Below, one piece after another: positions 1 through 54,309 of a DNA stretch of 54,309 nucleotides (within the stretch, counting starts at the first letter, position 1; every line of letters begins with the position of its first letter). Under the pieces are notes generated by a model that worked only from the letters and a program-made list of their open reading frames with translations, did no database searches and had not been told where the DNA came from. Source of the DNA: a virus (taxonomy: Duplodnaviria > Caudoviricetes); IMG/VR virus record IMGVR_UViG_3300002446_000376, positions 1-54,309 of that record; one strand, written 5' to 3'. The position numbers were made by a program, and so were the translations under genes.

Positions 1-87
1 TTTGCTAAAATCTAAATCAACATACAAAACATCTAATAATTCATCAATTTGTTTATCCGTAACTTGAACATTATAAACTTTTTCCAT
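1..87 (-). CDS. hypothetical protein, runs off window edge
   Basis: Manual translation MEKVYNVQVTDKQIDELLDVLYVDLDFSK; minus-strand promoter upstream. Confidence 0.5.
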   Translation of the reverse strand, partial: MEKVYNVQVTDKQIDELLDVLYVDLDFSK

Positions 88-154
88 ATATTTATTAAGT
101 TATTTATTAGTTTAATTTTTACTTTCTGCGGGCAATTTATACCCTCTATATATT

Positions 155-182
155 AGTATAGGACATTCAATTTCCTTGTCAA
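155..182 (-). promoter_or_regulatory. sigma70-type promoter
   Basis: TTGACA-16 nt-TATACT on minus strand. Confidence 0.55.
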
Positions 183-259
183 GGGGTTATGACCCTATCA
201 ACATCCTATTATACATATATAATTATAGAACATTATTCCAGTTTTTAACCTTAATTTTT

Positions 260-415
260 TTAATTTTCCCCGCCATAATAACATTCTGAAAAAATCATAT
301 TATCCAACATTTCTTCTTCTATCAGATATTTTTCTTCAATTTCAAATTCTTCGGCGGCTATTTCTTCTTCCATTAGCGGAAGCTCTAAAACTTCCTCAAT
401 ACTTTTAGATACCAT
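260..415 (-). CDS. 51-aa highly acidic protein (not in ORF track)
   Basis: MVSKSIEEVLELPLMEEEIAAEEFEIEEKYLIEEEMLDNMIFSECYYGGEN; GGAGG-like RBS at 421-430. Confidence 0.65.
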   Translation of the reverse strand: MVSKSIEEVLELPLMEEEIAAEEFEIEEKYLIEEEMLDNMIFSECYYGGEN

Positions 416-483
416 ATTTTTTCCTCCCCCAATTATTTTATTTTTGAGAGATAATTTTAAGCTTATTTTAGTTTAATTTAGCT

Positions 484-690
484 TTATTTTACGATCTTCC
501 ATTTTCCTTTTCGAGGCGCGGCTATTCCCATTTTCGTAAGATAATATCTAATGTTATCCCCAAACAATCTTCTAATCTCATTATAAGTCATTCCATTATT
601 AATTTGATCTTTAATTTCCGATTCCCATATAGCAGTTTTTTCTTTATTCAGAGCGTTAGGAGTAATAAATTGTTCAAATTGATATTTCAT
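484..690 (-). CDS. small hypothetical protein, possible HTH DNA binder
   Basis: GMTYNEIRRLFG...YYLTKMGI resembles a helix-turn-helix. Confidence 0.5.
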   Translation of the reverse strand: MKYQFEQFITPNALNKEKTAIWESEIKDQINNGMTYNEIRRLFGDNIRYYLTKMGIAAPRKGKWKIVK

Positions 691-697
691 TTTGATT

Positions 698-773
698 GAA
701 AATTAGGATAAAAATTGATTAAAATTAGGATTAAATAGGCTAAATTAAGGCTAAAATAAGGCTAAATTAAGGC
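698..773. repeat. about 7 imperfect 10-11 bp tandem repeats (TAAATTAAGGC-like)
   Basis: aaaattaggat...ttaaataggc taaattaaggc taaaataaggc taaattaaggc. Confidence 0.75.
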
Positions 774-842
774 ATTTTGTAGCACCCACACACGACACAA
801 TTTAATTTTCAGCTATTAATCACTCATTTTTAATCTTAATAT

Positions 843-871
843 TTTACTACCCTAGATTTTTTCTTTATAAT
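843..871 (+). promoter_or_regulatory. class A phage promoter (TTTACTACCC...TATAAT)
   Basis: TTTACT-17-TATAAT, same extended -35 as 6727, 19728, 21264, 42390, 47201. Confidence 0.7.
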
Positions 872-1222
872 AATAGATGTAAAAGGATATATTAGTACAA
901 ACCGCTTTTTTAAGGGTAATTAAGGCTATTTATATCACTTTCCAGCGCAATTTTGAGCTTAAATATAAGAGATTCAGCAATATCGGCGGGCATCCAAATA
1001 AGTCCCATTGCCCGTAAGCGGCTAATTTATATTTATATTCAATAATTGATCTGGTTAACTCTATTATTCGTTTTTTTCAGTTATAAAATATCTTTGATTC
1101 GTGTAACGGTCTAGCCGCCACCGCGATAAATAAGATTTCAAACTAAAAATAAAGGAATGAATAGGGACATCGTTGTTTTAAGTTTGTCACCAAATTTCAA
1201 TTTGGTTTTTTGTGTTTATATT

Positions 1223-1286
1223 ATTTAATTCTTCAGTTTACCGCCGATTGATTTCAAGATTCGGCGGCAATTCTGAAAGATTAAAT
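1223..1286. other. long imperfect hairpin (RNA processing site or terminator)
   Basis: ATTTAAT..TTCAG..CCGCCGA / TCGGCGG..CTGAA..ATTAAAT. Confidence 0.6.
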
Positions 1287-1445
1287 ATTTATTGTTTTTG
1301 TAAAATCCGGCTTCTTTTCTGTATTAGATAATTTATCAAAATTCTTTTCATAACAATCAACACATATTCCGCCGGAAAATAAATTTAACTTTTTAACCTC
1401 TTTTCCGCATTGGCGACACTTTACGATTTCGTATATATTTTCCAT
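1281..1445 (-). CDS. 54-aa zinc-ribbon protein (not in ORF track)
   Basis: MENIYEIVKCRQCGKEVKKLNLFSGGICVDCYEK..., two CxxC; promoter directly upstream. Confidence 0.65.
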   Translation of the reverse strand: MENIYEIVKCRQCGKEVKKLNLFSGGICVDCYEKNFDKLSNTEKKPDFTKTINI

Positions 1446-1476
1446 ATTTTTATATTTTATACTAACTTATACTATA

Positions 1477-1538
1477 ATTATATTCCTATCAGTTTTGTTG
1501 TCAAGAGGCAAAACATTGAAGTTTTCCACATATTGACT
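1477..1538 (-). promoter_or_regulatory. sigma70 promoter with adjacent DnaA-like box
   Basis: Minus TTGACA (1504-1499)-16-TATAAT; TTTTCCACA 1522-1530; TTGACT 1533-1538 on plus. Confidence 0.55.
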
Positions 1539-1767
1539 ATAATTTATTTTTGTTTTTTAATATTTGTATTTTTTTGTGGTATAATTTGTTTTTGTTTTGT
1601 GATTTTGCGTAAATATCAAACGCTTCATTGGCGCGTTTAATTGCTTCTGCTTCGTTAGGCGCAACCGTAAACATACCATCGATTGCCACATATTCATAAG
1701 TTCCCTTGAATAGTCCTTTAATTTTAGGACGGATAAGATTCAACTCTAATAATTTTGTTTTTGTCAT
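1537..1767 (-). CDS. hypothetical early-type protein
   Basis: ORF in leftward cluster, phage-like composition. Confidence 0.55.
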   Translation of the reverse strand: MTKTKLLELNLIRPKIKGLFKGTYEYVAIDGMFTVAPNEAEAIKRANEAFDIYAKSQNKNKLYHKKIQILKNKNKL

Positions 1768-2209
1768 AATTTTATTTTAATTTTCAATTTTAATTTGAAA
1801 ATTTGGTTATAATTTGTTTATTTTCAGATTTTTAAATTCGCGCCATAATTTGAAAATTGATCTATAATTTGTATATGTGTATTTTATCTTTTCAATCTTG
1901 ACAAATCTTAAAAGTAGTTTGTGATTATAAAACATTTTTTTGTTTTGTAAAGTATTGACTTTTATTTTATTTTGTGGTATATATAACATTATTTTTTATT
2001 TTGTCAATAGCCTTCCAAACCCTCACAATTGCCCCGCCTTGCGTCTTTTTGAAATAGCCGATTATTATATCAACTTTTATTTTTTTGTTTGCTGTGGTGC
2101 ATCCTGGAGGCTTGTTTTTGAGGGCATAAAATAACAAAAAACACAATATTGCAAGGTACATTGTGTTTGTCGTTTTGCGTTGGCGTTGCCGCTGTTGACA
2201 AAAGATAAA

Positions 2210-2809
2210 CTATTTATCAATTATTTTGTTCTCTACCAGTTTTTTAATGCTGTTGAGATTCCTCAAAATTAAAATTCTCAAGTCATCATCATCTATCTCC
2301 GAGTCGTACGTGTCAATGAAGGATTTCTCAAGATCAATGAAGCAATGTAACAATTTTTTGTAGTCGTTTGGTTTTTTGTTTGCGCGCCGTTTTAGCTCTT
2401 CAATGAAAGCTAACCGGCATAATTCCACTGTTTGATCAAAATCTTGTACCAGTTTGAAACTATAGTCAATATCCGCATCTTCAATATCATCACTATCCCA
2501 GTCAACACCTTGATCTACTCCTTTCATTGTTTTATCTTGATAAAGCACCATATACCCCCCGCTTCTCCCATTAAAACCTATCGAATAGCCTGGATGCGCG
2601 ATTTTGAAATTTTCAAGAAACTCTTCAAAATTCCAAAAAATGGACTCGCCCGCTATGGCTTCGTAGGCAATATTGCGCAACTCTTGCGGGATGTTGAGAT
2701 TATGAAGCTTGATATTCGTGGCATAACTGTGAGATAAATTCCATTTGTTCATGGTATAACATCGAAAATGATTTTTAAGAAAATCAATTTTTTCTTTTTG
2801 CGTTTCCAT
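2210..2809 (-). CDS. hypothetical phage protein with GFNGRSGGY motif
   Basis: 199-aa ORF, globular composition. Confidence 0.75.
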   Translation of the reverse strand: METQKEKIDFLKNHFRCYTMNKWNLSHSYATNIKLHNLNIPQELRNIAYEAIAGESIFWNFEEFLENFKIAHPGYSIGFNGRSGGYMVLYQDKTMKGVDQGVDWDSDDIEDADIDYSFKLVQDFDQTVELCRLAFIEELKRRANKKPNDYKKLLHCFIDLEKSFIDTYDSEIDDDDLRILILRNLNSIKKLVENKIIDK

Positions 2810-2843
2810 ATTGTGAAAGAGCCCGCCCTTGCTCGGGTGTTAA

Positions 2844-2902
2844 GCAAATTAATTGCTTTATGATCCGGCCATATAGCCGGACAAATAAAACAATCAATTT
2901 GT
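2844..2902. other. long imperfect intergenic hairpin
   Basis: AAATTAATTG..TCCGGC CATATA GCCGGA..CAATCAATTT. Confidence 0.6.
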
Positions 2903-2941
2903 TACCGTCAATCTTTTAAAATCAACGGCAGTATTTAAAAG

Positions 2942-3238
2942 TTAAGATTGCAAAACTTTCAAAATGTTTCCAAAGTCTTTTCCTTTTGATAGCTTCAGCA
3001 TTTTCCTTTGCGGCATCGCAACATCGGCAAGAGTATAATCAATTATAACGTCAAGATTTTCAATTTTTCTTAAGGTTTCAAAATGATTTTCTACTTTGCC
3101 AAATGTATCGGCATAAATATCTTGTAACTTCAACAGATCAAGATTCTTGGATATAATCGTTACATCATAATACCGATAAGCCCAATTGGTATTATAAGAT
3201 TTCGAATATCCAACCGCTTTGATTATTATGTGGTTCAT
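2942..3238 (-). CDS. hypothetical protein
   Basis: ORF 2942-3301, probable start at MNHIII. Confidence 0.6.
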   Translation of the reverse strand: MNHIIIKAVGYSKSYNTNWAYRYYDVTIISKNLDLLKLQDIYADTFGKVENHFETLRKIENLDVIIDYTLADVAMPQRKMLKLSKGKDFGNILKVLQS

Positions 3239-3504
3239 CTTTTTATTTACCCGTTTATTTTTTCGCGGGCAGTTTTTTATTTTATATTGTGCAAAATGCA
3301 AAAATCTACAAAATCACAATGCCCGATTATGCCAATGATGGCATAGAATAGCACAACCCCGGCGATAGCTATCATTGTCGACCTTATAGCTTGCCGCCGT
3401 TTGGTTTGCTTATTGATCCGATATATCCCCATTGATTTAATCATATTTTCCGGCGGTGTTGCCGTCCGGTGTTATGGTTTTATTTTATCAAATTGATTTT
3501 ATTG

Positions 3505-3543
3505 TGTCAATAGGTAAAGCCCTAAGTTATCCACATCTTGACA
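3505..3543. promoter_or_regulatory. back-to-back -35 elements around a perfect DnaA box at the strand switch
   Basis: TGTCAA 3505-3510, TTATCCACA 3527-3535, TTGACA 3538-3543. Confidence 0.55.
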
Positions 3544-3929
3544 TTATTATAATGTTGTGTTGTATAAGAACACATCCGGCTCATATAGTCAATAGAGCAT
3601 TTTAAAAAAGCATAGGCGCATTTTTTGAAAACCGTGATACTATGATACTTTTTATAATACTATAATAATCTTTTGTCAAGATGTTTACATTTTTTATTAT
3701 TTGTGTTGTAGTATTGATAAAAAAGATAAGAAATAGATCGTGCCCGAAAGCAGCAAGAAAAAAAAACACGACCATTTTTTGGGCTTATAGCACCCTAAAA
3801 TCTCCGAAATCAAAATTATCTAAAAGGGAATATACGTTTATAGAACATTTTAAAATCTCCGAAACTATTTTTTTGTAAATAAGAACATATTAGTATAGGA
3901 CATTTATCATAAAAGATAGGAAAAGATAT

Positions 3930-3958
3930 TTGCAATATTATATAACGTATGCTATATA
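3930..3958 (+). promoter_or_regulatory. class B promoter
   Basis: TTGCAA-17-TATATA with TG extension (TATGCTATATAT); repeated at 5979 and 16008. Confidence 0.65.
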
Positions 3959-3995
3959 TTAAATAAAGGTCGGAGGAAATTAAATAAAACAATAT

Positions 3996-4376
3996 ATGAA
4001 ACTTAAAGTTGGTGATGAAGTTAAAATAGTTTGGGACGATAAGGGAAGCACTGAATATATTAATAAAATTGGAAAAATATTATCGGTTTCCCCTGATTAT
4101 TTGTATCCATATCGTTTAGAAAACATTTCTGTTAGTTTTAAAGAGGAAGAATTAGAATTAATAAATAAAAATATGAACATCAAAGAACAATTTACGTTAG
4201 CAATGACACCAGAACCGCAAAAATCTTTTCGTAAGGTAGGCATTACAAATGGAGATAATATTTTAACTGAGGATGGTATGAAGATTTATCTTAGTTGGAG
4301 ATTGATGAAAGATGCGACTGAGTTTAAGAAGGAAATCGTTGATGATATGGTCGCCGAACTTGAAAAGTCAAAGTAA
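3996..4376 (+). CDS. hypothetical protein with N-terminal SH3/KOW-like domain
   Basis: MKLKVGDEVKI...IGKI...FKEEELEL pattern. Confidence 0.7.
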   Translation: MKLKVGDEVKIVWDDKGSTEYINKIGKILSVSPDYLYPYRLENISVSFKEEELELINKNMNIKEQFTLAMTPEPQKSFRKVGITNGDNILTEDGMKIYLSWRLMKDATEFKKEIVDDMVAELEKSK

Positions 4377-4449
4377 TTAAAATCAAAGGGAAAGCAGATT
4401 CATTATCTGTCTTTCTCACAATTAAAATTTCTGATAAGAAATTAAAAAA

Positions 4450-4502
4450 GGGGGTAGTGTTTGTATATAAAGGGCTAAATTTTTATTTTTTTAAAAAAAT
4501 TT
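4450..4502. repeat. intergenic GGGGT repeat, diverged copy
   Basis: GGGGGTAGTGTTTGTATA...AAATTTTTATTTTTTTAAAAAAATTT. Confidence 0.45.
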
Positions 4503-4549
4503 AACGCTAGCCGAAATTTTTGAAAATTAAACTAAACTAAATTAAATTT

Positions 4550-4699
4550 ATGGAATTATCAATATTACTTGTTATGTTTGTTATTTCGGGATTAGGTATT
4601 GGATTGATTGTTAGTGGGAAGGCATTTAAAAATAAGAAATTAGAATTGCTTGTGTATTTTTTGCTTGCTATTGAGTGGTGTTTATTTTGTTTTAATTAA
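4550..4699 (+). CDS. 49-aa two-helix membrane protein
   Basis: Manual translation MELSILLVMFVISGLGIGLIVSG...LLVYFLLAIEWCLFCFN. Confidence 0.5.
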   Translation: MELSILLVMFVISGLGIGLIVSGKAFKNKKLELLVYFLLAIEWCLFCFN

Positions 4700-4707
4700 T
4701 TAAAATT

Positions 4708-5103
4708 ATGGGTTGGTCTATTGGTTACGATAACAACTGGTCACGCGATATAGGTTATGGTGTCCCTGCTTTTTGCGATTATCCTGGTTGTAATAAAAAA
4801 ATTGATAGAGGGTTAAGTTATGTTTGCGGAGGCAATGCGCCTTATGGTGGAGAAAATGGGCGTGGATTATATTTTTGTGAAGAACATATGTTTTATCATT
4901 CTTTCAGAAATGGCGATAGCGGGCGATATTGCAAACGAGGTATAAGACATAGAGCACCGTATAAACCTAAACCAGAACATCCTGATTGGATTAAATGGAA
5001 ATTAACGGATAAGAGTTGGGAAGAGTGGCGAAAAAACAATCCTGAAGAAGTAATTAAATTAAAAAATAGTTTAAAAAATAGTTTAAAAAATTATGAGAAA
5101 TAA
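4708..5103 (+). CDS. conserved Cys/His-rich phage hypothetical protein
   Basis: MGWSIGYD..RDIGYGVPAFCDYPGC..IDRGLSYVCGG. Confidence 0.75.
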   Translation: MGWSIGYDNNWSRDIGYGVPAFCDYPGCNKKIDRGLSYVCGGNAPYGGENGRGLYFCEEHMFYHSFRNGDSGRYCKRGIRHRAPYKPKPEHPDWIKWKLTDKSWEEWRKNNPEEVIKLKNSLKNSLKNYEK

Positions 5104-5299
5104 AACTTGGTATTGGAATTTATGGTGGGATTTTGCTTATATGTTTGATTTATATAAATTAAATTGGATATTTACAAGGCAAGTAAAATATTCTTTTATA
5201 GAAAAATGGATTATATACGGCAGGGTCGCTGTGAAATTGACATTAGTTATATATATGTTTTTGCTCGGCACTGAAATTGGAAAATGGTTACTTTCTTAA
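5093..5299 (+). CDS. small membrane protein
   Basis: Trp-rich N-terminus, hydrophobic C-terminus. Confidence 0.5.
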   Translation: MRNKTWYWNLWWDFAYMFDLYKLNWIFTRQVKYSFIEKWIIYGRVAVKLTLVIYMFLLGTEIGKWLLS

Positions 5300-5302
5300 A
5301 AC

Positions 5303-5357
5303 AAGGGGTGGTGTTTTATAGAACAACAGTCAAAATTTTTTTCGCTAAAAAATTTCA
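5303..5357. repeat. intergenic GGGGT repeat
   Basis: GGGGTGGTGTTTTATAGAACAACAGTCAAAATTTTTTT, near-identical to 5879-5933. Confidence 0.75.
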
Positions 5358-5385
5358 ATTATTTTAACTGTCAATAAAAGAATAT

Positions 5386-5547
5386 ATGAAAAAATTCAAT
5401 TATTATATAATAACTACTCAAAATTATCTTTCAGAAGATAGATTAAATGAGTTGGGGGAGCAAGGATGGGAATTGATTATTTTTGAACCTCCTCACGAAT
5501 TAGATGAAGCTTATTTTTATAGATTTATATTTAAAAAAGAAATATGA
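5386..5547 (+). CDS. DUF4177-like small protein
   Basis: Manual translation contains LNELGEQGWELI..FIFKK. Confidence 0.65.
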   Translation: MKKFNYYIITTQNYLSEDRLNELGEQGWELIIFEPPHELDEAYFYRFIFKKEI

Positions 5548-5777
5548 AATATTGTCCTAACTGTGGTTCCCAATTAAAACAAGAATTAGTCGGCGCGGAA
5601 GAAATAAAGAGATGTTATTCAAGTTGTGTTCTGCCTGGCATTGATTGTTATTGCCCAGAATCTCCTTTTGATGAAAAGTCGGGCAAGCGTAAATATGCTT
5701 ATAAATACACTTGTCCAAAAAAGAGATGGTATAATAATTGTGTTTGTTATGTCGAAGATAAAATAATATATGAATAA
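5544..5777 (+). CDS. zinc-ribbon protein
   Basis: MKYCPNCG, Cys-rich. Confidence 0.65.
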   Translation: MKYCPNCGSQLKQELVGAEEIKRCYSSCVLPGIDCYCPESPFDEKSGKRKYAYKYTCPKKRWYNNCVCYVEDKIIYE

Positions 5778-5878
5778 AATTGAAAATATTGCTTATATAT
5801 TGATTCAGTGTGTTCTTTGCGTTATAATTGTTGATTGTCTTATTATATTTCTTGCCTGTTTATTTGGTTTTATAAAAT

Positions 5879-5933
5879 AGGGGGTGGCATTTTATAGAAC
5901 AACAGTAAAAATTTTTTTGCTGTAAAAAATTCA
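5879..5933. repeat. intergenic GGGGT repeat
   Basis: GGGGTGGCATTTTATAGAACAACAGTAAAAATTTTTTT. Confidence 0.75.
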
Positions 5934-5978
5934 GTAAAACAAAAACATAGTAATATAAAACAAGTATGTAAAAACATA

Positions 5979-6007
5979 TTGCATTATTTATTAAAGTATG
6001 CTATATA
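5979..6007 (+). promoter_or_regulatory. class B promoter
   Basis: TTGCAT-17-TATATA with TG extension. Confidence 0.65.
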
Positions 6008-6013
6008 TAAAAT

Positions 6014-6170
6014 ATTGGAGTGGCGGAAAAATAACGCACCATCTGCGAGAGATGGCACGGAAGCAGGTAAATCATCGCTAAATCCATTAAGCCTTCCATG
6101 CAAGGCAGTTGCACTCCTATATATCTGGCTGATGCCAGTGAGTAGAACCGTTGAGTCCTTGCCTCCAATA
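6014..6170 (+). ncRNA. enlarged tRNA-like structured RNA
   Basis: ATTGGAG/CTCCAAT closing stem, GCG/CGC D-like arm, CCATCT/AGATGG, GGAAG/CTTCC, GCAAGG/CCTTGC T-like stem; begins at the predicted transcription start. Confidence 0.55.
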
Positions 6171-6178
6171 ATAAATTT

Positions 6179-6448
6179 ATGAAAATACCAAATTTTCTAA
6201 CTATTGATATTCATCCCGACCACGATTTTTATTTAGATATTGGAGCTGGAAAAATGAAATATCAAGAGATTGAATCAGATTATGTTCTCAGTGAATTTAT
6301 TAGATATTGTTTAGAACATCCTAAAGAACGTTTCTGGCAAGCTCTTAGAAACTTTTCAAAGGCAGATTATATTCTGCATAAAGTCGGCGAAAAAGAAGAA
6401 GATACCTTTTATTGGAATAATATAAATAAAAAATATGGAAACATATAA
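6179..6448 (+). CDS. hypothetical protein
   Basis: ORF with HPKERFWQALRNF. Confidence 0.7.
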   Translation: MKIPNFLTIDIHPDHDFYLDIGAGKMKYQEIESDYVLSEFIRYCLEHPKERFWQALRNFSKADYILHKVGEKEEDTFYWNNINKKYGNI

Positions 6449-6713
6449 AACAAAAATTAAAAAGATAAATAAGTATTTTCAGGAGTATTTAGAATTGATT
6501 GGCTCCGACCATCATAAAACTTGTGATGGAGTATGGGAAATTCATTTTGATTATAATGGTTATGATGATAATCCGAATGTGAGTGTTTGGTCGGTTGAAC
6601 ACGATGGATATATCAACAGATTTTGCTCGCTCGGCAACGATTTGGAAAATCAACTTGATAGTTTTTTGAAAGAAGTAAAGAAGTGGATTAAGGTTGAAAA
6701 AGATAAAAAATAG
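6435..6713 (+). CDS. hypothetical protein
   Basis: ORF overlapping upstream stop. Confidence 0.7.
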   Translation: METYKTKIKKINKYFQEYLELIGSDHHKTCDGVWEIHFDYNGYDDNPNVSVWSVEHDGYINRFCSLGNDLENQLDSFLKEVKKWIKVEKDKK

Positions 6714-6726
6714 CTTTATTTTTTGT

Positions 6727-6755
6727 TTTACTACCTTCAATATAAATGATATAAT
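6727..6755 (+). promoter_or_regulatory. class A promoter
   Basis: TTTACT(ACC)-17-TATAAT with TG extension. Confidence 0.7.
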
Positions 6756-6762
6756 AGATATA

Positions 6763-6953
6763 TAGAGGGTCGCTCTAAACGGATTTTGATCGACGCTATA
6801 CGGCGTTTGATGAAATAAACAAAACAGGGAAGGCAATGACTCGTTTTCTGACAAAATTATTCAAAAGTAACTAAGGACAGTCGTTCAACGACGATTAGGA
6901 TGAACAAAATGTTCTGGGGTAGGGTTACCAGCCAGACAACAAAATTGCCCATC
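6763..6953 (+). ncRNA. candidate structured RNA leader
   Basis: GC-richer, no plus-strand ORF, several hairpins (TAGAG/CTCTA, GACGC/GCGTT, GTCGT/ACGAC, TCTGG/CCAGA). Confidence 0.4.
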
Positions 6954-6954
6954 A

Positions 6955-7029
6955 GCGGATATAGAGGATTGGTATTCTCATCGCTCTCATAAGGTGCATA
7001 AGTGTAGTGTTTGATTCCTACTATCCGCA
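6955..7029 (+). tRNA. degenerate tRNA with CAT anticodon (Met/Ile2-like, possibly pseudo)
   Basis: Acceptor GCGGATA/TATCCGC, D stem GAGG/TCTC, loop CTCATAA; weak anticodon stem, bulged T arm, no encoded CCA. Confidence 0.6.
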
Positions 7030-7178
7030 CAGATTTTAATTTTTATATATGACATATTATTGTGAAAAATGTTGTAAGGAACTTAATGTTGAAAAAGAAG
7101 GTACTAAATTATGTTTGTCGTGCCAGTTTGATTTTGTTAGTGATAAATGGAAAACTAAAATAGATAAAATAGAAATAT

Positions 7179-7406
7179 ATGAACAAAATAAAGAAGATAT
7201 TTAGTTATGTTTTATATGTTTTAGTATGTATTTTATGTTTTTATATTGGTTTGTTAGACTGTAAAAAAGTTATATTGTCAGATGAGATAAAGATGTGTGA
7301 ATTAAAAGGTGGCGAGTTTTCATTACGATATAATAGGTATTTACAAGAATATCAAACAGAATGTGAATTGCCCGCCAAAACTATTTTTGAAAATACTTAT
7401 AAATGA
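7179..7406 (+). CDS. small membrane-anchored protein
   Basis: N-terminal TM helix, CELKGG motif. Confidence 0.6.
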   Translation: MNKIKKIFSYVLYVLVCILCFYIGLLDCKKVILSDEIKMCELKGGEFSLRYNRYLQEYQTECELPAKTIFENTYK

Positions 7407-7455
7407 CGTGTATAGTGTTACTATTTAATATACATAATATTTACATATTAAAAAC

Positions 7456-7626
7456 ATGAGCCGGACTTATAAAGATAAACATAAGAAAGTCAATATAAGA
7501 AAAAAAGTAGGAAAATATACAAAAGAAGAACAGTTTCATAATCGTCATAAATTAGAAGAATTAACAGACAGCCCGCCAGTTGGTTACATTCGTAAAATGT
7601 TAGCCGATAGATGGTATTGGGATTAA
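7456..7626 (+). CDS. 56-aa basic protein (MSRTYK...WYWD)
   Basis: Manual translation, not in ORF track. Confidence 0.55.
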   Translation: MSRTYKDKHKKVNIRKKVGKYTKEEQFHNRHKLEELTDSPPVGYIRKMLADRWYWD

Positions 7627-7740
7627 AAAATATGAAAGAATTATTGTTATTTTTATTGGCTTATTTAGGAATTTTTTTATGGTGTTTTATTTTTGTTTCT
7701 GGTATTTGGTTTTGGACTAAAATTATATTTAGATAAAAAT

Positions 7741-8100
7741 ATGGAAATTACAAAAGATGAAAAATATCTTATAATCAAGGTTCCTTTAAAACAGGACATA
7801 TATAATCCATATATGGATGAAGTCGTTGGAAAAATGGATAATATAGTTGGTGTGATTGAGGGAGATGATTTTGGATTTGCCAATTATATAGATATGTCTT
7901 ATAAAAACAAGGGACCGCAATTAACACCAATGTTTTTACATTTTTGGGATGGTGAGGTTGATGTTTTTAAGACTCTGTGTAAAGAATTAGGAATAGATAT
8001 TTATGAATATCCTATTTGTTCTAAATGTGGCAAGCCGATTTACGGTGCTTACACTTGGAAAGAAGGAGGAGAAGTTTGTTTTAAGTGCGACCGTAGCTAA
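7741..8100 (+). CDS. hypothetical protein with C-terminal zinc finger
   Basis: Probable start MEITK; CSKC...CFKC. Confidence 0.7.
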   Translation: MEITKDEKYLIIKVPLKQDIYNPYMDEVVGKMDNIVGVIEGDDFGFANYIDMSYKNKGPQLTPMFLHFWDGEVDVFKTLCKELGIDIYEYPICSKCGKPIYGAYTWKEGGEVCFKCDRS

Positions 8101-8153
8101 TTAATTATAAAAACGCTCAAAATTTAAGGAGAGTGTTTTTATTTTCTCTGAAA

Positions 8154-8801
8154 ATGGAAGAAAATACTATAATAAATGGAAATTGTTTAGATTTTATTTC
8201 AGAATTTCCTAACAATGCTTTTATTATTTCTGACCCGCCATATAATCAAAAATATCATTATTTAGAATATAAAGATAATCTAAAAGAAAAAGAATATTTT
8301 GATATGTTATACAAAATATTCAATGACCGAAAATCTGTAATTATTCATTATCCAGAAGAAATTATAAATTTGTTAGGAGGAAAATTAGGAAGATGCGAAC
8401 AAGTGGTTTCTTGGGTGTATAACTCAAATACCGCGAAACAGCACAGATTGGTTACTTGGTGGAATTGTAACCCAGATTTACGAAAAGTCGGGCAGGATTA
8501 TAAAAACCCAACTGATAAAAGAATTGCTCAGAGAATCAAAGAAGGCAAAAGAGCCAGATTATATGATTGGTGGGAAATAAACCAAGTTAAAAATGTTAGT
8601 AAAAAACATTCGCATCCTTGCCCACTACCAGAGGAATTGGTAAGAAGAATTATTTTAACAACAACTAACGAAGGGGATTTAATAATTGATCCGTTTTGTG
8701 GAATTGGCACTGTTTGTAAAATAGCGAAGCAATTAAATCGTAAATATATTGGTATAGAGTTGTCAAAAGAATATTACGAAGAAGCTAAATTAAATGTATG
8801 A
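8154..8801 (+). CDS. N4/N6 DNA methyltransferase (beta class)
   Basis: SDPPY, HPCPLP, DPFCGIGT. Confidence 0.9.
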   Translation: MEENTIINGNCLDFISEFPNNAFIISDPPYNQKYHYLEYKDNLKEKEYFDMLYKIFNDRKSVIIHYPEEIINLLGGKLGRCEQVVSWVYNSNTAKQHRLVTWWNCNPDLRKVGQDYKNPTDKRIAQRIKEGKRARLYDWWEINQVKNVSKKHSHPCPLPEELVRRIILTTTNEGDLIIDPFCGIGTVCKIAKQLNRKYIGIELSKEYYEEAKLNV

Positions 8802-9121
8802 AAATATATATCGCCGCGCCATATACAAATGGAGATGTTGCAAAAAACATTAGAAAAGTTATGGAAGTAGCAAATATTTTAATGGATAGAGGACATTATC
8901 CTTATATTCCTCATCTTACTCATTTTCAGCATATTTATTTTCCACGGCCATATGAAGACTGGTTGAAATTAGATAACGCATTTATTCCTTCGTGCGACGC
9001 ACTATTAAGATTAGAAGGAAAAAGTAGCGGAGCGGATAAAGAAGTTGAATTAGCAAAAAAGTTAGGATTAAAAATATTTTATAATCTATCAGAAATATGG
9101 AATTTAAACAAAACGAAATAA
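8798..9121 (+). CDS. DUF4406 / nucleoside deoxyribosyltransferase-like protein
   Basis: KIYIAAPY...CDALLRL.G.SSGADKEVELA. Confidence 0.75.
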   Translation: MKIYIAAPYTNGDVAKNIRKVMEVANILMDRGHYPYIPHLTHFQHIYFPRPYEDWLKLDNAFIPSCDALLRLEGKSSGADKEVELAKKLGLKIFYNLSEIWNLNKTK

Positions 9122-10734
9122 ATAAAATCTATTGTGGAGACAGTTTAGAAGTTTTAAAAACTTTTCCTGACGATTCGATAGATTGTTGTATATCGTCGCC
9201 TCCCTATTGGGGACTTCGTGATTATGGAATTGGTGGACAAATTGGATTAGAAAAAACACCAGAAGAATATGTTAATAACATAGTAAATATTTATAGAGAA
9301 ATAAAAAGAGTTCTTAAAAAAGAAGGGACTTGTTGGTTGAATTTGGGGGATAGTTATTATAATTATCGGCCAGGAAAAGGGCAACGAGTAACTCCAAATT
9401 CAATAGCAAGTCAAAAAGCAGCAGAAATGGATATTTGCCCAAGGAGAGGAAATATAATCGAAGGACTAAAAGAAAAAGATTTGGTTGGAATTCCTTGGCG
9501 AGTTGCGTTTGCTTTACAACAACCATATTACACAGGAAAAATTAAGGATGAAAAAGATAGGGTTTGGCTTGCGGCTATGGTTGATGCAGAGGGTTCCATT
9601 TGTGGCTCGGAGTATCAAAATAATGGGCGAACTAAAACTAATATCTATATCAGTATCACAAATACTTCAATGCCCATTATAGATAAATGCGAGCGACTTT
9701 TCCCGCAAGAAATAAAACACATTTACGAAAAAAAGAACGAAAACTCCAGCCGCATTTGTTATCGTTGGGATGTAGAAAAGATGGAACAAAAATCACTTTT
9801 TATTCGTGAGATTTATCCACATCTTGTAGCAAAACGAAAACAAGCAATTCTTGGTTATAATTTTTTAGAAATGCAAAAAGGGATAATAAGCAAAAAGAAA
9901 GGATATTTAATTGAACAACAAGAAAAAAGGTCTTGGTTAATAAATGCACTTTCGGAATTAAATAATGGAAAAGATGTTAAATTGCCAAGTTGGATGATTG
10001 AACCACCATCCCTTCTTGAAGAAGGATTTTATTTACGCCAAGATATTATTTGGGCAAAAAACAACCCAATGCCGGAAAGCGTAACTGATAGATGTACAAA
10101 ATCTCACGAATATGTTTTTTTGTTGACTAAATCACCAAAATATTATTTTGATAATGTAGCAATAAAAGAGCCGACCGTTACAAGAAATAAAACAAATAGA
10201 GATAGAGATTCCACCAGATTAAACAACACACCAGGAAGAACAAAAATGTCAGGATTAAAAACTAATGATTATGAAACCCGTAATAAACGTGATGTTTGGA
10301 ACATAAACACAAAACCATTTAGAGAAGCTCATTTTGCAACATTCCCAGAAGCATTAGTAGAACCAATGATAAAAGCAGGATGCCCTGAATTTATTTGTAA
10401 TAAATGTGGAAAGATATTAGAAAAAAAATATGAAAGGGTAGATTCAGAAATTCAACGGCCGAGAAAATTCGGGCATAACGGAAATAACGATAGAAATGAT
10501 ACTGGTGATATTTACAAAGAAAAAATATCAAAGTTTATAGGATATAATGAATGTAATTGTGATGCAGGATTTTCTGGCGGGATAGTTCTTGATCCTTTTA
10601 TGGGTTCGGGCACGACTGGTGTAGTAGCAAAGAAATTAGGACGAAATTATATAGGAATCGAACTTTCGCCAGCATATATTACAATCGCAGAAAAAAGATT
10701 AGCAGAAACAACAAAACAATTAAGTTTAATATAA
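9097..10734 (+). CDS. N4/N6 DNA methyltransferase with in-frame LAGLIDADG insertion
   Basis: SSPPYWGLRDYG, RQDIIWAK.NPMPES, HFATFP, DPFMGSGTT. Confidence 0.9.
   Translation: MEFKQNEINKIYCGDSLEVLKTFPDDSIDCCISSPPYWGLRDYGIGGQIGLEKTPEEYVNNIVNIYREIKRVLKKEGTCWLNLGDSYYNYRPGKGQRVTPNSIASQKAAEMDICPRRGNIIEGLKEKDLVGIPWRVAFALQQPYYTGKIKDEKDRVWLAAMVDAEGSICGSEYQNNGRTKTNIYISITNTSMPIIDKCERLFPQEIKHIYEKKNENSSRICYRWDVEKMEQKSLFIREIYPHLVAKRKQAILGYNFLEMQKGIISKKKGYLIEQQEKRSWLINALSELNNGKDVKLPSWMIEPPSLLEEGFYLRQDIIWAKNNPMPESVTDRCTKSHEYVFLLTKSPKYYFDNVAIKEPTVTRNKTNRDRDSTRLNNTPGRTKMSGLKTNDYETRNKRDVWNINTKPFREAHFATFPEALVEPMIKAGCPEFICNKCGKILEKKYERVDSEIQRPRKFGHNGNNDRNDTGDIYKEKISKFIGYNECNCDAGFSGGIVLDPFMGSGTTGVVAKKLGRNYIGIELSPAYITIAEKRLAETTKQLSLI
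9520..10017 (+). mobile_element. in-frame LAGLIDADG endonuclease domain without intein motifs
   Basis: WLAAMVDAEGSI..ISITNT..YPHLVAKRKQA splits the conserved AFALQ-xxG-FYLRQDIIW. Confidence 0.75.
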
Positions 10735-10735
10735 A

Positions 10736-12460
10736 ATGAACATACTATCACTTTTTGACGGAATTAGCGTTGCCAGAGTTGCGTTAGAACGTGCAAATAT
10801 TAAAGTAGATAAATATTTTTCTTCAGAAATAGACAAGTACGCAATTCAAGTTAGTACAAAAAACTGGCCTGATATTATTCAATTAGGAGATGTTAAAAAT
10901 ATAACAAAAGATACTATTTCTTCATATCAGGGAATAGTAGATATAGATTTGATAGTTGGAGGATTTCCTTGCCAATCGTATTCAATTTCTGGAAATAGAG
11001 AAGGCATAAATGATGATAGGGGAAAATTAGTATTTGAATGTAAAAGATTAGTTGATGAATTGAAACCTAAATTTTTTATTTTTGAAAATGTAAATTCGAT
11101 GTCAAAAGAAAATAAAAAGTTTATAGATAATCTTTTTGGCATTGACCACATAATGATAAATGCTTCTTTAGTTTCTGCTCAAAATCGAAAAAGAATATTT
11201 TGGGTTGGAAAGAGAGTTGGTAATAAATATGTTAAAGTTGAAATTACACAGCCAGAGGATAAAAATATATTTTTAAAAGATATTTTAGAAAAAGAAGTTG
11301 ATGAAAAATACATAACAAAAATGAATTTTACAAAAAGGATTGACTATACTTTACATAAAAATCCATTTGATAAAAAAGCACAATGTTTTAGAGCATCGGA
11401 CTATAAAGGAACTCACAATATGATAGTTTTAGATAACAACGGCAAAGAGAAATTAAAATCAAACACCCTAAGAACAAGTGGGAAAGGGAGTGGGTTAAAA
11501 GATAAACATAATTGGGATACTATTAGGGTCGGCGAAATAGGTAAGGGAGGGCAAGGAGAACGTATTTATTCTATAGAAGGAAAGAGTGTAAACTTAAATG
11601 CAAATGGAGGAGGAAGAGGAGCAAAAACCGGATTATATTTGGTTGGTAATACAAATCCGAGCGGAAATGGTATGAATGGTTGTGTTTATGATAGTAATGG
11701 TAAATCGCCGACGCTAACAACAAACAAAGGTGAAGGAAATAAAGTTTTAGTTAATGAAGTCGTTAGAAAGCTAACTCCCATCGAGTGCGAGCGGTTGATG
11801 TCATTAGATGATAATTATACGCAAGTTTTAGAACCATATATTTTAGATAAAAATTGTGATAAAATACAAGTATGGAAAAATGTATTGTCAAAGATTGCCA
11901 GAGAAAAAAACAAACAAATTGTGGAGCTTGCCTGCTCCATTACAAACGATTTAAAAGACATGGCTCGTTTGATTTATCAAAACGAAAAATCAAAAAATGT
12001 AGATATTGTGATAGAAATGCAATCGCAAGAGAAATGTGTAACAAACATTATCAAAATTGGAATAGGCACAAAGATCCACTCTACACAGATAAAATTAGAG
12101 AAAAAACAAGGAACTCTTTGGATTGTAGAGGATATAAAAGAGGAACTATTGACAGACATGAACATAGAGATATTATGGAAAAACATTTGGGGAGAAAATT
12201 GGGAAGAAATGAAATTGTGCATCACATCAATCTTGATAAAACTGATAATAGAATTGGAAACCTTTATTTGTGCAGAAGATCAAAACATATGCAGTTACAT
12301 AACGAACTTGAGGTTATTGGCGGAAAACTTATTGAAAGAGAAATTATATCTTTTGATGGTGAAAAATACATCATTAATTAGCAACTCTCAAAGATATAAA
12401 TGTTGCGGCAATGCGTTTAACGCAGAAGTAGTGAAACATATATTAAGTTTTATAAAATAA
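10736..12460 (+). CDS. dcm: C5 cytosine DNA methyltransferase with ~185-aa insertion
   Basis: LSLFDG, GGFPCQ, FENV, QNRKR, RKLTPIECERL, RYKCCGNA. Confidence 0.9.
   Translation: MNILSLFDGISVARVALERANIKVDKYFSSEIDKYAIQVSTKNWPDIIQLGDVKNITKDTISSYQGIVDIDLIVGGFPCQSYSISGNREGINDDRGKLVFECKRLVDELKPKFFIFENVNSMSKENKKFIDNLFGIDHIMINASLVSAQNRKRIFWVGKRVGNKYVKVEITQPEDKNIFLKDILEKEVDEKYITKMNFTKRIDYTLHKNPFDKKAQCFRASDYKGTHNMIVLDNNGKEKLKSNTLRTSGKGSGLKDKHNWDTIRVGEIGKGGQGERIYSIEGKSVNLNANGGGRGAKTGLYLVGNTNPSGNGMNGCVYDSNGKSPTLTTNKGEGNKVLVNEVVRKLTPIECERLMSLDDNYTQVLEPYILDKNCDKIQVWKNVLSKIAREKNKQIVELACSITNDLKDMARLIYQNEKSKNVDIVIEMQSQEKCVTNIIKIGIGTKIHSTQIKLEKKQGTLWIVEDIKEELLTDMNIEILWKNIWGENWEEMKLCITSILIKLIIELETFICAEDQNICSYITNLRLLAENLLKEKLYLLMVKNTSLISNSQRYKCCGNAFNAEVVKHILSFIK
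11872..12381 (+). CDS. HNH homing endonuclease nested in an alternative frame of dcm
   Basis: Two C-C-C-H zinc repeats then HRDIMEKHLGRKL..EIVHHINLDKTDNRIGNL..H. Confidence 0.85.
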   Translation: MEKCIVKDCQRKKQTNCGACLLHYKRFKRHGSFDLSKRKIKKCRYCDRNAIAREMCNKHYQNWNRHKDPLYTDKIREKTRNSLDCRGYKRGTIDRHEHRDIMEKHLGRKLGRNEIVHHINLDKTDNRIGNLYLCRRSKHMQLHNELEVIGGKLIEREIISFDGEKYIIN

Positions 12461-12461
12461 T

Positions 12462-15461
12462 ATGCAAATAAAAAAAAGAGATAATAAAATAGTAGAATTT
12501 GATAAGTCTAAAATTGAATCAGCTATTAAAAAAGCAATTACTGCCGTAGGGGAAAAAAAATATTCTGATATTTTATTATCTTCTGTTTTGCAATTATTGC
12601 CCGCCAGCGATACCGTTTCGGTAGAACAAATCCAAGACGTAGTTGAAGATGTTTTGATTGATAACGGATTCAAAAAAGAAGCTAAGGCTTATATTATTTA
12701 TAGAGAGCAGAGGAGGCAAGCAAGAGAGTTTGATGAAGTTAAAAACGAAAGCAATAATAAAATAGATTCTTATCTTGATGATAAAGATTGGGAAGTTAGA
12801 GAAAATGCGAATACTACTTTTTCGCTTCAGGGATTAAACCATTATGGATATTCTTATATCAGCAAAAAATATTGGCTCAATAAAATTTATCCAAAAGAAA
12901 TTAGAGAAGCTTATTATAAAGGAGATATACATATTCACGATCTTGGCGGACTTGCAAATTATTGTGAAGGGTGGAGTCTTATGGATTTATTAAGTAAAGG
13001 ATTTAAAGGAGTTCCTGGTAAAATAGAATCTGCTCCTGCTAAACATTTTAGAACTGCTTTAGGACAAGTTGTTAATTTTATTTTTAGTATGTCGGCTGAG
13101 TGCATGGGGGCAGTGGCTTTTTCAAACTTTGATACATTATTGGCTCCTTTTATTTATTACGATAATCTTAATTATTCTCAGGTAAAACAAGCACTTCAAG
13201 AATTTTTATTCAATATGTGTGTAAGCACTCGTACCGGCTTCCAGCCCGCCTTTTCCAACATAACTCTTGACTTGAGTCCTTCTGTTGTTTATGCAAAACG
13301 GCCAGTTGTTATCGGAGGAAAATTACAAGATAAAACATATTCAGAATTTCAAAAAGAAATGGATATGTTTAACAAAGCATTTTTTGAAACAATGATGGAA
13401 GGGGATTCAAAAAATTCAGTATTCACATTCCCAATTCCGACCATCAATATTACGAAAAATTTTCCGTGGAACAATCCAGCACTCGAACCAATGTGGGAGG
13501 CTAATGCTAAATATGGTATTTGTTATTTTGCAAATTATATCAATTCTGATATGGACCCAAATGACGTTTTAAGTATGTGCTGTCGTTTGTCAATCAGAAA
13601 AGATCAATTAAAAAATCGTGGAGGAGGAGGATTGTTTGGTTCCGGCGATAAGACCGGCAGCATTGGGGTAGTAACGACGAATATGGCTCGTATTGGTTAT
13701 GTTGCAAAAACAAAAGAAGAGTATTTTAAATTGTTGGAAGAGAAAATGGAATTAGCAAAGAAAAGTTTAGAATTAAAAAGAAAAGCAATTGAAAGATGGG
13801 CGGATAAGGGTCTGTATCCATATACTAAATATTATCTTTCAGAAACAAAAGAAAAAAATGGTTCTTATTTTGCAAATCATTTTTCAACGATTGGCCTTTT
13901 GGGTATGAATGAATCTTTGCTAAATTTTATAGGAAAAGATATAGGAACTCCTGAAGGAATTGAATTTACCAAAGAAGTAATGAACTTTATGAGGTCTAAG
14001 CTTTTAGAATATCAAAAAGAAACAGGAAATCTATATAATTTAGAAGCATCACCTTGCGAAAGTTGTCTTGACGGCAATACTTTAATTAAAACGCTTGATG
14101 GAGATTTTGCAATTAAAGATTTGGTTGGAAAAACTCCTGTTGTTTATACTTATGATGAAAAAGATAGAAAAATAAAATTAAAAAAAGCTAATAGAGTTTG
14201 GAAAACAAGCGAAGCTTCCCAAATTTATAGAATTTGGTTTGATGATAGAACTTTTATAGATTGCACAGGCAATCATCCTTTTGCCCATCACTCAAATGGA
14301 AAAGGAACGAAGCCGATTACTTGGGTTCCTGCTGCGTTATTAAAACAAAACTATAGTTTAAAAGCAATAGACTTTAATAATAAAAGATATTGTATTATAA
14401 ATTCGAGACAACATAAAACTCATATTGTATATGAATATTTTTCAGGAGAAAAAATAGAAAAAGGAGAAGTTATTCATCATAAAGACTTTAATAAATTTAA
14501 TGACTCTTATGAAAATTTACAAAAAATGACGGATTCTGCTCATAGAAGACTTCATTATATGGCTTGCACATCTGATTATTGTAAATGTAGAGGAGGCGAA
14601 AAAAATCCTTTTTATGGTCAACATCATTCTGATAAAACTAAAGAAATATTAAGAAATCAACGAGTTGGTAAACCTATTATATTGAAGAATATAACTAAGG
14701 AAGATTTTAGAAAAAAACAATCAGAAATTGCAAAAGCAAAACCATATTATAAACATTCAAAATTTAGAAAGGATATTAAAGATTCGGATATTCTTGATTT
14801 ATATAATGAAGGAAAAAGTGCATATGACATTTCTAAATTATTAAATTGTAATTATAGTCTTATCGTTGGTAGGTTTACAAGACTTAAATTAAATCATAAA
14901 GTTGTAAAAGTTGAATTGTTAGAAGGATTGCGACCAGTATATAACATGGAAGTTGAAGATACTAATTGTTTTTTTGCTGGGTCTGGCGTTTTAGTTCATA
15001 ACACATCGTATAGGATGGCATTAAAAGATAAAAAAGAATTTCCTGATATTATAACAGCAGGCATACCAGAAACTCCTTTCTACACTAACTCAACACAACT
15101 CCCAGTCAATTATACTGATGACGTTTTTGAGGCGTTAAAATTACAAGATGGAATAACTCCTTTATTTTCAGGTGGTTCGGTTCATCATATTTTTGTTGGT
15201 GAGAGATTGTCTGATATAGAAAGTGTAAAGTCGTTAATTAAAACAATATTTACTAAATTTAGAGTACCTTATATATCACTAACTCCTACTTTTTCAATAT
15301 GTGAGGAGCATGGTTATATAAATGGAGAAGTTGATAAATGTCCTCAATGTGATAAAGAAGTTTTAACTTTCTCAAGAATTGTCGGCTACTTGCGCCCAGT
15401 AAAACAATTTAATGAGGGAAAGAAAATTGAATATTCACAGCGAAAGCTTTATAAAATATGA
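12462..15461 (+). CDS. nrdD: anaerobic ribonucleoside-triphosphate reductase with ATP cone and intein
   Basis: N-terminal ATP cone, HIHDL, YCEGWS, SMCCRL, CEEHGY..CPQC, SRIVGY glycyl-radical motif. Confidence 0.95.
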   Translation: MQIKKRDNKIVEFDKSKIESAIKKAITAVGEKKYSDILLSSVLQLLPASDTVSVEQIQDVVEDVLIDNGFKKEAKAYIIYREQRRQAREFDEVKNESNNKIDSYLDDKDWEVRENANTTFSLQGLNHYGYSYISKKYWLNKIYPKEIREAYYKGDIHIHDLGGLANYCEGWSLMDLLSKGFKGVPGKIESAPAKHFRTALGQVVNFIFSMSAECMGAVAFSNFDTLLAPFIYYDNLNYSQVKQALQEFLFNMCVSTRTGFQPAFSNITLDLSPSVVYAKRPVVIGGKLQDKTYSEFQKEMDMFNKAFFETMMEGDSKNSVFTFPIPTINITKNFPWNNPALEPMWEANAKYGICYFANYINSDMDPNDVLSMCCRLSIRKDQLKNRGGGGLFGSGDKTGSIGVVTTNMARIGYVAKTKEEYFKLLEEKMELAKKSLELKRKAIERWADKGLYPYTKYYLSETKEKNGSYFANHFSTIGLLGMNESLLNFIGKDIGTPEGIEFTKEVMNFMRSKLLEYQKETGNLYNLEASPCESCLDGNTLIKTLDGDFAIKDLVGKTPVVYTYDEKDRKIKLKKANRVWKTSEASQIYRIWFDDRTFIDCTGNHPFAHHSNGKGTKPITWVPAALLKQNYSLKAIDFNNKRYCIINSRQHKTHIVYEYFSGEKIEKGEVIHHKDFNKFNDSYENLQKMTDSAHRRLHYMACTSDYCKCRGGEKNPFYGQHHSDKTKEILRNQRVGKPIILKNITKEDFRKKQSEIAKAKPYYKHSKFRKDIKDSDILDLYNEGKSAYDISKLLNCNYSLIVGRFTRLKLNHKVVKVELLEGLRPVYNMEVEDTNCFFAGSGVLVHNTSYRMALKDKKEFPDIITAGIPETPFYTNSTQLPVNYTDDVFEALKLQDGITPLFSGGSVHHIFVGERLSDIESVKSLIKTIFTKFRVPYISLTPTFSICEEHGYINGEVDKCPQCDKEVLTFSRIVGYLRPVKQFNEGKKIEYSQRKLYKI
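14064..15002 (+). mobile_element. 313-aa intein with HNH endonuclease
   Basis: ES|CLDGNT...CTGNHPF...VYNMEV...LVHN|TSYR; IHHKDFNKFND, GEKNPFYGQHHS (NUMOD3-like). Confidence 0.93.
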
Positions 15462-16003
15462 AATATAATATTATATACGCAGACCCTCCTTGGGGTAGCA
15501 ACACACAATTCGGTCGGGATAAGAAAAAAGGGAATGAACAGCATTATCCTTTGATGACTTTGGAAGATATTAAAAATCTACCGATTAAAAACATAGCCGC
15601 GGAAAATTGTATTTTGTTCTTGTGGGTCGTTGATACTCAATTATTTGACGCAAAAGAAGTAATAGAATCTTGGGGGTTTAAATATAAAACCATCGGGTTT
15701 ACTTGGATTAAAAAAACAGTAACAGAAAAAGATCATTTTGGAATTGGTATGTGGACTAGAAAAAATCCAGAAATATGTTTGATTGCAACAAAAGGAAAGA
15801 TAAAAAGACAAAATGCTGGCGTGAGACAATTACAAAGATATAGAGTAAGAGAACATTCTCGTAAACCAGATGAATTTAGAGATGAGATAGTTAAGTTAGT
15901 TGGTGATTTACCACGAGTAGAATTGTTTGCCCGCCAGACTGCAAATGGATGGGACGCGATAGGAAACGAAATTGATGGAAAAGATATAAGAGAAATGTTT
16001 TAA
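15458..16003 (+). CDS. MT-A70 family adenine methyltransferase
   Basis: YADPPW, LFLWV, HSRKP, ELFAR. Confidence 0.9.
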   Translation: MKYNIIYADPPWGSNTQFGRDKKKGNEQHYPLMTLEDIKNLPIKNIAAENCILFLWVVDTQLFDAKEVIESWGFKYKTIGFTWIKKTVTEKDHFGIGMWTRKNPEICLIATKGKIKRQNAGVRQLQRYRVREHSRKPDEFRDEIVKLVGDLPRVELFARQTANGWDAIGNEIDGKDIREMF

Positions 16004-16007
16004 CCCC

Positions 16008-16036
16008 TTGCAAAACATATTAAAATATGCTATATA
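16008..16036 (+). promoter_or_regulatory. class B promoter
   Basis: TTGCAA-17-TATATA with TG extension. Confidence 0.65.
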
Positions 16037-16144
16037 TAAAATAGATTAAAAAATATTTTACAGGTGTTGTTTTTATCTTTATAATGAAAGTAGTAGTTCT
16101 TTAACATAAAGAATTGGCGCGAAATATTGAAACAGGAGGTTAGT

Positions 16145-16282
16145 ATGAAAGAATCTTATTGGCAAGGTGTTGTTAATCAACTTCAAGTTGAAAAGAAGTA
16201 TTGTCAACGAAGAATTGCTGATATTGAAAAAGAAATTGGGGATATTGAGATAGTTCAAGCAATGAACAAAGAAGGAGGTTAG
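16145..16282 (+). CDS. 45-aa coiled-coil peptide
   Basis: AGGAGG RBS, MKESYWQGVVNQLQVEKKYCQRRIADIEKEI. Confidence 0.55.
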   Translation: MKESYWQGVVNQLQVEKKYCQRRIADIEKEIGDIEIVQAMNKEGG

Positions 16283-16285
16283 ATA

Positions 16286-16420
16286 ATGCACTATGAGTGT
16301 AATGCTAATCCAGGCATAGAGATAGACAAGGCAACTCTTGAATTATGCAGAATGAAGAGGTGTGAAAGAATCATTGAGGTGAAGGACGATGGACTTCAGT
16401 TTAAGAACAGATATAGATGA
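16286..16420 (+). CDS. 44-aa hypothetical protein
   Basis: AGGAGG RBS, MHYECNANPG... Confidence 0.45.
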   Translation: MHYECNANPGIEIDKATLELCRMKRCERIIEVKDDGLQFKNRYR

Positions 16421-16589
16421 CAACTTTTTCTATTTTAGCGTGGCTAATGTAACAATAGCGTTTTTTCACGCAGATATAGATAAGGTCATCGGTAAATTGG
16501 AAAATGTGAAAAAAGAAATTAGAAAGAATGAAAAAGGAGAGCAAAAAAGAATAAACTATGCGGACTTTGACGGATTGGGGGTATCTTAG
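16389..16589 (+). CDS. hypothetical protein
   Basis: ORF track. Confidence 0.45.
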   Translation: MDFSLRTDIDDNFFYFSVANVTIAFFHADIDKVIGKLENVKKEIRKNEKGEQKRINYADFDGLGVS

Positions 16590-16825
16590 TGGACGATGAT
16601 ATAGAAAAAAGAGTAAGATATAAAACTGTGGAAGCGGATATTATCGAAGTAAGTTTGGGAGTGGAAGAAAAAATTGTTTCTTTAACTCTATACTCCGATA
16701 GATATAAAACACAAACCAACATATTTCTTAATGAGGAAAGTATAGAACAAGTCATAGAGCTTTTAGGAAAGGTTGTTGACTATACGGTTAAGAAAAAAAT
16801 TGAGGCATTGCCTGGATACCAATAA
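16589..16825 (+). CDS. hypothetical protein
   Basis: ORF track, GTG start coupled to upstream stop. Confidence 0.55.
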   Translation: MDDDIEKRVRYKTVEADIIEVSLGVEEKIVSLTLYSDRYKTQTNIFLNEESIEQVIELLGKVVDYTVKKKIEALPGYQ

Positions 16826-16835
16826 GGAGGTAAAG

Positions 16836-17150
16836 ATGGGACACCGGAAGAAGTATAAAGACGAGGAAGGAAAGAAAAAGAAAAAAAGGCATAGACGAGT
16901 GGAAATAGGAGGTTGTAGTAAAGAAGGATGGGAGATAATAAAAAGGGTTTATGATTATACATGCCCTGTCTGTGGTCGCCGTGAGCCGGAAATAAAGCTA
17001 ACAAAAGACCACATCATTCCAGTTGGATTAGGAGGTACGTCTTATATAGAAAATCTTCAACCGTTATGCACCAAATGCAATCAGGCAAAAGGAAAGGCAA
17101 AAATGTATTATCCTCCCCCGATATTAGTATCGTCAATGAAATGCGTATAA
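16836..17150 (+). CDS. zinc-binding HNH endonuclease
   Basis: CPVCG..LTKDHIIP..GG..IENLQPLCTKCN; AAGGAGGT RBS before 16836. Confidence 0.85.
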   Translation: MGHRKKYKDEEGKKKKKRHRRVEIGGCSKEGWEIIKRVYDYTCPVCGRREPEIKLTKDHIIPVGLGGTSYIENLQPLCTKCNQAKGKAKMYYPPPILVSSMKCV

Positions 17151-17266
17151 AGTTAAAAATGGCAAACTCATACCTAGTATGATATGCCTACTTTTTTCAG
17201 AAAATAAAAAATTGTTTTTTGAAAGAATTAGGTATGATATAAGTTGTTTTTAATTTTTCTAAAAAT

Positions 17267-18343
17267 ATGGAAATAAAAAAAAGTGTTATAGATATTTCGC
17301 CTTCGCTTACGGATTGGCGGGTTGGTGCGGAAACAGGAATAGAGTATAAAGTAAATGTTGAAGATGGAGATTGGTCGCAATTTTTACCATCAGAAGAAAA
17401 ACAAAGAAAAAATACAGAAACATCGGCTTGTGTTTCCTTCAGTTTAATGAATAGCTTGGAAACCCAATATGAGTTTCAACGAAAAAATGGGAAAATATCT
17501 GATGAAATACACGAGTATTTAAAGAAACAGGGCTATATTGATAGCAATAATAAATTAAATATTTCAGATAGAGCTATTGCAAAAATGTCTGGCACGACCG
17601 CACAGGGAAATTCTTTGATTAAAGTTTGGGATACCGCAAACAATGAAGGATTATTACCGGAAACAGATTGGCCTTTTTTAGACACGATGTCGTTTGATGA
17701 ATATTATTCTGAAATTCCTCAAAATTTAAAAGTTAAAGCTAAAAAATTTCTTGATATATTTGATATAAATTATGAATGGGTTTATTACGGTGCGACTAAC
17801 ATTGACTTAATAAAACAACATCTAAAGCAAGCTCCTTTGCATATCGCTTCTCCTGTTTGCTCACCTTGGGGAAGAGTTGGAATAGTAACTGATTGTGGCA
17901 AAAGAGTGTGTGAACACGCAACTATGTTATTTAATTGTTCAGATTCTTATTTAGAAGATTTTGATACTTATTCTCCATTTAATAAAAAATTGGCACTTGA
18001 TTATTATGTGCCGGCTGTTATTAAAGGAGTATTAAAAGTTAAAAACAATCCACAATTTACATTTGAAAAAAAATATTATAGATTTGATAAAGATTTGCAA
18101 TATGGAAATAGAAATGACGATGTAATAAAATTACAAGATGTTTTAAAATTAGATGGTTGTTTTTCAAAAAATGTATTATCTACTGGTTATTTTGGAAATA
18201 TAACGAGAGAGGCAGTTAAAAAATTTCAAAAAAAATATAATGTTTGTTCGTATTGGGAATTACTAATGGCAAATGGTCGGGTTGGTTCTAAAACAAGAGC
18301 CAAATTGAATGAATTGTTTGGGAAAACAGAAATCAATGCTTGA
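17267..18343 (+). CDS. putative endolysin: papain-like cysteine peptidase plus peptidoglycan-binding domain
   Basis: Q..ACVSFS..EHA; C-terminal VIKLQDVL..TGYFGNITREAVKKFQ..GRVGSKTRAKLN. Confidence 0.75.
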   Translation: MEIKKSVIDISPSLTDWRVGAETGIEYKVNVEDGDWSQFLPSEEKQRKNTETSACVSFSLMNSLETQYEFQRKNGKISDEIHEYLKKQGYIDSNNKLNISDRAIAKMSGTTAQGNSLIKVWDTANNEGLLPETDWPFLDTMSFDEYYSEIPQNLKVKAKKFLDIFDINYEWVYYGATNIDLIKQHLKQAPLHIASPVCSPWGRVGIVTDCGKRVCEHATMLFNCSDSYLEDFDTYSPFNKKLALDYYVPAVIKGVLKVKNNPQFTFEKKYYRFDKDLQYGNRNDDVIKLQDVLKLDGCFSKNVLSTGYFGNITREAVKKFQKKYNVCSYWELLMANGRVGSKTRAKLNELFGKTEINA

Positions 18344-18803
18344 TAATTATTTTGAATATATTGTAAATATTTTTGTTTCGTTTAAAAATTGTTTTGATAT
18401 TAAAATAGTATTTTCTTATTTGATGGTTGTTGGTAGTTTTTTGTTTAATGTTGATAGATTGGAGGTATTGGAAGGATTGCTCGTGGTGATATTGTTTGAT
18501 TTTTTAACGGCTATTTGGGCAAATAAAAAATGTGGAAAAGTTATAGAAAGTAAAAAAGCAATACGAAGTGCATTTAAAGTTTTTGTTTATGCTATTCTTA
18601 TTTCCGCGGCGCATTTTGGAGACAAAGCATTAGGAATATTAGATTGGCAAATTAGTTTAGAGACTGCAATGACTGCATTTTTAGTTATTTCAGAATTTAT
18701 ATCTATAATAGAAAATGTCGGAATGATGGGATATGCAATACCAAAAAAAATGCTAAATTCTCTTAAAAAATATACAGGAAGTTGTGACTGTAAGTTAAAA
18801 TAA
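18309..18803 (+). CDS. holin (phage_holin_4 type); true start likely further downstream
   Basis: LFDFLTAI...SEFISIIENVGMMGYAIP, three TM segments. Confidence 0.85.
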   Translation: MNCLGKQKSMLDNYFEYIVNIFVSFKNCFDIKIVFSYLMVVGSFLFNVDRLEVLEGLLVVILFDFLTAIWANKKCGKVIESKKAIRSAFKVFVYAILISAAHFGDKALGILDWQISLETAMTAFLVISEFISIIENVGMMGYAIPKKMLNSLKKYTGSCDCKLK

Positions 18804-18837
18804 AAGGTCGGCTAGTAATAAAAAATTAAAAAAATAT

Positions 18838-19143
18838 ATGGATTTTACATTTTTATCGTTTTTACTGGGAGGATCCGTTTTAGCGACATTGGTAGTTGGT
18901 TCATTAAAAAATTTCTTAAAGGAAAAAATTAATGATCGATATGGGAGTTTAGCTGTTCTTGTTGTTTTGTTTTTAGTTTCTTTAGTAATAGCTGGTCTTG
19001 GCTATACTTGGGAGTTGTTGCCTGTAAATATAACTTATGCAATTGGTATAATATTTACTTCGGCAATTACAGTATTCCAAGTATTTTATAAAGCATTATA
19101 CCAAGAAGCTTTGTTGGGAAAAGTAGACAAATCTAAAAAATAA
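18838..19143 (+). CDS. three-TM membrane protein (second holin or antiholin)
   Basis: Hydrophobic helices, position in lysis module. Confidence 0.65.
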   Translation: MDFTFLSFLLGGSVLATLVVGSLKNFLKEKINDRYGSLAVLVVLFLVSLVIAGLGYTWELLPVNITYAIGIIFTSAITVFQVFYKALYQEALLGKVDKSKK

Positions 19144-19147
19144 ATAT

Positions 19148-19611
19148 ATGAGTAAATACTTAAATTTTTAGTTGGCTTTTTCATTTGTTTGGTCACGGGA
19201 AGTTTTACAGCTTCTCAAACACTTGCAAAAAGCATGTTTGATTGTTTTGAAACTAAATCTTCTATAAATTATTTAAACTTAGAAAAACAGAAAATATGTT
19301 CTATTGAAGAATATGTTCCAGAAATAAAAACACAAATATTAGCAACTATTATTGATGATACTAAAATTAAAAATAAATCTTTAATAGAATGTCTAATAAA
19401 ATATGAAAGCAACGGTAACAAATATGCGATAGGATTAGCGGGAGAAAAAGGAATTTTGCAGTTTAAACAACAAACTTATAATCATTATTGTGTAAATAAA
19501 TTTGGGTTATCTGATGATATTTTTGATGAAGTAAATCAAAAGATATGTGCAGATAAAATGATTAGTATTGGGTTGTTGTACCATTGGTCGACGAGATTTA
19601 AATGTATTTAA
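19148..19611 (+). CDS. lytic transglycosylase-like protein with frameshifted N-terminus
   Basis: LIKYESNGN..A.G..GE.GILQF..TY; ATG at 19148 is one base out of frame with the signal-peptide frame. Confidence 0.7.
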
Positions 19612-19617
19612 AAAACA

Positions 19618-19674
19618 ATGGCAAAAAAACCTGTTAAGAAAGAAGCAAAAAAGAAGAAAGTTTGTAAAAAGTAA
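19618..19674 (+). CDS. 18-aa Lys-rich peptide
   Basis: MAKKPVKKEAKKKKVCKK, between stop and terminator. Confidence 0.45.
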   Translation: MAKKPVKKEAKKKKVCKK

Positions 19675-19678
19675 TATA

Positions 19679-19707
19679 AAAAGACTGCCAGAAATGGCAG
19701 TTTTTTG
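19679..19707 (+). terminator. rho-independent terminator
   Basis: ACTGCCA GAAA TGGCAGT followed by T tract, A tract upstream. Confidence 0.85.
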
Positions 19708-19727
19708 TTAAATATATTATACAATAT

Positions 19728-19756
19728 TTTACTACCCTAGAAATAATATTTATAAT
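19728..19756 (+). promoter_or_regulatory. class A (late) promoter of portal
   Basis: TTTACTACCCTAG, 17-nt spacer, TATAAT. Confidence 0.8.
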
Positions 19757-19780
19757 GAATGATATATAATGTTTTAATAC

Positions 19781-21253
19781 ATGTCATTATTTTCATATAT
19801 TTCTGACCAATTTTCAAAAAATAAAAAGCAGGCAAGAAAAGAACCGAGGGAACGAAGCATGTCTATTTCTGATATGTTGAATGAAATAGGAGTTCGCGCA
19901 ACTACAACTATCGGAACTTATGACGAAGAAGAAAATCCTGATAAAATTTCTATAGATAGGTATATTCAAATGCAAGATACCGATGGAACGGTTCGGGCAA
20001 TTACTCGTTTGTTTGCAATGCCAATTCAATCAACTACTGTAAAAATTTTACCAGGAGAAAACGATAAAGGAGAACGAGATTTCATAGAAACTGTTTTTAC
20101 TAAACCAGAATTTGTCGGGGGTATGTCTACTCCTATTTCTTTTGTTATAGCAGATATGACAAGAGCTATTTTTGAAGGATTTAGAGTATTTGAAAAGGTT
20201 CCTCAAATTATAAAAGAAGGAAAATATAAAGGAAAGATTGGTTGGCGTAAAATAGCAACAAGAGATGCTTCCACCGTTGCTTTAAAAGTTGACGAAAATG
20301 GTGGATTTAATGGAGCGCATCAGCAAGCATATTTTGGAAGTAAAATGGTTAATGTTGATATTCCAAAAGAAAAATGTATATTATTTACTTTTCAAAAAGA
20401 ACGCCATCCTTTATATGGTGAATCAATTTTAAAAACTGCTTATTATCATTATGACAAAAAACATAAATTATATTATCTAGCACACAAGAAAGCAGAAATT
20501 GATGCTGTAGGATTAAAGATTTTAAAAATAGTTAAACCTACTAATGATTCTGATATTAGAGATGCTGAAGATGCGGTTGATAGCATTGGTGTAAATTCAA
20601 GAGTTACTTTACCTAATGGATATGAATTGGAAATTGATAGAGCACCGTCTGGCGGATATGATGTTTTGAAATTGATAGAACACCACGACCAACAAATTTG
20701 TTTGTCAACATTAACACAGGCGATGTCCTTAGGAACTAAATCTACATATGCTTATCCTTATGGTGGCGGCTATGACGCACAATCTTTATATATTGTTCAG
20801 ATGTTGCAATCAGTTTTGTCGGCAATGGAGGATGTTATAAATCAATGGGCGATTCCTCAACTTATTGATTGGAATTTTGGTTCTGGTAGTTATCCTAAAA
20901 TTAAGTTAATGCCCATCAAGGAGGAATCTAAAGACGCATTGATTAAAATATTCCAAACTATTATTTCAAAACAAGTAGAAGGACTAAATCCTGCATTTCT
21001 TAATTCATTAACTTTTGAAGTGGCTAAAACTCTTGGGTTGGATATAAAACAAACTGACGAAATGGACGCAATGAAAGCATTTGAAGCAGGTAAGAAAGAA
21101 GTGTTTGATAAAAATAAAAAACCAGCCACCGCTACTCCTGATAAAGTAAAAAAAGATGTTAAAAAGAAAGCAATAGATTTAAAAGACGACCCATTCTTTT
21201 TAGAAAAATTTAAAACTATGGGTAAAAATTTCGCTATGGAATTAATAAAATAA
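19781..21253 (+). CDS. portal protein (Mu gp29/DUF935-like)
   Basis: GFRVFEKV, PLYGESILKTAY, LIEHHDQQI, IPQLIDWNFG..YPKI; position. Confidence 0.85.
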   Translation: MSLFSYISDQFSKNKKQARKEPRERSMSISDMLNEIGVRATTTIGTYDEEENPDKISIDRYIQMQDTDGTVRAITRLFAMPIQSTTVKILPGENDKGERDFIETVFTKPEFVGGMSTPISFVIADMTRAIFEGFRVFEKVPQIIKEGKYKGKIGWRKIATRDASTVALKVDENGGFNGAHQQAYFGSKMVNVDIPKEKCILFTFQKERHPLYGESILKTAYYHYDKKHKLYYLAHKKAEIDAVGLKILKIVKPTNDSDIRDAEDAVDSIGVNSRVTLPNGYELEIDRAPSGGYDVLKLIEHHDQQICLSTLTQAMSLGTKSTYAYPYGGGYDAQSLYIVQMLQSVLSAMEDVINQWAIPQLIDWNFGSGSYPKIKLMPIKEESKDALIKIFQTIISKQVEGLNPAFLNSLTFEVAKTLGLDIKQTDEMDAMKAFEAGKKEVFDKNKKPATATPDKVKKDVKKKAIDLKDDPFFLEKFKTMGKNFAMELIK

Positions 21254-21263
21254 ATAAAAATAT

Positions 21264-21292
21264 TTTACTACCCTAGAAATAATCTTTATAAT
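21264..21292 (+). promoter_or_regulatory. class A (late) promoter of head protease
   Basis: TTTACTACCCTAG, 17-nt spacer, TATAAT. Confidence 0.8.
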
Positions 21293-21354
21293 AAAGGTAT
21301 ATAATATTTTCAATGTTTTAATATATTGAAAATAAAAAATATTATTTAAATATC

Positions 21355-23556
21355 GTGCCTATTCCAACTCCAAAAAAAGATGAAAAAGAAACTGATTATA
21401 TTTCCCGTTGTATGGGAGTAATCGGTGGAGAATACAAAGACAAAAAACAAGCAGTCGCTGTTTGTTATTCTACTTGGAAAAATAGAAATAAATCAAAAAA
21501 TAGCTTTGGTTTAGATTTTACAATTAAAGAATCTAAAACTATTTCAAGAAATAGTAAAAATGGTAAAACTGAAAAAAGAGTTATTGTTGGTTACGCCGCC
21601 ACTTATGATGTTCATAAAAACGGAAGGACTTATCAATTAACTCGGCAAGCAATTGAAAACGCAAAAGACGATTTATTGAAATATAGTACAGTTTTATTTA
21701 ATCATCAACAAGATAGACCGATTGGACACGTTTTAGAAACCGAAGCTGATGATAAAGGACTTTTAGTTAAATTTATTTTATCAAATTCAGAACAAGAAAT
21801 TTGGGATAAAGTACAAGACGGTACTATTTCTAAAATGTCTTATACTGGTGAATTTGACGATTATGAATTGATAGAAACCGATAAAGATCCTATTTGGCAA
21901 ATAAACAGTATTAAGTTTTTCGATGTTAGTTTAGTTTCTGTTCCTGGAAACGAAGAAGCCGAAACTATTACAAGTTACACTTCTAACGAAACAGATTTAT
22001 CTGACGCTAACAATGTTATTTCAAAACTAAAAGAATTAAAAGTTGAAGTAATGAACGAAGAGTTAAAAGAAAAAATAGATAGTATTTTGTTTCAAATAAC
22101 TTTATCAACTCAACTCGTATCTGAATTACAAATTTTAGCGGGCAAAATGACTGAAGAAGATAGAGTTATTTTAGACCGAGCAATAAACATTTTAAAAAAT
22201 ATGATAGAGCCAGTAGAAGAAGAAAAAGCTTGTGAATGTGAATATGATTTGGCAGACGAAACAGAAACTCGTCCAATTTTTCATATTACATCAGAAAGCG
22301 AAATTGAATTTGGAGACGAGCCGACTAAATTTAAAAAACAGATATTAAAATACGGTAAATGGTATCACTGGGGAGCAGATAATGGAATTTTAAACATTAC
22401 AGAATCAACTATTGATAACATAATTAAAAATTTTAAGAAAGGATTGATTGAACATGTCTATATTCCTTTAACGCACACAGACGACCCTTCTAAAAATACA
22501 GGGGAAGTTGTTGATTTAGTCAAAACTTCAACAGGACTTGATGCTGTTATGGAAATTAAAGACGAATCAATCGTCGAAAAAATTAAAAAAGGTCTGATTA
22601 AATGTGTTTCTGCTAGTTTAGATCCAAATTATAAAAATAAAAAAACTAATGAATTTGTCGGAACAACTTTGCGCCACGCGGCTTTGGTAACTGAACCCTA
22701 TCTTAAAGGAATGGGTAAATTTATAGCATTATCAGAGAATGGCGAGCGTCCAGTTATTGAACTTGAAGATGAAAAACCAGATATGTTTAACATCTTAAAA
22801 TCAATAAATGACAGATTATCTATTTTAGAAGAAAACATTAAAACAAATAACAAAAAAAATATGGATGAAAAAGAAAAAGAAGTCGTAGTTGAGGCTCCAA
22901 AAGTGGAAACTTCAGAAGTTAAACCTGACGAAACCCCTGAAGTAGAGGAAAAAAAGGATGAAACTAAGGAAATTTCCGTTGAGGAAGCTAAAACGACATA
23001 CAAAACTTGCGTTGCCGATGAGGTAAAAGGTGGTTCTTCAATGGAAGATGCCATTAAGAAATGCAAGATGAAGATGAAAGAGAGTTTTATTATTGATTTT
23101 TCAGAGGATTCGACTGAGGAAGCTGAAAAAGCGGAGTCAGCCGAAGAGTCTAAAGAAGAAGACGAGGATACGCAAGATTTCGACCTTGCGGATGCCGAGA
23201 AAGTTTATGAAAGTTATTTAAAAGCGGGTAAAATTGTTCCTGCTCAAAAAGATGCTTTCATAAGTATGTATAGTTCCATGAAAAAGATAGAATTGAGCGA
23301 TAAGAAGGTCGATACCGCCGAATTTATTAAAAATTTCATGGACAAACAGCCTAAAATTCTCGATTTTGATGAGAATGGAACTTCGCAACCTGCGGAACCT
23401 ACAGTAACTCCCAAAAATGAAGTAAGCGATGAAGTTAAATCCTTCTTCGGTGAAAAAATGGGGCTTTCTGAAGATGCCGTTACAAAAGCTTGTGATTTTC
23501 TAAAGAAACGCCATCAAGAGCAAGAAGAGTCTGGCAAGTCAACATTGTTCAATTAA
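21355..23556 (+). CDS. prohead protease/scaffold with two protease domains
   Basis: HK97-type VLFNHQ..PIG..DDKGL..VSLVSVPGN; Mu gpI-type PLTH..CVSASL..HAALVTEPYLKGM; acidic C-terminus. Confidence 0.8.
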   Translation: MPIPTPKKDEKETDYISRCMGVIGGEYKDKKQAVAVCYSTWKNRNKSKNSFGLDFTIKESKTISRNSKNGKTEKRVIVGYAATYDVHKNGRTYQLTRQAIENAKDDLLKYSTVLFNHQQDRPIGHVLETEADDKGLLVKFILSNSEQEIWDKVQDGTISKMSYTGEFDDYELIETDKDPIWQINSIKFFDVSLVSVPGNEEAETITSYTSNETDLSDANNVISKLKELKVEVMNEELKEKIDSILFQITLSTQLVSELQILAGKMTEEDRVILDRAINILKNMIEPVEEEKACECEYDLADETETRPIFHITSESEIEFGDEPTKFKKQILKYGKWYHWGADNGILNITESTIDNIIKNFKKGLIEHVYIPLTHTDDPSKNTGEVVDLVKTSTGLDAVMEIKDESIVEKIKKGLIKCVSASLDPNYKNKKTNEFVGTTLRHAALVTEPYLKGMGKFIALSENGERPVIELEDEKPDMFNILKSINDRLSILEENIKTNNKKNMDEKEKEVVVEAPKVETSEVKPDETPEVEEKKDETKEISVEEAKTTYKTCVADEVKGGSSMEDAIKKCKMKMKESFIIDFSEDSTEEAEKAESAEESKEEDEDTQDFDLADAEKVYESYLKAGKIVPAQKDAFISMYSSMKKIELSDKKVDTAEFIKNFMDKQPKILDFDENGTSQPAEPTVTPKNEVSDEVKSFFGEKMGLSEDAVTKACDFLKKRHQEQEESGKSTLFN

Positions 23557-23569
23557 AAAATAAAAAAAT

Positions 23570-23986
23570 ATGACAGCATTAACAGCAGCTAAAGAAGCAA
23601 AAAGACAGTCCAGCGATTTCGCTATCTATCCTGTCAAGGGCTCTACTAAAGTCTACAAAGGCGGATTGGTAGTTTCCAAGGATGATGGGTATGCTTATCC
23701 TGGTGTTGACGGTTCTGGTTATGAGTTCTTAGGAGTTGCCGCCGAAAATGGCGATAATTCTGGGAGTGCTACTGACGGAGCCGTTGAAGTGAGGCTTTAT
23801 AAGACAGGTATTTTTCAATTTACCAAAGCTTCGGCCACTCAAGGTGACGTGGGCGAACTTGCGTATATTCACGACGATCAAACAGTAGGTACTTCGGCCA
23901 CTACTAATAGTATCGCTTGTGGGTATATCACCGCTATCGTTGATTCTTCCACTGTAAAAGTGAGAATTGACGCTTCGGTAAAGTAG
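23570..23986 (+). CDS. capsid cement/decoration protein
   Basis: Between protease and capsid; YPVKGSTKVYKGGLV..FLGVAAE..DVGELAYIHDDQTV. Confidence 0.75.
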   Translation: MTALTAAKEAKRQSSDFAIYPVKGSTKVYKGGLVVSKDDGYAYPGVDGSGYEFLGVAAENGDNSGSATDGAVEVRLYKTGIFQFTKASATQGDVGELAYIHDDQTVGTSATTNSIACGYITAIVDSSTVKVRIDASVK

Positions 23987-24031
23987 TCGTTAGTAAAAGT
24001 TAGTAATACATTAAAAAGTTAATAAAATATT

Positions 24032-24970
24032 ATGCTTAATAAAAGAGATATTCCGAATCTTTTGTTAGCTGGTATGCGTACCGAATTTATGGGTGCGTAT
24101 GAAACAGCAACAAAAGACCACGAAAAATTAGCTATGGTTGTTAAGTCAACCAAAAGCGTAGAGCCTTGGTCTTGGCTCGGCTCGACCCCGAAAATGGGTG
24201 AGTGGAAAGACACTCGTATTCCTCAAGGAATGTTGGAACACAACTTTTCTATCACTAATCGAAGTTTTGAAGCTTCTATTTCGGTGGATAGGGATGCGAT
24301 AGAAGACGATCAATATGGGCAGATAGTATTGCGTGTTAAGGAATTGGCGACCGAAGCTGTTCGTTATCGTGATGAATTGGCGTTTAGCTTGATTAGTCAA
24401 GGTAATGCAACCACTGGTACTTCCGGTGATTATACTGGTAAAACGATTTCCTGTTATGATGGTAAAGCAAATTTTGCTTCCAACCATAGCGAAGGAGATT
24501 CTGGTACCCAGTCTAATCTCGGTTCTACTGCGTTAGGTGTGACCTCTGTTCAGGCGGCTATTACTGCTATGTCGAAGTTTAAAAACGACAAAGGCAAACC
24601 CGCAGGGACTCGTCCTAACTTGTTAGTTGTTCCGCCCGATCTGGAATGGAAGGCCACTGAGCTTTTCACTTCTGATTATTTTCCAGAAGAAGGCACTACG
24701 ACTGCCAAATTAGCGAAAAACACTTTGAAGGGTAAGTTGAATACTTTAGTCACCCCTTATCTTACTGATCCCGATAACTGGTATTTGTTCGATACGACTG
24801 GCGTGATTAAACCTCTTATCTTGCAAGTGAGGCGCGAACCCGAATTTACTTCGCTTATTGATAATACTGAAGCGGCCTTTATGAGAAAGGAACTTTATTA
24901 TGGAATTGATTGGCGTGGGGAGATTGCGTGGAGCGATTGGAGAAAATCGTACGGTGCATTTTGTGATTAG
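24032..24970 (+). CDS. major capsid protein (Mu gpT-like)
   Basis: WLGSTPKMGEW, FEASISVDRDAIEDDQYG, LLVVPPDLE, WYLFDT..IKPLILQ. Confidence 0.92.
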   Translation: MLNKRDIPNLLLAGMRTEFMGAYETATKDHEKLAMVVKSTKSVEPWSWLGSTPKMGEWKDTRIPQGMLEHNFSITNRSFEASISVDRDAIEDDQYGQIVLRVKELATEAVRYRDELAFSLISQGNATTGTSGDYTGKTISCYDGKANFASNHSEGDSGTQSNLGSTALGVTSVQAAITAMSKFKNDKGKPAGTRPNLLVVPPDLEWKATELFTSDYFPEEGTTTAKLAKNTLKGKLNTLVTPYLTDPDNWYLFDTTGVIKPLILQVRREPEFTSLIDNTEAAFMRKELYYGIDWRGEIAWSDWRKSYGAFCD

Positions 24971-25049
24971 TATAATAATCTCGTCCTTTGCCTAGTAGGA
25001 CGAGAGGAGAAACTAGACCTCCTCTTGCTCTACTAGGGGACAATTTAAT

Positions 25050-25712
25050 ATGGCATTAAAAGGAACAAAGTATATACACAAAGAAGGATGTAAATGCCCT
25101 TTTTGTAAAGCTAAAAGAGGGGAAACAAAAGGAGAAAATAATTCAATGTATGGAACTAAATGGTCGCAAGAAAAAACAGAAATGATGAGAAAAAGAATGT
25201 CTGGAGAAAATGCTCCAAGTAAAAGACCAGAAGTAAGAGAAAAACTAAAAGGATATAAACAATCAAAAGAACATATTGAAAAAAGAGTAAAATCTTATAT
25301 AGAAACATGTAAAAAGCCTGAAGTATTTGAAAATTTCAGTAAAATAGCGAAAGATAAATGGCAAAACGAAGAATATGCTAGAAAAGTTTTAAAACACAAA
25401 CCAAAAAGCGAATTAGAAAAGAAATTAGAAAATATAATAAATGAGATATTGCCTAATGAATATAAATATGTTGGTTCAGGAGAAGATATAGTCGTCATTA
25501 ATGGAAAAATACCAGATTTTATAAATATAAATGGAAAAAATAAAGTAATAGAATTATTTGGTGGATATTGGAGGACAAAAAAAGAAATTGAACAAAAAAG
25601 AATTAATCATTTTGAAAAAGAAGGTTATTCTGCATTAATAATTCAAGGAAAAGAATTAAAAAACGAAATTACGTTAGTAAAAAAAGTTATAGAATTTACA
25701 AATAATAAATAA
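25050..25712 (+). CDS. free-standing homing endonuclease (NUMOD3 repeats plus Vsr/DUF559-like nuclease)
   Basis: GENNSMYG, SKEHIEKR, SELEKKL..IPDF..VIELFGGYW. Confidence 0.75.
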   Translation: MALKGTKYIHKEGCKCPFCKAKRGETKGENNSMYGTKWSQEKTEMMRKRMSGENAPSKRPEVREKLKGYKQSKEHIEKRVKSYIETCKKPEVFENFSKIAKDKWQNEEYARKVLKHKPKSELEKKLENIINEILPNEYKYVGSGEDIVVINGKIPDFININGKNKVIELFGGYWRTKKEIEQKRINHFEKEGYSALIIQGKELKNEITLVKKVIEFTNNK

Positions 25713-25787
25713 TCCTTCAAGTCTTGTTCGAGCATTAAACTTTCCCAAAATGCTTGAGCAAGTGGAAAGTCTTGAAGTTTTTCAAAA

Positions 25788-26432
25788 ATGAATAATATTT
25801 TAATATCAATTCCTACGATGGGGCAAAATGATTTTAGATTTACTCTATCGTTGGCTTCTTTAATAATACCAGAAAATTCTTCAGTAATGGCAATTCCGAG
25901 AGTAATGATTGATACTGCAAGAAATATGTTTTGCCAAAAATTTCTTGAAAATAAAGAAAAAACACATCTTTTTTTCTTGGATGATGATATGACATTTGAT
26001 TCTGATATATTGATGAGATTATTAGAACACGATGTTGATATTATTGGTGCTCTCGCTTTCAAACGTGTAGCAGATTATCAACCTTGTGTATATCAGAAAA
26101 ATCCAGAAGATAATAATTATTATCCTATAATACCGAAGGAAATGCAAGAAGTGGATGTTATAGGGACGGCGGGATTTTTAATAAAAAGGAATGTTATCGA
26201 ATCAATGAAAAATCCGTGGTTTGAGACTCCTTATACTGAGGACGGAAAACACTTCAGTGTTGATTTCAATTTTTGTATGAAGGCGAAGGAAGCAGGATTT
26301 AAGATATGGTGCGACCCTACTATAGAAATGAAACATATTGGGGAAGCTCCTCTTATTGGAAAACAAGAATTTCTACAACACGTTTCTAAAAACTTTATAA
26401 ATAAACAAAAAAATGACAGTTTACATAAGTAG
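25788..26432 (+). CDS. GT-A fold glycosyltransferase
   Basis: ARN..LFFLDDDM..GTAGFLIKR..DFNFC..AGFKIWCD. Confidence 0.85.
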   Translation: MNNILISIPTMGQNDFRFTLSLASLIIPENSSVMAIPRVMIDTARNMFCQKFLENKEKTHLFFLDDDMTFDSDILMRLLEHDVDIIGALAFKRVADYQPCVYQKNPEDNNYYPIIPKEMQEVDVIGTAGFLIKRNVIESMKNPWFETPYTEDGKHFSVDFNFCMKAKEAGFKIWCDPTIEMKHIGEAPLIGKQEFLQHVSKNFINKQKNDSLHK

Positions 26433-26676
26433 CACAACTGAGCGAGTAGTTACTGGTAGAGTAATAGTTGGTTCTATTGTTTTAGTAGGTGGTTCGGCTA
26501 ATTCTTCAATGATTTTAGACAATAGTGTTGATGGAACTGGCGACGCTTTCGTAGAGTTAAAAGCATTAGCTAATGATTCTAAAGTATTTACTCCACTAAA
26601 ACCAATAGAATTTACTGACGGAATATATAATACTTTATCAGGTTCAGGAGCAAAGGTTTATATTCAAGTATTGTAG
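26413..26676 (+). CDS. small beta-rich protein, likely virion-associated
   Basis: PIEFTDGIYNTLSGSGAKVYI. Confidence 0.6.
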   Translation: MTVYISSTTERVVTGRVIVGSIVLVGGSANSSMILDNSVDGTGDAFVELKALANDSKVFTPLKPIEFTDGIYNTLSGSGAKVYIQVL

Positions 26677-26709
26677 TTTTTAAAATAATGCCCTTAGAGG
26701 CAGGCGAAA

Positions 26710-27681
26710 ATGAAAACATTACATATTGATGTATTTAATCCATCTTTGATTTATACGGCCAGCCCATTTTGCGGTGGCCAAGTTTTTGCAAAAGGATTTG
26801 AAAAAAATGGTCACGAAGTATATAGATTTGACTATCGTGCTTCTCAGATTCCTAATAAGGAACTCATAACTTTTGCAGAAACAATAAAACCAGACCTTTT
26901 ATTTTTTGGTAAATGTGAACGAATAACGCCCGAAACAGTCGGGCTTTTGCGGTCTAAGTATCCTAATGCTATTTTTGTTAAATGGCTCGCGGATTGTCGG
27001 AATGAACCGACTGATTTTGATTTGAATCATTTAAAATATATGGATTTGTTAGTTGCAACTCACGCGGGCGAATATTTAGCAAAGCATAAAAAAGTTATGC
27101 CAAGTGGTTCAAAAGCGATGAGTATTTTTACATTTACTGATTCAGATTTTTATAAACATTATGATTATCCGACAGAATTTGAATCTGATGTTTTATGGAC
27201 GGGACGGCGAGGATTTGGCGATAATATGATGAGAAATCAGATAATAGATAAACTTAAAGAGTTGGCAATGAATGTAAAAATGTATGGAGTTGATAATACA
27301 CAATGGCTCGGCTATCCTGAATATTTATATGCTATATGCGGAACAAAAATAGGAATAGGTTCAAATAGTTTTAATAGACGTAAATATTCATCTGATAGAT
27401 TGGGAAATTATATGGCTTGCGGAACTTTTTACTTTCCTCAGTATATAGAAGGAATAGAAGAGTGTTTTACAAGATTCAAAAATTTAGATTGGTTTGAAAC
27501 AATAGACGAAATGGTTTATGGAATTGAGTATTATTTGGAATGTCCAGAAGAAAGAGAAGAAATAGCAAAAAAAGGACAAAAGTTTGTTCTAAAACACTTT
27601 GATACAAAACCACTTGTTAAAAACATATTAAATGTTTTAGAAACAGGAAAATCACTATATAAATGGGACGAAATTATATGA
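26710..27681 (+). CDS. CgeB-like GT-B glycosyltransferase
   Basis: SDVLWTG, TKIGI..YSSDRL.NYMACG, EREEIAKKG. Confidence 0.8.
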   Translation: MKTLHIDVFNPSLIYTASPFCGGQVFAKGFEKNGHEVYRFDYRASQIPNKELITFAETIKPDLLFFGKCERITPETVGLLRSKYPNAIFVKWLADCRNEPTDFDLNHLKYMDLLVATHAGEYLAKHKKVMPSGSKAMSIFTFTDSDFYKHYDYPTEFESDVLWTGRRGFGDNMMRNQIIDKLKELAMNVKMYGVDNTQWLGYPEYLYAICGTKIGIGSNSFNRRKYSSDRLGNYMACGTFYFPQYIEGIEECFTRFKNLDWFETIDEMVYGIEYYLECPEEREEIAKKGQKFVLKHFDTKPLVKNILNVLETGKSLYKWDEII

Positions 27682-28430
27682 AAGCAATAGAGCAATTAAA
27701 AAATACAGTTATACAAGGAGACTGTCTCATTGAAATGAAGAATATTCCAGATAAATCAATAGATATGATTTTATGTGACCTCCCTTATGGCACGACCGCC
27801 TGCAAATGGGACACTGTTATACCTTTTGAACCGTTATGGGAGCAATACAAACGGGTTATTAAAGACAACGGAGCTATCGTGCTTACCGCCAGCCAACCTT
27901 TTACAAGTGCTTTAGTGAAGAGTAACCAAAAAATGTTCAAATATGAATGGATATGGGAAAAAAGTAGAGCATCTAATTTTGTAAATGCAAAATACAGTCC
28001 TCTTAAATATCACGAAAATATTTTAATATTTGGAAATAAAACTAAATATAACCCGCAAATGACCATTGGAGAAAAATATAGTACAAGACACAATACAAAA
28101 AGAAAGTCAAATGGTATTTTTGGAAATGCTCAATTACATTCAGATATATCAATAAAAAAAGAAATAAGAAACACAAGGTTTCCAAATTCAATAATAAAAA
28201 TAAAAAGTTTAAGGCAACAAAGCATTATTCATCCCACTCAAAAACCAGTAGCACTGTTTGAGTACCTTATAAAAACATATACAAGCGAAGGAGATTTAGT
28301 TTTGGATAACGCGGCAGGAAGTGGAACAACAGGAATCGCTTGTAAAAATTTAAATAGAAATTATATTCTTATTGAAAAAGAACCTCAATATATAGAAATA
28401 ATAAATAAAAGATTATCTAATAATATATGA
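27678..28430 (+). CDS. N6/N4 DNA methyltransferase
   Basis: CDLPYGTT, HPTQKPVAL, DNAAGSGTT. Confidence 0.92.
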   Translation: MKAIEQLKNTVIQGDCLIEMKNIPDKSIDMILCDLPYGTTACKWDTVIPFEPLWEQYKRVIKDNGAIVLTASQPFTSALVKSNQKMFKYEWIWEKSRASNFVNAKYSPLKYHENILIFGNKTKYNPQMTIGEKYSTRHNTKRKSNGIFGNAQLHSDISIKKEIRNTRFPNSIIKIKSLRQQSIIHPTQKPVALFEYLIKTYTSEGDLVLDNAAGSGTTGIACKNLNRNYILIEKEPQYIEIINKRLSNNI

Positions 28431-28654
28431 CAATAACAGAAAACAATTATATTAAATGTCGTGGCGGAGCAGTAGAAAACATAGGAGGAAAAATAAGAAT
28501 TGCGTTTTTTCGTTGCCCTAAATGTAGAGAATGGGTGTCGTTGTATAAAGAAGATTTAGACAGCGAAGGAAAAACTCGGAATCCAAAAAAATGTACTTGC
28601 GGATTTATTGATATGTTGTATTTAGATGAATTTGATGAAGATGATGATTACTAA
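28427..28654 (+). CDS. small zinc-binding protein with acidic tail
   Basis: CPKC...CTCG. Confidence 0.6.
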   Translation: MTITENNYIKCRGGAVENIGGKIRIAFFRCPKCREWVSLYKEDLDSEGKTRNPKKCTCGFIDMLYLDEFDEDDDY

Positions 28655-28655
28655 T

Positions 28656-28684
28656 TTGACTAATTTTATAAAATATGATAGTAT
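28656..28684 (+). promoter_or_regulatory. sigma70 promoter inside glycan island
   Basis: TTGACT-17-TAGTAT with TG extension. Confidence 0.6.
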
Positions 28685-28694
28685 ATAATAGAAT

Positions 28695-29393
28695 ATGAAA
28701 ATAACAACAATTCTTCAAACATACCGCCGTCCTTCCTATTTTTTGGAACAATATAATTCTATAAAAAATCAAACTATTAAATCTGATAAAATTATTGTTG
28801 TAGAAAATAATGGAGGGTGTGAATTTAATTATCCAGATGATGTTGAAGTAATAAAATCAAGTGTTAATAAAAAATATCATTTTCGTTTTGCGATTGGATT
28901 GTTAGAAGATTGCGATTATTTGTTTTTTTATGATGACGATACGATACCCAATATTCGTTGGACTGAAAATTGTTTAAATACAATAGAAAAACACGATTGT
29001 ATATGCGTAACAAATTCTAGAAATGTTTTGCCAGATGGCAGGCAAACATGTCCAGCAGGATGGGGTGTCCCAAATAACGAAGAAGTTAAAAGTTGGTTCG
29101 GAGGACATTCTTGGGCGTTAAGAAAGGAAACATTAAAATATATGTTTTTTGATGATATTCAAAATTATAATAATGGGGAAGATGTCCAGATAAGTGCAAA
29201 CGCTTGGTTATATGGTAATATTCCTACTTACTGCCCGCCACATCCAACAAATGATTTTAGTTTATGGGGATCGATAAAAGGGAAAGAATTTGGAAATGAT
29301 AAAGTAGCTTCTTATTTAAATAATCCAATACATTATTCGGAAAGAATAAAATTAATACAATATTATTTAAACAAAGGATGGAATCCTATATAA
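28695..29393 (+). CDS. GT2-like glycosyltransferase
   Basis: ILQTYRRP, FYDDDTIP, GEDVQIS. Confidence 0.85.
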   Translation: MKITTILQTYRRPSYFLEQYNSIKNQTIKSDKIIVVENNGGCEFNYPDDVEVIKSSVNKKYHFRFAIGLLEDCDYLFFYDDDTIPNIRWTENCLNTIEKHDCICVTNSRNVLPDGRQTCPAGWGVPNNEEVKSWFGGHSWALRKETLKYMFFDDIQNYNNGEDVQISANAWLYGNIPTYCPPHPTNDFSLWGSIKGKEFGNDKVASYLNNPIHYSERIKLIQYYLNKGWNPI

Positions 29394-29396
29394 AAA

Positions 29397-30008
29397 ATGG
29401 ATAAAAAATTAGCATTAGAAGCATTAAAAAAAGAACACATGGAAATTTATAATTTTTATAATAAAAATAAATATCCAAATTTTCCTTTTATTAAAGAAAG
29501 AAGATTGTATGAATTAAATTGGCTGTTGCCGAGATTAAAAGGAAAAACATTGATTGATATTGGGTGTGGGGATGGTGCTTTACTTGATTGTTTGTATAGA
29601 TTAACAGATTTAGAATTATCAGGCTGTGATTTTTCTGAAAAGTTAATGCAAAATACAAATAAAAACATAAAAACTTTTTATTATGATTGTAAAAAACCAA
29701 AAAAGCTAAAAGCTGATATTATAATACTTGCTTCAGTTTTGCCTTATTTAGAAGATCAAGAAATAAAGAATTTATTGGAAAATATAGAATATAACTATTT
29801 GTTTGTTAGAACCCCTTGTAGCACCGAAAGAGAAAAAATTGATAAATTTTCAGAAGATTTAAATGATTATTATCAAGCATTATATAGAACATTAGATGAA
29901 ATGATTGATATTTTACCAAATGTTATTGAGTATTCAAGAATTTATCCAGACGAAATAGAAAGTAAATATGGAACTAATCAGTATTATTTTATTTGTAAAA
30001 AAATATGA
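29397..30008 (+). CDS. class I SAM methyltransferase
   Basis: LIDIGCGDG, GCDFS. Confidence 0.85.
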   Translation: MDKKLALEALKKEHMEIYNFYNKNKYPNFPFIKERRLYELNWLLPRLKGKTLIDIGCGDGALLDCLYRLTDLELSGCDFSEKLMQNTNKNIKTFYYDCKKPKKLKADIIILASVLPYLEDQEIKNLLENIEYNYLFVRTPCSTEREKIDKFSEDLNDYYQALYRTLDEMIDILPNVIEYSRIYPDEIESKYGTNQYYFICKKI

Positions 30009-30565
30009 AAAAAATATTTTTTGATTTGGGTGCGGGAGTTAAAAATTCTGAAGCGTGGTGTAAAGATTTGTGGAAAGATTATATTATTATTGGAGTAGAA
30101 CCAGACCTAACGAGATATAATGAATTAAAAGACATATTTCCTGGTAAATTGTTAAATTTAGCAATATCAGATAAAGAAGAAGAAATTTCTGGAATTATAC
30201 ATGATACTAGTGGGTTTATAGTGGGAGGGTATCCAGGATATAATAAATTTATAAAAATAAAAGCAGTTACACTTGATTCAATATATAAACAATATTTTAA
30301 TCCTGAAGAAATTTCAGAAATTGCTATTTGGGCGGATATTGAAGGAAGCGAATTACGGATGCTTCGTGGAGCGACTGAAGTTTTGAAAAAAACAAATTGG
30401 ATAAACGTTGAACTTCATACGCACCCTCAAACAAACGATTGGTGTAATTCTTCAGATGTTTATAAATTTTTAGAAAAATTAGGATTTAAAACGGAAACAA
30501 AAGAAAAACCATATACACCAAATCACGATAGTTGTTATGATGCGTTATTTATAAGAAACATATAA
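30005..30565 (+). CDS. FkbM-family methyltransferase
   Basis: FDLGAG, GVEP, TLDSI, ADIEGSELRMLRGA. Confidence 0.88.
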   Translation: MKKIFFDLGAGVKNSEAWCKDLWKDYIIIGVEPDLTRYNELKDIFPGKLLNLAISDKEEEISGIIHDTSGFIVGGYPGYNKFIKIKAVTLDSIYKQYFNPEEISEIAIWADIEGSELRMLRGATEVLKKTNWINVELHTHPQTNDWCNSSDVYKFLEKLGFKTETKEKPYTPNHDSCYDALFIRNI

Positions 30566-31173
30566 TGAGAAAAATAAAAAATAATAACATAAATACGAAC
30601 GAGTATTGGGACGGATTTGCTACTGATTCTTATATGCAAGCAGATATAAATCGTGGCGGTAGTATTTGTAAATTTAATACTATTTGTGATATTTTACCAA
30701 AAAACTCCGATATTTTGGACATTGGTTGCTTAAACGGTAATCTTTATAATTTTATAAAGAATAAGAATTTTCCTATTAAATCTTTTACTGGTGTTGATTT
30801 ATCAGAAAAATTAATCAATTTAGCGAAAACTCGTTTTCCAGAACAGTCTTGGGCACAAGCGGACGCTCATAAATTACCTTTTGGAGATAAAAAATTCGAT
30901 GTTGTTTGTATGCTTGAAACATTAGAGCACGTCGATAAGCCGATTGAATTAGTAAAAGAGGCAGTTCGAGTTATTAAAAAAGATGGTGTTTTAATTGTTT
31001 CCGTGCCGAATGAATTAAAAATAGAAGATCCTGCTCATATCTGGTCTTTCACGGCTACTGATTTATTTAATCTTTTATCTCAATTCAGCACCAATGTTCA
31101 AATTTTACAAACTTGTTCTAATAATAGAAATCTTATAGGTAAAGTTATTATAGATTTTACTACTTATCAATGA
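30565..31173 (+). CDS. class I SAM methyltransferase
   Basis: ILDIGCLNG, LPF..FDVV..ETLEH. Confidence 0.88.
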   Translation: MRKIKNNNINTNEYWDGFATDSYMQADINRGGSICKFNTICDILPKNSDILDIGCLNGNLYNFIKNKNFPIKSFTGVDLSEKLINLAKTRFPEQSWAQADAHKLPFGDKKFDVVCMLETLEHVDKPIELVKEAVRVIKKDGVLIVSVPNELKIEDPAHIWSFTATDLFNLLSQFSTNVQILQTCSNNRNLIGKVIIDFTTYQ

Positions 31174-31958
31174 AAAAAATATCAGTAGTTACATCAGTTT
31201 TATGTCCGAGCAAAGAAGCATTTCAAATTATTGTAAAATGTATGCTTTCAGTTAGTAAAGCGGTTGATAAAGTAAATGGTGAATATATTATAGTTGACGA
31301 TAACTCAGCATTTGGCGGTAAATTTTTTAAAAAAATATCAGATATTTGTATAAAAAATGAAAAAACATCTGGGGTTTCTGTTTCTTTAAATAAAGGAATG
31401 AAAATTTCAAATGCAGATTTTGTTGTTAAATTAGATTCTGACTATTTAGTTCCTGAAAATTTATTTGAAGTATTATTGAAAGATTGGTCAGATGATTGTG
31501 CATTTATTTCTCCTTCTTATTTATTATCAAGACCAGAAATTAAAGATTTGTTAGATGTTAAAAATTTACCAAAAATAGAAGGAGGAGTTTATGAAAGACC
31601 GCCAGGAATGGCAGGAGAATATATTAAATCAAAATATCAATGGGGAGGTGGAATCTTAATGTTTGATAGAAAAAAGATAGAAGAAATTGGTTATTTTGAT
31701 GAAAGTTTTGGTATCGGAGGAGCACAAGACAATGATGTTATATATGAATTACTTGATAAAGGGTATAATTGGAAATGGGATAATAATGTTGTTACCAGAC
31801 ATTTTGCTTCTATATCTTCAACAGATAAAAAATCAACTCAAGATTATACTGAAATAAGAAAAATTGGAGTCCAAAGATTCGTGGAGAAACACGGATGGGA
31901 GCCCGGAGGTTTTATTTCTAAAATATATCAGAAGTTTGGTTATAAATTTAATTATTAA
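31170..31958 (+). CDS. GT2 glycosyltransferase
   Basis: IIVDDNS, LDSD, IGYFDESF..QDND. Confidence 0.88.
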   Translation: MKKISVVTSVLCPSKEAFQIIVKCMLSVSKAVDKVNGEYIIVDDNSAFGGKFFKKISDICIKNEKTSGVSVSLNKGMKISNADFVVKLDSDYLVPENLFEVLLKDWSDDCAFISPSYLLSRPEIKDLLDVKNLPKIEGGVYERPPGMAGEYIKSKYQWGGGILMFDRKKIEEIGYFDESFGIGGAQDNDVIYELLDKGYNWKWDNNVVTRHFASISSTDKKSTQDYTEIRKIGVQRFVEKHGWEPGGFISKIYQKFGYKFNY

Positions 31959-31961
31959 AAT

Positions 31962-32564
31962 ATGGCAAGAGAACTTATTATTTCGTTTGATGATTATTGG
32001 GAAAAAAACGATAGACAAAAAGAGTTAGATAGTTTATATAAAGAATTTCCATATATTAAAATAACATTATTTGTTATTACTGGAAAATGTTCAGAAGAGT
32101 TTTTAAAAAAAGCTAAAAATAAAAATACGCAATTGTGTTACCATTCTCACGAGCACTCAGGCGAATGGTTACATTGGACTAAAGAAAGAACTAAAGAATT
32201 ATTACTTGATTGTCAAAAATATGGGTTTGAGCAAGGCTTCAAAAGTCCTGCGTATAAATGGAAAGAACCACATATTAAAGCTTGCGACGAATTAGGATAT
32301 TGGATTTGTTCTGGTTCAACTGTTCCTGTTACGGCAAAAAAATATTGGCACACAAGTCCGTACGAAGGGCTTACTAAATACCCTAATAAAGAATATGACG
32401 AATATTATGACCATTTTCAAAGAGAAGAATTTTGCCAGCGTTTAGAAGAATTAAAACAATTTATTAGAGAAACACGACCAACTTTTAAATTTATTTCAGA
32501 AAAAGTAATAACAAACACTTGTAAAGATTATGAACAGCAAAACCTTGCATATTATTGGAAATGA
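31962..32564 (+). CDS. polysaccharide deacetylase-like protein
   Basis: ISFDD, ITLFV, HSHEH, GFKSPAY. Confidence 0.75.
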   Translation: MARELIISFDDYWEKNDRQKELDSLYKEFPYIKITLFVITGKCSEEFLKKAKNKNTQLCYHSHEHSGEWLHWTKERTKELLLDCQKYGFEQGFKSPAYKWKEPHIKACDELGYWICSGSTVPVTAKKYWHTSPYEGLTKYPNKEYDEYYDHFQREEFCQRLEELKQFIRETRPTFKFISEKVITNTCKDYEQQNLAYYWK

Positions 32565-33282
32565 ATTTACTAGAAATATCGGACATCCTGACGAATGGTG
32601 GGAACATAGATTAAAAATATACGAACACTATTGTTTAGAAAGTATTAAAAATCAAACAAATAAGAATTTTGTTTTAACAATGACGACTGATTATGTTCCT
32701 GATAAATACAGAGAGGTTATAAAACAGATATTAGAACAAAGTGGGATAACTTATTATATTAGGAACGTAAAAGATATTAGTTTTTCTGATTTTATAAAAC
32801 AATTTTCAGAAGGATATGACTATATTTATCATACAAGAATAGATTCGGATGATTTGTTTCATAAAGACGCAGTTAAAGAAATACAAAGTTATGATTTTGA
32901 AGAACGGCGGGCTTTAGTGTTTCAAAAAGGATATTGTTTAGATTGTAGAGGAGGAAGACTTCAACATTATTATATGCCGTCGCCACCATTTTCTACGATA
33001 ATGTATCCAATTAATGTTTATTTAGATGAAAACAAACAAGACGAATATAAGCAATTTAGAAGCCACGACGAATTAGTTTATAAAATGAATACGATAGTTT
33101 TATCAGAAAATAAATTTATTGTCAATGTTCACGGAACAAATAGAATAACTATTTATCACGACGATAGAACGATTTTTACAGGGCACGAAAAAGAAACAGA
33201 AATAACTGAAAATGTAGATAATATTTTAGAAAATTTTGGAATAAATTTAAATACTTATAATGAAAAAATCAGACAAAATTGA
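32530..33282 (+). CDS. putative rhamnosyltransferase-like GT-A protein
   Basis: RLKIYEHYCLESIKNQTNKNF, TRIDSDD, VHGTN. Confidence 0.75.
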   Translation: MNSKTLHIIGNEFTRNIGHPDEWWEHRLKIYEHYCLESIKNQTNKNFVLTMTTDYVPDKYREVIKQILEQSGITYYIRNVKDISFSDFIKQFSEGYDYIYHTRIDSDDLFHKDAVKEIQSYDFEERRALVFQKGYCLDCRGGRLQHYYMPSPPFSTIMYPINVYLDENKQDEYKQFRSHDELVYKMNTIVLSENKFIVNVHGTNRITIYHDDRTIFTGHEKETEITENVDNILENFGINLNTYNEKIRQN

Positions 33283-34303
33283 AGATGTGATTTGCCTCGG
33301 AACTAGGCCAGAAATTTCAAAATTTTTTCCTATTATTAGAAAGCTTCCTTGTTTCATTATTCACACAGGGCAACATTCTGATTTAGCAAAGATGATGTTT
33401 GATTTTTTCAAAATCGTGCCAGATGTTGATTTGAAGTTAATGAAAGAAAATCAAGATATTTGGGAATTTCTATCTAATGCTATTTTTGAAATAGATAAAG
33501 AAGTTAAAAAATATGATTTTAAACGACTTTGGGTTCAAGGGGATACTGCTACGGCACTTGCAGGAGCAATAGTCGCAAAACGAAATAATATAAAGTTAGT
33601 GCATTTGGAAGCAGGGTTAAGAACTGGAGATATTAATTCTCCTTTTCCAGAAGAAATAAACAGAGTATTAATAGATCAAATGTCTGATATTTTATTTGCT
33701 CCGACCGATAGAGCAGTTAAAAATCTTTTAAATGAAAAAGTAAAAGGAGAAATAAGATTAGTTGGAAATACTGAAGTTGAGTCTTTAAATATTATTAAAA
33801 AAACAATATCAAACAAAAGACCTATAAAAGAAAAATATATTTTAGTAACATTACACAGAAGAGAAACATTTGGTAAAGAGTTAGAAGAAATATTTAAAGC
33901 ATTAAAAGAGTTAAGTAAAGATATAAATATAGTTTTTCCTTGCCACCCAAATCCAAACGTTAGAAAGATAGCGGATAAAATAGGAATAAATTATATTGAA
34001 CCAGTAAATTATTTTGAATTTTTAAGATATTTAAAATTTTGTGAGTTAGTGATTTCAGATTCTGGAGGAACAAGCGAGAATACACCTTCTTTTAAAAAGA
34101 AAATAGTTATAATGAGAAAGAAAACAGAGCGTCAAGAAATTGTTGACGAAGGATATGGTGTTTTAATAGAAAAAATGGAAAAAAATTATATTTTGAAAAA
34201 AATACGCAAATTTATGAAAAAGAAAGTTAATATAACGCATAATTCATTCGGTGATAGTCGCGTTTCTGATAGAATATTAAAAATTATTAAAGGAAATGAA
34301 TAA
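33260..34303 (+). CDS. wecB: UDP-N-acetylglucosamine 2-epimerase
   Basis: GTRPE, HTGQH, VQGDT, HLEAGLR, PFPEEINR, TLHRRE, SDSGG. Confidence 0.95.
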   Translation: MKKSDKIEDVICLGTRPEISKFFPIIRKLPCFIIHTGQHSDLAKMMFDFFKIVPDVDLKLMKENQDIWEFLSNAIFEIDKEVKKYDFKRLWVQGDTATALAGAIVAKRNNIKLVHLEAGLRTGDINSPFPEEINRVLIDQMSDILFAPTDRAVKNLLNEKVKGEIRLVGNTEVESLNIIKKTISNKRPIKEKYILVTLHRRETFGKELEEIFKALKELSKDINIVFPCHPNPNVRKIADKIGINYIEPVNYFEFLRYLKFCELVISDSGGTSENTPSFKKKIVIMRKKTERQEIVDEGYGVLIEKMEKNYILKKIRKFMKKKVNITHNSFGDSRVSDRILKIIKGNE

Positions 34304-35579
34304 TATTTGCATAATAATGATGACTTTTAACAGACCTAAATATATTGAAAGGTCTATTGAAAGTTTATATAAGCGGGCAGGACAAGAGTTTGATTTATAT
34401 ATTTTTGACGACAACTCGGATAAAGAAACTTTTGAATTATTAAATCAATTAAAAGAAAAACATAACTTCACTATTTTTAGAAATAAAGAAACATTAGGAT
34501 TATATAGGAATTTTTGTATTAACTTAGATAAAATAAAAAAGGATTATGATTATTATATAAAATTAGATAGTGATATTGAAATTCTTTCAGATTATTTTCT
34601 TCCTAATATGTTAGAAAATTTTCAATATCCAGAATATGTTAGTTGTTTGGTTCCAAGGGCGCAAGGTATATTTAATATAGATAGAAATGATTATCCAATA
34701 AATTTCTATGGCGGGCATACTATAAAGAAAAATGCTCCTATAGTATATGGATGTTGTTTTATATTTAGAAAAGAAGTTTTTAAAACTTTAAATTTACCTA
34801 AAAATACACAAGAAAAATGGGGAATAGATTCTGTATTATATGATTATGCAAAAAAACATGGCAATGTTCTGTTAGTAGAGGATGTTGATGTTTATCACAT
34901 AGATAATACTTTCGGTCAACGTAGAATAAATGGTAAATATTTTTTAGATAGAAATAGATGGAACTCTGCCGATTGTAGTGATATATGGTTTCTTGAAATG
35001 TCTAAATTAATATATCCAAAAAAAATTGATAGAATTGCTATGAAAGCAATAAAACAAATGTCGAACAATTATGAAGATTTTAAAAATAAATGTAATGAAT
35101 TTTTAAATAAAAAATTAAATTTATCAACAATAAATAAAAAACAAAAAATTATGAAAACAGTATATAAAATAACATCGCCAATGAATTTTGGCAAGGACGA
35201 AAATATTGAGCACGGAACTTTCAAATATTTTTCAGAAATTCCTGCTTGGGCAAAAAACAACACAAAGGTCGTAGTAGAAAAAGAGCAAGTAATAGATGAT
35301 TTTCAAGAAATAATAGAAAAAGAAAATCAAATATTAAATGAAAAAGAAAAAGCCAGCAGTACCATTTCGGATGAAACCGATGAAAACAAAGAAGGTGTAC
35401 AAAAAGAAGAAAAAGAGAAAAAAGAAGATAATAAAGATACCAGTGAGAGTGTTCCTACAAAGAAAAAGAGAGCAGGTAGACCAAGTAATAAAATCAACAA
35501 ATCAAATAATAAAATAAATAAAAACAATGATATTCGGAAAACAAATATTGAATCTAAAAACACGCCAGCCGTTAGTTAA
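34296..35579 (+). CDS. GT2 glycosyltransferase with charged low-complexity C-terminus
   Basis: MTFNRP, FDDNS, KLDSD; tail ends KKKRAGRPSNK. Confidence 0.85.
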   Translation: MNNICIIMMTFNRPKYIERSIESLYKRAGQEFDLYIFDDNSDKETFELLNQLKEKHNFTIFRNKETLGLYRNFCINLDKIKKDYDYYIKLDSDIEILSDYFLPNMLENFQYPEYVSCLVPRAQGIFNIDRNDYPINFYGGHTIKKNAPIVYGCCFIFRKEVFKTLNLPKNTQEKWGIDSVLYDYAKKHGNVLLVEDVDVYHIDNTFGQRRINGKYFLDRNRWNSADCSDIWFLEMSKLIYPKKIDRIAMKAIKQMSNNYEDFKNKCNEFLNKKLNLSTINKKQKIMKTVYKITSPMNFGKDENIEHGTFKYFSEIPAWAKNNTKVVVEKEQVIDDFQEIIEKENQILNEKEKASSTISDETDENKEGVQKEEKEKKEDNKDTSESVPTKKKRAGRPSNKINKSNNKINKNNDIRKTNIESKNTPAVS

Positions 35580-35919
35580 ACAATTTCCAACGGATGAAGA
35601 AAAAAATGAAGGAAAAATATTAAATGAAACATTTGGTGATGTTATATTAAATAGTCTAAACCACTATTCAGGGGAATCCCGTCTCGATGGATTTTATGCA
35701 AATTCATTAGCTCAACTTATTATAAATTCAAAAGAAGATGAAGATATTGAGTTAAAAGAAAAATATAAATCATATCTTAAAAAAGTTTTAGATAAATCTA
35801 TTATTCAAATTATCAAAAATAAAGACGGAGTGACTGGTATTATTGGTATTTATCCTGCTTGGGTTATTTCACAAGTTTTATCTGAAATTCTAACAGAAGA
35901 AGAAATAGAAAAAATATGA
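35527..35919 (+). CDS. hypothetical protein
   Basis: 130-aa ORF coupled to neighbours. Confidence 0.65.
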   Translation: MIFGKQILNLKTRQPLVKQFPTDEEKNEGKILNETFGDVILNSLNHYSGESRLDGFYANSLAQLIINSKEDEDIELKEKYKSYLKKVLDKSIIQIIKNKDGVTGIIGIYPAWVISQVLSEILTEEEIEKI

Positions 35920-36713
35920 AAAATATAGCAATAGCTGGTCTTGGTTTTGTCGGCGGAGCATTATTAAAATATTTTGAAAAACAAAATATAAATGTTTTTA
36001 AGTATGATAAAGGAAAGAATATTGGTTCCATTGAAGAATTAAACAAAGGAGATTATATTTTTATTTGTGTTCCGACTAATTATAAAAATGGAAAATGCGA
36101 TACTTCCATTGTAGAAGATGTAGTTAATAAATTAGAAGGCAGTAAAGTAATAATAATTAAATCAACAGTTATTCCTGGTACTACAAAAACACTTCAAGAA
36201 AAATATCCGCAACATAAATTTTTATTTAATCCTGAATTTTTAACAGAAGTTACTGCTGACCAAGATTGTCAATTTCCTGACAGGCAGTTGCTCGGCTACA
36301 CTAATGAAAGTTTTACTGTTGCTGAAGATGTTATGTTAATGCTTCCGTTAGCTCCTTATGAAAAAATAATTCCTTGTACTGAAGCGGAATATATTAAATA
36401 CTTTGGAAATTGTTGGTTTGCGGTTAAAGTTGCATTTGCAAATCAAATGTATGATTTAACACAAAAATTAGGAATTGAATACGATACTATTAAAGAGGGA
36501 GTAGCGGCTGATAAAAGAATAGGAAGAACACATCTTGAAATATGGCATAAAGGGTTTAAAGGATTTTCTGGAAGTTGCTTACCAAAAGATTCAAAAGCTC
36601 TTATTTCTTTTGCAAAAAATAATAATATTGATTTATCAATTCTTCAAGCAACTAATGATTATAATGATGCTTTGTTGAAATCGCAAGGTATTCCTTTAGT
36701 AAATGTTGAATAA
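35916..36713 (+). CDS. ugd: UDP-glucose/GDP-mannose dehydrogenase (short form)
   Basis: GLGFVG, ICVPT, KSTVIPGT, NPEFL, GFSGSCLPKD. Confidence 0.9.
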   Translation: MKNIAIAGLGFVGGALLKYFEKQNINVFKYDKGKNIGSIEELNKGDYIFICVPTNYKNGKCDTSIVEDVVNKLEGSKVIIIKSTVIPGTTKTLQEKYPQHKFLFNPEFLTEVTADQDCQFPDRQLLGYTNESFTVAEDVMLMLPLAPYEKIIPCTEAEYIKYFGNCWFAVKVAFANQMYDLTQKLGIEYDTIKEGVAADKRIGRTHLEIWHKGFKGFSGSCLPKDSKALISFAKNNNIDLSILQATNDYNDALLKSQGIPLVNVE

Positions 36714-37575
36714 AATTTTAATTACAGGAAATAAAGGATTTTTAGGAACTCATACGCAAAACGAATTAGAAAAACTTGGTAATCAAGTTATTGGTTTTGA
36801 TATAAAAAATGATTTTGCTGAAGATATACGAAACAAAGATTATCTTGATAAAGTATTTGAAGAAAATAAACCAGATATTGTTATTCATTTTGCGGCCAGA
36901 CCTGGTGTTAGGAAATCTGCAATCGTTCCAGAAGAATATATAACTACTAACATAATCGGAACTTTAAATGTTTTAGAATGTTGTAAAAAACATAAAACAA
37001 AGAAAGCATTAGTTGCTTCTTCATCTTCAATCTACGGCGAGCAACCAGATTGTTTATTAAAAGAAGAAATGGTATGTGAAAATCCAAAATCTATTTACGC
37101 AATGACTAAAAAATCAGTAGAAACATTGTGTAAATTATATTCTTCAGATATGAAAGTTTATGTATTTAGGCCATTCAGTGTTTATGGCGAAAATGGGCGA
37201 CCAGATATGGCAATAGGACAATTATTAAACATTTATAAAAAAGGAGGCGTTTTTGAAAAATACGGCAATGGTAACTCTGTTAGAACTTATACCAATGTTC
37301 ACGATTTTGTTGATTGTTTAATTAAATTGATGTATTATGATAGTATAAACAATTATGAAGTGTTTAATATTGGCGGGGCAGAGAAAATATCATTAAATCA
37401 TTTATTAAAAATTATAATGAATATATTTCCTTTACGAATAAAAGAAATGCCGTTTAATGAACTTGATGTAACTTCGTCGTGTGCCGATATTTCAAAAGCA
37501 AAACAAGTATTAAATTGGGAACCTGTTAGGAATTTTGAAGAAGAAATAATTAAAATATTTAAAAACAATGAGTAA
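36703..37575 (+). CDS. NAD-dependent sugar epimerase (UDP-glucuronate 4-epimerase-like)
   Basis: TGNKGFLG, HFAARPGVRKS, ASSSSIYG, YAMTK, GRPDMA. Confidence 0.9.
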   Translation: MLNKILITGNKGFLGTHTQNELEKLGNQVIGFDIKNDFAEDIRNKDYLDKVFEENKPDIVIHFAARPGVRKSAIVPEEYITTNIIGTLNVLECCKKHKTKKALVASSSSIYGEQPDCLLKEEMVCENPKSIYAMTKKSVETLCKLYSSDMKVYVFRPFSVYGENGRPDMAIGQLLNIYKKGGVFEKYGNGNSVRTYTNVHDFVDCLIKLMYYDSINNYEVFNIGGAEKISLNHLLKIIMNIFPLRIKEMPFNELDVTSSCADISKAKQVLNWEPVRNFEEEIIKIFKNNE

Positions 37576-38458
37576 AGGATTGACTGTGATTCTGCCTGCG
37601 AAAAATGAAATATTTTTGAAAAAAACTATTGAAGAAACACTTTCAAAGAGTCGCGGCAACGTGGAAATATTGCCAGTATTAGATGGTTATGATATTCCAG
37701 ACGAAGAAGTAGTTAAAGACTCAAGAGTTAGGTATATAAAAAGACCTTTTAAAACTTTTGATTTGACTAAACGTCAGTGCATAAATGAAGCAGTTGAACA
37801 AGCCAGTTATGATTATGTAATGGCGTTGGACGCTCATTGTATGTTGGGGGAGGGGTATGATTTAACTTTATTAAACGAAACAGAAGAGAATGAGGTTTCT
37901 ATTTTAAGAAGAGAACGATTAGACGCTGAGAATTGGAAAATATATCGTGGCCCAGATAATGATTTTCTTCCTATTGATTATGAATATTATATGTGGCGAC
38001 CACTTGTAGCGGGAATTGCTGGCGATTCTAAAGGAGGGTTACATGGGTATAGATGGGGGCAACGAACACAAGAAAGATTAAATATATCAAAAGATGAAAA
38101 TTGCACTTTTCAGGCGAGTCAATGGGGAATGTGGAAATCTTTTTATAAAGAAATAGGATTAATGCAAGTAGAAGGATACACAGGATGGGGTTGTGAGGCT
38201 TCAGAAATTTCTTTAAAAGCATTGCAACATGGAGGGCGAGTTGTTTCTTTAAAAAATTCGTGGTTTGCCCATTTACACAAAGGACGTACTTATGGTAGAA
38301 TGTATAAAGTACCACTTGGAGGTATTCATGCTTCTGATTTGTATGCATTTAATGATTTTGTAAATAAAAATAGAAAAATATTTGTAGATTTGATAGAAAG
38401 ATTCTATCCGCTTCCTGGATGGCCTGAAAATTGGAAAACATATTTACCAAAAATATGA
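37568..38458 (+). CDS. glycosyltransferase, polypeptide GalNAc-transferase-like
   Basis: LDAHC (DxH), WGCEASEISLK..GG, FAHLHK. Confidence 0.8.
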   Translation: MSKGLTVILPAKNEIFLKKTIEETLSKSRGNVEILPVLDGYDIPDEEVVKDSRVRYIKRPFKTFDLTKRQCINEAVEQASYDYVMALDAHCMLGEGYDLTLLNETEENEVSILRRERLDAENWKIYRGPDNDFLPIDYEYYMWRPLVAGIAGDSKGGLHGYRWGQRTQERLNISKDENCTFQASQWGMWKSFYKEIGLMQVEGYTGWGCEASEISLKALQHGGRVVSLKNSWFAHLHKGRTYGRMYKVPLGGIHASDLYAFNDFVNKNRKIFVDLIERFYPLPGWPENWKTYLPKI

Positions 38459-38916
38459 AAAAAATACCATTAACGAAAGGATTTTTTGCTATTGTTGATA
38501 ATGATATGTTTGATTATTTAAACCAATGGAAATGGCATTATGAAAATGGATACGCTTCAAAAAGTTATTATCCTACAAAAATGCATCAACTTGTAATAAA
38601 AAATTATAAAAAAGGAGATATTATAGATCATATAAATAGAGATAAATTAGACAATAGAAAAATAAATATTAGAAAAGTAAATAATCAACAAAATTGTTTT
38701 AATCGTTCTATTCAATATAATAGCACAACAGGAGTACAAGGAGTAACTCTTCGTAAAGATAGAAAAAATTTAAAACGTCCTTGGAGGGCTGTAATTAAAA
38801 AAGACGGAAAACGAACACATATTGGGTATTTTAAAACAAAAGAAGAAGCGGGAGAAGCATATCAAAAAACAAAATTAAAGTTACATGGGGTAAGAACATA
38901 TACATATGATAAATAG
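38455..38916 (+). CDS. HNH-AP2 homing endonuclease
   Basis: IPLTKG.FAIVD, IDHINRDKLDNR..N, GVQGV..WRAVI..IGYFKTKEEA. Confidence 0.9.
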   Translation: MKKIPLTKGFFAIVDNDMFDYLNQWKWHYENGYASKSYYPTKMHQLVIKNYKKGDIIDHINRDKLDNRKINIRKVNNQQNCFNRSIQYNSTTGVQGVTLRKDRKNLKRPWRAVIKKDGKRTHIGYFKTKEEAGEAYQKTKLKLHGVRTYTYDK

Positions 38917-39514
38917 AGAACAATATATTATAAATAAATATAAAATAGATATAACAAACCCAGCACCGCATTGTCTTGAAATATCTCGTTGGCGTGATTT
39001 ACCAAAATTATTATTAGAAGTAGAAGTAAAAGAAATGGCTGAAATTGGCGTGGAAGTTGGAAAATACTCGGAATGTTTATTGAATGGAATACCAAATTTA
39101 AAATTATACAGTATAGATCCTTGGCAAGTTTATGATTCTTATAGAATTGGAATTAAAGATAAGGTAGACGATTATTACAAACAAGCCGTTAAAAGACTAA
39201 ACGGAAGATGTGAAATTATTCGTAAATTCTCCATTGATGCCTCGAAAGATTTTGCAGACGAAAGTTTGGACGCTGTTTTTATAGATTCAAATCACGATTT
39301 AGTTAATGTTATTAATGATGTTGATGTTTGGTCTAAAAAAGTCAAAAAAGGAGGTGTTATGATTGGGCATGATTATTTCAATCAGATATGTGAACACGAA
39401 AGGATAGATGTTAAGACAGCTATTGATGCATGGGTAAGTTGCCACGATATTAAAACTTGGTTTATAACTACTAAAAAAGAAAGACGTAGTTGTTGGCTAT
39501 GGATAAATAAATGA
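38906..39514 (+). CDS. SAM methyltransferase (Methyltransf_24-like)
   Basis: AEIGVEVG, SIDPW, VFIDSNH, GGVMIGHDY. Confidence 0.88.
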   Translation: MINREQYIINKYKIDITNPAPHCLEISRWRDLPKLLLEVEVKEMAEIGVEVGKYSECLLNGIPNLKLYSIDPWQVYDSYRIGIKDKVDDYYKQAVKRLNGRCEIIRKFSIDASKDFADESLDAVFIDSNHDLVNVINDVDVWSKKVKKGGVMIGHDYFNQICEHERIDVKTAIDAWVSCHDIKTWFITTKKERRSCWLWINK

Positions 39515-40287
39515 AAATTCAAATTGAAAGCTCAACATATTGCAATGCGAAGTGTTTATTTTGCCCTCGTTACGAAATGCACAGACCGATGGGAGAAATG
39601 TCAGACGATTTATTTCATAAAATTGTTCAGGAAGGTAAAGAACTTGGAATAACTCATTTTTTTCCCTACCTCAATGGTGAACCCTTCTTATTTTCCAGAA
39701 TTTGGGAATGGTTATATTATTTAGAAAAAGAAGGTTGTATAGTTTCTCTTTATACTAATGCAGAATTGATGGATGTTGATAGATTGATAAAATATAAAAA
39801 TATACATTTTGTTAATTGTAGTTTAAATGCATCAACTTATGAAACTCATAAGAAAATAATGCGTGGCCCTGATTTTAACAAGTCAAAAGAAAACACAAAA
39901 AAACTTATTGAAAAAGCACCATTTAAAACAAGGGTTTCGATGGTAGTATCAGAAGACAATAAACACGAAGTAGAAGATTTTAAAAAAGAATGGGGTAAAT
40001 ACGCAACTATTAGTGCAATGGCTAATTGGGTCGGCGCAAGACCGGTTAAACAAGAAAATACCAAAGTAAGACGATATTGTAATCGTACTATACATAGCAT
40101 TACGGTGTTATGGGACGGGCGGGTATGTACATGTTGCTTGGATAGCGATCCGAAATTATTTTATGGTAATCTTAATGAAATTAGTTTAAAACAAGTTATT
40201 GAAAATATGAAAGAGATTAGAGAGGCGCATAAAAAACACGATTTTAGTATGAACCCTTGCAAATTTTGCAATTTTAATACTTTATAA
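39511..40287 (+). CDS. radical SAM protein with SPASM/twitch domain
   Basis: CNAKCLFC, NGEPF, DGRVCTCC.D, CKFC. Confidence 0.9.
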   Translation: MKIQIESSTYCNAKCLFCPRYEMHRPMGEMSDDLFHKIVQEGKELGITHFFPYLNGEPFLFSRIWEWLYYLEKEGCIVSLYTNAELMDVDRLIKYKNIHFVNCSLNASTYETHKKIMRGPDFNKSKENTKKLIEKAPFKTRVSMVVSEDNKHEVEDFKKEWGKYATISAMANWVGARPVKQENTKVRRYCNRTIHSITVLWDGRVCTCCLDSDPKLFYGNLNEISLKQVIENMKEIREAHKKHDFSMNPCKFCNFNTL

Positions 40288-40291
40288 ATAT

Positions 40292-40771
40292 ATGGGGATA
40301 GGTAAAGATAACAAATTTAAATCGAATGATGTTGTTTATTCAACACCAATTAAATTATTTGATTATATAAACAAAGAATTTAATTTTAAGTTAGATGTTT
40401 GTGCGTTGCCCGAAAATTCCAAATGTAATAAATATTTTACTCCCGAAATAGATGGATTAATTCAAGATTGGAAAGGAGTATGCTGGATGAATCCTCCTTT
40501 TAATAAAGATTTGAAAAAATGGGTATTAAAAGCTCATTCAGAATCAAAAAATAATAATTCCATTGTTTGTTGTTTAATTCCAGTAAGAAGTAATACTGTT
40601 TGGTGGAAAGACGTTTGTTTAGACGCTGAAATTAGATTTATTATCGGGGAAGTTAATTTTAACAATTTAGAACGAGGGTTATGGCTACCAATGTGTTTTA
40701 TGATTTTCGGAACAAATAAAAAAGGACAGTTTAGTTATATTGATTATAAAAAAATTAGAAAAAATGAATAA
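40292..40771 (+). CDS. phage N6-adenine DNA methyltransferase
   Basis: STP..LFD..EFNFKLDVCA, WMNPPF, LIPVRSNT.WW. Confidence 0.88.
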   Translation: MGIGKDNKFKSNDVVYSTPIKLFDYINKEFNFKLDVCALPENSKCNKYFTPEIDGLIQDWKGVCWMNPPFNKDLKKWVLKAHSESKNNNSIVCCLIPVRSNTVWWKDVCLDAEIRFIIGEVNFNNLERGLWLPMCFMIFGTNKKGQFSYIDYKKIRKNE

Positions 40772-41420
40772 TGATTTATGCACCATAATATATTATACTT
40801 CAAATTTAGAAGATGAAAAATTTGAAGAAAAAATAAGACAAAATATTTTAGATGTTAAAGGAGATTTACCATTAATATCTGTCAGTCAAAAACCATTAAA
40901 TTTTGGTACTAATGTTTGTGTGGGGGAAGTTGGCTATTCTTATCTTAATGCGTTTCGCCAAATTTTGATTGGCGCGGAAATTGCCACAACACCATTTGTT
41001 ACGATGTGCGAGTCGGACTGTTTATATCCTAGAGAAGGGTATTTTGATTTTGAACCGACTGATATAAATAAAATTTATAGTTATAATGAAAATTGGATTC
41101 TTTGGAAAAAAGAAGGAATAAATAAATTTAAAAAAAAATTACAAACGCACGGTTCTATGATTTATGGGCGACTTTGGTTAATTGAGTTTTTAAATAAATG
41201 TTTAAAAAATTTACCAGAATGGAGCACGAATAGAAAACAAGGAATACCGTTTTATGATAAAAATCAAGAATTTGTATTTTTCGGAAAAGATCCGATTATA
41301 AATATAATAACGGGTAGCAATGGCAGAAAAAGTACATCGTTAATGAATGTTCCATCACAAAGATTTTTATCTCCTTGGGGAGATTGCAAACTTTTAAAAA
41401 GAAAAATGTTTTATGAATAA
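40764..41420 (+). CDS. GT-A-like protein, paralog of next gene
   Basis: IIYYTSN, PLISVSQKP, CESDCLY. Confidence 0.65.
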   Translation: MNNDLCTIIYYTSNLEDEKFEEKIRQNILDVKGDLPLISVSQKPLNFGTNVCVGEVGYSYLNAFRQILIGAEIATTPFVTMCESDCLYPREGYFDFEPTDINKIYSYNENWILWKKEGINKFKKKLQTHGSMIYGRLWLIEFLNKCLKNLPEWSTNRKQGIPFYDKNQEFVFFGKDPIINIITGSNGRKSTSLMNVPSQRFLSPWGDCKLLKRKMFYE

Positions 41421-42114
41421 TTCAAAAAGTATTATTTTTTACACCGCCAATCGCATATATGATGAAATGATGAATAAGAATGTCGAATGTTTGAAAAAAT
41501 CGGCAGTGGGCATTCCTATAATCAGTGTATCGCAAAAACCAATGCCAGATTTAGGCACGAATATAGTTTTTGAAAATAAAGAACAAACATATTTAAACAT
41601 TTATCGCCAGTTATACATCGGGGCGAAAGCGTCTACATCTGATATTTTATACGCATGTGAGGACGACACTTTTTATGCACCAAGTCATTTCGAATTATAT
41701 CCATTTGACGAAAATACTTTCGCTTACAATATGAATAAATGGTCATATTTTGTTTGGCGACCAGATATATTTTCTAATCGTAATAGAAAAACATTAAATT
41801 GTCTTATTGCCCCACGCCTTAAACTAATTGAAGCTTTAGAAGAAAGATTTGATTTATTAGATAAATTGGGAGATAAAATAAAAATGTGTTATTGGTCTGA
41901 ATTTTCAAGAAACGTGTATGAACGTCATCTTGGCGTTAAAGAACAAAAAGGTGAAGAATTAGAATCAAGAGAACCTATTGTAATGGTGAATCACGAAAAA
42001 TCCATAAACTATCTAAAACAAGGAACAAGAAAAAGACTCGGTGATAAACGAGCCTTTGAATTGCCTTATTGGGGGTCGGCTAAATCTTTCGGAGAAAAAT
42101 ATTCTATATTATAA
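41413..42114 (+). CDS. GT-A-like protein
   Basis: IIFYTAN, PIISVSQKP, CEDDTFY. Confidence 0.65.
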   Translation: MNNSKSIIFYTANRIYDEMMNKNVECLKKSAVGIPIISVSQKPMPDLGTNIVFENKEQTYLNIYRQLYIGAKASTSDILYACEDDTFYAPSHFELYPFDENTFAYNMNKWSYFVWRPDIFSNRNRKTLNCLIAPRLKLIEALEERFDLLDKLGDKIKMCYWSEFSRNVYERHLGVKEQKGEELESREPIVMVNHEKSINYLKQGTRKRLGDKRAFELPYWGSAKSFGEKYSIL

Positions 42115-42363
42115 CACAATATAATCATCTCCTTCCAAATCTACTGTTCTCAATATCCAATGGTGTTTGCCATCTTTTTTTTGTAGACAAAGAAATTCTC
42201 CATCCATAAAAGCATAATCTTCATTCCAATCAGATTTTCTTATTTTTTTACCGGAAAGAAGGGCTAATCTTGCTTGGTCAAAATCTACTTTAATATTTAC
42301 TTTAGTTTCATTTGCAACTTCGGCGGGCAACGGTGTAGAACTAACTTCATTTTTTTGTTCCAT
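42109..42363 (-). CDS. DUF2829 / Tad2-like protein
   Basis: FDQARLALLSGKKIRKSDWN...W.LRTVDLEGDDYIVL. Confidence 0.65.
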   Translation of the reverse strand: MEQKNEVSSTPLPAEVANETKVNIKVDFDQARLALLSGKKIRKSDWNEDYAFMDGEFLCLQKKDGKHHWILRTVDLEGDDYIVL

Positions 42364-42389
42364 ATTAGTATATTTTATTATATTTTTAT

Positions 42390-42418
42390 TTTACGACCTT
42401 TGAAATAATATCTATAAT
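42390..42418 (+). promoter_or_regulatory. class A promoter variant
   Basis: TTTACG(ACCTT)-17-TATAAT. Confidence 0.7.
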
Positions 42419-42443
42419 GTAAGTATAGCATATATCATATTTT

Positions 42444-43445
42444 ATGTCAAATTATACACTCAGTGTTCTTATTCCAGCAAGGCAAGAGGAATGGCTAAAT
42501 TTAACGATAGAAGATATTCTTAAACACAAATCTCCACAAACTGAGATTATTGTTGGGTTAGATGGTTATTGGCCGTCTGTTCCTATTAAAGACAATCCTG
42601 ACGTTACTATTATTCATTCAGGAGAATCGTTGGGGCAACGAAAAATGACGAAACAATGTGCAAGTATCGCAAGAGGACGCTATTTGATGAAGGTAGATGC
42701 TCATTGTAGTTTTGCTCAAGATTTTGATATTGAAATGTTGAAAGCGTTTGAAAAAACTGGAGATAATGTTGTAATATCTCCGTTGATGAGAAACCTATGG
42801 GTATTCAACTGGAGATGCAAAAAATGTGGTAATGAAACATATCAAGGACCGACACCGACTAAATGTGAAAAATGCGATAACACAACAGACTTTGAAAAAA
42901 AAGTATATTGGGTAGCTAAAGAAAATCCTCAGTCTAATAGTTTTATGTTTGATAATACGTTTCACTTCCAATATTGGCGTGACTATAGGAAACGACCAAA
43001 ATTTAAAGAAGAATTAACTAAAGATGGAATTACTGAAACATTAAGTTTGCAAGGAAGTTGCTGGATGTTATCTAAAGAAAAATATTTTGAACTTGATATT
43101 GATAGTGATTCTTATGGGTCTTGGGGAAATATGGGTTCACAAATTGCTTGTTCGTTTTGGCTTTCTGGCGGGCGTGTATTAGTGAATAATAATACATATT
43201 ATGCACATTTATTTAGGACTTCAGGAGATTTTACATTTCCGTATCCTCAGCCAGGCAGAGAAGTGGAAAAAACAAAACAATACATAAAAAATTTATTTTT
43301 TGAAAACAAATTTGAAAAACAAATATATCCTTTAAGATGGCTTGTTGAGCGTTTTGCGCCAGTGCCAACTTGGGACGAAGAATCTATAAATAAATTAAAA
43401 GAAGCCGAAAAAGATTTTAAACCTTATATTGGGAAAGTTAGTTAA
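42444..43445 (+). CDS. glycosyltransferase, polypeptide GalNAc-transferase-like, with zinc-ribbon insert
   Basis: SVLIPARQE, VDAHC, SWGNMG..WLSGG..YAHLFR; CKKC..CEKC. Confidence 0.82.
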   Translation: MSNYTLSVLIPARQEEWLNLTIEDILKHKSPQTEIIVGLDGYWPSVPIKDNPDVTIIHSGESLGQRKMTKQCASIARGRYLMKVDAHCSFAQDFDIEMLKAFEKTGDNVVISPLMRNLWVFNWRCKKCGNETYQGPTPTKCEKCDNTTDFEKKVYWVAKENPQSNSFMFDNTFHFQYWRDYRKRPKFKEELTKDGITETLSLQGSCWMLSKEKYFELDIDSDSYGSWGNMGSQIACSFWLSGGRVLVNNNTYYAHLFRTSGDFTFPYPQPGREVEKTKQYIKNLFFENKFEKQIYPLRWLVERFAPVPTWDEESINKLKEAEKDFKPYIGKVS

Positions 43446-43559
43446 TTGGAAATAGATAAAGAAAAATTAAATAGTGCAATAAAACAACTGGACAAACAAT
43501 GTAAATCGGTTTTTTCTCTTGCCCCTACGGAGGAAAGGGGGCAGGGATAAGGAACAGAT

Positions 43560-46500
43560 ATGCCACAAATTGGCCCCACCAAAATCAACAAAAAAATCAA
43601 AGACAAATACTCCGTTGTGAGTAATGCTTTTCGGCTATCAAAAGTTAAAAATGCGGAATTGGACAAATATCACAAAGCCCCGAAAGACTTGGTTGTCGCC
43701 GAAGTCGGTGATGTTAAGCAAGAGGAGTTTTTTCCGCAGGTCAAATTGGGGCGATGGGGCGACACCGAAAACGACAACGAAGTCAATTTTTCCGTCCGTT
43801 TGCAACACTCCGAAAAAGGCACGGAAAGCGTGGGAAGCGATGATGATAAAATCACTTGGGAAAAAGGCAACCTCAAAGCCGAGTTTTACGATTACAATGA
43901 GGGCGAGGGTGGATACAAGTTCGTGTGGTATTTGAAGCGCAAGCCAAAGACAAACAAGCTCACATTTTCTTTGCAGACAAAGGGTTTGAAGTTTTACTAC
44001 CAGTCGCCGCTAACGCAGAAGATTACCGATGAGCAAAAAGCCAAAGGCTACACCGCCACCGAAACCGATATTTTTGATGAGAACGGCAAGGTAGTGGCAC
44101 ACCGCCCCGAAAATGTTGTTGGCTCTTATGCCGTCTATCACGAAAGTAAAGGCGGAATGGTGGACAAGGACGGCAAGGACTACAAAACAGGCAAAGCGTT
44201 TCAGATTTACCGCCCGCATTTGATTGACGCAAACGGCAAGGAAGCGTGGGGGATTTTGAGCATTGACACAAATGCGGGAACTTACAGCGTGGAGATACCG
44301 CAGGCGTTTTTGGACACCGCGGTTTATCCAATTAAGAGTAATGATACTTTTGGGTATACGAGTGAAGCATCAACAGCGAGTTGGGCATATGTGGACAATT
44401 TTGTTGGAAGTGCTTTTACATTTCCGTCTGGTGGCGGAACAGTGTCAAGTATATCTTTTTTGACTAATCAAAGTATTGTTGCTAATGCTAAGGGGATTAT
44501 TTGCAGAAAAATAACAAAGAATATAGTCAGTGATGGTATAAGTGTTGCGATTGCAATATCACGTTATTCAAAAACTTGGCAAACCGCCGATTATGAAACA
44601 AGTCCTGTCTTAACTGGTGGAATAGGGTATATTTTTGGTTTTGTTCCGTCAAACGATGCATATACATTTTACGATACAGGGGACGCAAATCAGGGTTACT
44701 TAGATAACAATTCTTATGATTCGCCACAAGATTTAGGAAATGTAACATTAAGCACTAACAAATTCTCTGTTTATGTTACCTACACGGCAAATAGTAGTAG
44801 TATGACAGAAGTTATTGAAGGACACGCCGCTTATACTGACGCCGTTTTTTGTTATGCCACAGGCGGGACTTGCTACTCGACAAATGGAGGTAATATTCGT
44901 ATGGGGTATCGTGATGGACCAAGTTATGGGAATTGTGATGTGGCGGTGAGATTTACTACGGTTGCTATTCCGCAAGGAGCGACAATTAACGACGCATATT
45001 TTCTTTATGAGGCGCAAGATACTGATGCATCTACTGATAATGTAAAAATTTATGGCGAGGATGTTGATGATGCCGCTATGCCTTCCACAACTTTTGCTAA
45101 TGCTGATAGCCCAACAAATAAAACGCCGACAACTGCTTATGTAGAATGGACTTTGCCAAATCAAACGGACAATGAAAGTTATATTTCTCCAGATATTAAA
45201 ACCGTAATTCAAGAAATTGTTGACAGGGAAGGATGGTCAAGTGGTAATGATATGTGTATTTTGATTAGGAATAATGGAGCAACAGAAAATCACAACGCTT
45301 TGAATACGGCGGGAAAGTTTGTTTTGTATATTACCTACACGGAGGGGGGAGGAACTTCTGCGTCTTTATCACCAAGTACATCAATTTCGGCAAGTCCTTC
45401 GTTATCTCCGAGTACTTCGACTTCGACAAGTCCTTCGGTATCGGAGAGTTCGTCAATATCGGCAAGTACTTCGGAATCCGTAAGTCCTTCGGTATCGGAA
45501 AGCACTTCCGAATCGGTAAGTCCTTCGATATCGGAGAGTTCTTCGATTAGTGCAAGCACTTCGCCTTCAACGAGTGCTTCGGTATCTCCAAGCACTTCCA
45601 TTTCTCAAAGTCCTTCGGTTAGTCCGAGTACTTCGGTTTCTAGTTCTCCATCAATAGGAATTAGTTCTTCCGTTAGTCCATCATTAAGCGAATCTATATC
45701 TGCTTCATTTTCCGAATCTATAAGTACATCAGCTTCGCCAAGTGTCTCTGAAAGTTCTTCAATTTCCGCCAGTTTGTCGGAATCTGTAAGTTCTTCCGTT
45801 TCTCCGAGTATATCAAGTTCTTCATCAATATCTGCTTCTCTTTCAATATCAATTAGTCCATCATTGTCTGAAAGTCAAAGTCAATCAATATCTCCGTCAA
45901 TATCATCAAGTTCAAGTATTAGCGCGTCGCTGTCATCTTCGCTATCTGAAAGTATAAGCGAATCAATATCTTCTTCAATTAGTTTTTCTCAGAGCGAAAG
46001 TATTAGCCCCAGTATATCGGAATCTTCCAGTATATCTTCTTCGGTTTCCTCTAGTCAATCTTCTTCGTTATCCCCAAGTATTAGTGAATCTTCAAGTATT
46101 AGTTCTAGTATTTCCCCATCTATAAGTTCAAGTCAATCAATATCTGTTTCCCCTTCTTTATCGGAATCTATTTCGTCATCTTTATCTGAAAGTTTATCGG
46201 AAAGCATTAGCCCGTCATTGTCCGAAAGTGTTAGTTCATCAATTTCTGAATCTTCTAGTATATCGGCTTCAAAATCTACTAGCACTTCTCCGTCTATTTC
46301 CGAAAGCAGTTCTGTATCTGCTTCTCTAAGTGAATCAATTTCTCCGAGTATTTCAGAATCTAGTTCTATTTCAGCATCAACATCGCCTTCATTAAGTCAA
46401 TCTGTTTCGGCTAGTTTGAGCATATCGCAAAGCCCAAGTCTTTCTGTGTCATTAAGTATTTCTATTTCTCCTTCTTCTTCGCCAAGTCCTTCGGATTCTC

Positions 46501-47192
46501 CTTCTATTAGCATTTCTATTTCTCCAAGTATATCTTCGTCTCTATCACCAAGTATTTCGGATAGCTCTTCTATTTCTTCAAGTAAATCAGAATCTAACAG
46601 TCCCTCGTTATCAATTTCAGTAAGTCCTTCAATATCAGAATCAAGTTCTATTTCTGCTTCACAATCACCAAGTGTATCAGAGAGTATATCTTCGAGCATA
46701 TCAGAAAGTATAAGCCCTAGTATTTCAGAAAGTTCTTCTATTTCGGAAAGTATTTCCCCAAGTTTATCAGAATCAATTTCTCCAAGTCAATCATCAAGTA
46801 TTAGTCCTTCGGTTAGTGAATCTATTAGTCTAAGTGTTTCTGCTTCTTTATCAACATCGGCAAGTCCGTCTTTATCTGAATCAATTTCGGCTTCATTAAG
46901 TCCAAGTTTAAGTGAATCTATTAGCCCTTCTATTTCATCAAGTTTATCAGCGTCTGTTTCACCTTCGATTTCGGCGAGCGTTTCGCCATCGTTAAGCGAA
47001 AGTATTTCATCTTCTTTATCTATTTCCGTTTCTCCTTCTATATCTCCTTCGGTTAGCCCATCGCCGTCGCCAGTTGATATTGATATTATTCTTTATACAA
47101 AGCCAAGAAAAACTAATTTATTTACAAATAAAAAAGTAGTAAATCTTTTTACTAAAATAAAAAGAACTATATTGACAAGTAATAGAAAATAG
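43560..47192 (+). CDS. 1210-aa serine-rich (mucin/SRR-like) protein, likely virion fibre or adhesin
   Basis: Beta-rich N-terminal domains, ~570-aa (S-x)n stalk, short basic C-terminus; no signal peptide or LPxTG. Confidence 0.85.
45354..47072 (+). repeat. Ser-dipeptide low-complexity coding repeat
   Basis: [13 protein letters not shown]-type units with mixed TCN/AGY codons. Confidence 0.95.
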
Positions 47193-47200
47193 TTTTTTAT

Positions 47201-47229
47201 TTTACTACCCTTAAAAAAATATTTATAAT
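47201..47229 (+). promoter_or_regulatory. class A (late) promoter of neck/tail operon
   Basis: TTTACTACCC, 17-nt spacer, TATAAT. Confidence 0.8.
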
Positions 47230-47249
47230 AAAGATATAACATATAAATT

Positions 47250-48245
47250 ATGCAGATTTTACAAGCCCCGTTAGAAGACTATATTTTTGGGGAACTTACA
47301 TATTTTAGTGCGGATGAAGAAGCAGGACAAACAATTTTATCAGTAACCGACCCTACTGGATTTTCGGCTAATAAATATGTTGTTTTGGGTGTGATTGGAA
47401 ATGAAAATTCTGAAATATGTCAAGTTGCGTCTACTTCAACTAATTCAATTACATTAGCCGTTGCCACTACAAAAAAACATTATAAAGACGAACCAATTCA
47501 AGTAATAAGATATAATCAAAGAAAATTTTATAGAAGCACGACTGAAACTGGAACATTTTCACATCTTTCATCGGAAGGCTCGCCAGTAAATATAAAAATT
47601 GACAATCCGCAAGGAACTATCTTGGAAGACACTACAGGAACTTCTACTTCTTGGTATAAAGCTACTTATTATAATTCTACTACTTTATCGGAAACTTCGT
47701 TAGATGACGCTGTCGCAGTTCAGGCGGGCGACGCAGACCATTATGTTTCATTATATAAAATTTTAGCCGAAGCAGGATTACAAAACAATCCTTATCTATC
47801 AACTGAAATTGTTGATAGATATAGAAATGAAGCCGAAGCGGAAGTAGAGGGAAGTTTGATTACTAAATATTTATTACCATTACCTAAAACTTCAAGGATT
47901 TTACAAAAAATAATTATTTTATCGGCAGCGGGCAATCTGTTATCGCAAGAATATGGGGTTGAAGCAAATATAGAAATATCTAAATCAGGTGAAAGAAAAA
48001 TTAAAAGAGCCGAAGAATTGATTGATAGAATTTTAGAAGGAAAAATAACTCTTATTGATACTGATGGTTCAGAGTTATCAAAACAAGGAACTTCTACTGT
48101 AAGATGTTCTAATACATACGATGGCGAAACATCCGACCTCGGCGAAATGTTTAACATTGGAGAAGAACAATTTAAGATGACAGATCCTCTATATCCAACT
48201 ACTGATTCATATAGAAATAGTGATGATAATGTAAGCGGATTTTAA
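47250..48245 (+). CDS. head-tail adaptor (Mu gp36/DUF1320-like C-domain) with extra N-terminal beta domain
   Basis: AEAEVEGSL..KYLLPL..AEELIDRILEGKITL; position. Confidence 0.7.
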   Translation: MQILQAPLEDYIFGELTYFSADEEAGQTILSVTDPTGFSANKYVVLGVIGNENSEICQVASTSTNSITLAVATTKKHYKDEPIQVIRYNQRKFYRSTTETGTFSHLSSEGSPVNIKIDNPQGTILEDTTGTSTSWYKATYYNSTTLSETSLDDAVAVQAGDADHYVSLYKILAEAGLQNNPYLSTEIVDRYRNEAEAEVEGSLITKYLLPLPKTSRILQKIIILSAAGNLLSQEYGVEANIEISKSGERKIKRAEELIDRILEGKITLIDTDGSELSKQGTSTVRCSNTYDGETSDLGEMFNIGEEQFKMTDPLYPTTDSYRNSDDNVSGF

Positions 48246-48246
48246 T

Positions 48247-48744
48247 ATGAGCACTAAAATAAATATAAATGTTGAAGGAATTGATAATGTTAACAACGCA
48301 TTAAAAGGAATACGAAATGAATTAAAAGATTTTTCAATACCGTTAATAAAATCTGGAGATTATTACATTCAGGAAATATCTCAAAATTTTGATGAAAGAG
48401 GCGGACGATTTGGCGAAGTTTGGTCGCCGTTGTCTGATAGACGTTTAAAAGAAAAGTTTAATCTTTATACAGAAGGAAAAGCGATAGCGATAGCAAAACC
48501 ACTTATTTGCACTGGTTGGCTCCAAAATAGTTTCAACTGGTTATTACGAAATAAAGCAAGTATGGATATAAAAAGTGACGCACCTTATGCGGAATTGATG
48601 CACAGCGGGGGAATGAACAGTGAGGGAAAAATGGTTCCTGCAAGAACAATTACGAAAGTAGATGACGCAAGGGAAACAAAAGTAAATAATATTTTTGCGG
48701 AATGGTTAAGAAATAAAATAAATCAATATATTTATCAAAAATGA
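48247..48744 (+). CDS. virion morphogenesis protein (Mu gpG-like)
   Basis: NFDERG..WSPLS..LICTG.LQNS..PYA..H.GG..VPAR. Confidence 0.8.
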   Translation: MSTKININVEGIDNVNNALKGIRNELKDFSIPLIKSGDYYIQEISQNFDERGGRFGEVWSPLSDRRLKEKFNLYTEGKAIAIAKPLICTGWLQNSFNWLLRNKASMDIKSDAPYAELMHSGGMNSEGKMVPARTITKVDDARETKVNNIFAEWLRNKINQYIYQK

Positions 48745-49208
48745 AAACAACGATACAACTTCTAAAAGACCTGCTATCAGTAGGTTTGAAGGGCTTAATC
48801 AAATATATTTATATTGGAGACCCTACTGCAATTCCTGCAAGTTGTTTGCCTGCTCTTATTTTAAATCCAGTAAGAACTAATATATCTCTTTTGGATAGTG
48901 CCAGAGATAATAATACTTACAATATCAGTATATCACTTGTAATAGACGCTCGTCAATATTTAAATGCTACGCCAGATAAAATGATAGGAACTGATTTTCT
49001 AATGGAAACAATGGAAGGAGAAGATTCGGCGGGAGCGTTAAATGTTAAAACTATTTTAAGTCTTATCAGAAAGAATTTAAATTTAGGAACTAATAGAAGA
49101 ATATCTAATGATATGTCAATAGATTATACGGTAAGAAAAAGGACTGATGATTTAATAACATTGGAAGTAGTTGCCAACATTGAAGTTGCACACTTTACAA
49201 CACGATAA
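48741..49208 (+). CDS. tail terminator/completion protein
   Basis: Size, position, IYIGDP..LPALIL. Confidence 0.6.
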   Translation: MKTTIQLLKDLLSVGLKGLIKYIYIGDPTAIPASCLPALILNPVRTNISLLDSARDNNTYNISISLVIDARQYLNATPDKMIGTDFLMETMEGEDSAGALNVKTILSLIRKNLNLGTNRRISNDMSIDYTVRKRTDDLITLEVVANIEVAHFTTR

Positions 49209-49209
49209 A

Positions 49210-49407
49210 ATGTCTGAGTTTAGATGTTCGAAATGCCATAACTTGTTGTTTAAATATAGGCTGGTCGGCGACCGAGTTGAAATACAAAGTAAATGTTTTA
49301 AAGATAATACTTTTAATACTTTTACTGTGTATTTACCTATAAATAAAGACATAAAAAACAATGAAAAAAATAATAAACAAAAGTCAGAATGGACTTCTGT
49401 TCCCTAA
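49210..49407 (+). CDS. Com-like zinc-ribbon regulator
   Basis: MSEFRCSKCHNLLFK..VEIQSKCFKDNTFN. Confidence 0.65.
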   Translation: MSEFRCSKCHNLLFKYRLVGDRVEIQSKCFKDNTFNTFTVYLPINKDIKNNEKNNKQKSEWTSVP

Positions 49408-49624
49408 ATTTGATTTGTATGTTGGTGCGAACCAAATAAAAATTGTTACTGATGATGTTTTCAGTGAAGTTATTACAAATTCTAATATAGAGGAATATAT
49501 AGAAGTCGAAAAAGTAGAAATTAAAGAAGAAGTTAAAAAAGAAATAAAAGAAAATGTTATAGAAAAAAGGTCGAAAAAAAGAATAACATTAGAAGATATT
49601 TCTGAAAAAGAAATAAAATTATAA
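49361..49624 (+). CDS. hypothetical protein
   Basis: ORF with charged tail, before tail tube. Confidence 0.65.
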   Translation: MKKIINKSQNGLLFPKFDLYVGANQIKIVTDDVFSEVITNSNIEEYIEVEKVEIKEEVKKEIKENVIEKRSKKRITLEDISEKEIKL

Positions 49625-49628
49625 AAAT

Positions 49629-50627
49629 ATGTCAATTAAAGCTGGAAATACTCCTTATATGGGAGTCGGAATAGAAACAGTAGCCGGAACTGGCGTGAAA
49701 GCTAGTAAATGGATACCTTATGTTAGTTGCACTTTAATGGCTAAACAAGAGCCGTTATTTGATGAATCAGCAAAAGGTGTTCGTGATAAAAACTATGCTT
49801 CGTCTGTCGGCAAAACAAGTGGAAGTGGTGATGTTGAAATATATTTGGACGCTGAAAACGCTATGTATTTCTTATATCCTGCTTTGGGAGAAAAAACTAC
49901 CACAACTGCGTCTGGAGAAACTGCTGTATGGGAGCATACTTTAACAAGAAAATCAGCGAACCCTCCTAAGACTGTAACCATTGTTTATAATGATACAGTT
50001 GATACGAGAAAATACACTTATGGTGTTGTAAATTCGTTTGATTTGAATGTTGTTGATGGATTAGCAACTTTATCTGCTAATATTTTAACAAAATTCCCGA
50101 CTACTGCAACTGGAACTTTAGCATTAACTACCGAAAGGATTATGTCTTTCAAAGACTATTCTATCAAGTTCGGAAGTGGTGCGACTGGAACGGCGGCGTT
50201 ATCGGCAGCGGCAAGTGCAAATGCTACTCCCGTTAGTAGTTTTAGTTTGAAATATAACAATAACGCAGAAATGCAGTTTATGAGTGGAAGCGGAAGCCCT
50301 GCTTATATATCAATGGGAGCATTGGAAGTTAGTGGCGAATATGTGATATTTTATGAAAATTCAAACGAAAGGAGTTTTTATGAAACAATGCTTTACGGTA
50401 GCGACCCTGTTCGTGCGATGATTGTTACATTTACAGGTGACGATATTGGTGAGGCAGAACACGAAGAAATTCAGATTAAGATTCCGAATTTCAAATTGAG
50501 TGATAAAGGATTAGACGCGGCAATATCTGGATTTATAACAGAAAATCCTCAGTTTATTGCAATGTATGACCCAACTGAAGCGAAGACTATTGAAATTAAG
50601 GTTACCAATACCACTGAAAGTTATTAA
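49629..50627 (+). CDS. tail tube (major tail) protein
   Basis: MGVGIETVAGT..SGDVE..WEHTLTR..EVSGEY; position; no sheath gene seen. Confidence 0.8.
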   Translation: MSIKAGNTPYMGVGIETVAGTGVKASKWIPYVSCTLMAKQEPLFDESAKGVRDKNYASSVGKTSGSGDVEIYLDAENAMYFLYPALGEKTTTTASGETAVWEHTLTRKSANPPKTVTIVYNDTVDTRKYTYGVVNSFDLNVVDGLATLSANILTKFPTTATGTLALTTERIMSFKDYSIKFGSGATGTAALSAAASANATPVSSFSLKYNNNAEMQFMSGSGSPAYISMGALEVSGEYVIFYENSNERSFYETMLYGSDPVRAMIVTFTGDDIGEAEHEEIQIKIPNFKLSDKGLDAAISGFITENPQFIAMYDPTEAKTIEIKVTNTTESY

Positions 50628-50718
50628 AGTTAATTATTAAAATTAACTGAGACAGGCGATTATGATAATCGGGGGCAATGCCCTAATGTCCAACTCGTTT
50701 TCTCGGTTTGCAAATAAA

Positions 50719-51030
50719 ATGAAATTATTAGACCCAAGAAAGATTATAAAAGTTAGTTTGCCTTCTTTTGAAAATGTTGAAGTTGATTTATACGACAGTC
50801 TTTTGACTGAACAATTAGGTGAAATTGGCAGTGATTTAACCGATTATGAAAGAGGAATAAGAACCCTCCAATTTTTGATTAAATCGTGGCCGTTCACTGA
50901 CGATAAAGAACAACCTTTAACAATTACAAAAGAAAATCTTGGCAAGTTGCCTGTTAAAGATTTCACGGCAATGATGGAAGCAGTTACAAAATCAATGGAT
51001 TTTTTAGGAAAAGAAAAAACGAAGAAATAA
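50719..51030 (+). CDS. tail assembly chaperone (gpG-like)
   Basis: IKSWPFTD...LTITKENLGKLP; probable start 50719. Confidence 0.8.
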   Translation: MKLLDPRKIIKVSLPSFENVEVDLYDSLLTEQLGEIGSDLTDYERGIRTLQFLIKSWPFTDDKEQPLTITKENLGKLPVKDFTAMMEAVTKSMDFLGKEKTKK

Positions 51031-51236
51031 AGAAAGTTATCGTATCTTTCAGTTCTGGAAGAATTAAATCAGAATTATTGAGTGATTTTTATATATATAA
51101 ATCATTTTGGAAAAATTTAGGAATGAAACCAGACGATGTTAAAAAACTTCCATTTGATAAATATGAAGCTTTAGCAGATATATTTAATCTTGAGAATCAA
51201 CATCAAGAAAGACAAATGAAAAAAAATGGCAAATAA
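51000..51236 (+). CDS. -1 frameshift extension (gpGT-like)
   Basis: Slippery T TTT TTA at 51000-51006; -1 frame open to TAA 51234-51236 (..LGMKPDDVKKLP..). Confidence 0.8.
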   Translation, partial: FFRKRKNEEIKKVIVSFSSGRIKSELLSDFYIYKSFWKNLGMKPDDVKKLPFDKYEALADIFNLENQHQERQMKKNGK

Positions 51237-54129
51237 TGAGATAAATATCAATATAAAAGCTACTGATAACGCAACTCCTACTATAAAAATAGTAGAAGAC
51301 GCTATCACAAATCTTGGTAAAAACGCCAATGTTTCTTTTTCTGTCTCTGGTATAGAAAATATAAACAAACAAATAGCAAAAGGATTTTCTTCTAAAATAG
51401 ATATAATAGATGTTGATACTTTAGAAAAAACAAAAGAAACTCTTAGTTCTTTTACTGAAAAATTTAGTAAGCAACCACTTAAAATAATAGATGTTGATAA
51501 TCTTGCAGTAACTGAAAAATTATCAAATTCAATTTCAAATTTAAAAAGTAATGCTACTTCAAATTTATCTGCTATAACCAGCAATGCTACAAATAGTTTT
51601 GATAAAGTAAGTAAAAAATCTAAAGAAGTTTCTTCTAATATAGATAATATCGGAAGCCGTTTGCGTTATTTGTCGTTGGTTATGAGCGTTGCTTTTGCGG
51701 GCGGAATTGTTATGTTGCAAAAGTTTATTTCGTCTGCAAAAGAAGCAGAAACCGCTGAAATGAAGTTAATGGTGGCGGCACAAACAACTGGAGAATCTTA
51801 TGAAAAATTATCAAGCGACGCACAAAAATTAGTTTCTGCGACAGGTGGAATGTTAAATTTAGCGGATGCTAGTGAAACTTTAAGCAATGCACAAATGGCA
51901 TTGGGAGATAGTGAAAAATCATATTTGTGGGCACTTAGAATGGTTGATACCGCAATGGTCAAGAAACAAAATGCAACTGACAGTAGTGCAGAAGCGGTTA
52001 AAAAAGCATCCATTGGGTTATTAACATACAGGGAAGTAATGTATGATTCTGCTGGTGCTGAAATAAGATTCAAAGAAGCAGAAAAAGAATTTGCCAAAGA
52101 ATTTAATAATGGAAATAAAAATTTAACAGAAAGGCAGAAAAGGTTGGCATTATATAATGCAACAATGAAACAAACGGAGCAATACTCTGGTATGGCTTCA
52201 CTTGCCTCAACTACATTTAGCGGTTCGCTTACAAAAATGAACGCTAATGTAAAAATGATGCAAACAAATTTAGGTAATGCAATTACTCCTTTGTTTGGAA
52301 CATTGGCATTAGCGGTTGATTCTACTGCTTCAAAAATATCAAATTTTTCCAGAGAACATTCAGGATTGACAATGGCAATCATAGCTGGTGCTATTGCAAC
52401 TACCGGATTTGTTACAGTAGTTGCTGGGGCTGGTGCATTAGTTGAAATGTTGTCCTCTTCCATAGGAAGTTTAGGAAAGATGTTCACTTTTATATTGAAT
52501 CCAGCAATTCTTAAAACAATAATACAATTAGGAATTTTGATTGGTGTTATTGGCGGATTAACATACGCTTGGCTTAAATTAACTAATAGATGGGATATTT
52601 GGAAAAATAAGTTAACCGTGTTAGGTCAAAAAATAAAAAATTCAATAGATGCTTTCAAAGAATCCGCAGAAACAGCAGATGACACTGCAAAAAAATTACA
52701 AAAATCAATAGATAATCTTCAAACAGCAATAAATGATGCAACTGCTGATTTTAATCAACAAATGTCGGAATGGGTGGTCAGTCATGATAAAAATATTTCA
52801 AAATTAAAAAGTCAGATAAGGGATTTAAAAAATGAATATTCTGATAATATAAAAGAAATAAAAGATGATTGGAATGACGCAATGGATGATTTAACATTAT
52901 CGCACGCCAGAAAAACAGAAGATTTACAAGAGCAAATAGATGAAGAGGTTTCAAAAGGAATTTGGGCAGATCAAACCAAAATAAAACAACTTAAAAAAGA
53001 ATTAGCTCGTGAAAACGAGGATTATGCTTTGGCACAAGCAGAAAAAACAACAACAAAAGAAGATCAATTATTAGAAGAAACAAAACAATATGACGAAAAA
53101 TTAAAAGATTATGAAAGACAATTAAAAGAAGAAGAAGCATTGGAAGCAAAACATTCTGCCATAATATCAAAATATAGAATTCAGCCATATTTAGATGAGG
53201 TTGAAAAAATGTTGCAAAACAGAAGTCGCCAATTAAGAGATCAAGCAGAACAAATAGAAAGTATTAAGGAAATGTATGGTTCTGAAAAAAATGCTATTGG
53301 CGGTGTTTCTGAAGCTCTTAATGGGTTGGGGGACTTATCTACTGAAGTTGGGGAATTACAAGTTAGGTCTTTGAGAGAAGGTATTGAAGAATGGTGGAAT
53401 AGTTTAGATACTATAAATAAAGTTGCTGCTGGTATTATTGGCATAGGAACTGCTTTACTTGGAGTTGCTGCTTTTATTTCATTAGGAGGAAAAGTTTATA
53501 ATGCTTTTGCTGGATTTTTTCTTTCTCTAGGAATAGGAAATGCGGCAGTTGGATTTTCGGCGGTTGCAACAAAGGTATCTCTTTTAACCAAAGCAGTAGG
53601 TATTTTGATGGCAACAATATCTACTCCAGTAGCTGTTGTTATTTTAACAGCCGCTGCTTTAACTGCTATAGGTTTGATAGCAAGTGAGTGGAATAAATTA
53701 AAAAATGAAATGGAGGATGCTCAAGAGTCCGCAACAAGAGCTTCTCAAATGACATATGAAGCGACTAATAAGTGGCAACAAAAATTTGAAAATGGGGAAA
53801 TATCTTATAGTGAACTTCAAAAACGTCTAAAAACATTAGGAACTAATAATTGGTCTAATACTGGAACTTCATCATATAATCCTTTTCAAGCATCAGGAGG
53901 ACCGATTATTGAAAATCGCCCTTATATAGTCGGAGAAGAAGGACCAGAATTGTTTATTCCAAATTCAAATGGTTATATTGCTTCAAATGATAAATTAGGA
54001 GGAATGACTATAACTAATAATATATCTATAAACAATCCTTCAGTACGAAGCGACGCTGATATTAAATCCATTGCCCAAGCAGTTAAAGATGTTATTTCAA
54101 GGGAATTATCTCTCAAAAAATTTGCATAA
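51226..54129 (+). CDS. tape measure protein
   Basis: INIKATDNAT start, helical and hydrophobic segments, ASGGP..YIVGEEGPELFIP. Confidence 0.92.
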   Translation: MANNEININIKATDNATPTIKIVEDAITNLGKNANVSFSVSGIENINKQIAKGFSSKIDIIDVDTLEKTKETLSSFTEKFSKQPLKIIDVDNLAVTEKLSNSISNLKSNATSNLSAITSNATNSFDKVSKKSKEVSSNIDNIGSRLRYLSLVMSVAFAGGIVMLQKFISSAKEAETAEMKLMVAAQTTGESYEKLSSDAQKLVSATGGMLNLADASETLSNAQMALGDSEKSYLWALRMVDTAMVKKQNATDSSAEAVKKASIGLLTYREVMYDSAGAEIRFKEAEKEFAKEFNNGNKNLTERQKRLALYNATMKQTEQYSGMASLASTTFSGSLTKMNANVKMMQTNLGNAITPLFGTLALAVDSTASKISNFSREHSGLTMAIIAGAIATTGFVTVVAGAGALVEMLSSSIGSLGKMFTFILNPAILKTIIQLGILIGVIGGLTYAWLKLTNRWDIWKNKLTVLGQKIKNSIDAFKESAETADDTAKKLQKSIDNLQTAINDATADFNQQMSEWVVSHDKNISKLKSQIRDLKNEYSDNIKEIKDDWNDAMDDLTLSHARKTEDLQEQIDEEVSKGIWADQTKIKQLKKELARENEDYALAQAEKTTTKEDQLLEETKQYDEKLKDYERQLKEEEALEAKHSAIISKYRIQPYLDEVEKMLQNRSRQLRDQAEQIESIKEMYGSEKNAIGGVSEALNGLGDLSTEVGELQVRSLREGIEEWWNSLDTINKVAAGIIGIGTALLGVAAFISLGGKVYNAFAGFFLSLGIGNAAVGFSAVATKVSLLTKAVGILMATISTPVAVVILTAAALTAIGLIASEWNKLKNEMEDAQESATRASQMTYEATNKWQQKFENGEISYSELQKRLKTLGTNNWSNTGTSSYNPFQASGGPIIENRPYIVGEEGPELFIPNSNGYIASNDKLGGMTITNNISINNPSVRSDADIKSIAQAVKDVISRELSLKKFA

Positions 54130-54135
54130 AAATAT

Positions 54136-54309
54136 ATGGCAAAAGAAATTTCTATAAATGGTTTGAATATTCAAGATACTAATTATATTACAGAAAATAT
54201 AACATATAGGTCAAATCCTTCAAAAACATTAAATACATTTCAAAAAAGTAGAAATGATGGTTTTGTTTTGCAAAGCCAGTATTATACGGAAAAAAGCATA
54301 TCTGTTAGT
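54136..54309 (+). CDS. distal tail protein, partial
   Basis: MAKEISINGLNIQDTNYITE.. directly after tape measure, runs off window. Confidence 0.6.
   Translation, partial: MAKEISINGLNIQDTNYITENITYRSNPSKTLNTFQKSRNDGFVLQSQYYTEKSISVS

Follow-up and report, generated by a model that had tools for sequence, protein, structure and literature searches.

The window analysed here, a stretch of 54,309 nt with a GC content of 31%, is part of a tailed-phage genome: family matches were found for portal, protease, major head, tape-measure and endolysin proteins. One of its genes codes for a predicted C5 cytosine DNA methyltransferase of 574 aa, of which residues 1-362 match PF00145 (Pfam). Translation and alignment together located the C5 motifs I, IV (PCQ), VI (ENV), VIII (QNRKR), IX and X, in this order. 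Motif IX reads RKLTPIECERLMSLDDNYT and its last base is 11821; motif X, ISNSQRYKCCGNAFN, starts at about 12373. The nrdD gene begins at 12462, 2 nt past the methylase stop codon (TAA, 12458-12460). A second open reading frame, coding for a putative HNH homing endonuclease, is nested inside the methylase gene in another frame. The features of the locus are listed in Table 1.

Table 1. Features of the methylase locus, with positions in the window and the evidence used for each.
Feature	Position	Strand	Evidence
Complete C5 methyltransferase ORF, insert read through	10736..12460	+	PF00145, 164 bits; motif reading
Methylase part 1: motifs I-VIII, target-recognition region and motif IX, ending ..LDDNYT	10736..11821	+	Alignment; AF2 pLDDT
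Insert in host frame, 183 codons replacing 2	11822..12372	+	P0004/P0014 alignment; boundaries accurate to a few bases
5' leader of the element, coding in host frame only	11822..11871	+	Codon comparison between loci
HNH homing-endonuclease ORF, 169 aa + TAG, -1 frame relative to methylase	11872..12381	+	PF13392; AF2; dN/dS
Methylase part 2: motif X (ISNSQRYKCCGNAFN..) and C-terminus, same frame as part 1	12373..12460	+	Alignment; dN/dS

Motifs IX and X are separated by 183 codons in the window methylase and by 2 codons in insert-free relatives, close to the spacing of about 185 codons given in an earlier interpretation made from the letters alone (the sequence-only reading). The insert-free proteins read DNYT-ER-ISNSQRYK (P0004, 72% identical by BLASTP) and DNYT-DG-ISNSQRYK (P0014) at this site; since they have 2 residues there, about 181 codons are extra in the window. 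Alignment with these homologs, which had been proposed as a check, gave the insert boundaries of Table 1, and the methylase frame was found to run without a stop across the whole insert, as had been claimed.

The insert was joined to both flanks in contigs of two other studies, X2 (788 nt) and X5 (854 nt), with 1 difference each. It is genuine DNA and not an assembly artefact. In run X5 a contig end of higher depth carried DNYTEGISNS directly before sequence matching the window from 12388 on, which reads as an insert-free allele present beside the insert-bearing contig in the same sample.

The nested ORF is intact, in line with the sequence-only reading, and matches the HNH family PF13392 (HNH_3) with 36.9 bits against a Pfam cut-off of 24.8. 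Its codons begin one base ahead of those of the methylase: (11872-10736) mod 3 = 2. The ATG lies 51 nt into the insert, and the 50 nt before it are the only part of the insert that the HNH ORF does not cover. At the 3' end the TAG stop overlaps the host codons ATT AGC (I-S) and one further base (C) completes the host codon. Residues H98, H117, H118, N126, N130, H139 and H143 are invariant across 8 HNH sequences. An AF2 model obtained from 8 sequences had a mean pLDDT of 80, and its residues 91-152 aligned to HNH domains only, at low Z values: 4.0-4.6 for Cas8-HNH and 3.9 for I-HmuI (rmsd 2.5, 56 aligned residues). Foldseek of the same model against the PDB gave no match at E<=0.001, and a sequence search against solved structures gave none either.

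No clear Shine-Dalgarno sequence was found upstream of the HNH ATG in the window; GGAG-type sites precede the HNH start in the related loci L049, L058 and L067. A promoter and terminator scan stood at background (14 promoter-like sites versus 12.0 expected) and placed no promoter-like site immediately before the HNH start. A methylase-HNH fusion made by frameshifting was also considered and rejected: at the 8 loci keeping the start ATG, the HNH frame contains a stop 1-12 codons before it (3 codons upstream in the window), so that such a fusion is unlikely.

The sequence-only reading held that a stop-free off-frame of this length would hardly arise by chance in AT-rich DNA, and resampling bore this out. 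The HNH protein was kept fixed and its codons were redrawn at the frequencies seen in the window's 39 other long ORFs; the mean number of host-frame stops expected was 10.7 and none of 20,000 draws was stop-free, against 0 stops observed. When the synonymous codons of the HNH gene itself were shuffled, the mean was 2.9 stops and the probability of none was 0.003-0.004. Across these 39 ORFs no stop-free +1 run exceeds 104 codons, a length reached within a gene of 1211 codons, and the third frame of the HNH ORF contains 26 stops. The codon choice is specific: in window usage TTA accounts for 54% of Leu codons and ATA for 43% of Ile codons; in the HNH gene both occur solely before codons beginning with T or C, and before codons starting with A or G the gene has TTG, CTT, ATT, ATC, GTC or GTT instead. 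The host frame is kept stop-free through codon choice, and chance is excluded.

DNA collections were searched with the HNH-frame sequence or a profile, which made the sampling independent of the state of the host frame, and 89 loci were recovered. In 15 of these (L050-L058 and L063-L068) the HNH gene lies between methylase motifs IX and X. They represent 11 distinct sequences: L050 is nearly the same as the window, L051 equals L063, L054 equals L064, and only 1-2 bases distinguish L056, L057 and L066. A contig end truncates L055. The +1 frame was open for 313-715 codons in all 15 embedded loci, spanning the HNH gene and running into motif X. For the other 74 HNH relatives +1 spans were 2-215 codons, and the three longer than 100 occurred at GC 0.59-0.73. 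Host-frame stops, whose depletion in homologous insertions had been suggested for inspection, were absent through the HNH gene at every embedded locus. Shuffles of own codons in 10 loci gave a probability of no stop of 0.002-0.18 each; the 11 sequences are related by descent and are not independent trials. HNH identities as low as 40-50% mean, however, that turnover has reached most synonymous sites.

The embedded loci belong to two host methylase subfamilies, RKLTPIECERL..ISNSQRYKxLGNA and RRLTPRECWRL..SxSxLYKQAGNS. The HNH stop is always 2-3 codons ahead of the S-x-S/A-Q/L-R/L-Y-K motif, motif X is always in frame with motif IX, and the genes downstream of the methylase vary. Protein searches, to which only open frames are visible, added P0006, P0007, P0009, P0015 and P0123-P0126. 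A profile of the insert matched only 9 clusters in a collection of 5.8 billion, which makes the element rare; genome-contig scans with the HNH profile and with P0027 gave no match, and a search with the insert region alone returned nothing but the query itself. The variant contig L050 appears to show a split-style insertion at another site of the same methylase.

Selection was analyzed in two pairs of loci, L048/L052 and L056/L058, which are close enough to avoid saturation. In the HNH frame dN/dS was 0.20 and 0.21, respectively; over the same bases it was 0.59 and 0.58 in the host frame and 1.8 and 2.1 in the closed third frame. Purifying selection acts on the HNH gene. The exon that follows the insert in the methylase, compared between L048 and L052, showed mostly synonymous codon differences and a dN/dS of 0.07 with dS saturated, indicating both translation in this frame and selection. 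The catalytic part of the insert-bearing methylases P0005-P0009 was 85-90% identical to the insert-free consensus, the mean of the insert-free rows being 86%; that of the window was 71% like the consensus, versus 83% for its insert-free sister P0004.

The element itself differs at 6-20% of sites in the same two pairs while its flanks differ at 23-59%. This divergence, 3-5 times lower, may point to transfer of the element between diverged methylases. In a tree of methylase residues 1-362 (45 rows, 9 of them insert-bearing) the insert-bearing rows were scattered and 6 changes of insert state were needed. The window methylase was sister to the insert-free P0004 (SH-aLRT 98), and P0007 to the insert-free P0075. 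An AU test of the insert-bearing methylases as a single clade gave p=0.063, short of formal rejection. The scattered distribution and the divergence lower than that of the hosts both fit homing.

Signs of decay of the nuclease were also seen. In L057 and L066 one base change turns TTA into TAA in the HNH frame and Tyr into Asn in the host frame, and the L056 lineage has ATA at the position of the relatives' start ATG. P0006, P0123-P0126, P0027 and P0119 are further insert-bearing entries counted among those whose HNH gene is decayed.

We also asked what the host-frame dN/dS may say about the loop. A simulation in which the HNH gene was under selection matched to the data and the host frame only avoided stops, all nonsynonymous changes being treated alike, gave a host-frame dN/dS of about 1.0-1.1; the observed 0.58-0.59 lay at tail fractions of 0.005 and 0.06. 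This is a weak hint of dual coding, because the simulation ignores the conservative tendency of first-position changes. Only 2 pairs of free-standing HNH genes were usable for an off-frame comparison, with dN/dS of 0.77 and 1.36. In each of 15 pairs, third-position identity was higher in the HNH gene than in the methylase core; because the element is younger than its hosts, this comparison is confounded, and it was set aside as evidence of a dual constraint. We consider it unlikely that the overlap of about 170 codons is true dual coding, with the host-frame loop itself under amino-acid selection; in that case the loop might, for example, contribute to methylase function or restrain the HNH protein.

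The 5' leader of the element was compared separately. Its peptide has a pattern that is conserved between loci, L-x-L/I-D/E-K..F/Y-G-N/K-I..W, and several of the codons that vary between loci do so without changing the host-frame amino acid. This pattern lies outside the HNH overlap and is a second hint of selection at the level of the loop.

Taken together, the element is probably a homing HNH gene that no splicing removes and that appears in the methylase protein as a loop with little structure. Ribosomes would read the methylase straight across the element and thereby add about 183 residues at the IX-X hinge, and survival would be limited to copies of the element with no host-frame stops. 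Translation of the HNH protein would start at its own ATG within the same mRNA. It would cut insert-free methylase alleles of co-infecting phages near the conserved sequence coding for motif X, and repair of the cut allele would copy the element in. After fixation the HNH gene would be free to decay, and the host frame would have to remain open. Read-through of the loop, internal initiation and homing are the steps we infer.

AF2 modelling of the whole methylase gave pLDDT values of 74-96 over residues 1-190 (10-residue block means; 61 for residues 81-90), 68-86 at motif IX, 64-92 at motif X and below 50 across residues 366-546, the host-frame insert. The low loop values are weak evidence, because values below 50 were also obtained in the methylase's own target-recognition region (residues 215-340) and the input alignment had misplaced insert-free C-termini, setting them against the start of the insert.

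The sequence-only reading proposed dual coding as the way in which a homing endonuclease leaves its host gene intact, and this is supported by the frame open in 15 of 15 loci, by the negative intron and intein scans, and by the fit of the low divergence and the scattered distribution. The word overprinted, which it applied to the HNH gene, has the direction wrong: HNH has free-standing relatives, so the novel reading of these bases is the host-frame one. It left three mechanisms side by side, a tolerated loop, excision and ribosomal bypass. The tolerated loop is favoured, and splicing and bypass are disfavoured since neither of them requires an open frame. Phage group I introns often carry HNH genes, and one GenBank record of a related mycobacteriophage element carries the remark 'unable to determine intron boundaries'; an unrecognised intron, self-spliced or host-spliced, could thus carry the HNH ORF and be missing from the mature mRNA. 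We hold this to be quite unlikely. A search of Rfam gave no hit above the gathering threshold anywhere in the window and, between 11400 and 12800, no relevant one even at E<=10, and the 50 nt outside the ORF, all at the 5' end, leave no room for a group I intron core, as had been pointed out. An intron also gives no reason for the stop-free host frame of all 15 loci. The insert-skipped form was not seen in contigs of 4 runs, which is weak evidence as these are DNA or probably DNA. Among the runs listed as holding the stretch there was no RNA run, and the one labelled 'RNA?' covers only 11552-11782, has no joints in it and is probably DNA. Bypass of the insert in the style of T4 gene 60 would be extremely improbable. 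In gene 60 a stop follows the take-off codon and the gap is 50 nt; here the gap is about 550 nt, no stop is in frame, and the host frame is selected to be open although bypass would not need it. The association with an HNH gene is what speaks for it: Bonocora and colleagues are said to have linked the T4 bypass sequence to the HNH gene mobA in 2011.

Two further explanations were considered. Removal of the host-frame peptide after translation, by non-canonical protein splicing or by proteolysis, would need the open frame just as a retained loop does, and a Ser often follows the insert region (I-S-N-S). Inteins are recognised by a Hint splicing domain, an N-terminal Cys or Ser, and a C-terminal His-Asn followed by Cys, Ser or Thr. 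The insert begins with Q, A, E or N and ends with L, F, S or K (Q..L in the window), so the statement of the sequence-only reading that intein termini are missing stands, the ends being variable between loci. AF2 gave no Hint-like fold, and the Pfam scan that picked up the intein of NrdD next door matched no family, and so no intein domain, in the host-frame translation of the insert. We regard removal of the peptide as very unlikely. The insert-bearing methylase may instead be inactive, or its N-terminal part may work alone, with the open frame serving some other purpose, for instance translational coupling to nrdD. The position of nrdD directly after the methylase stop and the lower similarity of the window's catalytic part to the consensus would agree with this. 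Coupling is insufficient, as it leaves the conserved in-frame motif X unexplained: past the insert this motif is conserved as protein while synonymous change is saturated, and it is in frame with motif IX in every locus. The other insert-bearing methylases are moreover as conserved as the insert-free ones, and different genes lie downstream at different loci. An inactive or coupled methylase is therefore unlikely.

To our knowledge, homing endonuclease genes have been thought to persist in essential or useful genes only by means of an intron or intein that removes them. A third way, in which the loop stays in the protein and the nuclease is read in another frame, was proposed in 2025 for actinophages (PMC11855218). 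The genomes behind that proposal are GC-rich, and open off-frames are common in such DNA; the AT-rich loci described here make selection for an open host frame statistically firm and are the clearest statistical evidence for it so far. With them the strategy is seen at one more insertion site and in one more methylase subfamily, and it extends beyond phages of Actinobacteria; in one lineage the nuclease is decaying while the host frame persists. Gene callers overlook nested genes of this type, and the annotation is that of a long 'methylase'.

The phenomenon described in the sequence-only reading is not new, having already been published for mycobacteriophage methylases. The ShiLan domain is a 'hidden' out-of-frame HNH insertion in the DNA methylases of these phages (Gosselin et al. 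2023, PMC9957025; Arsenault, Gosselin, Gogarten 2025, PMC11855218), and our tblastn matches fell on ShiLan-type mycobacteriophages. According to PMC11855218, its host frame has no stops, the HNH gene starts at a GTG 18 nt into the insert and its TAA lies within the last four bases; neither an intron nor an intein was identified there, its occurrence among methylases is disjunct, and the interpretation of a retained loop was also reached. A further case is reported in a genome announcement (PMC12613952). Our literature search, supplements and the authors' repository aside, found no such element reported outside actinophages.

The likeness to the ShiLan element is extensive. Its host is also a phage C5 methylase, KashFlow and Thibault showing FAGIGG, PCQ, ENV and QRRRR. 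The HNH frame is likewise -1, with (2138-1638) mod 3 = 2 in KashFlow and Schatzie, and in the same two phages the HNH stop plus one base completes a host codon, corresponding to the 'TAAC' of PMC11855218. Shared as well are the host frame with no stops, the failure to find an intron or intein, the disjunct distribution among methylases, an element less diverged than its host and a host-frame fold of low confidence. Between the two HNH cores, identity is 52% over 67 residues.

The differences concern the site, the endonuclease and the hosts. In cluster J phages the insertion is located just after motif VIII (QRRRRLFFV), whereas the site in the window is between motifs IX and X; the ShiLan GTG and the window ATG are 18 and 51 nt into the insert, respectively; and the N-terminal DNA-binding parts are unrelated, only the HNH core being alignable. 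ShiLan hosts are GC-rich Mycobacterium phages, whereas the hosts here are AT-rich uncultured phages of 27-42% GC, so that the open frame is not attributable to base composition. The element described here also occupies the second methylase subfamily. By these comparisons the window element and ShiLan are of the same kind but not the same element, and the insertion site, the DNA-binding part and the AT-rich hosts are what is new.

Other known systems share part of this organization. Pacc40 gp60 also contains an out-of-frame endonuclease-like ORF in a phage methylase that is read through in frame; the methylase family, the site and the endonuclease are different, and its HNH assignment is considered less certain by the authors (PMC11855218). 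Inteins are similarly in-frame inserts at conserved sites of phage genes that spread by homing endonucleases, and in some actinophage inteins the endonuclease is out of frame or antisense, according to bioRxiv 10.1101/2025.01.02.630785. Unlike inteins, the window insert has no splicing domain, so nothing removes it from the protein. Free-standing HNH genes, finally, split or flank phage genes, as in the case of T4 mobE and of the nrdA gene of Aeromonas phage Aeh1, which is split by mobE. Both have in common with the window element homing with no intron and an insertion tolerated by the host gene; they interrupt the gene with real stop and start codons, whereas the host ORF of the window is continuous.

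The NrdD gene, which encodes an anaerobic ribonucleotide reductase with a conventional intein, starts 2 nt past the stop codon of the C5 methylase; the window therefore holds three neighbouring genes, each with an endonuclease-type insert. Four families were matched in the NrdD intein: Intein_splicing, HNH_3, NUMOD3 and HTH_38. The third gene of the run, located upstream from the C5 methylase, codes for a N4/N6 DNA methylase containing an in-frame insert of approximately 170 residues that includes LAAMVDAEGS. No intein domain was found in this insert, and its match to LAGLIDADG_3 was weak (E 0.012, under the cut-off). Coordinates are compiled in the table.

Features of the window and of related loci
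Feature	Location	Strand	Remarks
N4/N6 DNA methylase, neighbour of C5 methylase	window 9097-10734	+	PF01555, matched in 3 stretches
NrdD, anaerobic ribonucleotide reductase	window 12462-15461	+	conventional intein, ~residues 550-847
216-aa ORF replacing methylase N-terminal half	L050 82-732		HNH-like C-terminus; separate ORF
1032-codon open frame around HNH relative	L033 2112-5210		GC 47%; also overlaps C5 methylase N-terminal ORF
431-aa ORF around HNH relative	L047 2388-3683		GC 41%

The region 11300-12700 of the window was present, whole or for the most part, in public DNA runs from 12 studies, the metagenomes of which are labelled as hydrocarbon, oil-production, landfill, groundwater and wastewater; contigs from 4 runs were compared with the region.

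A variant of the methylase locus was found in contig L050, which is 98.6% identical to the window across 1347 nt, the alignment beginning at window position 11159. The N-terminal half of the methylase is missing from that place in L050 (positions 1-775), where the separate ORF is located instead, and the rest of the methylase gets a new ATG after this ORF. Judged from the sequence, the arrangement has the appearance of a split-gene style insertion into a different site of the methylase. Of the 19 differences between L050 and the window, 15, most of them synonymous, are clustered within 110 nt of the junction, in a pattern resembling a co-conversion tract.

In two further loci, L033 and L047, HNH relatives are enclosed by long ORFs, here in the other relative frame, +2. 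These may be additional nested cases or may be due to chance.

In GenBank, the same locus of the Mycobacterium phages KashFlow, Schatzie and Thibault is annotated in three different ways: as a single 508-aa 'DNA methylase' with the HNH read through, as an HNH CDS accompanied by a misc_feature with the text 'unable to determine intron boundaries', and as separate fragments.

At the protein level, two methylases (P0027 and P0119) showed mutually related in-frame inserts of approximately 210 residues, located after RLQSLPE and before GYTWGISNSQRYK, about 5 codons upstream from the IX/X insert site; this insert differs from the IX/X insert of the window, and the search for DNA encoding it had no hit. 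Methylase P0015, also viewed as protein, has two inserts: the IX/X insert and a second, polar, in-frame one of approximately 250 residues directly after motif VIII (RKRLFF|). The site of the latter is the insertion site of ShiLan, the published out-of-frame HNH element of mycobacteriophage methylases. The insert of the N4/N6 methylase, in turn, is similar to one described for the ShiLan methylase family under the name 'lone LAGLIDADG'.
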